A DNA stretch of 64,000 nucleotides, from the NCBI GenBank assembly GCA_951406725.2, contig OX597818.1, positions 103,230,001-103,294,000 of the forward strand, read 5' to 3'. Source of the DNA: Octopus vulgaris. Lineage: Eukaryota. The notes under the pieces were generated by a model. It worked only from the letters and a program-made list of their open reading frames with translations. It did no database searches and was not told where the DNA came from. The position numbers and the translations under genes are program-made. Of the stretch, positions 1 through 64,000 are shown piece by piece (positions within the stretch are counted from its first letter, which is position 1; every line of letters begins with the position of its first letter).

Positions 1-581
1 ACATATATATATTTCAATACATATATACCTATATATATACCTATATATATATATATATATGTATAAACATATATGTATGTGTATAAATATATGTATATAT
101 ATTTATGTATATACATATACATAAACGTACATTTATACATGTATATACATGTGGATATATATACATAGACATATACATATATATATATATATATATACAC
201 ATATATACACACACACAAACATATACATATATCTGTATGTATGTACATCGGTGTTACTGTGATTATATCAACAAACACGCACGTAATATTCCAACCATTA
301 CGAAAGGTGTACACGACGCACACATATTCGCTAACAGACATTGATATATTATTAACGCACATACATCAAAATATACTATACAGCTTTACTGACATATCGC
401 CATGATAACAATACAGTATCGTAAATGAATAGAAAATCGTCACATACACCTCTCATCAGATACATATGAACGACTGTGAATTACATGTCTGTGTCATAGC
501 ATACATACATCTTTGCAAAGACACAGAAACTCTAATAACGCCATTTTGTGTGTGCGAAAATATTATATATGTATATATGTA

Positions 582-730
582 CAGTGTACAGTTAAACACA
601 TAAGAGGTATCCGTCATAGGATTACTTTTACGCTAGAAGGAACAGCTAAATTCCAAACCACTTTAGCTGTTCTTTCCATCGTGAAAGGAATCCTATGACG
701 GATATCTCTTATGTGTTTAAATGTACACTG
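582..730. repeat. ~150-bp imperfect fold-back inverted repeat (MITE-like/hairpin)
   Basis: cagtgtacagttaaacacataagaggtatccgtcatagga...gaacagctaaa pairs with tttagctgttc...tcctatgacggatatctcttatgtgtttaaatgtacactg around a loop of about 11 nt. Confidence 0.85.
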
Positions 731-764
731 CATTTATATGAATAATATATATGTATATATATTT

Positions 765-808
<44 letters not shown>

Positions 809-1106
809 CACACATAAACGCATAAATATATATATATATATATTAATGTTATTTCTTTGGACCAATGATTTTTGAATATTGCATGTACGAATACCAATGC
901 CTAATGCCTTTGTAATTATGTAAGGTTACAATGTTTGCATTTCCTTGTATATACAATTGCTGAAAGAATACACGATGGTCTCTATACTTTCAGTATGCTA
1001 GGTACGCACAGGAGACACGGCTATGGAATAAAAAGCATACAACAAAATCTAGTCATTTGCATTTGTTGATTTTTCTTGTTTCCTTTCGTGTTTTTTTTGT
1101 GGAGGG

Positions 1107-1143
<37 letters not shown>

Positions 1144-1163
1144 TATAGATAGATAGATATACC

Positions 1164-1243
<80 letters not shown>

Positions 1244-1965
1244 TGTTTCGTTATTAGCCACACAGGGCTGCACACAGACAGGACAGATTAGAAAGTAGAG
1301 CTTTTCTTTTTGGGGAGAAAAAAAACACAAAAACAAAAAAAAGTGGTGTAGGTTTTCTATCAAAATGGATCGTAAAAGGGAAAGAAGAAATAAGGGGGTG
1401 GGGAAAGAAAAGGAAAAAAACGATCAATAGGGATCTTGGGGCTCCTGCAATGAAAGCAACGTGAAATGCCTAGAAGGTATGGTCAGTTACTTTTTCTAAT
1501 TATTCTCAGAATAAATCATCAGAATAAATCTTGAACAATTTCCAAATTTTTTTTAAATTATTTAAAATTCTGTCGAGGCATTTTCAATTCTTGACTTCAA
1601 ATAAATATTTTTGTCTCTTCAGTTAATTCTTCGAACATTCAGTAACACCTTCTTCCAACTGCTCTCGATCATTCTGCTACAGAAATTTTCCAAAGAATGA
1701 TTAATATAAATTAATATCACGTTACTTCCCTGCTGCGTTACTGTTCCTTTCAATTCTCTCAACTCTTCCACAATAATCAAATAATCACTGGTTTCTTGTT
1801 TGCAAATTCGCTTCACACCAAGCCAACAAATGCCAGTCTGTTGGTTTGTCGGAAAATTTCTTTTTTCTGTTTCCTAATGTATCGTCATGTACCTGAAAAG
1901 AAGTAACATTTATATATATATGTTATTTCCTTCTTACGAGCTCTGCGACAATATATAATTCACAC

Positions 1966-2880
1966 AAGGCGGCGAACTGGCAGAATCGTTAGCACGCCGG
2001 GCGAAATGCTTAGTGATATTTCGTCTGCCATTACGTTCTGAGTTCAAATTCCACCGAGGTTGACTTTGCTTTCATCCTTTCGGGGTCGATAAATTAAGTA
2101 CCAGTTACGCACTACGGTAGATATAATCGACTTAATCCGTTTGTCTGTCCTTGCTTGTCCCCTCTGTGTTTGGCCTCTTGTGGGTAGTAAAGAAATAGGT
2201 ATTTCGTTTGTCTTTGCGTTCTGAGTTCAAATTCCACCATGGTCGACTTTGACTTTCAACCTTTCGAGGTCGATAAATTGAGTACCAGTTGCATACTGGG
2301 GTCGATCTAATCGACTGCCACCCCGCTCCGAAAATTTCGGCCCTTGTGCCTACAGTAGCGAAGAATATATAATTCACAGACACCATGAATAAGATGGCTT
2401 GAAATTTATTTCAAATTTTTGTACAAAGAGCAGCAATGTTGGCCCGAGTACTGAATTGGTACTTTTTTTTTCCGATCCCATGAGGAGGATAAGAGAATTC
2501 GACGAAAGCAGCGAACAGGCTGAATCGTAAGTGCACCGCATTTTATCTGAGCTGAAATTCAACCGAGATCGAATTTGTCTTTCATCCTTTAGCGGTCGTT
2601 GAGCACTTGGTACGACGTACTTGACTAGCTTCCCCCTTTGAAATTTCAGGCCTTATGCCTATAGTGGAATGGAGTATTACAAAATATCTTGGTGGGTAAA
2701 AGTTTTGGAGGCATTTCGTTCGTCTTCAAACTCTCAGTTCAAATTCCGCCGAGGTCGACTTTGCCTTTCTTTCTTTAGGTATCGATAAAACATGTACCAT
2801 GCAATTACTGGGATCGATGTAATTGACAACCATCTTTCCTCAAAATCTACTGGCCCTGTGCGAGAACTTGAAACCAATTT
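1966..2880 (+). mobile_element. tRNA-type SINE family B, one dimeric copy plus degenerate copies
   Basis: Head aaggcggcgaactggcagaatcgttagcacgccgggcg; B-box-like gagttcaaattcc; body gcctttcatcctttcggggtcgataaattaagtaccag; more than 15 copies in the window. Confidence 0.85.
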
Positions 2881-2934
2881 TATAACATATTTTGCAGATA
2901 TGTTTTCATCGTCTCGGACGAAACGAAAACAGGA

Positions 2935-2970
<36 letters not shown>

Positions 2971-2974
<4 letters not shown>

Positions 2975-3600
2975 CTCTATATATAAAACTGAAATGCGTT
3001 TTTACCGCTTCGCTCGCTTTCAATGCCACTACATCCCGTCCGATTCGCTCCAAAATTTACAGGGACATGTAAAATGAGGTGACGATGCCCGTGGGTTACC
3101 TTAAAAATCCCTATCTTAAAAGGTGTGGTTGCTAGGGGCCATCTTCCTCACTCACGCTATTTCCTCCATTCCCCTCTAACTCCCCTTCTTTATAACTTTG
3201 ATAAGTCCACTCCCGTTATTTAATGTATCTGTGTTCCTCAACTCACTCTTGCTATTTCCTCTCTTCCCAGCACATTTTCACTCACTCTATTTCTTACCTT
3301 CCCTTAACTTTCCCTTATGTATCTGTCTGCATTCATAGAGAGAAACAAATATTCCATCGCCATCGCATTCTATTGTCTACCTGTCAACGCGCCGATGGAG
3401 CAAATACAAACAGAACACACCAACGAGCGTTCGTGTTCTGGTGATAACATAGGTTTTTCATATCTATTACATTTTAACATTTATTTAGAACCCTGCAAAT
3501 TTTTCGTGCTAAATTTTCATTTTTTACTACTTTATTATTTTTTCTTAAATTGATGCTTTTATTAAAATTAATTCTAATTGTCTGGGCCAACAGTTCGTTT
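2971..3600 (+). mobile_element. Possible non-autonomous Helitron-like remnant
   Basis: Starts atctctatatataaaa directly after a microsatellite, like the Helitron-type start at 16122; no clear CTAG end. Confidence 0.3.
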
Positions 3601-3752
3601 CCTCGGAGGATATGGAAATTCTTATTACCCGTCAGAGAAATAACTCCAGCAGCTCACAACTATTTCAACAAAGACGAGGTTACCTGCTTACCAGTCGAAT
3701 TCAGCGGCAACGCTCACGTATGAGAGACTCCAACACACACACACACACATAT

Positions 3753-3801
<49 letters not shown>

Positions 3802-4564
3802 GTGTGCATTATGTGGTCGGTTGAGCTGAAAATATGCACACCTATGTTAAAATGCTGGCAAGTTTGCATGACAACTATTTTTTTCCTCAAATGAAAGGCG
3901 TGACCTCTAAGACAAAATTCCTCATCTTATAAAATGTGCCCCCAGTAGACCCGAATGAAATCGGGTTATATTAACCAAAATGTGAAAAGGGGTCTAAATG
4001 GGGCTAGAAGGGGATCAAAATTTAAAGGAGCGAGTGTTTAGGAATTCTCTGTTACATCAAGCTAAAAAAATTGCGCCAGCCTTTTAATCGTCAATGTGTT
4101 GCCGTCCATGACGAAGAAGTATTGAATGCTTGCCATGGTGAGTCTACTGTCGTGATAAAGAATCACTTCAAAACTTGGTGTTTACGAATTTTCTTTTACA
4201 TCAAGTTCAAAATTTTACGCCAGCCGTTAAACTGTCAATACGTTGCTGTCCGTCATTCAGAAATGCCAGCCATGGTGACTCTACCGTCCTCAGATTCTAT
4301 CCCTTCAAACTTTGGTTTCCAATATTTTATTATTTTTATTTAGCTCGCAAGTTCGTCTGTCCCTTTTAAATGTTAGCGTTTTGCTGTCTGCCTTGAAGCA
4401 GACCTTTCCGTTGCAACTGCCTGATATTTATGATTGATCTTTCTAAATATTTTGTTTCTCAACTTACTCAAGATCTTTTGTTGCTTAGAGAGTAAGAGAA
4501 AGCGAGGGAGAGTCCGAGAGTGGAAAAGTGAGAGAGAAAGGAGAGAGAAATAAAGAGGGAGAAT

Positions 4565-4877
4565 CATCATCATCACCATCATCGTTTAACGTCCGTTTTC
4601 CGTGCTAGCACGGGTTGGACAGTTTGACCGGGGTCTGGGAAGCCAGGAGGCTGCACCAGGCTCCAGTTTGATCTGGCAGTGTTTCTGCAGGTGGATGGCC
4701 TTCCTAACGCCAACCACTCTGTGAGTGTAGTGGGTGCTTTTTTCGTGCCGCCGGCACAGGTGCCAGGGGGGCTGGCAGTGGCAACGATCGATTGGTGCTT
4801 TTTACGTGCCACCGGTTCAGGAGCCAGTCAAGGCGGCGCTGCAATCGGCCACGTTCGGATGGTGCTTTTTACGTGCT
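4565..4877 (-). mobile_element. Non-autonomous retroelement 3' part with RTE-type tail
   Basis: Minus strand ends ...GGACGTTAAACGATGATGGTGATGATG; internal motif ggtgctttttacgtgcc present 3 times; GC-rich relative to flanks. Confidence 0.6.
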
Positions 4878-5022
4878 GAAAGGAAACAACAGAAAGTAAC
4901 AACCACACTCTTACCCGCGCGTAGAGCGGGTCACCTTCAGCTAGTATATATATGTATATATATATATAAATATATAGATAGATATAGAGATGGATAGATA
5001 GCCATATAGATAGATAAATAGG

Positions 5023-5065
<43 letters not shown>

Positions 5066-5083
5066 ATAGGTAGATAGATATAT

Positions 5084-5134
<51 letters not shown>

Positions 5135-6255
5135 TATATACATACATACATAGATACATACATAGATAGCCATATAGATAGATAAATAGATAGATAGATA
5201 GATACATACATACATACATACATACATACATACATACATACACACATACATACATACATGGATGTATGCCTGTATGTATTTTCATGGGACTTCATGGTCG
5301 CTACTCTTCACACATCTAGCGTTTCAAACACTTTTGCGGGTAAAAGCCTTAATTATAATCTGGATCTTTTCCGTTAACTTGCTTCCATACAATACTAACA
5401 ACACAGAAACTTACACAAACACCTGACAAAACAATTCTATATACACACAACATTGAGGCACAGATAAATTATATTACTTTACAATAATCGAAGAAACATC
5501 ATACACCATAAGATACGTTCTTGTTGGTTGCCTATTTCGCTATCTGTCATTCTCTATCATTTACTATCTTTGTCCCTTCTTAATATTCCTATTACACACA
5601 TGCATCCTCAGCAATTCATACAATTTGCGCTACGTTTATAAACACCAATAGCCGTGAGTGCGATATCCGGAATAAGATATGTATTCCAGTTCAGTTCATT
5701 CTTGCCACGATAATACACATTATTATTTTACCTTGGAGCCGATTTATATAAAGATACTAGCATTAAATCCTCATTAATGGCATGCTACCTAAATTTTAGG
5801 CTTTAGTTCCAAATATATCCTCAATCAATAGTTTTCACAAATGTGTACGGGAATACTGAGTTCCTGGAAACATGTTTCTTTTCTCTCAGTTCTTTTTTCT
5901 TTTTACTTCTTATTCCAACAAGAATGCGCCCATCCGTTTCTGATATTCTTTTCAATTTCGATGGTCGTTATTTGTCCTTCTGAGACCTATGTAGACATAA
6001 TACATTACTCAAAATTGTCTTGAGTGCATTGAGAAACATTATGGTATTAGATATTATTGAAAATACATTTTATTACTTTACATTTCATTTCCCGGTGTTG
6101 TCATTTACATCTAGATCATGCGAAGTGATTTCTGTATTGGTTTCAAATCAGGATATCAACTCAGGACGTGAAGCACTAAGCGTTTTATCCGCCGTGTTAA
6201 CCATTCTGCAAGTTCGTCGTCTTAAAGTGACTTCAGTATTAATAGGTGAAATTGA

Positions 6256-7390
6256 AGGCGGTGAGCTGGCAGAAACGTTAGCACGCCGGGCGAAATGCTT
6301 AGCGGTATTCCGTTACGTTCTGAGTTCAAATTCCGTCGACATCGACTTTCCCTTTCATCCTTTCGGGGTCGATTAAATAAGTACCAGTTACGCACTAGGG
6401 TCGATATAATCGATTTAATCCGTGTGTCTGTCCTTGTTTGTCCCCTCTGTACTTAGCCCCTTGTGGGTAGTAAAGAAATAGGTATTTCGTCTGCCGTTAC
6501 GTTCTGAGTTCAAATTCCGTCGAGGTCGACTTTGCCTTTCATCCTTTCGGGGTCAATAAATTAAGTACCAGTTACGCACTGGGGTCGATGTAATCGACTT
6601 AATGTCCTTGTCTGTACCCGCTATGTTTAGCCCTTTGTGGGCAATGAAGAAATAAGAATCATATAAGCACGCCGGACGAATTGCTCTCGGGTATTTAGTC
6701 CGTCTTCACATTCTGAGTTCAAATTCCGCCATGGTCGACTTTGCGCATCATCCCTTTTAGTTCGATAAAATAAGTGTCATTTGAATATTTAAATTATCCT
6801 CTCCAAGAAATTGCTGGCCTTGAGACACATTTTGAAATCAATATTAGTAGATCAAAGTGAAGCGGTAAACTAGTAGAATTGTTAGCAAAGCTAAATGTAT
6901 ATCGTCCGTCTTTACGTCCCGAGTTCAAATTATGCCGAGGTTGATTTTACTTTTAGGGCGTTGAGCTGGCAGAGTTTATAGCTCTTCGGGGAAAATGTTT
7001 TACGACATTTCGTCCGTCATTACGTTCTGAGTTCAAACTACTCCTGGGTCGGCTTTGCTTTTCATTCTTTTGGAGTCGATAAAATAAGTACCAGTTGCGT
7101 ATTGGGGTCGATATAATTGACTTAGCCCCTCCTCCGAAATTGCTGGCCTTGTGTGTCAAAATTTGAAATCAATATTAATATGTCAAATAAGGCGGTGAGC
7201 TGGCAGATTCCTTAGCACACCGGTTAAAACGGTTGGCGGTGTTTTGTCTGAATTCAAATTACTCCGAGGTCAACTTAGCCTTTCAGCCTTTTGGGGTCCA
7301 TAATTTAAGTTCCAGTTAAACACTGGGGACCATGTAATCAACTTACCCCCACTACCAAAATTGTTGGCCGTGTGACAAAATTTGAATCTG
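6256..7390 (+). mobile_element. Cluster of SINE family B copies (one dimeric well-preserved copy, several degenerate)
   Basis: Repeated head and body motifs at about 6256, 6480, 6668, 6860, 6955 and 7190. Confidence 0.85.
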
Positions 7391-8789
7391 AATATTATTA
7401 TTTCAACTATTTTCGGAAAATTGGGCTTTTGTTTGTCACGGGTGGAACAATCAAAGTAGGTTTCTGTTTTGTATTTATTTTATTTGTTTCAGTTTATTTT
7501 CGTAATAATTGTGAGTATAAACAAGCTGTGACGCTCTTTTATACGTATATTTCAAATATTATATACTCAGTGATATGATTAACTGTATAAAAATGTCGAA
7601 TTTGATAGTTTAGCTATAGGAATTATGAATCCTTTTAAATTCAGACTGATAATGTGCCATTACGAAACATATCAGAACTTGGTAAAAATATTTTTTTTAA
7701 TGAATCACATTTATTAAGCAAAAAACGTAAATCGAAATGGGTCTTGCCTCGAGAATCCAAGATTCTATTTGATAATGCTGTTTCCCAAAACATACAAAAT
7801 ACCAATGGAATTTCAAAGAGCAATTGTCTGCCCTGTTATAATAGTGTGTAATGATGTATCACGTAAATACATTGAGGACTAAGAATACTGCTTAACATGT
7901 TTTCCTAATGTAACAATGAAACAGTGTTCCATATAATGATTTCTTTTACAGACTAAAACCTTATTTTAATCAAAGGATTTTAATTAGATCACGTTTACTT
8001 TTATATTGAAATACTAATGGACTTTGCTTTGTGTTTTTATACTAATAGAGACTTTATATTATATTTTCTCACTAATGGACACACCGTTGTGCTTTTATGC
8101 AAATGGAACTGGCGTGAAAGCATTATTCAATAATGAAAGCAGTCACTGGTTTAAGGCACTTTCTTTAGCATGTCAGAAAATGTTTACTTACTTCCTATAC
8201 AGACAGAATACTTGATAAACGCAATTCAAAACGGGTGACAGTACCAGAATTACAAATCAAAATTGAATTCAAATCTTCACGGAAAATGGATACACTACAT
8301 AGGAGTGCACGAACATATCAACGCTGTACGTATGAGTGGGAAAATCGATACACGTAAGTGATTTCATTAACAATGCTAAAATAGGAATATTAATAAAATT
8401 TAGGAAAATTTTAGTGTGTCTATAAATTAACTGAAAACGAATGAAAATAGAGTGAACAAGTTTCTCTGCACTTTCAATCAATGTACGTCACTCGATGTAA
8501 TTTCTAATTGATAGAGTGTCCAAAGTAGCTTCACATATGCATTTAAATGACTGTTCATACAACTGACTTTTGTAACTGATGTTATGTGAAACAAAATTGG
8601 AGATCTTACGTACAAACCATGATAATTAAAGAGAGACGTGGGTCTATTTTTTCTTCTAAGCAGATAAATTACCCCCTGGCACCAGTCTTACTAATATTTG
8701 GAAAGTGAATATTTTAAACATGTAATGATAAATATGATAAATTCAATTCAATTTTTATGGGCTAAAAAAGCAAAAGCAAGACCATGTAG

Positions 8790-9010
8790 GGACACAGGGA
8801 GTTATGTACAGGGAGGACCATTTCTGGTCAAGAGAGACTTTGAACCGAGCGGTTCTCGGCATCTTCACTATCTCGTCCGGACAGCTTATTCCACGGATCC
8901 GCAACCCGGACGGAGAAAGCTCCTCTCCTTCGATTGAGATGAAATCATCGTAGATAGAGCTTTTCGGAGTGACCCCGCAGCCCACGCTCTGGAGCAGGAG
9001 TGAAGAACAG
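8790..9010 (-). mobile_element. CR1/L2-type LINE ORF2 C-terminal fragment (frameshifted)
   Basis: Minus strand reads PAPERGLRGHSEKLYLR*FHLNRRRGAFSVRVADPWNKL/PDEIVKMPRTARFKVSLDQKW, matching the TRGH..KL...FS.RV...WN.LP..+V......FK..LD signature of CR1/L2 ends. Confidence 0.75.
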
Positions 9011-9500
9011 CTCTTTCGAGAGGTTACATTTTCCGCTTATGATGTTCTGAGCGAGAATGAGATTACCATGACGTCGTCGTTTTTCAAGAGAATAAAGGTC
9101 GAGCGTCTTCATAAGACAAATACTTCAATGAAATTAAATTCTAAACTTGAACCTTGTCAGCATCAACCATACTCTATTATTCTAACGAAGAGCATTCAGC
9201 GGTATTCTTAACCTACTCATGGAATCTGTAACCTACTCATGCAATCAACGTGATACAGAATTTGACAAACTGTATGTTTGATTAACTGGCAAGAATTTAT
9301 TTGACAGACATCTGTACGGCTTCCGTTTACGCAACTGCTCACAGAAACTATAAGTCAATGCAAAGCACTGTGTGAATTTCTAATGACGTGTGCACTTAGA
9401 AATACAACTAACATTTGCCGAAACACGTGTAAGATGACGCAATATAATAATAATTTATTACCGAATCTACAGTGTAGTCTGTTTTCATTTCCTTATCTAC
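9010..9500 (+). mobile_element. Degenerate PLE 3' end (GIY-YIG C-terminus-like + decayed hammerhead)
   Basis: KRIKVERLHKTNTSMKLNSKLE resembles the PLE C-terminus; CTAATGA...GAAACACGTGTA at 9380-9431 has a palindromic helix III. Confidence 0.4.
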
Positions 9501-9679
9501 TCTCTGATAGTTCAATGCATTGACAAGTGAAAGGAAGCTTTGAGCATGATACGCGAGATCCCTTCGAAGATTTCTTTCGTGATAAATCGATGCACAAGTA
9601 TTTCTGAATACTAGTTATATGTCATACTATTTTAACCGCTCTATGCAAACACATCTCTATAGATGGACAGGTAGATAGG

Positions 9680-9731
<52 letters not shown>

Positions 9732-10049
9732 GAAAGAGAGAGAGAGAATAAAATGTACAAAAGGACAAATTTCAGAGGTATGTCATAACTCAATTACTTT
9801 CAACACCTGTTCTATTAGGAATAAGCATAATCAATTTAATAGTTACGTAATTAAAATGCATCATTAATTGAAATTCATTTCAACTGAATTTATAAACATT
9901 CTTCATTCGAAATCATTAGGAACTCAACCAGGTATTTTGTCCTTTGCTCTTAATGACACTAGGAGCTGATTATGTGCATAATGGAGCCTTTCTCCTCAGG
10001 GTTTAATTAAATGCTATAACAAGCTTAACGATCTAAAGTCATTTAAGTT

Positions 10050-10088
<39 letters not shown>

Positions 10089-10732
10089 TAATAAATAAAA
10101 TATATGCATACATACATATATGTACGTACCTACATCTACATGTATATATATATGCATATATAAGTATATATACGTGAGTACAGGACACCACGAATAGACG
10201 TAGAACTCAAAGAGAAACGAAAACGTAAAAACAAACGTGGAAACGGACCTAAACGAAAAAAAAACAAGTACAAGACAAACTACACAAGGAAAAATCCCCT
10301 TCATCAGCTGTCCCTAGTTCAACTCCGGCGTGTTTCGAAGGTTGGACAGAACACGACTCGTGGAAACAATCCTTCCTGCGAAGGAATTAAATAAAATTAC
10401 TTCGCAGAGGGGTAAAAACAAGGAAAGTTAAACATGTGACAAAAGAAACGATATAAAATAAGATACAAAATAAAAATACCAAAAATAAAAATACAGAATA
10501 AAATTACAAGTACGAAAACTTCGGTACAAGAAATAAAACAAACAAAAAAAAACAGACAATGAGGGCCTTAATGCTGGCCTACACGAGGAAAGATTCTAAG
10601 AGCGCTAGAAGAACAGTGTTCACTGTTAGAATGCCAGCGGCGAAAGGAAGCAACTCGCCCGGCTGTGAAAGAGATGAGGAGGAGTGAGAGAGAGAGAGAG
10701 AGAGAGAGTGATAGAGGAGGACAAGCGGCTGT

Positions 10733-10778
<46 letters not shown>

Positions 10779-11562
10779 TAAGAAAGTTTGTTTGTGAAAG
10801 CACGTGGGTGAATATATAAGAAAATAGTAAAGAGTGAAAACACGACAGAAGGCTTAAATGTTAAAGAATATATATATTTGCGTCAATATTTGCGTCAATT
10901 TTCCCCTTCTTATAATGACATAATTTTATAATTTTTAAAGAAACTTTCAAAAATGAATTGGGTACAAATAATCCCTTCCTTAAGAAAATTACAATAAATA
11001 AAAAGAAAAACCAAACAACCCACGAACAACCCCCAACTATCCTCCATACACTAAAAACAGAAATCACCCACAACCAACCTTTGCAAACCACGCAAGACCT
11101 AACAGGGAACTAGCTGACAGAGGACGCGTCTATGAAAGAAATTACACCAAAAACAGAACACACCAACAACATCCTAATACCAGACCCAACCACCATACAG
11201 CACAATACGACACTAGAATAAGAAATACACCGCACACAAATCGCTACTACCCCATAAACCAAAATTACTGGTCCCCACTAAACACAAGACAAACGCAAAA
11301 AAACACTATGTCAAGTAACATCCCACATACAAGCAGTTCGAAACAAAAATATTTCCCATACAGAAATTTTACACACACCACAAACAATAACAACCATAGA
11401 TTCTCACACACACACAACGATCAGGGGCAACAATACCACCACTCCCCTGACCAAATACCACACAACCTCACAGACAACTCATACAAACAAAATTACACCC
11501 AACATTTTTTAGCCAGGGACCAGGGACACCAGGACACAGGCTGGAACCTAGTAATAAGGAAA

Positions 11563-13959
11563 AACCGAAGATAATCAATCTTTCAACCAAACCTCTTTCT
11601 AACATAAAAATTGACATCCTCGCAAAAGGGCTCAAATTTACACCAACTCCACGCAGAGCCAACCTAAATGAACTCAAGGATAATATAACAGAATTTTGCA
11701 GAAAATTAAGACTAGCAGAAGCATCAACCAGTTTCAATACTGAAGATGAATCACTAGTCAAGAACAAAAGTGAACACATCCCACACAGAGGAAGAAATAA
11801 AGATCTTGACGAATTCTGTAACCACATTGAGAACTTCCCATACTATACATAAACCATACTATACATAAACAGAAAGCTAACCCAAATTTTAACACTACAC
11901 AATGGAAAGAACTGATAGAACTTCAAAATGATGAGGATATAACCATTAAGGAAGCAGACAAGGGAAATGCAGTTGTAATAATGGATACATCATACTACAG
12001 AAATATTGTAATTTCCTTGCTTGATGACAACCTACATTATGAAAAAATTACCAACTACACCCCACAAAAAATAATGAAAACTCTATCTTCACTAATTAAA
12101 ACCCATGAAAAGGAACTAACAACCAAAGAGATTGACTTCCTAACAAACTTTAAATGCAAACCTAGCCTTTTCTATGGTCTGCCAAAAATTCATAAAAGTC
12201 AAATTATAAATGAAACCATTAAAAAATCACCAAAGACATACATACACACACCCAACCCGGGGGACCTAAAACTACGACCCATTGTAGCTGGCCCATCCTG
12301 TGAAACACACAGACTAAGTCTACTTATGGACATCCTCCTGAAACCCTTCCTTAAACATATCGATAGCCATATCAGAGATGACTTAGATATGTTAAATCAC
12401 CTTCCAAAAAGAGCCAAGGAAGAAACAATCCTGGTTTCATTTGATGTAGTCAACTTGTATACCAGTATACCTCATAATTATGGACTGGAGGCAATACAGT
12501 TCTGGTTAGACCAATTCCCGGAAGAAATACCAAAAAGGATCAGTAAAGAATTCATTACTAAGTCAATTGAATTCATCCTACACAATAACCACTTCATGTT
12601 TGACAATACATTTTACCGTCAAAAATCCGAAATTGCTATGGGTACAAGGGCAGCACCAGTCATTGCGAACTTAACAATGGGATACATGGAAATAATCATT
12701 TACCAGGAATCTTTATCAATCTTTGGAAACCCCTCTCTCAATACATAAAAGAGAACTGGAAACGATTCTTGGACGATTGTTTTATTCTCTGGAATGAAAA
12801 CACAGATAAACTCTTAAAATTTAAAAACCTATTGAACAGCATAAACCGAAATATACAGTTCAAAATGGAATACAACCAAAAGGAGCTCCCGTTCTTGGAT
12901 ATACTAATTAAAAGAATTAACCTTAAAATAGAAACAGACATTTTCTACAAAGCCACAGACGCCAAACAATACCTTCTCTTTAATTCATGCCACCCAAGAC
13001 ACATTAAAACAAACATCCCCTTCAACCTTGCAAGAAGGATATGCACAATGGTGTCAGAACAAAATACCAGGAACTTCAGACTGCAAGAACTCAAAAACAC
13101 CTTAATTGACAGACATTACCCAGCTCAACTCATAGAGGATGGGATCAGACGTGCAACAGAAATCAACATAGAAACTTTAAGAAAAGTTCAACACAACAAC
13201 ACACCTTCCCCGAAAATACTAGCTTACATATCTACATACAACCCCAGAAACAAAGAAGCTTTCACCATCATCACCCAGAATTTACCAATACTTCATATAA
13301 ACCCCAAATTAAAGGAAATTCTAAACATACACCAACTCATTAAAAGCTACAAACAGCCTAAATCACTTAAAAAGATTCTCACAAAGGCAAAATTATCTTC
13401 TGAAATTACGGATGCAAAAGTAAAAAAATGTGGTAGATCGAACTGTGCAACATGTCCTAACCTACTAGAAGGATCAGAATTCTTCTTTAAAGAGGGACAG
13501 AAATTCAAGATCAAATCTAACTTTACTTGTATCTCTGAAAACATAATTTATGTTATTAAATGCTCGGGCTGCCACCAAGACTACGTGGGGTCCACGGGAC
13601 TATCACTCAGACGTAGATGCACACTGCATCGACAACAGATTGCATTCCCAGAATATAGAATGATACCTTTTAGTGAGCACATTGAGAAATGCGCAAAGCA
13701 ACTACAACCACAATTTTTAATCTTTCCATTTTACCAATGTGCTTTCGGATCATCAACACAAATTAGACTAAACAAGGAAACATTCTTCATTGAAAAGTAC
13801 AAACCCAGACTCAACTATCCAAACATAATAATACAGAGAAATTCACACCAAGAGGAAAAGGAAAAAAAAATTTTTAAGCGATTATCTCCCTTACACCGGA
13901 AGAAATCACGCACTACCTTCCCTTATTTAGAACTCTCCGTAGCAAAAAAACAAGGATAA
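11563..13959 (+). pseudogene. PLE polyprotein (RT + CxxxxCxxC linker + GIY-YIG endonuclease), two frameshifts
   Basis: KIINLSTKPLSNIKIDILAKGLKFTPTP; IKEADKGNAVVIMD; FYGLPKIHK; LRPIV; SFDVVNLYTSIP; Q..EIAMG; WKRFLDD; TDIFYKATD; SCHP; KCGRSNCATC; NIIYVIKCSGCHQDYVGST...R...H. A 16-bp duplication (ccatactatacataaa, 11838-11869) and an indel near 12735 break the frame. Confidence 0.93.
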
Positions 13960-13986
13960 CGCTATTAAAGATAAACATTACGTCGC

Positions 13987-14025
13987 AAGAAATTTGAAGA
14001 GCTAAATGCGAAACCGGTCTTTCTT
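13987..14025 (+). ncRNA. Minimal type I hammerhead ribozyme-like motif in the PLE 3' pLTR (C3U variant)
   Basis: AAGAAA-T-TTGAAGA-GC(TAAAT)GC-GAAA-CCGG-TC^-TTTCTT; helix I 6 bp; palindromic helix III ACCGGT; predicted GUC cleavage after 14019. Confidence 0.7.
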
Positions 14026-14158
14026 TAAAAATTATAAAATTATGTCATTATAAGAAGGGGAAAAAAGTTTTTTCCAATATTCTCCAGACATATTGACGCA
14101 AATATATATATTCTTTAACATTTAAGCCTTCTGTCGTTTTTTCACTCTTTACTATTTT

Positions 14159-14210
<52 letters not shown>

Positions 14211-14975
14211 GGTAACGTATCGTCTCATTTTCCTATGAATTCGTGTGCGTAAGTGGTTATGTGTGTTTTAATTTCTTCACAAGATTTAAATTTCGAGATG
14301 CACATAGAAAAACAAACACATGCACACAAGTTTCCTTTTATATACGTGTCTTTGTGCATGCATGTGTGTGCGCGTGTGCATGCGTGTGTGTGTCTCCGCG
14401 TGCTAAGCGTGTGACATATATGATAGATCAGTGTCAAAACATTACATATGCTAAGTTATATCGCAGCTCGAATTTATAGAGATATATACTACAGGAGAGA
14501 GCGGGATAAAAACACTACATTGCTATCATAGTTACAGAGCAGATATCAGCATAATGTTCGAGAAAGGATCTCTAGCGAACTGATGCGAGAACTGTAGCTA
14601 CACAAACTCCACAGACACACACATACACCGGCATATAAAAATACATACTGAGTGAAAAATGAGGTAGGCAAGTACATACAAAGAGTTGTTGTTAGAGGTA
14701 CATATGTAGTTCATTGCCTATTTAACTCGAGATCCAGACTGTAATCAAATTCCATTTACAAGATCTATAACCTTTTAAAGAAGGAGTCGCGTTCATAGGA
14801 ACAGACATTCGTAGATGTAAAAATGATTGGGAAGGAGTGAAATAACAAGTTGCAGGCACATGGCTTCAGCTTCATTCCCTATGTTCGGTATATTATCAGC
14901 GAGACCACCGATGCCTTATGAGTGGCAGTGATTTCGGTAGTCGGAAAATGTATAAGAGACCGTATTATATATATA

Positions 14976-15245
14976 CTAGCAGTGTCACCCGGCGTTGCTC
15001 GGGTTTGTAAGGGAAATAACTATATAAGCATTTTTAGAGAGTTATAGCCAAAAAGTAGCAAAAAAAATGCATTAAATATGGAAAAAATTTACGGTAATTT
15101 TTTTTTTAAATCGTTGACTCATCGTAGACATTTTTAGAGAGTTACTTCCCTTATATAATAGAGAAAAATGCATTAAAATGGAAAAAAATGATGGTAATTT
15201 TTTTTTTAATCGTAGACTCATCGTAGATGCGCGCTAATACTTGTT
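14976..15245 (-). mobile_element. Helitron 3' terminus (non-autonomous)
   Basis: Minus strand ends in GC hairpin ACCCGAGCAACGCCGGGT, about 8 nt, then CTAG|T; internal ~100-bp duplication. Confidence 0.7.
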
Positions 15246-15759
15246 TCTGGGTTCGATACATGTGGAAAGATTTCATCCGTTCCTATGACGTTATAAACAT
15301 CTGTACTAGCAATAAACAAATTTGAATTTCAAATCGATGAATTTATGTCTCTGCAAAAGACTTCACGGCGCCTTTGTCAACAAGATTTCTAATTCAATGA
15401 GAATATATTGATAATTTGTTTGAAAATAAGCTATGAGATATACGATTGCCTTTCAACTCTATATTTGAGGTCAATGTGCGTTATTATCGGATGCTAATCA
15501 TTGCAATCAATTTTTATTGGCTGTTTTATTTTACTGCTTGTACTACGAACACAGATTCGTTATCACACACATAGAGGTACGCATGCATACACACATACAC
15601 ATCTATATATATATATATATATACATACACACATACATACACACACATACACATTTTTTCCTTTTCTTTCTTCTTTTTTTTCTCTGCCCAAAAAGGAAAA
15701 GCTCTACTTTGTAATCTGTCCCCTCTGTGTGCAGCCCTGTGTGGCAAATCAAGAAACAA

Positions 15760-15791
<32 letters not shown>

Positions 15792-15798
15792 TATATAT

Positions 15799-15843
<45 letters not shown>

Positions 15844-16121
15844 CAAACACACACAAACACGCACATGCAAACTTTAAAGGACACAAAAATGTAAGCCTAC
15901 ACACTTAACGAATTTTTTTTTCCATTTCCTTTTCCTTTTTCCTCTTTCTCTGATAAAGCTCAAATCATTCTGACGATGTTTGTTACATGGAACTAGATAA
16001 ATGCAAGTTTACTCCCAAAATGGGAAACTGAAAGATCTCTAAATGTTAATTATAATTATAATTAAACTATGACTATAAAATACCAATGATCAACATGTAA
16101 TTGTTAATTGTTGCTCCATTT

Positions 16122-17150
16122 CTTCTCTTATATAAATATATGGATATTTTGTCTGTCTGTCTGTTCCCTAAGCATTCTCAAACGGCTCGATCAAATGAAA
16201 TATTTCAAAGTTATATCAGACCCCGTGAGTGTCAACATGTAATTATTGTTTCATTTGGATGAAAAAAAATAACATTGGCACTGGTTCGGTATTACTTGTC
16301 AAAAGTGAAATAAGATCTGTATTGTAATGTAATATAATATTGTCTCACTTTTATTTTTAATCGTAAGTTCTAATGTGATAACACTAAAGTCATCTTATTT
16401 CCATTATATTTGAAATAAATCATTAATTTATATCTTAATCTGAAGAACATTACGCATCGACAACTCTCCGTCTTTACGGCCACGGCAGCGAAATGGTGTG
16501 TCACTGTATGTGAGTTGACTGTCATAACGAACGGCTGGAGGTAAAAGTGCTGAGAAGAAACAATGATATAGCAGGTCCAAGGTATATAAAAGTATACATT
16601 TACTTTTCGATTACAAGTTAATAACTATCGCAGCACTTGTAACTTTGCTAGTTATTTACAGTTACATATATATCCTTAAATTAACATTTAATACATGTGC
16701 TTAATATATACATTAAGAAATTTATCTATAATTATTATTGTGGGATTTACCGTTAAATTAGAAGTTAATACATGTACTTCTGTTTGGTTAATGTGCTTAT
16801 ATTTGGTTAATTTACACTGCATACAAATATAGAGACATACTACATATATACAAACGCTTACAAGATTAATGAGATTAATGTATAACTTTTTCTATGTTCG
16901 CAATTTGTATCTTACAATATTGAAAAAAATATGCCATCAAAGAAAAGATGTAATCTCTCCAAAAACAAGTATAAATCAATGAGGATTGTAGAAAACCGAA
17001 GGCGAGAGTTTCAAGAAAGAAGGGAGATGAGGCTTTCTCAAGATCAGCTAAGGCATGTTGCAGCACGTGAGATGGAGTCTCAATATAGAAGGGAGATGAG
17101 ACTTTCCCAAGATCAGCAAAGGCATGCTGCTGCATTTAATACATGCAGAC
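16122..17150 (+). mobile_element. Helitron 5' remnant with RepHel N-terminus-like ORF (16931-17182)
   Basis: TC start followed by (GTCT)n; ORF MPSKKRCNLS...RREMRLSQDQ x2 (69-bp repeat) resembles the R/E-rich N-terminal repeats of animal Helitron RepHel. Confidence 0.5.
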
Positions 17151-17274
17151 TATGTATTGAAAGATTGATGTGGCTCTGCTGAGGCCCATTGCTCGTAGGA
17201 TGTGCACTAGCGTAGCTGCAGAAAAGCTCTAAAATCAGGAGGACAGCAAATCCAAAAATAAAAATATTTGAGGA

Positions 17275-17322
<48 letters not shown>

Positions 17323-17349
17323 TGTGTGTGTATACACACATACGTATAC

Positions 17350-17685
17350 CTGTATATACAATGTGACGCTTCGTCGATTACGACGAAAGCGGTCCATTTA
17401 ATCGGATCAATGGAACCACTTGCTCGTGAAATTAACGGGCAAGTGGTTGAGCACTCCACAGACAGGTGTAACCTCTACGTAGTTCTCATGGAGCTTCAAC
17501 GTGACAGAGAGTGTGACGAGGCTAGGCATTTGAAATACAGCCACAACTAGTTTTTGCCAGCTGGGACGACTGGAGGAACGTGAAATATAGTTTCTCGCTC
17601 AAGGACATAACGCATGACCGGGTATTGAACTCATAGCCTTACAAACGTGAGCCCACAACTCTGAAAACTAAGGCACAAGTCTTCG
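17350..17685 (-). mobile_element. tRNA-type SINE family D
   Basis: Homologous to 57715-57963, 35535-35670 and 60715-60972 (gtgtccttgagcaagacac core, gtggagtgctcagccac). Confidence 0.7.
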
Positions 17686-17863
17686 TATATATAAAGTAAT
17701 TATGAGGAATTATGTACATTTTTACATTATTTAATTATTTACATTTGACGGATACTAACCCTCATCTTTTTTGTTGTTAACACACCGTTTCGGCTGATAT
17801 ACACTCCAGCCGTCTTGGGGAATTTTCGAACCTCGGTTCTCACACTCCGAAGATATTTTTCGA

Positions 17864-17894
<31 letters not shown>

Positions 17895-18562
17895 CTTCTT
17901 CTTCTTCTTCTTCTTCTTCTTCTTCTTCTTCTTCTTCTTCTTCTTCTTCTTCTTCTTCTTCTCCTTCTTCTTTAGGAATTCGTCTTCTGTAGTAAATCCC
18001 AGTCTTTTCAAACCATTAATACGATGATTCCAATTTTCTTTCTTTCTTTCTTTCTTCCTTCCTTTCATTCTTTCTTTCTTCTTTTCTTTCTTTCTTTATT
18101 TCTTCCCTTCCTTCCTTTCTTCCTTCCTTCCTTCCTTCCTTCCTTCCTTCCTTTCTTTCTTTCTTTCTTTCTTTCTTAGTTCCTTCATTTATTCGTCTAT
18201 ATATCTATTTATTTATTTATATCATTGAACGGATTTTAATTTACACCAGCCAGCTCTTCGGCATGCAAAGGTAGCAATGCGATACACAACAGAAAACACA
18301 CACACACACACACATAAACATACATAAAGCGTACAAGGCATATCTATATGTGTAGCTATATCCATAGGTTCATACCTACACAGAGAGACGGAGAGAGAGA
18401 CATAGTGAGTAAGAGTGGGAGAGGAATAGAATAAGAAAGAGAAGGAAGTATAAGCTAATACCTACATAAACATATACGTCACCGTCTCTCTCTCCATTTC
18501 TTTTTCTCTCTCTCTGTTTATCTATCTATCTATCTATCTATCTATCTCTCTCTCTCTCTCTC

Positions 18563-18605
<43 letters not shown>

Positions 18606-19228
18606 AGAGAGAGAGAGAGAGATAGAGACATATACATATATACATATGTGTGTATGTATGTGTGCATGCATGCACTCATGAATGTTTCTAGCACAACTAT
18701 TTAGTCAATATTTAATTGCTTTATAAGTTTGCCAGCTTAAAAGTGATTTACTGTAATCAATTTACTTCGAATAACCTTCTTTCCTCGTCTCGTTGGTCTA
18801 GGATTTGCATCAGTTTGCGGAAAAGAAACGAAAAATGAATTCGTCCTAATCTAAATATCAATAATAATTCTTCGCTAATTCCAGACAGTTACGATTCTAA
18901 GAACTTTATATTGATTGTAAATATACTCTTCCGCTTTCTTTATCTTCAGCAAGATGCACAATTATTTCCCTTATGCACGTCTGCGCACAAAGTAAAAATA
19001 CACTGAATGTCTCATAGAGAAATAGAGAATTATATAAATACTTGTAATTTAATACATATATGCATATACAGATTTACCCAGCAGAGTTGATGCATATCTG
19101 GATATTAATTTACAGAAGCAAAACGCATATATGCTTAAATAACAGAATCAGACACAGCCATTGCCTGTGTGTAAATATATATATATATATATATATATTT
19201 ATCATATGTGACAAGTATTTAGTTGCCA

Positions 19229-19375
19229 TGATAAATCCTCGATGTTTCGGATGTCGGGGCGGAAACCCGCACAAGGTATCTCTTCATTTATAGATGCAAT
19301 CAAAATATGCCCCAATAACTGAAGAGATGCCGATGCGGATATCCGCCCCGACATCCGATGGTCGGAGTTTTATCA
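19229..19375. repeat. Fold-back element with a decayed hammerhead-like motif in each arm
   Basis: tcggatgtcggggcgga/tccgccccgacatccga and ggtatctcttca/tgaagagatgcc; CTGAAGA at 19319. Confidence 0.7.
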
Positions 19376-19500
19376 AGACCACGGAATAATTGTCACATAT
19401 TACATTTACAGATAAATTCCTCTATTTACATAATATCAAGGTCTCTTTCTTTCTTTCGTTGTCTTACCGTTTTTATCAATATATATATATATATATATAT

Positions 19501-19913
19501 AGGTGCAGGAGTGGCTGTGTGGTAAGTAGCTTGCCTACCAACCACATGGTTCAGGGTTCAGTCCCACTGCGTGGCATCTTGGGCAACTGTCTTCTGCTAT
19601 AGCCTCGGGCCGACCAATGCCTTGTGAGTGGATTTGGTAGACGGAAACTGAAAGAAGCCTGTCGTATATATGTATATATATGTATGTGTATGTATATGTT
19701 TGTGTGTCTGTGTTTGTCTCTCTAGCATTGCTTGACAACCGATGCTGGTGTGTTTACGTCCCCGTCACTTAGCGGTTCGGCAAAAGAGACCGATAGAATA
19801 AGTACTGGGCTTACAAAGAATAAGTCCTGGGGTCGATTTGCTCGACTAAAGGCGGTGCTCTAGCATGGCCGCAGTCAAATGACTGAAACAAGTAAAAGAG
19901 TAAAAGAGTAGAG
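19501..19913 (+). mobile_element. tRNA-type SINE family A (CORE-like), full length
   Basis: A box gtggctgtgtggtaag; B box ggttcagtccc; core catcttgggcaact; internal (TA/TG)n; tail taaaagag repeats. Confidence 0.9.
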
Positions 19914-20103
19914 TATATATATATATATATATATATATAGTAGTTGTATACTGTCAACTTAATGTGACAGTCCCATGAAGGGAATCACACCACTGCTATT
20001 TAGCCCTAGAATGCATGAACGCTTCCTGTCGGCCTTGACACATTTCACGTGTCGTTATGTTTACAGGGGGGGTAGACAAGCACCTGCACCCAGCTAAGCC
20101 TGC

Positions 20104-20149
20104 ACTCAGAGAATAGTTTCTGAGTCTTTGCTCGTCATCAGTCTGGAGT
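20104..20149 (-). ncRNA. Minimal type I hammerhead-like motif
   Basis: Minus strand: ACTCCAGA-CTGATGA-C-GAG(CAAAGA)CTC-A-GAAA-CTAT-TC^-TCTGAGT. Confidence 0.7.
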
Positions 20150-20150
20150 A

Positions 20151-20182
<32 letters not shown>

Positions 20183-20188
<6 letters not shown>

Positions 20189-20314
20189 TATATAGAAGGA
20201 GCTTCTACAGGACTAGTACTGTTTCATTCAAGAGAAATCTTCAGGAAGCTTCCTGAAGATTTCTCTTGAATGAAACAGTACTAGTCCTGTAGAAGCTCCT
20301 TCTATATAATAAAT
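20183..20314. repeat. 132-bp perfect spacer-less palindrome containing an HHR-like core on both strands
   Basis: Centre gaag|cttc at 20248/20249; CTGAAGA-T-TTC(TCTT)GAA-T-GAAA-CAGTACTAG-TC at 20253-20286. Confidence 0.92.
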
Positions 20315-20380
20315 TAATTTTACTCTGCTATGTATTGAGTACCTTACTTACTGTGGTTAACCCCGAATCAACCCGGGACC

Positions 20381-20433
<53 letters not shown>

Positions 20434-20631
20434 AGGTTTGGAGATGATGTACATGTATTTTATATTCGAAGAAATGAGGTACTCAGAAAATCGGATGGTT
20501 TATATTTACATATATTTATTTGTATATTACATTTTTTATACATCATATAACTTAGATCATGTATTAGCGCTTTGTCCCATTCTAGTGGGGTTTTCAAACC
20601 AAACTAAGTTCATGTGTGAAAGATTTTGACC

Positions 20632-20662
<31 letters not shown>

Positions 20663-20664
<2 letters not shown>

Positions 20665-21188
20665 CAATAATAATTCTCTAAAAGAGATATAGACAGTAAC
20701 TGCTCGATAACATAAGGGACTAAAGCCATCTGAATATGGCTAGGGACAGGGCAGGGTGGTGGGGGTGTTACTGTTGCATTTAGCCCCAGGCGAACATCGA
20801 CGTCACCAGAAAGGCTCGACACCGTCACGGTGTCCTTAACCTGCAAAGGGAGGTAATTCCCCGATGAAGCGGAAACCACACACGGACCATGGTTTCAAGG
20901 TGTATTGCCTATCGTCGGCGTGTGGTAGGCTTCCGCTTCCTCGACGAATTCTCACTCTGCAGGATATTCATATATAGATTTTCAAGCAAAATACATTTGC
21001 TGATTTCGAAAATCTGTTCGAAAGCAATAATAATTCTCTAAAAGAGATATAGACAGTAACTGCTCGATAACATAAGGGACTAAAGCCATCTGAATATGGC
21101 TAGGGACAGGGCAGGGTGGTGGGGGTGTTACTGTTGCATTTAGCCCCAGGCGAACATCGACGTCACCAGAAAGGCTCGACACCGTCAC
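20663..21188. repeat. 166-bp identical direct repeats (20663-20828 and 21023-21188) flanking an HHR hairpin
   Basis: Exact match by eye at a 360-bp offset. Confidence 0.92.
20875..20926 (-). ncRNA. Minimal type I hammerhead-like motif (U4C variant) with extended helix I
   Basis: Minus strand: ACCACACG-CCGACGA-T-AGG(CAATACA)CCT-T-GAAA-CCATGG-TC^-CGTGTGTGGT; helix extends via ttccgcttc/gaagcggaa. Confidence 0.7.
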
Positions 21189-21269
21189 AGTTTATTTTGG
21201 TGGATATGAAAGGAAATGTCACCAGTCCACAATCAGCGTACTAATGTGACACTTGTTTACTGGTCATGC

Positions 21270-21440
21270 TTCACAAACCCTGCGAATGAATTCTTGCAGT
21301 TCTAAGCAATGCTGATTTTTGTACCTTCACATTTGCAGCGATCTTTTTCAGCCATGTTTGTAGGGGAAAGTATTTTGCGTAGGATATGGGCAGTTCCCAT
21401 GAGTATTATCTTTTGATCTTCTGCCATTTTGGGGTTCCCT

Positions 21441-21442
<2 letters not shown>
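21270..21442 (-). mobile_element. Two R4/Dong-type LINE C-terminal fragments next to (TAA)n
   Basis: Minus strand: GNPKMAEDQKIILMGTAHILRKILS and TWLKKIAANVKVQKSALLRTARI, matching the QK..LLGTA.ILR C-terminal motif. Confidence 0.7.
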
Positions 21443-21507
<65 letters not shown>

Positions 21508-21518
21508 CATCATCATCA

Positions 21519-21574
<56 letters not shown>

Positions 21575-21899
21575 AATCTATTGCATCCTTCTTTAGATAA
21601 CAGTAATGTTATCTTATGGTTGTGGAGAGGGTGACTAGCCTCACATTTTGAGAATCTCCTTTATGATTTGTGCAGTATACAGTTTGGCAAATTTCCACAT
21701 GTCGAAAACGCGTATTTCAGTTTAATATTCTTCCGCCCTTTATGTTGCAGTTTAAATGTGATTTTGGTTGAATGTATTACCACAGGAACAATTATTAACT
21801 ACGTCTTTCACGATAGTTTCATCTTTGAAGCAAGGTCTGATATTTTCGGATTTCCTGAATTTCAGTGGTATGCATTTTATTGTTATATAGAACTTTTGA

Positions 21900-22185
21900 T
21901 GTCTATAATCCCATGTTTCCCCTCTAAAATCGTATCGGTTACCACTTTTCATATTATCAGCGTGAACGGAGTAATCTCAGAAAATCCTGTAATTATCATC
22001 TTCATACCACTTTTCTATCTCTTTGTATCCGCCCACTCGTCTATCATTCCCTTGTATGCATTTACAGGTACAGTCATGCCTGTACTTGTACTCGTTTTGT
22101 GCTAAATTGCAGTATTTAATAAAGAAATGATTAATACTTGATATTTTCGTCTCTCGTCCCGCACATTCAACATTCTTGATTGGGT
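21900..22185 (-). mobile_element. Fossil R4/Dong-type LINE: CCHC knuckle + start of the restriction-like endonuclease
   Basis: Minus strand: EC*MCGTRDENI/INH..KYCNLAQNEYKYRHD...KWYEDDNYRIF*DYSVHADNMKSGNRYD. Confidence 0.7.
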
Positions 22186-22599
22186 TTTATTAAATTTTTT
22201 GTTTATAGAGCTCTTTCTAATAGATTTTCCCTGAGCATATATAACTACCTGCTTATTTTTTCGTTTCGGGTTTCTATTTCCCAGGCATAGCTATCGTTCT
22301 TTGCGTGCAACATCCTTAATTCTTTGGCAGAATTGGGCATGCAATTCCCTCTTCTTCTTTTTTAAATTCTCCTGCTATTTTAGTAATATTTTTAACATTT
22401 CTGGCAGAAGACTTTCTTTCTTTCCTACGCACAACATAATTTTACCAGCATGATATTACAGTTCTCTTGCTGTCTTTCGCGTTTAACGCATATCTCATAC
22501 TCCTTTCTTGTTCAGTGGAGCCGATTGATATTACTTCTAGGGTATAGCAAGTTGCACAGTTTGAACATATTATTTTCAATATTTCGCCGTCCTAAGATG

Positions 22600-22800
22600 A
22601 CAAGCTGGCAGAATCGTTAGCTCGATGGGCGAAATGCTTAGCCCCATTTCGTTCGTCTTCACTTTCCGAGTTCAATTTCAGCCGATGCCGATATTACCTT
22701 TCACCCTTTCTGGGTTGGTGAAACATGTATCGAGTCGATCTGATCGACTAAACCGCATCACCTGAACTTGCTGGCTCGGTGCCAGAATTTGAAACCAATA
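22600..22800 (+). mobile_element. Degenerate SINE family B
   Basis: agctggcagaatcgttagc...gagttcaatt...gccagaatttgaaacc. Confidence 0.7.
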
Positions 22801-23542
22801 TTACGGCATCCTACCTGTTGATGTAAATTCCGATTCCCCACATATTTAACGTATTTTTCGAAACAGTCATAGAAAGAAAATCGGAAATTTATTTGAAAAT
22901 ATAATTTAAGATATTTCCAGAGATAAATGATTTTCAGAATATATTGTCTTCCTTAAATATGGGAGACAAAGTTAGATTCCACCGAGGTCTAAAGCCAGTG
23001 AATAAGCTTTTTAATCGAAACCACAAATTTGTTGTGTCATATAGAAGGAAAACCGAGAGACAAACATGATTTAGTTGGAAACGGTTGTACTGTGGCGATT
23101 GGCTGACATACAAATTTCTGTAATTAGAGTGTTTTCGTTTGAACTTAGTTCAGTGTAGCGGCATGGGTATTTGCTCTGAACACCGCAGTAGTATTCTATA
23201 ATAGTAATACAAACAATACTCTAGTAATACAAATGATTATACGAACCCTTGCCAAATGGCAACAGATTCTAAGGCAATTGTATGCAAAATGTGAACAGCA
23301 AAATCACAGCAGTTGCAATCATAATGTAAACAATCGCTAATATATGAACGACAGAGAAAAAAACAACAACAAAATGAAATACTGAAGGTGTAATGCCTTT
23401 ACCAACAGCGACGACAGCAATAACAACGTTAACAACGACAGTTGCAGTGATAACATCAACACTATGAAGAGTGGTAAGACCAACATTAGCAACCTGACGG
23501 GTTGCTACTCAGTCTAATGTCAAGCCGGTTGAGCATCAACAG

Positions 23543-23925
23543 AGGGCGCAATGGCCCAGTGGTTTGGGTAGCGGACTCGCAGTCGGAGGATCACGGTTTC
23601 GATTCCCAGACCGGGCGTTGTGTGTGTTTATTGACCGAAAACACCTAAAGCTCCACGAGTCTCCGGCAGGGGATGGTGACGACCTCTGTTGTACTCTTTC
23701 GCTCCAACTTTCTCTCACTCTTTCTTCCTGTTTCTTGTCCCCGACTTCCTACGCAACCGCTGAGCCTGGATGCGCATTCATCCATCCGTCGATGCTCTTG
23801 GTGTCGGGAGTTGACCTGCTTTCTCTTCTGCGGGTCTTACGAATAGCAAAGGACCACGTTTCGGACTTCTCCCACTACAGAGAGGCGATCTTGCGAGCCC
23901 TGTGACTAAGACCGCTTCGCTCAAC
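23543..23925 (+). mobile_element. tRNA-derived SINE family C
   Basis: Head gcgcaatggcccagtggtt..ggactcgc...ggtttcgattccc; near-identical copies at 24681 and 51525. Confidence 0.88.
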
Positions 23926-24680
23926 AAACAAACAAGCATCAACAGAGCAAAACGACACATCTCTAATACGATGAAAACTAGCGTCTCTACTCTGGTAGAC
24001 GGCTATATACTTTTGAAACTGGCAACAAATCACTGTAGCAAGACAGATCATAACCTGTCTCATTTGCTGGAGTAGCAATGTGAGTGAAAAACAACAACAA
24101 CAGAGGTAACATTCAATGCATGCGAAATTCTCACGTGAAAGAAAACTGCAAAGTTCACGCCAGAAGTGTAGCTGTAAGTGTTTCCAAATTCTAAAACATG
24201 CATACTAATAAACATATGTTTCGTCGTATGTGAGAAAAGTATATGCCAATCTAATTATATAAATGATCTGGGAGCCGTTAAGGGAATGACATATTTTGAC
24301 TCTTACGGTCGCATTACAATAGACAAATCTGAAGTTCCTCTGAGATGAGGACACTTGCGAGAACCTACATTTCTAAATTATCATTAGCAAAATGTTGGTA
24401 ATAGGTTTCTTATGCAAAATCGAATTTGGAGTGTATTACTAAAGCGGGGAAATAGGCATGAAATATAAAATGGCTGACATCTTGACAAACCAAGGGAATG
24501 AACTGTCGTAGTAAAGATTTGAAAAAATGATTCGTGACAGATGTGGAGCTCCTTATCCTAACGTATAAGATTAATAGTATTTGTTACTTCAACGAGCTGA
24601 AGGTATATGTGGCGGGTATGTGATATCACCAAACATCTAAGGATGTTTGCTGACTACAGAAACAGCATGAACAGCAAGTG

Positions 24681-25050
24681 GAGGCGCATTGGGCCAATGG
24701 TTAGGGCAGCAGACTCACGGTCGGAGGATCACGGTTTCGATTCCCAGACCGGGCGTTGTGTGTGTTTATTGAGCGAAAACACCTAAAACTCCACGAAGCT
24801 CCGGCAGGGGGTGGTGGCGACCTCTGTTGTACTCTTTCGCTCCAACTTTCTCTCACTCTTTCTTCCTGTTTCTTGTCCCCAACTTCCTACGCAACCGCTG
24901 AGCCTGGATGCGCATTCATCCATCCGTCGATGCTCTCGTTGTCGGGGGTTGACTCGCTTTCTCTTCTGCGGGTCTTACGAAGAGCAAGGGACCACGTTTC
25001 GGACTTCTCCCATATTGCGAGCTCTGGGACGAAGACCGTTCGCTCAACAG
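24681..25050 (+). mobile_element. tRNA-derived SINE family C
   Basis: Same body as 23543 copy; (CAA/CAG) tail. Confidence 0.88.
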
Positions 25051-25544
25051 CAACAGCAACACCATCAACAACAATATTGAATAAGCTTTTGATCACACAT
25101 TTCAAAACGAGGCCTTCTCAATTGAACCTTCAAGGATACCGTTATACAGACTTCCCATCCAACTTAACCTTTAGATTTTTTTAAACGCCAGCGCTTTATA
25201 ATTTGAGTATGATTTTATTAATATTTCTAGCATTTAGTGGTTTAATTTGTACGATCAGTTCTTGCTTTTTTTTTGCTTGTTTGTCTTATGCGTTTATAGT
25301 TAGTATCTGAATATTAATGTGATGTTGGTATATCAATCGAAAATCACAAAAAACAGCACTGGCAGATTAATGCCAGACAGCTATTTAAATATTGATATAT
25401 CCATATAATGTTTATTAAAAGGAACTAAACCATTATCTGTAAATAGTGCCGCACTGGTATATGAATAAATAAATATATTCACATATATATACATACACAC
25501 ACACACACATATATATACATACACACACACACATATATATACAT

Positions 25545-25643
<99 letters not shown>

Positions 25644-25773
25644 CATACATACATACATACATTCATATACATATGTGTAGATAAACAGATAGATAGGTAT
25701 ATATGTATATATATATATATACATACATACATACATACATATACATAAATGTAGATAAACAGATAGATAGGTA

Positions 25774-25813
<40 letters not shown>

Positions 25814-26556
25814 CATAAATATACTTGTGTACATATATATATGTATACATATGTGTCTCTGTGTGCATGAGTGTAGAAACAGAGACACGTTCATCGCAAG
25901 GAAGCGGAGGAATAAATAAGCATGTACATATACACACATATAATAAATATATTCCTGTACTACTCACGTACTATTTACAAACTCGAAGTATCTATAAACT
26001 TAGTCGAATTTAAAAAAAAAAAATAGAATAAACGTCTGACCTATAACAGTTTGATAAAAGTGAAGACTTAATGTATTAACGTTATATTCACTACTTAGGT
26101 TATTTATCTCTAAGCACATGAACGGACATGTCCTAAGACATAGATGACGAATGAATTGAATATTCCATAGGGCCACCTTGAGCATTTTCAATATTGCACA
26201 AATTTCACCTCAAAATTAAATCTGTTGGCTAAAAATAAACTGAAACACACATATCCAAGCCAAGCATACAATTGATCGGATATCTCAACCTCATTGTATG
26301 GTATAGAGGATTAGTTACTTTACAAAATAGAAATATTAAAATTTCTAATTATCTCTAAAGGAGACCACGGTTAGCGGTACTGGATATTAATTGTTTTTGC
26401 CAAGCTAATATGGCAGTCCAGAAATATAGGACGAATACTGCCGTTGATTAGCTCCAAGAGGCCATCGACTCTAGCCAGCTATGTGACACTCGAACCTGTG
26501 TCCTGTATAACTTTCGAACAGGGGAGGTCAGCTGCTTCCCCTTGTTCGTCAGGCAT

Positions 26557-26597
26557 CTGCAGACTAGTTTCAAGGCATTTGCCCCTTATCAATGCAG
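26557..26597 (-). ncRNA. Minimal type I hammerhead ribozyme, U3-A8 covariant
   Basis: Minus strand: CTGCA-TTGATAA-GGGG(CAAATG)CCTT-GAAA-CTAG-TC^-TGCAG; perfect 5-bp helix I; palindromic helix III ACTAGT. Confidence 0.8.
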
Positions 26598-26670
26598 AGC
26601 AGCCGAACCCCCAGCATAAATAATCCTTCGAACAGACGGTTAGTAGCGACGCCTGCTGGGTTCGGCTGCT

Positions 26671-26711
26671 CTACATAGATAAGGGGCAAATACCCTGAAA
26701 CTAGTCTGCAG
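26671..26711 (+). ncRNA. Mutated hammerhead copy in the opposite arm
   Basis: CTACA-TAGATAA-GGGG(CAAATA)CCCT-GAAA-CTAG-TC-TGCAG; U4A change and one helix I mismatch. Confidence 0.6.
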
Positions 26712-27680
26712 ATGCCTGACCAGCAATGGGAAACGGCTGACCGCCCCTGTTCGAAGGTTATAATGGATACAGGTTCGTGTGTCACATAGCTAGCTACAGA
26801 TGTTTTAATGCGGAAGTTTCATCAGTATGTCTTGTGTTGATGTTTGGTTACATAGTCAGCAACAAGGGATGCTCTATATTTATTCCAGACAGAGTATTTT
26901 TTTTTACTCCGGCTGGAATTGTGTATTGTTTTTGCGACAACGTCGTGTCGCATAGTGAGGTATTAACTTGACATTTTCCTTTCAGCTGCTAATCACACGT
27001 GTGATGTTTCCCACAGAATTATGACATAATCTAAATTTTCGGTTACATCTTGAAACTGCATGGGTATCTCTGGCTCTTTTGTTTATCTGGTAGTTAATAG
27101 CTGTTACCTGTTCTTGGATTGCAAGAAATGTGATGTGATGTAACGGTCACGAGCCAAGAGACTCTCCGCTTGATGTTACTATGGCTTACTCCTTCCAATC
27201 TTCGGGAAACATACCCATGCATAGTCTCTTTATGGTATGCTGAGCGTTTGACATCTTTGAGGTATGTTACTCTGACTGCTTTGAGTTGATAAGGAGGTAA
27301 TCAAGAAGAAAGTGCATCCTCTTGATCTCACTGTCGACAGAGGATTATTCCCTTCACTCTTCAGCACGAAGATAATGTATACATTTTTGCTACTATCGTC
27401 TAGCAAGTGCTGTCTGAGATCTACTGTATGATCTTCGAAAACTGTCCGTTCTAATCTCAGCCCTCTATCTCTTTCATCTCTTGTTATGTAGAGCCTAATG
27501 TATCTATGCATATATTTATTGACGGATGTATTTATGTTTATATGATTGTATGTATGTGTACATGTATGTATGCATGTATGTATGCATGTATGTATATTAC
27601 TTGCTCTCAGTGACACCTTTCCACACTTCACCGCTATTTTTTGCGATGAATACGATACACACACAGATACACACACACAG

Positions 27681-27713
<33 letters not shown>

Positions 27714-27747
27714 TTCCCTTCCTTGCACCTTTGCTTTTTCTATGTTT

Positions 27748-27775
27748 CTGACAAAGAGCTCCGCTCGAAACGTTA
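27748..27775 (+). ncRNA. Degenerate hammerhead-like motif in a short PLE-end-like repeat between (TA)n tracts
   Basis: CTGACAA-A-GAGC(TCC)GCTC-GAAA-CGT-TA; related motif on the minus strand at 34545-34580. Confidence 0.45.
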
Positions 27776-28649
27776 AATGATTCCTTCCTGAGCGTCCAAT
27801 AACACTATTCCACGTCCTAGCGTTGTTGATTTTTCTCTTTGTGTTTTCATATTTGGATTAACTATATATATATATATCCGACTTCACGTGTATGCCAACG
27901 TCGCACAGAAATCGCTACTTCTGTTATATGCACTGGGTAGAATATTGTAAAAAACGAATACATTCTAAAGGTATAAATATTTTCTTTCGCCATCATAACT
28001 TTGGTTTGTCTTTCCAGACATAGAATTTCATTACTTCGATGTTAAATTTTATATTCTAGGCATATTTTCATGAAAAAATATTGCTCATCGGGACATATTT
28101 TTTCGAGGGGAAAATGTGTAAAATTTCCTCTACGGAATCTCTTCCTTCATGGAAAGAAATTGAATTCTAAAATCTATTAGATTACAGAAATTTTGAAAAT
28201 CTAATAAATTCGTTACACAAATTATTTGAAATGTGTGTAAAAATTAAACAAGAATAATGATTATCCAATATGCGTAGTAAAATAATAGCGGTGTTGTTGT
28301 AGTTGATTGTTAGATTTAATTACTAAATTTAACTTCGTCTCGCTACATTTTAATTTTACATTCAGCTGTTATGACGCCATTGTTCATAACCTGGAGGCCT
28401 TTTTTTTAAAAATACTATTCATATAATGATACCGAGTTCATCTACTATACTACTTCAACGCGTAACAGCAGATTCCTAACAGAGAATGAAATTCATATTT
28501 CTATTAAATACATTTATATTTTCAATTTCTTAAATATTTCCATTGGCCATGGAGAAAGATATAGAGCAGTAGTAGATTGATAGCCACTGGCGGAGAATAT
28601 TTTATTCTCAGTCTGATAGAGAGTTCACGATGTTTACCTAACTTGATAA

Positions 28650-29015
28650 TATTGGTTTCAAATTTTGGCAAATGTACGAGTTAAGTTGATAACATCGACC
28701 CCAATTACTCTCAACTGGTGTATATTATTGGCCCCGAAAGGATGAAAGTGGAATTTGACCTCAGAATGTAAAGACGAGATACCTAATTCTTTACTACCCA
28801 CAAGGGGCTAAATACAGAGGGGACAAACAAGGGCAGACAAATGAATTAAGTCGATTATATCGACCCCAGTGCGTACTGGTACTTAATTTATCGACCCCGA
28901 AAGGATAAAAGGCAAAGTCGACCTCGGCGGAATTTGAACTCAGAACGTGACGGCAGACGAAATACGGCTACGCATTTCGCCCGGCGTGCTAACGTTTCTG
29001 CCAGCTCGCCGCCTT
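28650..29015 (-). mobile_element. SINE family B
   Basis: Reverse complement of the family B head and body. Confidence 0.88.
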
Positions 29016-30024
29016 ACTTAACTTAGCCAGATAATATTAGGAGGCAAATCTCCCTAACATCACTATTCACTACTGTCTTATAAAGAGCAGAATATATATT
29101 GGATAACGAAGACAGATACATTATACTTGAAAAATAACACATAATAGACTTTGATGAATGCTTTTGATCATAGCTCTTCACAATAACAACAACCTCAACA
29201 CTTAAACCTGGCGCTTATCACCGGGAACTACAGGGCTAAGCTGATAGGAGATGATGTGTTTGTTGAATGAGATACCAATCTATTATAAGTAATATTTTCA
29301 GAAAATATGTTCCTTCTTTCATTCTCTATATAAACAGGAAAATATAGAGTAAATTGGCTCTCTCTAGAGAAACAGGAAAACGCCAGAAAAGAATATTATC
29401 TGACAATCACATCAGCTGGTTGTCCAATATTTAATTAATTCGGTTATTTTCCCTAGGTTTTATTAAAGTTACTTTTCTTGATGTGTATATTGATTTTCCA
29501 TCATAGACTTTCATATGATAAATAAAATTCGTGCGTTTGTTTTTGGAAATTTCTCAACCTTTTCTATTAATAATATTTTCAGAAGTAGTCTAGACCTTCT
29601 TTTCAGAAATATTATAGCACCGGATTAAAGCATTAAATTACTGAGATTCATAGCCCAAAGCTGTTCTGAGATAAAAATCTACGGAATTTATAACTTTAGA
29701 GCTAGCCAACTCATTGAATCTGTGTACCATTTTAAGAAGCTAAACAATTTCGCTTGTAGAAATAATATAGAACCGTGTTTCAATATTAAATCCGTCAGTT
29801 AGTCGATTACGTTTATAATATAAGGCTACTATCTCTAGTGTATACAACAATAAGGAGTATTATTTAAGGAGTGAGCTATTTCAACTGATTATAATACCTA
29901 GCATGACATCATTATTTGATAACATGAATTATTTTAAGATTTGCAGTTATTACGTATATATTACGTGTGCAAATATACTACAGAGATATTTTATGTCCAT
30001 ATAAGGATTCGCCTTTTACTTGTA

Positions 30025-30297
30025 CTAGCAGTTTCGCCCGGCGTTGCTCAGGTTTGTTTCGACCCTTTAGAATTGAAATTTTTGAAAAGTAAAGATGTTG
30101 CATTATGTAGCTTATTATTCTCTTTAAGTGAATATTTTTCTGGTTGAAATACACCGAAAAATGGCGACACAGCAGTCAAAAAATCGTAAAAAATAGTGAT
30201 TTTCATAGAATTAAAGCACCTTTTTGATGTAAATAATGTAAACATACATACATACATACATACATACATACATACACATATATATATATATATATAT

Positions 30298-30302
<5 letters not shown>
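30025..30302 (-). mobile_element. Short non-autonomous Helitron
   Basis: Same hairpin + CTAG 3' end as 14976; the other end reads TC-(TA)n-(TATG)n on the minus strand. Confidence 0.65.
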
Positions 30303-30360
<58 letters not shown>

Positions 30361-30609
30361 TACACAAAGGGTTTCTCTGAGAAGCAATCTTATTTCTTTA
30401 TTGCCCACAAGCGGTTAAACACAGAGGGAACAAACAAGGACAAAATTCTCACTGGGCCCCACTTGCAACTTCATGCGCTGTTTATCTTGATATGAGAGCA
30501 CCATGTCGTGCACACATCGTTATCGTGCATGTGCCTGGTGTACACTTATCAGACAGGTAGTGATGTTGAGTATACTGGGCTTGGTATATAAACAATACAA
30601 AATCAGCAC

Positions 30610-31165
30610 TCCTGCTTACTGGTATGAATATAATTATGAAACCAGTCATTAGAGGTAAAAATGTCACTATCCTCTGGGATTTTCCAGTCAACACCGACAG
30701 AACGATCCAGGTTAACAAACCAGACGTAATCATTAAAGATGCGGAAGAAAATACTTGTAGACTAATAGACGTCAGCGTTTCCACTGATAAAAATATATAT
30801 ATGTAAAGGAATTTAACAAATTTATGTTTATATATTTGTTTTGCAAGATTTTTAATGAGAAATCGTGTGTTGAAACATATATTGTTGTATTTAGGATGGG
30901 TCATTTTGCCAGTTTAGCCAATAAAAACACACGCACTATATATTTGGTGTAACTTTGCTTCAGCGTTATTTATTTTTTACATTAATGATAGATTTGCTTG
31001 TCAGTTGCTTGATCTTAACCAGTTGAGCATATCCCCTAGTGGGGGAGCATCATAGCCATGTGTTGAGAGGAAGATTAATATAATTTAACAAATCAAGAAA
31101 ATATAAAGGAAATTGAAACTGAAATACAGAAGATATGGCATTTTAAAGCGAGAGCTGTTTCTCTT
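30610..31165 (+). mobile_element. R4/Dong-type restriction-like endonuclease fragment split by insertions
   Basis: KPVIRGKNVTILWDFPVNTDRTIQVNKPDVIIKDAEENTCRLIDVSVSTDKNI (30639-30800) resumes as KY/KEIETEIQKIWHFKARAV near 31100; followed by (TAA)n at 31237. Confidence 0.8.
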
Positions 31166-31235
31166 AGCCTTCACTCTTAGCCTTCACTGGGTGTGTCTCA
31201 GCAAGTGATTGTAACAAACATGCAGATTAACAGTA

Positions 31236-31313
<78 letters not shown>

Positions 31314-31340
31314 AACAACAACAACAACAACAACAATAAT

Positions 31341-31394
<54 letters not shown>

Positions 31395-31396
<2 letters not shown>

Positions 31397-31955
31397 AATG
31401 CCCTGATGCAGTAACAGACAGTGGCTCGCATGGCTTCTGACCTTAACCGTTTGGAAGTGTTATCATGTATATTGTTTTGTCTTGGTATAAAAGATGGCCT
31501 ACAGCAGATATTCTGCTCAATACCACAGATTTGCTTGTCAGTTGTTTGACATTAACCAGTTGAGCATGTCCCTTAGTGGCTGACGATAAGTGCATCTCTG
31601 ACCACGAGCAGAAGTAGTGGGAGAGCATCATAGCCGTGTGTTGAAAGGAATTCTTGGCTGTCTGGATAATTCACCTTTGGAAACATGGATGGTTCGTTCA
31701 ACATCCTTAAACAATCCTTATTCGGGGAACTTTTGAGCGGGATGGGCTACTCGACCAAAAGAAATTTCTAACTGGGTCACACCCGCAAGGTCATGCGCTG
31801 TTTATCTTGATATGAGATCACCTTGTAGCGCACATTTGATTGTGATGCAAGTGTCTGGTGTACCCTTATCAGACGGGTAGTCATGATGGGTATACTGGGC
31901 TTCGTATAATTTACCCCAGTGTCACTTTGATGACATGCACTGCTCTCTCACTCAA
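31395..31955. mobile_element. Non-coding interspersed repeat embedded in (TAA)n
   Basis: Flanked on both sides by (AAT)n; partial homologues at 30445-30585 and 30988-31072. Confidence 0.65.
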
Positions 31956-31992
31956 TAACAATAACAATAACAACAACAACAACAATGACGAT

Positions 31993-32041
<49 letters not shown>

Positions 32042-33210
32042 TATTTTTTACCGTAACCTAAAATTTAAAAAAAAGTGGGCACAACTATTGAGGTATTCCG
32101 ACAAGTCAACGGCACTCATATTTGCAGATTACTTGATGCAGTTTCTACTCGGATTCTTAGATCTCTTCCGTTTAAATTGTTCATATGTGTTGTGATATGA
32201 CTTATCAGTCAATTATTCATATTAATTAACAACGAGTTCATTCAAATATATGACTTCAAGTATTGAAAAAAACCCAATAGCTTGTTTAAGGATTTCTTTT
32301 TCTGTTCTTCCTATCCAATCCTTTGTTATATAAATTCTTTTGGCAGTGAAGACTTTTGATAATTGTTCAATATATAGAAGTAGTAGCTGCTAATAAAGCT
32401 ATGTTTCGTCCCATTCATTTCGCATATAATAGATGATAAATCCTTTTGTTCAAATGGAAAAAAAATCGGTATTCTCTTTTAAATAGAATTAACCACAATC
32501 AAATCATATGTCGTGTTCCTTGTTTTCTTAAATATTTTATTTAGTTTTATTTCCTTTTCTTCCGCTCACTCTCATTCTAATTTTATTTTAACTCTTACAC
32601 TCGCTACTCTACGCTGTGTCTATACAATTTTAATATTTCACCGCAGCATAACAACTGTTGTGTGTTTGCCTAATAAATTACACCTGACAATTGTTGATAA
32701 CCACATTTATGAAGTTAGCAGTTTCAATATAGAATGTGTATTGATGCTTTCAAAGTAGAAAATCTAATTATATTTCTTGTGATTGTTATCAAATGCTTTT
32801 AGCTGAATACCCGTCAATCCAATGCTTTCAAATCGATTACATGATTGATTGCTTTTTATAAACTCATATGAATGATTTTATGTGTAAATTCTTTTCTAAA
32901 ATTGATAAACTTTGAATTATCTCAATGAGAATTTTCCACGGTTCCTCCACCCTAACTTTAGCACGAGTTCTACCGTGAATTACAATAACACCAGGCATAA
33001 AAATAAACATTTTAAAATTCAATTCATATCTGGTGTGGTCATAATATTTACAAATGCCAATGAACTTTACAATGATTGCATTTCGATTCATATTTTAAAT
33101 GGAAATATAAATAGGTTACCTGATAGAAGACATATACATGCATACGTACACACATACAGACAAATAAAATATATATATATATATGTGTCTATATACCTAT
33201 ATGCAATATG

Positions 33211-33262
<52 letters not shown>

Positions 33263-33388
33263 AATTTTAATTTTAAATTTTATATTTTTTTATATATTTT
33301 GTATATTATATTATTATTTTTATTTTTATGTTTTGGTTTATGTTTTTCACTGTTTCATTTGCCTAATAGTGGTTTTATCTATAATTTA

Positions 33389-33425
<37 letters not shown>

Positions 33426-33757
33426 TATGTGTGTTTGTAGAGAGAGAGAGAGAGAGGCAAAGATAGATAGATTGATGGGTGGATGGATAGATAGACAGAC
33501 ATACATATAAAAATATATGAGAGCATATTTATAAATAAGCTACATACATACAAATATACGTTTGTGTGTTTTTGTCTGTTTGCCCCCCCCCCCCCCACCA
33601 TCTCTCGACAAATGATTTGGATGTGACCGGTAGATTAAGTAACAGGCTACCAAAGAATACATCCTGGGGGTGTCGATTACTTCGACTAATGGTGGTGCTC
33701 CAACATAGCCGCAGTCAAATAACTGAAGCAAGTAAAAGAATAAAAGAATGAAAGAAT

Positions 33758-33810
<53 letters not shown>

Positions 33811-33916
33811 GTGTGTTTACAGGGATATATTGTCCAAGTGGATATCGTAGCAGCTCTTATTTAAAAGGAAATAAATTTCGAGGATATCTCGGTCTACCGT
33901 TATACCTATATATATA

Positions 33917-34128
33917 CTCTTTTAATTGTTTCAGTCATTTGACTGCGGCCATGCTGGAGCACCGCCTTTAATCGAGCAACTCGACCTCGGGACTTATTCT
34001 TTTGTAAGCCCAGTACTTATTCTATCGGTCTCTTTTTGCCGAACCGCTAAGCAACGGGGACATAAACACACCAGCATCGGTTGTCAAGGAATGCTAGGGG
34101 GAAAAACACAGACACACAAACACTCACA

Positions 34129-34174
<46 letters not shown>

Positions 34175-34340
34175 TATACATATATACGACGGGCTTCTGT
34201 TCAGTTTCCGTCTACCAAAACCACTCACAAGGCTTTGGTCGGCCCGAGGCTATAGTAGAAGACACTTGCCCAAGGTGCTACGCAGAACCCAGAACCATGT
34301 GGTTGGTAAACAAGCTACTTACCACACAGCCACTCCTGCG

Positions 34341-34341
<1 letters not shown>
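33917..34341 (-). mobile_element. SINE family A (a + strand 3' half lies at 33560-33757)
   Basis: Reverse complement of the 19501 copy. Confidence 0.88.
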
Positions 34342-34409
<68 letters not shown>

Positions 34410-34422
34410 ACCATATGCATGT

Positions 34423-34458
<36 letters not shown>

Positions 34459-34680
34459 AGAGTTTACGAAAAAAACAAAAGATGAAGACAAGTGGTGTAC
34501 AAAACAAACAGATGTATTAGTATAACGCTCAGGAATAGAAAAAGTCTTTTACGTTTCGAGTCTACGCTCTTCTACAGAAAGGGACACAGAAAAAGAACAA
34601 GGAGAGAAAAAAGTAGGGAAAAATCAAGGAAAAATCAAAAGAAAAAAATAACTACACATATATATATAACTATATGTATG

Positions 34681-34725
<45 letters not shown>

Positions 34726-34838
34726 ATATATATATATATTTATATATATGTATATATATTTATATATATGTATATATATTTATATATATGTATATATATT
34801 TATATATATATATATTTATTTATTTATATATATTTTTA

Positions 34839-34887
<49 letters not shown>

Positions 34888-35485
34888 TTATTATATATAT
34901 ATATATATATATATATAATTTCAACAATTGAGGGTAAAATTAATTAGTTATTAATCAATTTCACCAAGTATTCAGTATGTAAAGGGACCATTTAAAGCGA
35001 ATTCAAAATATTACATTGTATAAAAGGGCTTAGTAAAATAAATTACCCCTTTTATACAATATATATATAAAAGTACGTACATGATAAAACAGAACATTCT
35101 TTAATATAGATATGCCAGACGTTTTGGAGTGGTAGGCCAAATATATGAATTATAACAATTACTTAGCGCTTAGCAACGCATGGTTCTAGCATACCTGGCT
35201 TCATCAAACTTGCGCTAGGGCTTCTGCGAAGGGAGAAATTGGTCTACTACTTAAGGGTTTCGGCATTATCATTTTTTTTACACTACTAATATAAAAGAGG
35301 TAGTCATGCCGAAATCCTTGTGATCCACGCTTAATATCACACGAAGAGAGCGTTTCACAGATGTAGCTGCGTATAAAATATAAACGGCAGCATATTACAT
35401 ATATATATATATATACCTAAACGCACACACACTTACAAGCACACACACATATATATGTGTATGTATATATATATATATATGTATG

Positions 35486-35516
<31 letters not shown>

Positions 35517-35534
35517 AGGTAGACCTCGCAACTC

Positions 35535-35670
35535 ATTTCTACACCTGAGTGAACTGGAGCAACATGAAATGAAGTGTCTTGCTCAAGAACACAACATGCA
35601 GCACTGTCCGGGATTCGAGCTCACAACCTCACGATCGTAAGCTCGACGCTCTAACCACCTAGCCATGCGT
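35535..35670 (-). mobile_element. SINE family D 5' part
   Basis: tRNA-like head on the minus strand plus gtgttcttgagcaagacac. Confidence 0.7.
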
Positions 35671-38406
35671 ATTATATAATAAGCAGATAGAAATTTCGAA
35701 ATATAATTCATTTAACGGTCGATTTCAGAGAAGATAAAACAATAAATCAATAAATAATAATGTTCATTGTTTTAAAAGCCCTCTTGGAAAGAAAATTTCG
35801 AAGGCTTCCTTCGACATTTTAACCTAATATTCGGTTTCTTAACCTGATATTCTACGCACAACTATTTATATCTAGCTACTTCGAGGTTCATCGTTATATA
35901 AGTTATACAAAAATATTTGTGTATATCTCCGTGTGTGGATGTATGTATATACGTGTGTATGCATGCGTGGTCTATGTGTGTGTATGTCCGTGTGCTGAAA
36001 GAGCGAAAGAAATGGAAGTGAGTTTTAGAAAGAGAGAACGAGAATATAGTTTTTTTTTATTTTTTGTAATGTCATGGGAGGCCAGTATTTAAATTACGAA
36101 ATGCTCGATACTCAGTGCAAACAATAGTATTTTATATGATATAAACTGGCAGTTACTGATAACCTTTCGCTGCAATAGCTCCTCTGATTATATAATCAAA
36201 TATAAAATTGTTTCTCGTACAGTGCTCAAAAGACCTGTGATGAAATTCCTGCCTTACAACATGGAGGAAACGAGAATTTAGAATGATACGCTTTATTTTC
36301 TTTGCTCTGTTTTCATAACTGACAATGGCTGTTCTGGTGTTGGGTCAAATTTGGTTTGCAGATTTCATTGTGATTGACAATGTGTGAGTATTTTGCCTCA
36401 GTATTATTATTTGTTTAAAATGATTGTATACGCATGTGTTTATGTGTATGTGAGCTTGTGTGTTTATTTGTGTATGCGTGTGTGTGTATGTATGTGTGAA
36501 CATGTGGTGGGATTGTCACGCTAGAAAGAATAAGTAAGATACACATTTTTTTTTTACAATGCTAATGTTTATTCTCCATTGAAGAATCCTGTTTTTCCTC
36601 ATCTCAGATCGATCTAACAGGTTCCAGGATTTGCTGGAATCGTTGCAATCGACTCTATCCTTTTCTTTCTGACAAAAGTCAAACTTGTCTGTACATAGGT
36701 GTGATCTAACAGTGGAGAGGGTTATGAATTAGTATATTACTACTCTTCAACCTATAACAGTCTACGGCACAAAATGACATGAACATCCTTATCACCAGAA
36801 ACAACAGTAATATCTTTTCAAAAATAGGGCAACAAACAAGAGTAATATAAGGGAATTTTACTATTTATGGGAAAAATTTACATGAAAACATGAGAAGAAC
36901 TGGAGTGGAGCGGGAGATGAAATAAGTATATACACAGTATCAAAAATACGTGAAAATATGAAGAGTTTCCTATCAATGAAAGGATCCCAAATATCCAGGA
37001 ACATCTTGGCCACTAAGTGCACAAGATCTGCCAAGCTAATGTTCTATATTGTTCAAGTGCTCGTAACATTTAATCCACTGGTAAAGCGAATATATTTTTT
37101 ATAGTTTTAGTTGGATTTAGTAAACTCATGGCAAGTCTTAATTTTTGGAACAAACGGCATTTTTAGCACCGTAAAATTGGTTTCTAAACATCACTCTTAT
37201 TTACAACGAATTATATCCTGTCCTACAGAAGCTAGTTTTAGGGGGGTTAATTAGTATGCGAGGTTTATACTTCTTGGTCAGGTACCGTTGTATGGACGCC
37301 CCCAGACGATGAAGTAGGCTAGCCCATTATGTAGATATAGAAGAAGTCTAGACGTCGGAAGTTGAGTAGAGGTCATCGGAACGTGCGATATAACAGTGGC
37401 GACGAGGATTTTGTAGCTCACACAGCCACTGTGTAGTATTGCAATAAAACAGGTACACTCAGTAACGCCGCGAATGGGTTACGTAGTGAAGTTATTTCGT
37501 ACTACTTCAGTTTTACGATCTCTTCATATAACATTTATAATGTATGTTCTTATAATGTATATTTCTTGTCAATAAAACTTGATATTAGCTTATTGATAGT
37601 AACCGGGGTTAAATAAGTATGTTCTGTATTAGAATAACTTGAAAGGAACTTAGAAATATCCATCGAATTAAATTGTCTATTTCTAGGATGTGTTTTTACT
37701 TGAGATGGCAATGATTGATTGGATTATGAACCAATATATTTTGTACTTGCATTTACTATACGCCTATGTCGCGATCGATATAAGAGCATCAGCTGACCGA
37801 ATCAATAAGGTATAACACTCCAACGATCAAAGGGTAGACATTTGTGTTATCATCAACGTCACTGCACTGTGTCCACGGCTAACACATTAAACCTCCAACG
37901 ACCCAACTCTAAAAGATGTAAATAATCAATAAAGTGAAAAACGCTCACCGCTGTAGGCAACAGTTTCACCATAAATTTATTGGGTGTTTGATAATTTTCC
38001 TGACATTGACACAAGAAGAAAGTTGACAAATGTATACGAACTATCAACCTATCCTTCTACTACGAAGCTTTTGCATTCAGTAAATAGGTTTTAACCAGTG
38101 AATAGGTTAAAAGCCAGGTTTAATACCTTTTTCTGAGTAACACTACTTTGCTAGTCAATATTTGCAAATGTTCTGATGGCGAAGCCTTTACATACATTAT
38201 ATGTGATAGATTCTTATAATTATTTAGTTATTTTTATCGTATGTCGACTTCATAGTCCACACAAAACATTCCTTCTCGGTGTATCTCACAAAATTGTAAC
38301 CTTTCTTACTTATATAAAACTACACTTAATACCCTGAGCTGACAATTATTTCGAGTGTTCCCCTTCCGAAAAATTGTTGTGGTGGTGTTACATAAATTCA
38401 TACAAA

Positions 38407-38822
38407 TAGGTGGTGAGCTGGCATACACGTTAGCGCGCCGGGCGAAATGCGTAGCGGTATTTTGTCTGCCGTTACGTTCTGAGTTCAAATTCCGCCCAGG
38501 TCGACTTTGCCTTTCATCCTTTCGGGGTCGATAAATTAAGTACTAGATTCGCACTGGGGTCAATGTAATCAACTTAATCCGTTTGTCTGTCCTTGTTTGT
38601 CCCGTCTATGTTTAGTCCCTTGTGGGTAGTAAAGAAATAGGTTTATCGTCTGTCCTTACGTTATCAGTTCAAATTCCGCCGAGGTCGACTTTGCCTTTCA
38701 TCCTTTCGGGGTCGATAAATAAAGTACCAGTTTCGCTCTGGGGTAAATGTAATCGACTTAATCTGTTTGTCTGTCCTTGTTTGTCCCCTCTATGTTTAGC
38801 TCCTTGTGGGCAATAAAGAAAT
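38407..38822 (+). mobile_element. SINE family B, dimeric body
   Basis: Head followed by two body units. Confidence 0.9.
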
Positions 38823-39486
38823 ATATATAAATTCATACAAATTTAAAGTTAAAACTATAAAGGTGCGATAAAGTCTTCACTAAGCGCAGACAATGTAAAC
38901 CTAATCTCATATCACCATAGTTCATAGTAAAATAAAAGAAAATTTCAGTTAACACCAAACGTTTCACTACACTTTCGTCAATACACTCTCATCTCGCAAC
39001 AGTCAGGGAGAAAATTCCTACGAAAAACATAAGAGGTAAAATATTTCATTAGAAAGAAGAGAAAAAAAAATCAAAGTCAATAGACGAACATCTCCCATCG
39101 TCTGGAGTGAAGACATAAAAGGTGATAATTTAATAATAACCAGTCGAGCAGTGAAGTTATTTTTATTCCAATTGAAGAAGCTCCGGCAAGTTTTGTTTAT
39201 ATTCTTCGTTTTATTTGAAGTCGCTTTTAAAAGTTCTCTTATATTTATATTTTTTAATCATTTCTTTCTATTTGTAGTGGTACGTGATGGTTTTCTTTGC
39301 GTGTTTTGTATTATTATTTGCCGTTCTTTCCTTTACATTATATTTTGCTCTCATATACTAATAGATAATGGTTTTTAAACAATTGTTTTAATTGCTTTGC
39401 CTAATATTAAACTAACATTTTTTACAGTGTCGGCTTCTTTAACATTGAATATGAATTAGATAAAGTATCCGTCTAAATTGACTCCT

Positions 39487-39520
<34 letters not shown>

Positions 39521-40569
39521 TTTTCTTTTTTCACTGTGAGAAGTTTGTTGGCCTATCGATTATTTCAGAGGCAATGAATATCTCTTAAAATAGAAGTCTG
39601 TACAATGATGTTACACTTTAACAATTATATTGTGCGTTGCTAATATTAATGCTACAACTATTATTTCGAAACTATTATGAAGAAAAAAATCTTCCTTCTC
39701 GATATCTTCCACCTTTTCTTCCTTCTGCTCTTCCTCCACTTCCTCTTATGACCAATTGCAGTTGATTTTTTGATGAGATGATGTGAAATGCTATGCCATA
39801 TATTCTTTGCTGAATACCGGAAGTGATGTGAAATGCCGATAACCCCAGATCAAAACTGCTTCAAAAGTGGGTGTTAATCTGTACATTGTGGTAACTACCT
39901 CCGAATCAACGAATGTTAAAGTACCGTAAATTCATAGAAGGAAAAAATTAAATTATCTGACATTCAGTGATATTTCAAAAGCTACTCTAACAGTTAGTGC
40001 ACCGAAGCATCTATTTTCTTCGGAAGTCTCTCTTTTTCCGAATATTTATCGTTCAGCGTATAATAGACAAAATCCAGTTTTTAAAATATGGTTATTTTCA
40101 GTTTTGTTTATGTATATTTTAGCAAAGAGCAAGATAGGTTTAGGAATTTAAATATGTTAATTGCTTATGTGTTTGGTTAGATACACAGCACATATGTTAG
40201 AAGAAATAAAATAACAAACAAAGTATTTCCGCAAAAATTAAATACTGCCCTAACAGATTTGGAAAGATTTTTTTTTTGTCTGATTCTACTTAACAACATC
40301 CCAAATTACACAAGTCTTATCAGTTAGCATTGAATGATTCACATTGTATTAACACGTGCAAGTCTATATGCGCGCGCATGGATGCATGCATGCATACATG
40401 TATTCATCTATCTATCTATATCTATCTATCTTTATCTCTTCCTTCTTCTTTCCATATGTAGGTACACACGTACACACACACACACATATATATATATACT
40501 TATATACACATACGTATACATACTCCTACACACAGATATACACACAAATACATATATATATAATACATG

Positions 40570-40607
<38 letters not shown>

Positions 40608-40628
40608 AATCTATGTATACATACATAG

Positions 40629-40673
<45 letters not shown>

Positions 40674-41238
40674 TGTGTGTATGTGTATGTGTTTATATGT
40701 GTACACTTATACATACACACACACACATATAAATATATATTTATATATATACACTTACATATACTAATACATATATATATATATATAAATAATGTTGCAT
40801 GCCCCTGAAAAGTGCCAAACCGCCTTTGAAAATTTGTGTATTATGACTCTCTTGTACCAACGAATCATTCGATCATGTCTAACCACGAATTTCTATCCCC
40901 TGTGGATTCTTGTTAAACCTTTCCGACACCAAATGACCTGACTAAATTCTCTTTAATCTACACGCTTTTAATTTACATGTAAGCTAGGTTGTGTCTCCGT
41001 GCACCACCACACAGTAATCTATTTTCCATGCTATGACTCTGAACGGCTCACATTTCTATGCCGATACTACTATCTTTTATTATTTCCATTTAACATAGGT
41101 ACGAAATGAGATTTTGGAAAGATCTTCCACTAGGGTAATGTTGTTTTATTAACTGAACAACGATACAAAGGCGTTATTGTAAATGTCACAAGCTAAACAT
41201 GACCACTGCGTAACTAGTCCCATTACTATATCTCCAGA

Positions 41239-41655
41239 GGGCGGCAAGCTGGCAGAATTGTTAGCACGCCGGGCGAAATGCTTAGCAGTATTTCGTCTTC
41301 CGCTACGTTCTGAGTTCAAATTCCGCCTTTCATCCTTTCGGGGTCGATTAAATAAGTACCAGTTACGCACTGGGGTCGATATAATCGACTTAATCCGTTT
41401 GTCTGTCCTTGTTTGTCCTCTCTGTGTTTAGCCCTTTGTGGGTAGTAAAGAAATAGGTATTTCGTCTGCCGTTACGTTCTGAGTACAAGAGAGTCTGAGT
41501 TCAAATTCCGCCGAGGTCGACTTTTCTTTTGACACTTTCGGGGTCGAATAAATAAGTACCAGTTGCACACTGGGTCGATATAATCGACTTAATCCCTTTG
41601 TCTGTCCTTGTTTGCCCCTCTATGTTTAAGCCCCTGTGGTCAGTAAAGAAACAAA
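41239..41655 (+). mobile_element. SINE family B, dimeric body
   Basis: Head followed by two body units. Confidence 0.88.
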
Positions 41656-42549
41656 CAATTACTATATATCTCCAGATGCTCCCTCGAAATATGACTATGA
41701 AACATAAGAACAGCAGCCACTAAAAGACTACTTTTCCGCTTCTGAGCGAGAAAATATTCCATTCCCTTTCATGTACATCAACATAGCTCACATGAGACCT
41801 AGAATGTTGTAGTGCTCAAACGAATAGCAGATACTGTTGCTTCTCTGACATCTTAGGAGATATCCAACAAACTGACATCCATCTGATTCGCATGAAATTA
41901 ACTCACTGACAATCAACATCCTCTGCTCTACAGAAACGCTTCTTGCTTTCTGTTATCACTTCTAATGTTACGCACAGTGGTTTTTTTTCTTTTCAGGGCT
42001 TATCGATTTCCTTTCAACTCGAATTTGGCAAACCCGAAAGAATCGTGTCTCTTCCTCTTGTAAGCCATATTGCATCTTCGAATTTCTTTCAATAAGAATG
42101 CTGGAATACAGTAATTTCTTTATTCGCCAGAAGGGCCAAAAATTATAATGCAAAATATACTATGTAAAGATGTTGAAAAGATGGTAGAATGCATAATGAA
42201 CGAATTGTTGCTAAGTAAATGCAATACATTAAAACAGAGTGTCTGAAACTTTTTGGGCCACCGCCCCACTCATGGCCCCTATTTTTATGTATAAATAAAT
42301 ATTTTATTACGTTTATATATTCGTTTTGCAAGATTCTTGATGTGAAAACGTGTGTTGAAGCAGATATTGTTGTATTTAGGAGCGGTCATGTTGCCAGTTT
42401 AGCCATGATGATGATGATAATGATGCATGCATGCAGTGTTTATGTAAAAATATATCAAGTAAACGACCACTAGATTGTCTCTGGCTAATTTGAGCAATCA
42501 AAAACCGTATACACCCGCTAGAATTACATGATAAAGATGTATTTACACA

Positions 42550-42885
42550 GGGGAATATGCAAGCGTTGTGTATTCAAGAAAAGTTATAATTTGTATGACC
42601 ATTAGTCATACATGGTCACCGATGACAGTTATATCATTACTCTCTGGAATATGTTGGTCTACTCTAACAAAGAGCCACAATGGAAACTGATATTGTTGTC
42701 AGGAAAAAAATAGAGCACGTGATTTATAGTTATCTATATTGCTTTACCTTTCGAAAGGAACAACCCCATGAAGGCCAACAGAAGTTGAACTAATACAAAG
42801 TCATGAGGGTCGAAATCTACAGGATGCTGAATATGAAAACCGAAATATTACCTGTGGTCAATAAAGCACCAGGAATGGTAAAGAT
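42550..42885 (+). mobile_element. Fossil R4/Dong-type endonuclease fragment
   Basis: ICKRCVF...YDH...ITLWNMLVYSNK.../TDIVV...IALPFE.../YKVMRVEIYRMLNMKTEILPVV..APGMVK. Confidence 0.6.
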
Positions 42886-42894
42886 ATTTTCTAT

Positions 42895-43295
42895 TCATTG
42901 TTCTACTCTAGGCATAAGACCCGACATATTAGGGGAGGTGCCCAGTCGATTAGATCGACTTCAGTACGCAACTGGTACTTAATTTATCGACCCCGAAAGG
43001 ATGAAAGGCAAAGTCGACCTCGGTGGAATTTGAACTCAGAACATAGAGACAGACGACATACATATTTCTATTTCTTTATTACCCACAAGGGGCTATACAC
43101 AGAGAGGACAAACAAGGACAGACAAACGGATTAAGTCGATTATATCGACTCCAGTGCGTAACTGGTACTTATTTAATCGACCCCGAAAGGATGAAAGGCA
43201 AAGTCGACCTCGGTGGAATTTGAACTCAGAACGTAGAGACAGACGACATACGTTAAGCATTTTTCCCGGCGTGCCAACGTTCCTGCCAGCTCTTT
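42895..43295 (-). mobile_element. SINE family B
   Basis: Reverse complement, two body units. Confidence 0.88.
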
Positions 43296-43576
43296 GCATT
43301 AAGAAATGGTAACGTTCACCAAACGCATGAAGGACAGTATCAGTATCTCCGCAGACCTGAGATTCATGTGCTACAGAAAATTCTATAAATTAAATTATCG
43401 TTATACCTATAATGATTCAGGCCCAGAGACAGGCCCTGGCCCTAAGGTGAAAGAGATAAAGTGCAAAAGGAGTAACGACAACAAAAATGATTCAGATAAT
43501 TGTGTTAATATTAATAATACTACAGAAAATAACGCTAATAACTATAATAATAAAGATAATAGGTATAAGGCAATCT

Positions 43577-43790
43577 ATATATTCAATTTGATTTGTATGT
43601 TGTGTTTACATCTAGTTTAATTTATATGTTCTGTTTATATACAATTGAACGTGTATGTTGTGTATATACAATTTAATTTGTATGTTGTGTTTATATCCAA
43701 TTTAATTTATACGTAGTGTTTGTATTTAATTTATCTTGTATGCTGTGTTTTATATCCAATTTAACTTGTATCTTGTATGTTGTATTGTGT
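43577..43790. repeat. Degenerate ~29-bp minisatellite (about 7 units)
   Basis: Unit approximately tatatccaatttaatttgtatgttgtgtt. Confidence 0.7.
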
Positions 43791-44489
43791 TAGAACATAT
43801 ACTATTATGCTTTCTACTTTGAGAGGATGTTTTACTTGGATACGTGGTGCATAAAAACACTTGTGTTCATACCATCGTCAACGATATAATACCACGTTAA
43901 GTTAGATATAAAAATTGCCTTTTGGTACCAATACTGCTGCTGCTGCTATCAATTGTTTTTTTTTTTATTATTATTTAATAAACCAGTTGACTGTTTGCAA
44001 CATCAGTGCCTAAAATTCAATATATCGTTGGCGGTGAGATTCGGCTGTTATATCGCTGGCGGATGTATGACACAAAGGAGCGCAGCACGGCGATATTAAG
44101 TGATCTAGCAGTACCAACGGTCGTAGCTGACAATTCTATCAAAGATATAAATATGCAACACAATTCATTGTGAGAGTTCCTCTCAAGGTAGATAACAGTG
44201 TTCTGTGTTCTGACACAACATCCATGCTAAGTTTGGTATGAAGATTGTCGTTTGGTGTTAATATTGTTTCTGTCACTATTTATCATTTTGAAGACGGTAG
44301 TTTCTAATTCAAGTACAAAGTGGCAACTTTCAGTTCCTCCAATCCAAGTACTTTGTTACTAATTCCTTTTCACAGACTTAAAAGTATGAAAGTCAATGTA
44401 AAAGTAAGAATGTAAAGAGCTGGAAGAAATGTCGTTAGATATTTTGTCGAACCTGGGAAGGATTCTGCCAGTTCGCCGCCCTTTTAACA

Positions 44490-45570
44490 AAATAACTAGG
44501 AGATAGTACTTCCCTCTCCACCCTCACTTTCTTTTGCAAGTGGAACTTGAAAAATTGATGAGGTCCCGAGCGAAAAGGAACCTGTCGTTCCTCACTCCTT
44601 TCAGCTTCAACAACTGCGCAGTCTCTTTCGACATAGACACTACAGAAGAGAACACCGCCTGCACTGTATTGGTAAAGGTGGGTATTTAGGCGATTTTTCT
44701 GATGGATTTCGCCGAATGTCACATCGTTTTAAAGAGGACAACAGCTGTTCGATATATCCGACACTGCTCGAATGCTTACCGTACGATTTCATTTTTCTGT
44801 GTGCATCTCGGACAGTTCTGTCTAGCAGCGTTTCCGTCCTTCTAGAGGTTATGTCGGATCGGCAGAGTCCCTCGGAGCACTGATAGCCGAAGGATTTCTG
44901 GAAGTTATCCATGGTAGATCCGATCCCGAAAATGCTCAGAAACAGACCAGTTAATTCCTGATTGACGACGCCTGGAGTTTGCTCGAGAATGTCATCGCAC
45001 TAATTAATTTGTCTATATAGCTAACGTAGAACCTCTGCCAACCGCATTGCCCGACTAGTTGAGGGTGGTGAACGTCTGACACCATTCCATATCTCGGGTG
45101 CCCAACCCTGGTGTTTTCTTGACTCAGAACGGCAGCTCTGTCAAAAGAATGAGTTACAGAGCTCACACTGGTTCACCGTGCAAGAAATAGTATTAGCGGG
45201 GTATCCACAACGTGTAACTACGCATCAACAACCATAGAAGTCCAGACAGTCCTTCCAGAGGGTACAGGCAACTGATAGTCCCCCTAGCTAGTGAAACGCG
45301 TCCTTTCTGCCGGAAGCGGAAATGTAAGCGCTCCAGTCTTGTCAAATGTTGACTGAGACATGGCACAATGATCAGACAGTAAGTTAATACGGATGGGGTG
45401 GAGATGTAAGTATTCGCCACCTCTGCTCGACCTACCTTTCAGAAATAACTTCCTCTCAGCCCACTTCTGTGAGATACTGGCCATCTTGCTTTTATGCTCG
45501 TCTCATCTCTTGTCCACTTGGAGGTCTGGGTCAAACCACACTCAGAGTAACTTTACAGGTTCGTTTCTGC
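44490..45570 (-). mobile_element. Probable old LINE remnant (GC-richer, stop-riddled)
   Basis: Abrupt GC rise; isolated APE-like motifs SYIDK and LSDHC; no continuous frame. Confidence 0.3.
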
Positions 45571-46740
45571 ATTGACTTAGTATGTTATTTGATGCCATAT
45601 AGTTACCTCTTCACATGCCAAATCTCAGCCTATCCACTTATTCGAATTTATTTTTGCTTTTTCCATTGCCTCGTACTTCTTTAAAATGGAATCGACTCCT
45701 TAGATTTTCGTGATGTGAAAATTATAGCTGTCCCGCATCCCAGTTAGAATGGGATGCTCCGTATTAGTTCTAGCTTCCTCAGCGAAGGCTTGAGCTGCAG
45801 AATCTATAGAAAAAATGCGAGAGAACACCTGCGACTGCTAGAACGCGCAACATGAAATATTTCCGTTAGGTGGCCATTTAGTTTCCGCGCTAAGCAAGAG
45901 CCAGTGTGCAATGCTGCTATCCAGCCACTGAAAATGGGACCGAAACCAACTGCATGCTATCCACTAATTCAAATCGTTTGCACGATATAAACTAAACTTA
46001 TAGGGAAATTTTGAAGGATGGGGCTACTCGATGGCAAGTTTGCATCCAACAGAGTGGATGACATGAAAACTATAATAATACCAAACCTCTAGATATGGTG
46101 AGGGAGTGAATGAAAATTTCGTCAGCCGTGACCTGACAAACAACAATATCTATACCATCAAGAAGATTGCACAATACAATAAGCTCACACAGTTGATTGA
46201 CTTTTATTAAGTGTCATTTATTCATATGTAACTCATGCTCATCATTTCGATCCAGAGTATATTATTAAAAAAAGAGGAATCAGAAAAATAAAAAATACTG
46301 TCCCTAACATACGAACATGTCCATCGATTTCAGGAGAGGGATCGGTCGATACCATCAACAACAGGATTTAACCAAACGTTTATTTTATCTACCACGGATG
46401 AATGAAAAGAAATGACAAGTCAATATGAGTAAGAACTGAAATCATTATATAAAGCCCTGAAACAGATTTTGCAAGAAATTTTTCTGCAATCTGATTGTTC
46501 GACGCCGAAATAACACGGGTTTCAAATTTTGGCTCAAGGTCGGCAGTTTCGGATAAGGGTGTAGGTTGATAACATAGGCCCCAGTTCTCCACTGTTACGT
46601 ATTTTACCGAACATGAAAAGCAAAGTTCACCCCTAAGGTATCTACAGTTGGAGCTTTAAGATATCTGAAGAAATACTACAAAGCTTTTTTTCCACAGCGC
46701 TAACGATGCTTCCAGCCTTCCTTCAAAATAATATTACATA

Positions 46741-47147
46741 TAGGCGTAGGAGTGGCTATATGGTAAGTAGCTTGCTTACCAAGCACATGGTTCCGGGTTC
46801 AGTCCCACTGCGTGACACCTTGGGCAAGTGTTTTCTACTATAACCTCGGGCCGACCAAAGCTTTGTGAGTCGATTTGGTAGACAGAAACAGAAAGAAACC
46901 CGTAGTATATATGCATACATGTATATGTATGTGTGTGTATATGTCTGTGTGTATCCCCCACCATCGCTTGACAACCGATGCTGGTATGTTTACGTCTCCG
47001 TAAGTTAGCGGTTTGGCAAAGAAGACCGATAGAATAGGTACTAGGCTTCCAAAGAATAAGTCTTGGGGTCGATTTGCTCGACTAAAGGCGGTGCTCCAGC
47101 ATGGCCGCAGTCAAAATGACTGAAACATGTAAAAGAGAAAGAGAGAA
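46741..47147 (+). mobile_element. SINE family A, full length
   Basis: Matches the 19501 copy. Confidence 0.9.
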
Positions 47148-47929
47148 ATGCCTTCTAGAATCCACAGCCTCGAAAATGGTAGATAATGTTAATATTTGAC
47201 ATAGATACGAACTTATTGACTCCCTGGGAAGATATATTATCGACTTTATTATATAACTGGTACACGGGTTATCGATCGAAAATATGGAAAGATATGATAC
47301 CAAAAAGAATTAATCGTGTGCTATTATCTGTAACTCGTCTCTGTTTGTTGTGGACTTGTGCCATTATGTACCGTCATAATTACCGTTAATTTTCGTGTTG
47401 GTGTTGTTGTTTTTGTCGTTGTTGCCAAGCGTAGTTATCTTTATAAATCACTAAGTTTAATGCTTATAATTATGAGAAGATGAATTACCGTCATAATTAA
47501 TAGCAATAACAACTTGTTTGGAAAGAAAGAAAGAAAGAAAAAAAGAGAGAGAAAAAAAAAGAAATAATATTATGAAACAACATTAACTAAATCAAAATAT
47601 AATTCCTGGAAGAATAAAACCGAAACGCTGTGAACAAATCGATGATGATGATGATGATGATGATAATGATGATGCAGACACCTAACATGTGTGGGACGGT
47701 CGTGATGATGACGGCAACTACTTTATCGGTTATGATAAAGACAACGTGCTCGATGGCGGAGATGACGGTGGCGACTACGACAACGACGGCGACGAAGATT
47801 ATGAAGACGGCGACAACGAGAAGGACGACGAAGGATGATGCTAGTGATAATGGCGATCAGTTGATGATAGTCATCGTGAAGACGATTTTGTTTTATCAAT
47901 TGTTGTTATCATTGTTGTTGTTTTTGATA

Positions 47930-48071
47930 TCATCATCATCATCATCATCATCATCATTATTATTATTGTTATTATTATTGTTGTTGTTGTTGTTGATGTC
48001 GTTACTATTATTATTATTATTATTATCACTATTATTATTATGATTATTATTATTGTTATTATTACTATTAC

Positions 48072-48110
<39 letters not shown>

Positions 48111-48161
48111 TGTTATTATTGTTACTATTATTATTATTATTATTACTGTTATTATTGTTAC

Positions 48162-48194
<33 letters not shown>

Positions 48195-48247
48195 TGTTAT
48201 TATTGTTACTATTATTATTATTATTATTATTATTATTACTGTTACTA

Positions 48248-48278
<31 letters not shown>

Positions 48279-48375
48279 TATTGTTGTTGTTATTATTATT
48301 ATTGTTGTTGTTATTATTATTATTATTGTTATTATTATTATTAATATTATTATTATTATTATTATTATTATGATC

Positions 48376-48409
<34 letters not shown>

Positions 48410-48420
48410 TTATCGTTATT
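47930..48420. repeat. Long (ATT)n-based compound microsatellite
   Basis: Direct inspection; periodic ACT/GTT variants. Confidence 0.95.
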
Positions 48421-48919
48421 ATCTACACAGAAAACAACAATGATAATACAATCATTGACAGCAGGAACAATAAGAAATTATTGATGTCATTTGATCAGAC
48501 ACACACACACACACAGAGACACGCACATGCACACACGCAAACCCATGCATATAGACACATGCATACACCCCCACACATACACACATACACACACGACATT
48601 TTACTGTTCATCGAACTCTGTTTTATCTCTTAGCGATACACCCCTTCCTTTTTCTCCCCGCCTTCCCTCTCAATCACACACTCTCTCCTTCTCTCCCGCT
48701 TTCTCCTCCGGAAAACAAACCGAGACGCACATTGATGATAGCAGTGAATGATGGGAAATTTTAATGACATATCAATCGTATTCTTGCAATCAGAAATTCT
48801 GGATACGGAATGTAGCATAACAACAATCGATGCCTCTTTTCTTCTATTTTTTCTACCTGTTTACGTTTTTTGCTTCATTTATTTTATTTATATTCTAATT
48901 ATTATTATTATTATTATTA

Positions 48920-49180
48920 CTCTTTACTCTCTCTTTTACTCTTTTACTTGTTTCAGTCATTTGACTGCGGCCATGCTGGAGCACCACCTTTTAGTACTTA
49001 TTCTATCGGTCTCTTTTTGCCGAACCGCTAAGTGACGGGGACCTAAACACACCAGCATCGGTTGTCAAGCAATGCTAGGGGGACAAACACAGACACACAA
49101 ACACACGCATACATATATATACATATATACGACAGGCTTCTTTCAGTTTCCGTCTACTACTATTATTACTTGCCCAAGAT
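48920..49180 (-). mobile_element. Internally deleted SINE family A
   Basis: Tail and middle match family A. Confidence 0.8.
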
Positions 49181-49184
49181 TATT

Positions 49185-49214
49185 ATGTGGTTATTATTAT
49201 TACCCAGCCATTAC

Positions 49215-49262
<48 letters not shown>

Positions 49263-49348
49263 AATTACTATTATTATTATTATTATTATTATCATTATTC
49301 CTATTCTTCTTATTATTATTATCATTACTATTACTACTATTATTACTA

Positions 49349-49409
<61 letters not shown>

Positions 49410-49715
49410 TATTATTATTATTATTATTACAATTACTATTATTATTAGTATTATTATTATTATCATTACTATTATTATTATTATTATTATTCCTATTCTA
49501 TTATTATTATTATTATTCCTATTATTATCATTACAATTACTACTATTATTACTAATATTATTATTATTATTACAATTATCATTATCGTTATTATTATTAT
49601 TATTATTATTATTACAATTACTATTATTATTATTATCATCATTACTATTATTATTATTATTATCATTATTATTATTATAATTATTATTGTTATTATTATT
49701 ATTATTATTATTGTT
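49185..49715. repeat. Long (ATT)n compound microsatellite
   Basis: Direct inspection. Confidence 0.95.
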
Positions 49716-50179
49716 GTCGTGGCCCATGCCACCATTATCTTATTTTGTCCGTAGTTTTTATGGCTGTTAAAAAATTGTTTTTGTCTATTCCTTTTGACAT
49801 TTATATTTTATCAAATATTTTGTTTCCCTCTGTATTGTTTTTCCCTCTGTGTTGTTTTTCTATTTTCCCATTTTTTTCATTCGTTGGATAAGACGGATCT
49901 ATTAATTGAAATACGATTCTGCATTGGACAAAACGATTGCAGGAGAACAAGCTTGAATGCAATTAGTAATACTTATCAAACGAAAGACTGCAGTTTGCCG
50001 ATACGCCAGAGGTGTTCATCGGCTCTCAAGGAACGTATACTGAAACGATGTTGGTGTTGTTTATTCCGTTGATGGCGGCGATGGTTAAAAGTTTTGGTTG
50101 TACTTGTAGTGTGGAAGGTTATGATTGTAGTATTGTGCTAAACTACTGTGGTTGCTACTATGCTGATGTTGCTGCCGCT

Positions 50180-50425
50180 GTTGATGATGATGATGATGAT
50201 GATGAAGAGGGGGGAGAAGAAGAAATAGGAGGAGGAGGAGGGGGAGCAGAAAGTGGAGGAGAAGGAGGAGTAGGACGACGACGACGATGACGATGATGAA
50301 GATAGTGCTGATGACGATGATAATGATGATGAGGATGAGGAGGAGTATGATCATGATTACGACCACGATCACGACGATGACGACGACGACGGTGACGACG
50401 ATGGTGATGATGTTGATGATGATGG
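50180..50425. repeat. (GAT/GAC/GGA)n low-complexity tract
   Basis: Direct inspection. Confidence 0.85.
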
Positions 50426-50627
50426 TAAGCAAGAGTTGGTAAAGGGAGATAAGTAGGTATATTGACAGCTATGATCATGAAGATCGTCGTGGGAGATTAC
50501 ACTGCGTAGTAGACGTGAGTGGTTGTGACCAGCTATCGAGAGTTGCCGACAATGAAGAGGCAAAGATAGCGTTGTGGAAAACGAAATTGGAAGACAACAC
50601 TTACGACGGCAATGGTGTTTACACAAT

Positions 50628-51320
50628 TACTCTTTTACTCTTGTTTCAGTCATTTGACAGTGGCCATGCTGGAGCACTGCCTTTTAGTCAAGCAAATCGA
50701 CCCCAGGACTAATTCTTTGTAAGCCTAGTACATATTCTATCAGTTTCTTTGACGACACCGCTAAGCTACTGGAACGTAAACACACCAGCATCGTTTGTCA
50801 AGCGATGTTGTGAGGGGGGGACAAACACAGACACACAAACGTATACTCACATATACATATGCATATACATATATACGAGGGGCTTTTTTCAGTTTCTGTC
50901 TATCAAATGCACTCATAGGGCTCTGGTCGGCCAGAGGCTATAGTAGAAGACACTTACCCAAGGTGCCACGCAGTGGGACTGAACCCAGAACCATGTGGTT
51001 GGTAAGCAAGCTGCATACCACACATCCACTCCTGCGCACTCCTATGTAAACATACCAGCATCGGTTGTCAAGCGATGTTGGGGGGACAAACACAGACAAA
51101 GAAACACACTCACACACATACACACACACATATACATATATATATATACATATATACGACGGGCTTTTTTCAGTTTCCGCCTACCAAATCCACTCACAAG
51201 GCTTTGGTCGGCCCGAGGCTATAGTACAAGACAGTTTTACATAGTGCCACGCATTGGGGCTAAACCTGGATCCATGTGACTGGTAAGCAAGCTACTTACA
51301 ATATAGCCAGTCCTACGCCT
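50628..51320 (-). mobile_element. Two tandem SINE family A copies
   Basis: Heads near 51038 and 51320. Confidence 0.85.
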
Positions 51321-51487
51321 TTGACAAAAATCAAGAAAGACTATGATAACGACGAAAATTACAGGTATTGTGGGGAAAGTGTCGAGCATTTCAGTCGCCG
51401 CTTATTCCTATTTCCAATAACAAACACAACAACGACGACGATGAAGAGGACAACGATGAAGATGGCGACGACAATGATCCTTTCCTC

Positions 51488-51518
<31 letters not shown>

Positions 51519-51524
51519 TGTTCA

Positions 51525-51883
51525 GCAAAAGGTCTTCTTCCCAGAGCTCGCAAGATGGGAGAAGTCCGAAACATGGCCCTTTGCTATTCGTAAGACCCGC
51601 AGAAGAGAAAGCAGGTCAACCCCCGACACCGGGAGCATCGACGGATGGATGAATGCGCATCCAGGCTCAGCGGTTGCGTAGGAGGTCGGGGACAAGAAAC
51701 AGGAAGAAAGAGTGAGAGAAAGTTGTAGCGAAAGAGTACAACAGAGGTCATCACCACCCGCTGCCGGGGTCTCGTGGGGTATTAGGTGTCTTCGCTCAAT
51801 AAACACACACAACGGCCGGTCTGGAATTCGAAACCGCGATCCTCCGACTGCGAGTCCGCTGCCCTAACCATTGGGCCATTGCG
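51525..51883 (-). mobile_element. SINE family C
   Basis: Reverse complement of the 23543 copy; (CAG/CAA) tail. Confidence 0.88.
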
Positions 51884-52078
51884 GACAAACAAGGACAAAC
51901 AAACGGATTAAGTCGATTATATCGACCCCAGTGCGTAACTGGTACTTAATTTATCGACCCTAAAAGGATGAAAGGCAAAGTCGACCTCGGCGGAATTTGA
52001 ACCCAGAACGTAACGGCAGACGAAATACGGCTACGCATTTCGACCGGCGTGCTAACGTTTCTGCAAGCTCGCCGCCTT
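51883..52078 (-). mobile_element. SINE family B 5' part abutting the family C head
   Basis: Family B head and body, truncated at the junction. Confidence 0.85.
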
Positions 52079-52863
52079 GTTCATTTTTTTGTACGAAAAT
52101 CCATTCTCTAGTTTTTTTCTATAGCTTTTGTCTTCAATTCTTAATGTCTCCTTCTGTCTATGTTTGTTTGTTTCTGTGCATATACAGAAGTGTGAATGTG
52201 CGTACATTTGTCTAAGTGTGTGTGTATATATGCATGAGAATGTGCTTGCGTGTGTATTCATATATATATATATATATATATATATACGTTTGTGTGTGTT
52301 AGTGTTTGTGAGAGAATGTGTGTGTAGTTTTTAAAGGTCATTATACCAATAAAAGTACATTCACTGTTTAAGTTTTACTTCTTCCTTTTAATCCTGAATT
52401 AATATATTATTTGACTGATCCATTCATTGGACTGTCAATTTCATTCGTCAGTGTTTTTCCGTTTCTTACTTATCTCTGTCGACAAAGCATTTGCGGTTAA
52501 GTGAAATATTTTATATCATCGCCAAAACAAGCTCTATCCTTTACTCGCAGCTGGCACTTCTAAATATTGCGAAGCTTACTGTCAACTGATTCCAATTCGA
52601 TAACTGATGAAGATTAATCAATGTACGTATCGGTTGCTTTTTCTTTCCGCTGGGGCAGGTGATGAATACATCACTTCAATTGAAAATGTTATTGTTTTAG
52701 CTACATGCAGTTATTGTCATTGAGCAGACCGTCTCTTTTTGCCTTTAGCATTTACACTGACTAAACTAGGCCAAAGCATTCTAAATGCGTTGTGTCTAAA
52801 CTGGCAAGAGCTGTCATTTCACACATACCCCACATTGAAATTTTTTGTCTAAACTAAGAGATA

Positions 52864-53146
52864 ATATTCTATTGTGTCTGGGGAGAGTTATTTTCTTTTT
52901 GTACCTTATTATGTAACACACTCACCGGTAACATTTCCACATATTTCATATTTTTATTTTCCTAAAACTTTCGTTGCGTCTTGCAACCTTTTCAATAGTT
53001 TTGAGAGTCAAAACTTGAAAAGGTTGCAAGACGCCACGAATATTTTAAGAAAATTAAAATAAGAAATAAGTTGAAATTTTACCGGTAAGTGTATTACATA
53101 ATAAGATACAAAAAGAAAATGACTCTCCCCAGACACAATAGAATAT
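52864..53146. mobile_element. 283-bp fold-back element with HHR-like core in each arm
   Basis: Arms of about 138 bp; minus strand 52961-52998 reads CTA-TTGAAAA-G-GTTGC(AAGAC)GCAAC-GAAA-GTTTTAGG. Confidence 0.85.
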
Positions 53147-53354
53147 ATTTCAACACACGAACTCATATAACGAATCTTGCAAACCACATCCAAAAACGAA
53201 ATAAGAGATAATAAATAATTCAAAACATTGTGAATAAATAAGTGTATCTTTTGACAAAGTAATCTGTATTCTAATGGGCCAGCTGCGAAAGAGAAAAAAA
53301 AATAGTGGCTACCTATTGAGAAAACATTCGCCAATCACAGCCTCAGTTAATATG

Positions 53355-54100
53355 AGAGCTGGCAAAATCGTTAGCACGCCGGGCGAAATTCTTTGTGGTA
53401 TTTCGTCTCTGCGTTCTGATTTCAAGTTCCGCCGAGGTCGACTTTACCTTTCATCCTTTCGGGTTCGATAAATTAAATACCAGTTGCTTACTGGAATCGA
53501 TCTAATCGACTGGCCTCATCTCACCAAATTTCGGGCCTTGTACCTAGAGTAGAAAAAAATATGAGAGTATTTTCTTCAAGAAGCAGGGAGTTGGTTGAAT
53601 GGTTACCGTGTCGGGAAAAATGCTTAGCGGATTTCCTTCCGACTTTATGTCATGCGTTTAGATGCCGCGGGGTTTGACTTTGCCTTTCATTCTTCCGGAG
53701 TCTACTTTGCTTTTCATCCTTTCGTTTCCGATAAAATAAGTACCAGTTGAAAAATGGAGTCGATGTAATTAACTTATATCCTTCCCACAATTTGCAGGCC
53801 TTGAGCGAAAATGTGAAACAATTATGAGAGTTTGTTCTTAGCACACTGAACAAAATCTTCAGCGGTATTATGCCGTTACATATATTTTAAGGTACTGCAA
53901 CAATGGTTTCAAACTTTGATACAAGGCTTGCAAACTTCGTGGGATGACGTCAGTTGAATTCAGTGGTTCCTGTGCTAAGCTGGCATTTATTCCATCGACC
54001 GTAGGCACATAATAGGTTAATCTGATCCCAGCGGAACTTGATCTCAGAACGTAAGAAGTGAGAAGAAATACTACAAACTGTTTTCTGATTCTGCCATTAA
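53355..54100. mobile_element. Cluster of degenerate SINE family B copies, both strands
   Basis: Family B motifs at 53355 (+), 53580 (+) and 53900-54100 (-). Confidence 0.7.
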
Positions 54101-55000
54101 ATACCGATGGCAGAAACGCCAGGATGCCAGGCAAAATACTTAGCAGTATTTCATCCGTCTTCATGATCTGACATTTATATATACCGATGGCAGAATCGTT
54201 AGGACACCGGAAAAAATGCTTAGCAGGTTTTGTCCGCCTTTACGATGTGAGTTCTCATTCCGTTGAGGCCGACATTTATATATATCGATGACAGAATCGT
54301 TAAGATACCGGACAAAATGCTTAGCTGCATTTCATCCGTCTTTAGTATCCTACTTCACATTCCGCCGAGGCCAACGTTTTTATATACCGATGGCAGATTC
54401 GTTAATACGCCGGACAAAATGCTTAGCAGTTTTTGTCCGCCTTTACGATGTGAGTTCTCATTCTGTTGAGGGCGACTTTTATAGATACCGGTGGCAGAAT
54501 CGTTAAGACACCGGACAAAATGCTTAGCGGCATTTCATCCGTCTTTTCTATCCTATTTCACATTCCGCTGAGGCCGACCTTTTTAAATAGCGATGACAGA
54601 ATCGTTAGGACGCCGGACAGAATGCTTAGCGGCATTTCATCCGTCTTTACTATCCTATTTCACATTCCGCTGAGGCCGACCTTTTTAAATAGCGATGACA
54701 GAATCGTTAGGACGCCGGACAGAATGCTTAGCGGCATTTCATCCGTCTTTACTATCCTATTTCACATTCCGCTGAGGCCGACTTTTTTTAAATAGCGATG
54801 ACAGAATCGTTTGGACCCCGGGCAGAATTCTTAGTGGCTTTTGTCCGTCTTTACGATCTGAGTTTAAATTTCGCTGAGGTCGACTTTGCCTTTCATCCTT
54901 TCGCGCCGATAAAGTAAGTAAAACTTCAACAGAGGGAATCGATGATATCGACTAACCCTTCCGCTTAAAGTGCCAGCTTTTTGCCAAAATGTATAACCAA
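54101..55000 (+). repeat. ~102-bp tandem array (8 units) of the SINE-B head, last unit continuing into the SINE body
   Basis: Unit starts at 54101, 54181, 54282, 54384, 54485, 54587, 54689 and 54792. Confidence 0.9.
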
Positions 55001-56226
55001 AATTTTTTGATATCCGAATTACCCGCACATATTTTTCAGTTCAGAATTTGGTGTGTTTTAGAAAGAGGAGAGAGAAGTGACTTCGGAGAAGACATCTAAT
55101 TTACCTATTCTTTAGTTCGAGAATTCATAGTCAACGCACTTAATACCCTGTATCAGATAAGCCATATTTAAATTTTTGTCGGAATATGTTTTAAATACAT
55201 ATAACTCTTTAAAGCGTTAACTTTGATGTTGTGAGAACGCAAGAAATCAATATCTGTATATGTGCGCGTGTGTATAATTACACAGCTATATATATATATG
55301 TGTGTGTGTGTGTGCGTGTGTGTGTGTGTGTGAGTGTGTGTATATGTGTGTGTGTGTATGTGTATCTGCAGATATATAAGTATTCATATACGTATGTATA
55401 TTCTGACATGCCACAATATGTTTTGTACATATCTATGCATAGCTAAATTATGAGTGTGCGTACACAAATAAGTCCTGCGTATATATGAGTGTGTGTGTAT
55501 TCGCTCGTGTGTGTATGTGTGTGAGTGAGTGTGGTGTGTTCATGTTTTATATAATAGTTTTATTGATCAACGGACTGTTTAAACTTTCCCAGAAGTGAGA
55601 TAAATAATTCTAATCTTTCCACTACCTGCTTCTGAGTTGCATAGTTCTCGAAACTTCTAGATGGTTCTGATAAATAAAAGGTTCACCTTAACATTATGTC
55701 ATAACCTAAAGGTTATGCGAATTAAAATGTTTATGATATCCGCTGAGCGTCTCAAGTATTTTCTTCGACGTTTTATACTGTGATTCGAATTTCAAACCAT
55801 TCCGGTTCTCGCATAATAATCGCAATGCCTTGCTACTTTCCATCTCTACATTCTCGATCTATAACCGCTCTCTGTTTCTATCTCTCTCTCCTCCTCTGTC
55901 TTTTTGTCACCCCTCCTTATTTCTTTCTTTCTCTCTCTCTCTCTCTCTCTCTCTTGATATATATATATCTTCTCTTACAATCACTTTATACTCCATAACC
56001 TATTTCATATTCAATACATTGTTTGTAAGTGTGTACGAATATATAGATTCCAGAAGTATTTGCTCCCTCTCGAAACACCAGTTGTCGACGTTACCCTAAA
56101 CAAATTGCACTTTCTTCTGCTCAAACGGGACCCTCACTAAATTATATAAAAAATGAATTTCTCTTTCCTCACTTCTTTCAAAGGTTCAGCGCATAAAATT
56201 GTTAGTGAACTCTCAATTCTATATGA

Positions 56227-56453
56227 CTCTTTTGTCTTTAATCTCTTATTTGTTTCAGTCATTTGACTGCGACCATGCTGGAGCACCGCCTTTAGTCGAG
56301 CAAAACGACCCCAGGACTTATTCTTTGGAAGCCTAGTACTTATTCTATCGGTCAATTTTGCCGAACCGCTCAGTTACGGGGACGTAAACACACCGCCATT
56401 GGTTGTCAAGCGATTTTTTTTTTGGGGGGGCAAACACAGACACACAAACATAT

Positions 56454-56492
<39 letters not shown>

Positions 56493-56657
56493 CGACGGGC
56501 TTCTTTCAGATTCCGCCTACTAAATCCACTCACAAGGCTTTGGTCGACCCGGGGCTATAGTAGAAGACACCTGCCCAATGTGCCACGCAGTGAGAATGAA
56601 CCCGGAACCATGTGGTTGGTAACCAAGCTACTTATCACACAGCCACTCTTGCGCCTA
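56227..56657 (-). mobile_element. SINE family A, full length
   Basis: Reverse complement of the 19501 copy. Confidence 0.9.
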
Positions 56658-56662
56658 TTGTG

Positions 56663-56784
56663 ACGCTTACAGCACCTAGGTTTCCCAAGCGGTTACCCAT
56701 CTAAGTACTAACTAGGCTCGACGTTTTCTTAACTTCGGAGTTCGGACAGGAACCAGTTCTTTCAACGTGATATGGCGTTTGAAC
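56663..56784 (-). pseudogene. 5S rRNA: 5S rRNA pseudogene / divergent copy
   Basis: Minus strand: ...GCCATATCACGTTGAAA...CCGAAGTTAAG.AACGTCGAGCCTAGTTAGTACTTAGATGGGTAACCGCTTGGGAAACCTAGGTGCTGTAAGC; single copy, several substitutions, no T-run terminator. Confidence 0.88.
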
Positions 56785-57344
56785 TTTTGTTACTTTCCAT
56801 CATCGTGTAAACTATTGAATATTGGAATTCGAACGAATATTTCATCTTTTAAGCATTTTTTCGAATTTTTTTTTCTACCTTCAACTTTTTTTTTTGTTTA
56901 CCTTTCAAAAAACACAAAATATTAACACAACATCCATAACACATATGTACATCGTTTAATCGCCAGACGTTACGATTTTCCGTGCTGAAAATTTCTTTTT
57001 GCCGTGTTAAATATCACAATATACTTCAGAGTTAGCCGAAACGAAATTGATCGGAGTGGGTCATGAGTGAGATAGTGGCGAATGTCATGTATTTCGTGTC
57101 ACTTCTGAAACAAGTACAAATTCGTTTATGTGGCGCCTTTTTGTTCCGCTTAGCCCTGAAGTATGCTGTATTTTTAACGCTATATGCTTTTAAACCTTCT
57201 GGTTTGTAAGCAACACATGTACGTTAGATATGTTGTATTAATATTTTTTCTTATTCAGTTGATATTGTTGCATAATCCGAACTTGATTGCTTGTATGTAT
57301 GTATGTATGCATGTATTTATGTATATATGTATGTTTGTATGTAT

Positions 57345-57715
57345 TGTCAGGTCACTTTCGAGTGCTACTGGTAACATGTAACTCAGTACCACCTGTTGCA
57401 TTGTCAGGTCGTCGGCGACTAAAACGGCAACCCCACCAAGCTTGCTTGATGAGGAGGGTGTTTATTGGACACCCTGCGGGATGAAAAACAAAACCTGTCA
57501 AAGGGCGGAGGAACTGTTGAGAGTCAACGGCCATCCAATAAATGTCTTAAGGATGGATCATGCGCGGGGACATAGAAATAATCGAACTGAATACCCGATC
57601 GCGCGGTTAAACCATTGAGAGTGAATGACTCCTAGCCTTTGTTAGGGCATCCTTCTAGGAGAGGTAACTCAGCTGAGAATCCCAGCTGATACGATCATCG
57701 GAACGGCTTTCTCAG
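57345..57715 (+). mobile_element. GC-rich repeat resembling an RTE-clade LINE 5' UTR
   Basis: gtcgtcggcgactaaaa and cctagcc...ggcatccttctaggagaggtaactc motifs; no ORF. Confidence 0.4.
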
Positions 57716-57963
57716 GAAATTAACGTGCAAGTGGCTGAGCACTCCACAGGCACGTGAAACCATCACGTAGTTCTCAGGGTGAACACAGATTGTGACAAAG
57801 CTGGCCATTTGAAATACAGGTACTTCTTATTTTTGCCAATTGGGTGGAATGGAGCAACGTGAAATAAAGCGTCTTGCTCAAGGACACGACGCTTCGCCGG
57901 GAAATGAACTCGCGACCTTACGATCGAAAGCCGAATGCCCTTACCAGTAAGCCACGCGCCTTC
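57715..57963 (-). mobile_element. SINE family D
   Basis: Head aaggcgcgtggcttactggtaagggcattcgg...gagttc on the minus strand. Confidence 0.8.
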
Positions 57964-60317
57964 AGATGTATGTATGTAAGTATATATAAAGAATCCATTT
58001 AAAGGAAATGAATATTTGTCACTCATGCTTTGAATGTACAGTTTATCGGTTTAATCCTATATTTAAGAATATGAATTTTTGAATTTAAACTTGTGTTCTG
58101 CATAGTATTCGTTAAGTGTTATGATGCAAAATGTTTTGTTCCATTTCCTCGCAGCATGTTTCTTCGCAAAAGAAATCGTGCTGAGAGAACAAACATATAT
58201 ATTAAACAAATATTCTGTTCTCTTATTGGGAAATGTTTGCTCTATTGAAATGGTAAAAGAAGTATTCTCTGAGAACACTTCTCACCTTTCAAACAGTATG
58301 CGGTCTATTTAATGATTTCTTTTGAGAAAGCGAACGAGTGTTGCTCATATAATGTATATTGAAACAACGAATATATAACCGGTATATATTTATAGACCAC
58401 TCAAATAACTGGAAGAGAAATAAAGGAATTGAAAAACCCCGTCATAGAACTCCACACTTAGCTTCTTGTTGCACACATGACGGGTTTCTTTCTTCTATAA
58501 TGTGCATAAATAGAGGAGTGCGTGTCGTTATTATAAAGATGATTCGAAATACTGATATTTTCTCTTCAGATATTGCTTATTTTCAAATATCTCATTCTTA
58601 ATGATTGTTAGAGGAACAAGTATGAAAATCTCTCTCATACCCTTTATTTAGATATTAATAAGTATCATACTACTGCTCTTGGCTCCGGAACTAATACTGA
58701 TGGCTGCATGAGATACTGCGCCATGTTAGAATTATTAGTTAATTTCCCTTATCTCATTCTCTATTATAGTTAACAACAAAATAACACGCTGTGCAACGTT
58801 GTAATTGTTATACGAAATTCATGGTTGGTTACAACTGCAAAGCCTTTAATCAGAAATCTCCTTGATTACGTCTGAACTATGACTAAACAAGTCGAACAGC
58901 ATCAACAACAAAACAGATTTTTTAAAGACAACATTTCATGTCGGCAAAAGAAAAACTGGTATTCACTTTAGCTTCACAGTTTGAGATTTCTTAATCGTTA
59001 TTGCGTATAAATTGATATTCTCTTGACAATCTCTTACAATAAATGCCTTTGAACATGCTTGTTGTTAAAAAGCATTGAAAGTGTCTCAGAAAATAAGATA
59101 TGACTATCTGTATGTAAACAACAGAGCTTAATATTTGTGCGCTTTTATATTATGTGTTAATGAGACTTAGTTAAAATAGTACAGGGTGTTCCCACCAAAT
59201 TCATATTCTGGAATAAGTATATTGTTATCAACCAAGACATCTACATAGCTAACATATGTACTATGCGTGATATCTGTAACTAGTAACTAATCGGATAACA
59301 ATAATTTGACAATATTTAGTAGGGAGCAAAACTATAGGGAAATGAACACCAGTTTCCAACCAGGAAACCTGAGATAAGCATCTGAGATAAGCCATTCTGT
59401 CACAAGAAAATGCCATAGACTCTTTTGGCTGTCGTGAAGATTATTATATAGTATGGAGGATATCACTCCAGCCCTAAAACAAAAAAAAATGCACACACAA
59501 ACACACATATATATTCATCGCTTTTTTTCTTCATATACATTGTGAAACTTACCAAATGAATTATTTGGAATATATTGCAATGAAAATGTCCAGAGGTTGA
59601 ACAAGATATAAAAGCAAAATTTTTACTTGGTCTCCATTAGAGAATATCACAATATTGTGTATGCTTGGATTTTTTTTAAATAGGAAGATTTTTGATTTAG
59701 CTAGTGAACAATACTTTTATATTCAGGTAGCATGAAAAAATGTTTTTCGGAAAAGTTGTTACGAAAGTTTTAATCGAAATAAAACTGCCGCAGTGTATTT
59801 TCATCCTTATCTAGTCTGTCAACCATGATGAGAACAAGATTATTAACAATCACGAGACACTGAAATGGAACAAAATCTCTCTAGCTTTTAAGATTAAATC
59901 TAGAGATATAACATGATTCATTTTTTATTCGGGAAAATCCACATCCGGCAATTTTCTCGGCCTAGTAGCTACGCGAAAACATAAACGCATCACGTTTACT
60001 CTGATTTACAAATAACTCAAGTACATTTATATATACGAAAATAATTATACACACATACATATATTTTTTTATATACATATGTAAACCTATACACAGGCAG
60101 ATATACATACATAGGGATAAGATTTAGATATTAGTATATATATATATACATGTGTGTGTGTGTGTGTGTATAGATTATATATTTATGTATGTGTGTGTTT
60201 GTGTGTGTATATATGTATACATATACATATACATCTATGCATTCGTATATATATATACACAATCATATCTATCAGCATATAAAAAAACTGAGGTTCAGTA
60301 AATAGTATTACATACAG

Positions 60318-60415
60318 AAATATAAGAGGGAATTCTCACCACTATGTGGAAACTCTTATGCGGATCTTCTTCTAGCATAAGGGTTTCCACATAGTGGTAA
60401 AAATCTCCCTTATAT

Positions 60416-60417
<2 letters not shown>
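60318..60417. repeat. ~100-bp hairpin inverted repeat next to (TA)n
   Basis: accactatgtggaaactcttatgc / gcataagggtttccacatagtggt with a 13-nt loop. Confidence 0.85.
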
Positions 60418-60461
<44 letters not shown>

Positions 60462-60714
60462 CACAAACACATAAATATATAATTTTACTAATATTTCATT
60501 ATAAATATGATAATGGTACGTGTAGGAGAACACACATATGCACGCTGGCGTATTACTAACTGTACATATGACTGGGTTGGGTACACGCGTGTATGCCTTT
60601 GTGTGTATGCCTTTGTGTTTACATTCGTATTCCCGGTTTGACAATTGGATTTGGTTTCATGCCGCTCCCACATCTAAGCGATTAAGTTAAATGGATGCAA
60701 TTAAATATGTAAAA

Positions 60715-60972
60715 TAAATAATAAATGTGCCCTTTTAAATCCCAGCCAGGCTCATGGGCCCGGTTTCCCGGTTTCTATGGCGTATGTGCTCCCCAGCTAG
60801 ACGGGACGCCAGTCCATCCCAGTGTCACTCATTTTTGCCAGCTGAGTGGACTGGAGCAACGTGAAATGAAGTGTTTTGCTCAAGAACACAACGCTTCGTC
60901 CGGTCGAGGATTCGAAACCACAATCTTACGATCATGGTACTGACACCCTAACCACTAAGTCACGCGCCTCCA
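60715..60972 (-). mobile_element. SINE family D-related (different 3' tail)
   Basis: Head gaggcgcgtgacttagtggttaggg...ggtttcgaatcc; (TTA) tail. Confidence 0.8.
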
Positions 60973-61162
60973 CAATTGAATATGTACAAGAGTTAAAAGC
61001 CAATACTAGGGAAAATGCTTTGGGTCTAACCACAAAAAACAGAATTCCAGTATGGCCTACGCTCCAAAGATTTAAACAAGTATTAGAGTAAATGTGAGTA
61101 CAATAAAGACCATATGGAAACTTGAATGGACTTTAAGAGTCATTAAATAATTTGATGTATAC

Positions 61163-61365
61163 ATGTGTGTGTTTGTGCCCCAGCATCGCTTGACAACCGA
61201 TGGTGGTATGTTTGCGTCCCCGTAACTTTGCGGTTCTGCAAAAGTGACCGACAAGATAAGTACTAGGCTTCCAAAGAATAAGTCCTGGGGTCGATTTGCT
61301 CGACTAAAGGCGGTGCTCCATCATGGCTGCAGTCAACTGACTGAAACAAATAAAAGAGTAAAAGA
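61163..61365 (+). mobile_element. SINE family A 3' half
   Basis: catcgcttgacaaccg...taaaagag tail. Confidence 0.8.
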
Positions 61366-61759
61366 GGTCAAGGGTAAAGAGAGCATACGTCTGCGCTCGT
61401 ACTTCTAGATTTACTCCTCCCTTGCTGTGTAGTAAGAAGTTCATTGTCCTCTTAAATGAGTTAACAACAAAGAGTGGAGAAATACTTTTTGTGGCCTAAT
61501 AAAATGGATCGTTTACAGATCGTGTCAGTCAAACTGTTTTGAAAGACAGCCTGCAGCATTAGTCGCCATCGTTGTTGCAATTATTTGTACTTCCTTTTAC
61601 AGTAGTAGTAGTAGTAGTTGTAATAGTATCAGCAATAGCATAGGCTGTAGAATTTGTTGCTGAAGTTACTGTAGCCATATTGTTCTTGTTGCTGTAACTC
61701 TCAATGTTATGCATAAGATAGCAAGATTTAGTACTACGACCAACATCGTCGTCCTAGTA

Positions 61760-61823
61760 CCACATTATCATCATGTTCATAATAGTCATTATCATCAAAA
61801 TCAGCATCAAAATCATCACCATC

Positions 61824-61860
<37 letters not shown>

Positions 61861-62222
61861 CAAACATCATCATAAACATCATCATCCTCATCATCGTCAT
61901 CAGCATCAGCATCCTCATCATCATCCTCATCATCATCGTCATCATCATCATATTGTCGTCGTCATCATCATCATCAACATCCTCCTCCTCCTCCTCATCA
62001 TCATCATCGGCCTCATCATCATCATTATCGTCCTCATCTTCATCATCATCATCATCATCATCGTCATCGTCGTCGTAATCAGCATCACCATCCTCATCAT
62101 CATCGTAATCATCATCATCGTCATCATCATCATCGTCGTCATCATCATCATCATCATCATCGTTGTCGTCGTCCTCCTCCTCCTCATATCATCATCGTTC
62201 TCATTATCATCATCATCATCGT
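61760..62222. repeat. (CAT/CCT/CGT)n compound microsatellite
   Basis: Direct inspection. Confidence 0.95.
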
Positions 62223-62734
62223 GGATCATTGTATATTGTTAACTAACAGCGATTAGGAAAGTAGTGCCGTCCACTTGGAATTTGCCTTCCATTTTTTTTA
62301 TGCTGTCTTTTTACAGGAATAAATTCTTGCAGCGCAATTCTTCTTCCTGGTTTTCAATGTAAATGTGTAAAGATTTCAGCTTCAATCACTACTTGTTGTC
62401 ATCTTGCGTCTCTTCCTTTGATATTCTGTTTGCCATTTTGAAAATTATTTTGGAGAATATTGAGATTGTTTCATCTACCGCTATGGTGAGATCTTCCTTC
62501 AGCTGTTTCTGACAAAGTTTCGCAAAGTCTTTGAATTTCGCAAATGGTCATTCGGCAGTAATAAGCAATCAGTCAGAAGACACATATTTCTTTGAAAACG
62601 CGTAATGGGGTCGAAAGCCTTTTGTTACAAAAAAGTGGAGCAAAAGCATTTTTCCCTAAATTTATCTTGGAAGTATTTTCAAAATGGCGCTATGTGAAAA
62701 GTGACAGTTCAGAGAAGACAACAAGAAAAGCGTA

Positions 62735-62868
62735 GTAACAATAACATCAATAGCAATAACGATGATGATGATGATGACAACAACAGCAACAACGACAACA
62801 ACAGCAATAATAATAAAAAAAATAAAGCAATAATAATTAAAGCAATAATAATAATAATAATAATGATA

Positions 62869-62943
<75 letters not shown>

Positions 62944-63050
62944 GCAATAATAATAAAAATAATAATAATGTTAATAATAATAAGAAAAGCAATAATAATA
63001 ATAATAATAATATTAATTATAATAAGAAAAGCAAAAATTATAATAATAGT
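62735..63050. repeat. (AAT/AAC/GAT)n compound microsatellite
   Basis: Direct inspection. Confidence 0.95.
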
Positions 63051-64000
63051 GAGAAGATAAAGAGGAAGAATTTCAGAAATATTTGTATATTTCGTGAATA
63101 GGGTCTATTATACATAAGCTATTCAAGCGAATAATACATGAAACATTAAAATTAAGTAGCATCGAAAAATGTGGGGCAAGAAAACAATCTTATATATAAA
63201 GGTTGTTAAACAATCGATGTCAGAATAAGTCGAGAGATTCAGGAAGAAATATTCAAATAATGCCTTGGAATAATCAAAGAAATATAATAACATCCAAGAC
63301 AGGTAAGAACAAATCGCTTTCATTAAAATTCTAAACTAGAAAAAAGGTCTTTGAACTGCCCTTTTTTTTTAGGCAGAGAAAGATTTGATTCAATTCACCG
63401 GAGATGAGTTTCTCTTGCCAGCAGAGAATGTTGGTATTTACATATGGGAACGACTTGCCTCGTAATTTTGAATTGGCTGTGTTATTTCTTTGAGGGATTT
63501 GACTTTGAAATGTCTTATATTAATCGTTTGAAAATATCCGTATTAAAAAATCTCTGCCTCTAGTTAACCCACTAATCACAAGTAAATGGTGGGATATTGC
63601 TAACTAGGAGCTTTCGTACAGTTAACATCCTCTACACTACGTTGGGATCATCCAAACGCAAATATAGTATTAAGGGGTCATTTAGCAACATCCCCGGAAG
63701 GCAGCTAAGTCATGTGTTGATGTTTGGCCTCAGTATTCCATTAATGTACACATATAATTCTGCTGATATACAAAACACATTTGTTTGAACCAAATTGAGA
63801 CTTTATTGCCAAAAATATACAAACTCAATGAGATGTAATATAATCATTCAATATTTATAAAGGAAAATCAGTTTGAAATAAGTGAGTCCACTTGATCAGT
63901 TGCTTTTATATATAAAAAATATTAATAGAATCAGTTTTTCCTGTTATTTGTACACGTTTGACTAAATGTTGTAATAACCTTACATATTATTTATGGGGCA

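Follow-up and report, generated by a model that had tools for sequence, protein, structure and literature searches.

An inverted, truncated arm combined with a tail on one side only is the textbook layout of Penelope-like elements (PLEs), as set out in the available sections of two accounts (PMC8557442; PMC3846280). According to the sections available of the respective papers, the role of the hammerhead ribozymes in these elements is stated to be open, in vivo evidence being absent (PMC4209133), and their function is stated to be unclear (PMC8557442); dimers of minimal PLE hammerheads are covered in the available part of a review (PMC6765202). For the Anolis PLE, the part of the study available reports that ribozyme mutants had no effect on insertion in vitro and that the cut coincided with neither end of any RNA-seq read (PMC11167929). 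A search of titles, abstract openings and passages, with subscription papers and supplements outside its scope, found no published counts of PLE breakpoints at the hammerhead cut; nor did the accounts of canonical PLEs consulted include a breakpoint census relative to the ribozyme.

The locus described here lies in a 64,000-nucleotide stretch of Octopus vulgaris DNA (the window) and, judged by its sequence, is an endonuclease-bearing (EN+) PLE inserted head-to-head in a (TA)n tract. Between the left (10736-10776) and right (14161-14207) sides of the (TA)n target, the copy comprises the PLE tail on the minus strand (10777-10818), which in full-length copies runs on into the ORF start; a minus-strand inverted arm (10819-10943) that is a copy of 14020-14160 by reverse-complement match; and a plus-strand direct arm (10944-14160) that is 5'-truncated and lacks about 790 nt from the 5' part of the element. 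The copy is frameshifted, and its closest relatives are 96-99% identical. Its broken RT/GIY-YIG ORF (11451-13959, plus strand) is spread over the overlapping frames 11451-11852, 11831-12748 and 12604-13959, in whose translation a DKG motif, a CX4CxxC linker and, at the C terminus, a GIY-YIG-like motif with internal cysteines can be read. The RVT_1 match in this ORF (E=5e-4) lies below the curated cut-off, as do both Pfam matches of the relative L187 (RVT_1, 2e-6; GIY-YIG, 0.019). The pLTRs (pseudo-LTRs) occur in tandem or inverted form with the tail at one end, which is the EN+ PLE layout, and the linker falls within the CX2-5CxxC pattern that precedes the endonuclease in Neptune and Nematis, as given in the available text of PMC8557442; domain layout and linker motif together fit a Neptune/Nematis-like element. 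In the available sections of PMC8557442 and PMC3846280, canonical EN+ PLEs of this type share with the present element an RT followed by a C-terminal GIY-YIG domain, the CX2-5CxxC linker, 5' truncation, an inverted 5'-truncated arm, a tail at one end and a microsatellite target, and no structural difference from them was apparent.

The family is large: its 3' end gave 2,603 matches. Several features of its members were noted in passing. In L187 (4652-6820), the ORF begins about 20 nt past the tail end, and an N-terminal region of several hundred residues has no Pfam match. Both arms of the inverted pairs at L061-L082 usually belong to one subfamily, with common private variants; their breaks are often no more than about 15 nt apart, and the tail is present on one arm only, which may be the long or the short one. 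One and the same inverted PLE insertion occurs four times at a spacing of about 8.9 kb in G000:C28:6388889-6417316 (L010, L027, L028), where the host region has been amplified in tandem. Outside the element, the window contains a two-copy direct repeat at 15029-15227 with a period of about 100 nt and 73-93% identity.

Hammerhead positions follow the general numbering of the ribozyme, beyond that used in the papers cited. The predicted minimal type I motif occupies 13987-14025 on the plus strand, with its scissile bond predicted after C17, between 14019 and 14020. Helix I is formed by 13987-13992 and 14020-14025, an extra unpaired U (13993) precedes the core, the core pair U3·G8 lies within 13994-14000, helix II has 2 bp, and helix III (14013-14018) is a 6-nt palindrome. 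A minimal type I descriptor, written to fit this very motif, matched once in the window (core 13994-14019) and not at all in 300 shuffles (64 kb, both strands), and by this descriptor the core boxes, the NUH triplet and helices I-III are those of a minimal type I hammerhead. Descriptor match and palindrome agree with the earlier note, which had proposed a PLE carrying a minimal hammerhead with a palindromic helix III. The 3-8 pair is not of Watson-Crick type in the window's subfamily (U3·G8), whereas sister subfamilies have U3-A8; in the copies examined, the ribozyme varies in loop II, at position 17 (C or A) and at position 8. An Rfam scan of 9000-16000 returned 27 weak matches, the hammerhead family not among them. 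The hammerhead fold (-2.6 kcal/mol) is not the minimum-energy fold (-3.5 kcal/mol), and the minimum of the dimer cofold differs from a clean hammerhead dimer; the palindromic helix III would permit a dimer. Minimal PLE hammerheads, as described in the available sections of PMC4209133, resemble the predicted motif in being of type I, in their location in the pLTR, in a small palindromic helix III and in the G10.1-C11.1 pair, and share the U3-A8 variant with the sister subfamilies; the motif of the window differs from them in its 2-bp helix II, its U3·G8 and the unpaired U before the core. U3-A8 is a natural and active covariation according to the parts available of PMC3088659 and PMC4209133, and we found no published work on C3U combined with G8A.

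The inverted arm copies the region downstream of the predicted bond: 10899-10943 matches 14020-14064 exactly in reverse complement, and 10812-10889 matches 14090-14167 at 99%. The pairing of 10943 with 14020 and the position of C14019 as the predicted scissile base, both claimed in the earlier note, are confirmed by this alignment and the descriptor, as is the coincidence of the arm's outer limit with the predicted cut. The next base, 10944, is a C and not the complement of C14019, and pairing appears to end there. However, a 4-nt microhomology is present at the inversion junction, in that 10940-10943 is also found upstream of the base matching 10944 in full-length copies (L026, L059; L086 also supports its assignment). 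Because these four bases match the element's own upstream sequence, the break can be placed anywhere in 14020-14024 and 14020 is only its outer limit, so that of the proposed exact end at the cut the limit stands and the precise position does not. At its other end the arm does not stop at 10811, as had been supposed, and runs on across the family tail as far as about 10777; internally, a 12-nt duplication of 14093-14104 (10887-10898, minus strand) takes the place of 14065-14092, accompanied by one substitution. The idea that this single copy records a cleavage event is not supported: overlaps of at least 3 nt are found at 13 of 30 inverted junctions in an unselected set (at least 1 nt at 18 of 30), the arm is visibly rearranged and the core carries U3·G8. 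Given these three features, we assign low weight to this copy, and that it was made from a cleaved template is tentatively conceivable, with the balance leaning somewhat against it.

Copies chosen without regard to the cut mostly read through it. The unselected set comprised the 30 inverted junctions from 40 loci for which the 3' end was the sole basis of selection; of its 60 arms, 53 begin upstream of the cut and 6 begin downstream of it, and the single arm scored within 2 nt of it proved to be a BLAST over-extension (+6 by anchored alignment). For the upstream pLTRs, we took the best-scoring 40 of 74 candidate copies with an ORF start, 37 of which have a direct upstream pLTR: 27 of these pass through the ribozyme, 9 end downstream of it, and one (L304) jumps internally and lands on the cut. 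Since most upstream pLTRs read through and none of the 37 starts at the cut, the cut is ruled out as the element's normal 5' end. Five of the nine short upstream pLTRs (L282, L288, L291, L297, L299) end in an A/T run at +41 to +48.

A targeted census nevertheless reveals a small excess at the predicted bond. Four genome-wide patterns, each requiring the sequence downstream of the cut and forbidding that upstream, gave 96, 17, 61 and 25 matches, and candidate arms were scored by anchored alignment against natural copies chosen by downstream sequence alone; about 35 matches of the 96-match pattern, together with apparent indel leaks of the 61-match pattern, were judged from the match text alone. 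The 97 scored rows included 26 ribozyme read-throughs, five non-element matches (L119, L160, L240, L244, L259), six ambiguous arms (L139+, L144, both L138 arms, L261, L005) and eight long-spacer arms at -9 to -3, outside the interval common to both patterns, all of which were left out. As the omitted L261 scored 0 and L139+ scored +1, this omission gave the peak no advantage. Of the 52 near-site arms, 15 break exactly at the predicted bond, compared with about 2.8 expected under a uniform spread, an approximately fivefold excess seen in three subfamilies. In the long-spacer subfamilies, whose breaks were scored across 20 positions, 7 of 35 arms are at the cut; a binomial test gives P=0.0015, and a permutation that keeps the real flanks gives a mean of 1.6 and P=0.0008. 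In the independent set of short-spacer GUC subfamilies the count is 8 of 17 across about 17 positions (P=2e-6; with p set to 0.1, P=1e-4). Counting each junction once leaves 7/31 and 7/14, respectively, and excluding simple-repeat flanks leaves 11/42. In the extra-A subfamily, the peak shifts by one base along with the predicted bond (5 at 0, 4 at -1, 1 at +1). The breakpoint histogram suggested in the earlier note thus has a divided outcome: the cut is favoured, and breaks at large are mostly scattered and upstream. Set against some 1,360 anchored arms (1,390 matches, 32 of them control), the arms ending at the cut make up at least 1.1%, perhaps 2% by our estimate after filter losses, and 98-99% do not end there.

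The partners joined at the cut vary and include genomic flank, (TA)n, inverted arms and internal jumps (L114, L128, L153, L304), and by hand-reading the junctions are mostly blunt or contain filler. Tandem duplications starting at or within 1 nt of the cut were also seen, of 13 nt in L107/L108/L139 (a sublineage of at least three loci) and of about 57 nt in L153. None of the sequencing runs found to contain the site is recorded as RNA. In four of these runs, all of them contigs, loose ends at 14020 were considered as cut ends and rejected; they are the normal upstream sequence of the extra-A subfamily, and some contigs bridge the ribozyme.

We put at roughly 0.5 the probability that the peak arises because a small minority of template RNAs is cut by the predicted hammerhead itself. 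The predominance of read-through arms, the hammerhead fold lying above the energy minimum and the Anolis results weigh against this reading. A different origin would lie in the chemistry of the junctions, given that the cut sits at a GC-to-AT boundary where microhomology or chance AT-rich matches could pile up breakpoints, the copy at 10777-14160 being a random truncation joined by 4 nt. The microhomology in that copy, the frequent short overlaps at unselected junctions and the (TA)n or homopolymer flanks on 4 of the 15 arms that end at the cut are in keeping with such an origin, which we consider improbable: in a pooled permutation with real flanks, which models chance extension without selection for microhomology, the mean was 2.6 and none of the 5,000 rounds exceeded a maximum of 11, compared with the 13 counted up to that point, and only 2 of 17 short-spacer arms break in the equally AT-rich positions +2 to +8.

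Two control windows in the ORF show no comparable peak, the most breaks at one position being 3 of 25 and 2 of 17 (in the first window 4 by hand-reading and 3 by script; script scoring of the control windows moves a few positions relative to hand-reading). A second pile-up does exist where helix I has its 5' edge, at 13987, with 8 of 27 breaks by script and 7 by hand across the family (L159, L161-L167), and it is the main evidence against a cleavage-specific interpretation. Four of these events (L161, L163, L165, L166) fit microhomology, with six or four bases in common with the element's inverted end or tail, and four hairpin junctions do not fit; this unexplained half could possibly represent an RNA start or a fold-back. 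Because the 13987 pile-up is similar and only half explained by microhomology, a structure-driven stop is a serious rival: the reverse transcriptase would tend to halt once it had copied one or the other strand of helix I, as the RNA re-anneals or the cDNA folds back, and produce the peaks at both 14020 and 13987. Peaks of similar size at the 5' edges of the two helix I strands would follow from such stops, L141 links 13987 to 14020 through helix I complementarity, and a longer helix I predicts the one-base shift in the extra-A subfamily as well. The core variant has no significant effect (13/40 arms at the cut for U3-A8 versus 2/11 for U3·G8, P=0.30), as a helix I stop would also allow, and at the present sample size core type is ruled out as a discriminator. 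We nonetheless regard stops at helix I as less likely than cleavage, since half of the 13987 events have their separate explanation in microhomology, a stem of 6-7 bp rich in A-U is weak, and the cut peak is sharpest, though not significantly, in the U3-A8 GUC copies (8/17). An RNA 5' end made by transcription start or by a nuclease and coinciding with the site is very improbable as the source of the peak; promoters lie in PLE pLTRs according to the available part of PMC6765202, and the unexplained half of the 13987 peak may reflect an end of this kind, but why the position matches the predicted bond in each of three subfamilies would then lack an explanation.

For the copy at 10777-14160, we propose a two-arm model taken from the internal initiation described for the Anolis element PAc in the available text of PMC11167929. 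Both target strands would prime reverse transcription at two internal start sites, of which one includes the tail and the other does not; one cDNA would stop in the ORF, the second would stop at the cut or no more than 4 nt from it, and the common 4 nt would join them. On an RNA cleaved by the hammerhead, the enzyme would run off the 5'-OH end and then join or jump, so that the run-off cDNA could be joined to the flank, to the other arm or to another template position. Read-through copies would have as their source either uncut RNA or templates that had been religated or jumped seamlessly, alternatives that look the same in DNA.

Element and copy are ordinary; the family-level excess is real but minor, and it makes an open question testable. 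At even odds, genomic copies would keep a countable record of cleavage in vivo, in the form of the 1-2% of arms that leave or jump at the exact bond in three subfamilies whose cores carry U3. If so, breakpoint censuses would supply the in vivo evidence for minimal PLE hammerheads that RNA-seq has not given, and ribozyme variants could be ranked by activity from DNA alone. Looking for a reproducible excess of breaks at the predicted bond is an inexpensive test, applicable to any genome with many copies, and it also bounds the effect: cleavage would be rare, or cut ends would mostly be rejoined before or during copying.

Compared with Anolis Poseidon PAc, as described in the sections available of PMC11167929, the present element is alike in its two internal start sites bracketing the tail, in the extension of both strands and in an AT-rich target. 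It differs in that the ribozyme of PAc overlaps the ORF start, whereas the ORF of the present element begins about 200 nt after the cut, and in that the DNA copies of the present family show an excess at the cut, whereas cut ends were not seen in vivo for PAc. R2 elements, which carry an HDV-like ribozyme rather than a hammerhead, are similar to the present family in that genomic 5' junctions coincide with the ribozyme cut, according to the available part of PMC3774820. In Drosophila R2, however, that same text places the cut at the element's exact 5' junction, whereas in the present family only 1-2% of arms stop there.

What the first reader, a model, noticed from the sequence alone, without database searches (positions are those of the whole stretch)
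19958..26530. Conserved structured motif with twister-like topology opposite the hammerhead in three divergent elements
Seen at 19958-20075, 20730-20856 (partly repeated at 21090) and 26405-26530. The same ordered blocks occur on the plus strand: (T)AA-TRTG-RC ... optional hairpin (TCCC/GGGA vs GTCC/GGAC) ... ACTG-n-TTAGCYC-YAR ... CATS-RAC ... GACAC-loop-GTGTC ... GGG(A)GGT, then an antisense HHR 20-35 nt later. The spacers are unalignable. Inference: UAA-P2-GC-P3-P4(loop ..AGC)-P2'-GA is the order of elements in twister ribozymes, but the T1 pseudoknot and P1 are not evident. This may be a new ribozyme variant or an RT-recognition/promoter element. If catalytic, these elements would have different ribozymes in each polarity.
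Basis: partly seen in the sequence, partly recalled or inferred. Interest (0 to 1): 0.75.

Follow-up and report, generated by a model that had tools for sequence, protein, structure and literature searches.

The report
Hairpin domain of hammerhead retrozymes
The motif is not a twister ribozyme but a chain of conserved hairpins shared by thousands of small hammerhead-carrying jumping elements, lying between the hammerhead and the two fixed ends of the insertions, where it likely positions the borrowed Penelope-type reverse transcriptase.

Summary
The shared blocks and the opposite-strand hammerheads are real, but the twister reading fails. The three elements belong to three high-copy families of non-coding repeats (tandem unit about 360 nt where measured), i.e. 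non-LTR retrozymes; 15 subfamily groups were sampled. The blocks read as twister P2/T2/L4 are arms of local hairpins with compensatory changes (294 of 315 majority pairs Watson-Crick). T1, P1 and P4 pair in 0 of 15 groups and the catalytic GA occurs in 4 of 15. A twister descriptor scores the copies like shuffles (mean 16.7 of 23), against 20-23 for twister-model hits in the same genome. Insertions have two fixed 3' ends about 44-57 nt apart, scattered 5' ends and inversions, the signature of internal initiation by Penelope-like (PLE) reverse transcriptase. The hammerhead strand is therefore the template. The hairpin array sits between the hammerhead cut and the first start site and likely recruits the RT (inferred, 0.6). 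The working strand only leans to the hammerhead side, and no autonomous partner carrying the motif was found. The scan noted hammerhead-bearing PLE pieces in another genome (e1-9873284), not this motif.

The parts
19940..20150 (-). Retrozyme family c1 copy: short 3' end at a (TA)n tract, 5'-truncated, decayed (91-93% to its best relatives)
19951..20072 (-). c1 hairpin domain: H4 19951-19970, H3 19971-19983, H2 20001-20034, H1 20037-20053, G-run 20066-20072
20105..20146 (-). c1 type I hammerhead CUGAUGA..GAAA; predicted cut between 20111 and 20110; the palindromic helix III carries a private change in this copy
20663..21022 (-). Retrozyme family c2, one full 360-nt unit with the long 3' end at (TA)n; relatives 99-100% identical
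20663..20706 (-). c2 44-nt tail between the long (about 20663) and short (about 20707) fixed ends; holds a TCTCT/AGAGA hairpin
20724..20852 (-). c2 hairpin domain: H4 20724-20741, H2 20781-20816, H1 20818-20834; H3 replaced by a G-rich stretch (plus strand)
20868..20940 (-). c2 type I hammerhead with long helix I, core CCGACGA..GAAACCAUGGUC; predicted cut between 20885 and 20884
21023..21191 (-).
26326..26610 (-). Retrozyme family c3 copy with the long 3' end; tail about 26326-26385
26399..26526 (-). c3 hairpin domain: H4 26399-26414, H3 26416-26432, H2 26449-26481, H1 26485-26502
26555..26600 (-). c3 type I hammerhead with U3-A8 core UUGAUAA..GAAACUAGUC; predicted cut between 26562 and 26561
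   Evidence: U3-A8 variant in PMC4209133
26658..26799 (+). Inverted partial c3 copy (PLE-type 5' inversion)

Best explanation
The motif is a conserved multi-hairpin domain of non-autonomous hammerhead retrozymes that likely serves as the binding and positioning site for a Penelope-like reverse transcriptase-endonuclease borrowed in trans. Shown: non-coding units of about 360 nt in tandem; a type I hammerhead on the minus strand; then, 5' to 3' on that strand, hairpins H1, H2 (two stacked stems, GAU loop), optional H3 and H4; a fixed short end 10-15 nt past H4 and a fixed long end about 44-57 nt further; AT-rich or (TA)n targets; scattered 5' ends; inversions that mostly carry the tail at one end only; copies that run through the hammerhead cut site into further units. 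Inferred: multimeric transcripts self-cleave (the palindromic helix III suggests dimeric cleavage) and may circularise; the PLE protein binds the hairpin array, nicks AT-rich DNA on both strands and starts cDNA inside the RNA at the short and long sites, usually one per target end; copying a circular or uncleaved multimeric template gives tandem arrays.
For: 294 of 315 group-majority pairs in H1, H2 outer, H2 inner and H4 are Watson-Crick across 15 groups, with compensatory swaps (H4 C-G to T-A in 3 c1 groups; H2 outer C-G to T-A in c3 and c3b; three or more H2 inner pairs) (registers set by eye). On the unadjusted MAFFT alignment of 24 copies, 86.3% of cells pair and 23 cells change on both sides, against 82.3% and 8.3 in shuffles (0 of 500 for both) and 23-45% paired when slid. 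c2 ends: 11 long, 11 short, 1 other in 12 pattern-found loci, with scattered opposite ends; two end classes also in c1, c3, d, c1b, c3b. Tail at exactly one end in 10 of 10 pattern-found c2 inverted pairs and 64 of 78 pairs overall. Minus-strand hammerhead core in 116 of 198 copies (many are truncated before it), 101-114 nt from the AGC anchor. Autonomous Neptune-like PLEs of this genome show the same order ORF, hammerhead, short end, tail. In a lizard PLE the tail is the interval between two internal RT starts, and the inferred protein-binding region (within the first 172 nt of the ORF) spans the hammerhead cut and those starts (PMC11167929). Non-WC majority pairs are G-U on the hammerhead strand 11 times, on the other strand twice.
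Against: No autonomous PLE carrying the motif in its own pLTR was found: none among 20 copies of one family, 30 GIY-YIG loci (one holds a separately inserted copy) or the PLE pieces near sampled copies. The strand evidence is weak. The 11:2 count shrinks to about 5 against 1-2 independent events once shared ancestry, CpG decay, tiny groups and pattern ascertainment are allowed for (my estimate). Folding z-scores were lower on the plus strand in 6 of 8 families, and ensemble probabilities lean only slightly to the minus strand. Two old copies (L162, L225) show a half-change in H4 that is a wobble only on the plus strand. The number of covarying pairs (8 against 5.5; 58 of 500) is not above shuffles, relatedness inflates the other measures, and H1 is nearly invariant. 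RNAalifold on the raw alignment recovered only H1 and part of H4.
Confidence: 0.6

Rival explanations
1. The hairpins act at the DNA level: as a fold of the plus-strand cDNA used in second-strand synthesis or endonuclease recognition, or as an internal promoter of the tandem array.
For: Most stems are strand-symmetric; plus-strand folds are as stable and H4 and H2 also form with DNA parameters. PMC11167929 cites the D. virilis tail as needed for endonuclease recognition of DNA. PLE pLTRs hold internal promoters (PMC8557442 passages).
Against: Compensatory pairs need a single-stranded nucleic acid, so a double-stranded promoter does not explain them. Wobble pairs lean to the RNA strand.
Confidence: 0.2
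2. The structure is an RNA element for stability, circularisation, hammerhead folding or host-protein binding, not for RT recruitment; the start sites are set by the tail region alone.
For: Local autonomous PLEs have two ends without this motif. Retrozyme circles are thought to need a block on their own cleavage (PMC7229834 Discussion).
Against: The short end keeps a near-constant distance from the motif in all six families measured (about 60-70 nt from the AGC anchor in five; c2 is longer by its insertion), as expected if the structure positions initiation.
Confidence: 0.13
3. The plus strand is a twister or another self-cleaving ribozyme, giving a ribozyme in each polarity.
For: An AA, a 3-bp RUG/CAU match and a GC/GC match exist; T2 could pair in 12 of 15 groups. 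P1 is dispensable for twister (PMC5408937).
Against: T1 0 of 15, P4 0 of 15 (another register 5 of 15), 4-bp P2 0 of 15, GA 4 of 15, the L4 adenine before AGC 1 of 15. The G-to-A change that breaks T2 in c1 groups is compensated inside H4 instead. P2 and T2 show no compensatory change (their 3' columns are invariant, so that test has little power). Descriptor scores 15-18 of 23, equal to shuffles, against 20-23 for 10 of 10 control hits. None of the 10 fetched hits (of 11) of the genome-wide twister-P1 search overlaps the motif.
Confidence: 0.03
4. The blocks are only inherited from a common ancestor, or the copies are dead-end 5'-truncated pLTR pieces of autonomous PLEs made afresh each time (reading of e1-9873284 for another genome).
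For: The families are homologous and intermediate copies exist.
Against: Units close on themselves without an ORF (period 360 in 43 and 359 in 8 c2 steps, overlapping loci counted; 361 in c3, 354 in c1b). c2 copies are 99-100% identical at dispersed loci. Paired positions change together while spacers diverge.
Confidence: 0.04

Closest known systems
Non-LTR retrozymes of animals (PMC7229834; bioRxiv 10.64898/2026.07.22.740005)
   Same: Non-coding tandem units of about 360 nt, a type I hammerhead with short palindromic helix III per unit, dispersed monomers to multimers, co-occurrence with PLEs.
   Different: In the parts read, those papers describe no conserved structure beyond the hammerhead and no PLE-type two-start or tail signature; here 15 subfamily groups share a covarying hairpin domain, and no homologous pLTR was found.
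Poseidon PLE of Anolis carolinensis (PAc), internal RT initiation (PMC11167929)
   Same: The hammerhead is followed by a region inferred to bind the protein, then two RT start sites that bound a tail; AT-rich targets.
   Different: PAc's region lies inside the ORF, its first start is about 85-92 nt after the cut and PLE tails are given as 30-40 nt. Here the RNA is non-coding, the first start is about 170-177 nt after the cut and the tail about 44-57 nt. No sequence comparison with PAc was made.
Twister ribozyme (RF03160 and relatives; PMC5408937)
   Same: Superficial order AA..GC..hairpin..AGC..CAU on the plus strand.
   Different: No P4/L4, no T1, no conserved catalytic GA; the blocks are arms of local hairpins.
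3' RNA structures that recruit RT in R2 and in LINE/SINE pairs (recalled)
   Same: A structured cis element next to the RT start, kept by a non-autonomous partner.
   Different: Initiation here is internal and at two sites, on a tandem or circular template.

Membership tests
Twister ribozyme | Stem P2 (4 bp) after the N^AA site | tested here: inconclusive
   3 of 4 pairs possible in all 15 groups, fourth never; no compensatory change
Twister ribozyme | Stem P4 with the conserved L4 loop | tested here: not met
   P4 fully paired in 0 of 15 groups (another register 5 of 15); L4 adenine in 1 of 15
Twister ribozyme | Pseudoknot T1 | tested here: not met
   0 of 15 groups; 15 of 45 pairs
Twister ribozyme | Pseudoknot T2 | tested here: inconclusive
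   Possible in 12 of 15; broken in 3 c1 groups where the change is compensated in H4; both GC blocks sit in other stems
Twister ribozyme | Catalytic G and following A after P2' | tested here: not met
   GA in 4 of 15 groups, G alone in 12 of 15
Twister ribozyme | Whole-motif match in any register on either strand | tested here: not met
   15-18 of 23 features, as in shuffles; controls 20-23. No twister family among Rfam hits, though those scans also missed the hammerheads
Twister ribozyme | Self-cleavage | not testable with these tools
   Needs in vitro transcription
Non-LTR retrozyme | Short tandem unit without coding frame | tested here: met
   Periods 354-361 nt in c2, c2b, c3, c1b, 355 in L299; no period measured for c1 or d; no PLE frame contiguous with the units
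Non-LTR retrozyme | Type I hammerhead in the unit | tested here: met
   Core on the minus strand in 116 of 198 copies, in 10 of the 15 clusters; activity untested
Non-LTR retrozyme | Expression as circular RNA | not testable with these tools
   Only assembled contigs of runs guessed to be RNA were served
PLE-mobilised element | Two fixed 3' ends bounding a tail, 5' truncation, inversions, AT-rich targets | tested here: met
PLE-mobilised element | Homology to the pLTR of an autonomous PLE | tested here: inconclusive
   Not found in the Neptune-like families sampled; other PLE clades were not reached

The most novel reading that the evidence does not exclude
The H1-H2-H4 array is a discrete RT-binding RNA domain that holds a dimeric Penelope-type RT so that its two active sites start at two offset positions on one template, one per target DNA end. 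This would explain the PLE tail and the inverted 5' ends in one step. It would do so without sequence homology to its partner's pLTR, by structural mimicry.
Probability: 0.25. Interest if true: 0.6.

Novelty: new variant of a known kind. Interest (0 to 1): 0.33.

Why it matters
How animal retrozymes are mobilised is open; the 2026 preprint argues for PLE machinery from co-occurrence and pLTR phylogeny only. These families carry the PLE two-start signature directly and offer a covarying RNA structure at the place where the one biochemically studied PLE is thought to bind its template. That gives a short non-coding RNA with defined stems to mutate, and a very young family (c2) to test. The claimed second ribozyme is not there, which removes the more exciting reading.

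Tried and rejected
Rfam scans of the window and of 19 loci gave no ribozyme family, hammerheads included, so they are weak negatives. RNAalifold on the raw alignment missed H2 inner and outer because registers differ between groups. Homologues outside this genome: metagenome scans gave 0 and 1 matches, the one match scoring only 9.6 bits; 45 viral-contig matches all failed the profile. These collections hold little animal DNA, so range across species is unknown. Partner search: PLE pieces beside copies in L018, L135, L156, L244 and L368 are chance neighbours or insertions into TA tracts or UTRs. Expression: no RNA holder listed; four runs guessed to be RNA gave a joint going back 360 nt, three as one closed 390-nt contig, which fits a circle, a tandem transcript or DNA alike and is not used as evidence. 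A long plus-strand helix competing with H4 was checked and exceeded H4 in only 4 of 15 groups as plus RNA. A Pol III B-box-like TTCGAA occurs in c3 and d-type groups but not in c1 or c2 (by eye). Earlier-findings look-ups by sequence and by place were empty.
Full report
Observation. The three block series are in the window as described, and the AGC block is enriched (5 against 0.81 expected; the fifth match is unrelated). Each element has a type I hammerhead on the minus strand with a short palindromic helix III: CUGAUGA in c1, CCGACGA in c2, UUGAUAA in c3. The U3-A8 core of c3 is a known natural variant (PMC4209133 passages).

What the elements are. Searches of the 2.8-Gb genome gave 2680, 1010 and 2202 first-look candidates for c1, c2 and c3, of which 40 each were scored. 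Block patterns gave 415-1999 exact matches each and none for reversed controls. c2 is very young (99-100% identity) and forms head-to-tail arrays of 360 nt; periods of 354-361 nt occur in other groups. From 219 distinct copies, 198 fell into 15 clusters and 21 singletons were dropped. No unit is contiguous with a coding frame. This fits non-LTR retrozymes (PMC7229834, passages and Discussion), recently argued to be non-autonomous PLEs (bioRxiv 10.64898/2026.07.22.740005, parts 1-3 of 5 read, supplements closed). The host looks like a cephalopod from its repeats; that is my impression, not a tested result.

Polarity and ends. One side of the insertions is fixed at two positions; the other is scattered and often inverted. 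In 12 non-overlapping pattern-found c2 loci that I picked, the fixed side was long 11 times, short 11 times and other once. In 30 BLAST-found loci, which were selected for a long end, it was long 30, short 17, other 2. Two end classes also appear in c1, c3, d, c1b and c3b. The stretch between the two ends (44 nt in c2, about 50-57 nt elsewhere) is itself conserved and holds a TCTC/GAGA hairpin. In inverted insertions the tail is at exactly one end in 10 of 10 pattern-found c2 pairs and in 64 of 78 pairs overall, with 10 tailless and 4 tailed at both ends (this set includes selected loci, a few overlaps and mixed-family pairs). Targets are AT-rich or (TA)n. These are PLE hallmarks (PMC8557442 passages). 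In the Anolis PLE the tail was shown to be the interval between two internal RT start sites downstream of the hammerhead, both DNA strands are cut and extended, and the protein-binding motif is hypothesised to lie in the first 172 nt of the ORF (PMC11167929, parts 1-2 of 4 read, supplements not read). The hammerhead strand is therefore the RT template, and the motif lies between the cut and the first start.

Structure. In block-anchored counts on 179 of the 198 copies, with registers set by eye per group, H1, H2 outer, H2 inner and H4 gave 294 of 315 Watson-Crick majority pairs, 11 wobbles on the hammerhead strand, 2 on the other strand and 8 mismatches. Compensatory swaps include GCCA/TGGC against GTCA/TGAC in H4, TAGCC/GGCTA against TAGCT/AGCTA, and GGAGAC/GTCTCC, GGAAAC/GTTTCC, GGAAGC/GCTTCC and AGAGGC/GCCTCT in H2. 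On the unadjusted alignment of 24 copies the same structure beat all 500 shuffles in paired cells and in doubly changed cells, but not in the number of covarying pairs (58 of 500); three c2 rows are misaligned there. The functional strand is not settled: z-scores were lower on the plus strand in 6 of 8 families, ensemble probabilities lean only slightly to the minus strand, and the wobble count is inflated by kinship and by search patterns that fixed one arm.

Twister test. Twister needs P2, P4 and pseudoknots T1 and T2, with L4-P4/L1-T1 as the key architecture; P1 is dispensable (PMC5408937 passages). The blocks assigned to P2, T2, L4 and P2' are arms or loops of H4 and H2, and P2 and T2 show no compensatory change. 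A 23-feature descriptor of my own, free in register, scored the window copies 16-18 on either strand, 30 other copies 15-18 (mean 16.7 plus, 16.3 minus) and shuffles 16.7 on average. Ten twister-P1 model hits from this genome, all below Rfam's cut-off, scored 20-23.

Partner. Several autonomous Neptune-like PLE families, one with intact 781-aa frames, have the layout ORF, hammerhead, short end, tail but no trace of the motif in their own pLTR. The partner may be an unsampled clade, or the retrozyme may mimic a structure without sequence homology. This gap is the main weakness of the RT-recruitment reading.

Literature. Eight full-text searches listed no paper that describes this hairpin domain or a two-start signature in retrozymes. 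The library lacks most subscription papers and repeat-database entries, and supplements of the preprint and of PMC11167929 were not seen.

Verdict. A known class of element, a refuted twister reading, and a conserved hairpin domain that I did not find in print and that likely positions a PLE reverse transcriptase. Interest 0.33.

Noticed in passing
L340-L349 (e.g. G000:C17:38628135-38628189): Twister-P1-like motifs with intact cores (20-23 of 23 features) lie at the start of repeated sequences elsewhere in this genome; some begin just before the cleavage site, as expected for self-cleaved 5' ends of a LINE-like element.
   Followed up: partly
window 10780-14210: Neptune-like PLE (frameshifted RT and GIY-YIG-type ORF on +) with a sense hammerhead near 14000-14030, an inverted 5' pLTR and its own 44-nt tail; it lacks the motif.
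   Followed up: partly
window 20193-20304: Perfect palindrome holding a hammerhead core (CUGAAGA..GAAA) on both strands, probably an inverted 5'-truncated piece of another PLE or retrozyme family.
   Followed up: no
window 20885-20918: The youngest family (c2) carries a non-canonical hammerhead core, CCGACGA (U4 to C), in 18 of 32 scored c2-group cores; whether it cleaves is open.
   Followed up: no
window 21190-21450: Minus-strand fragment ending in ILMGTAHILRKILS, resembling the C-terminus of R4/Dong-type LINEs (label recalled), abutting the truncated c2 unit and interrupted by a (TAT)n tract.
   Followed up: no
L299:3215-3570, L006, L152: A further hairpin (AGTGAA/TTCACT type) between the tail and the hammerhead is shared by several families, so conserved structure extends around the whole unit.
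   Followed up: no
L356, L361 and others: A Neptune-like PLE family with many intact 781-aa frames and a tail of about 35 nt; a candidate active enzyme in this genome.
   Followed up: partly
window 56667-56783: 5S rRNA-like sequence on the minus strand (70.5 bits).
   Followed up: no
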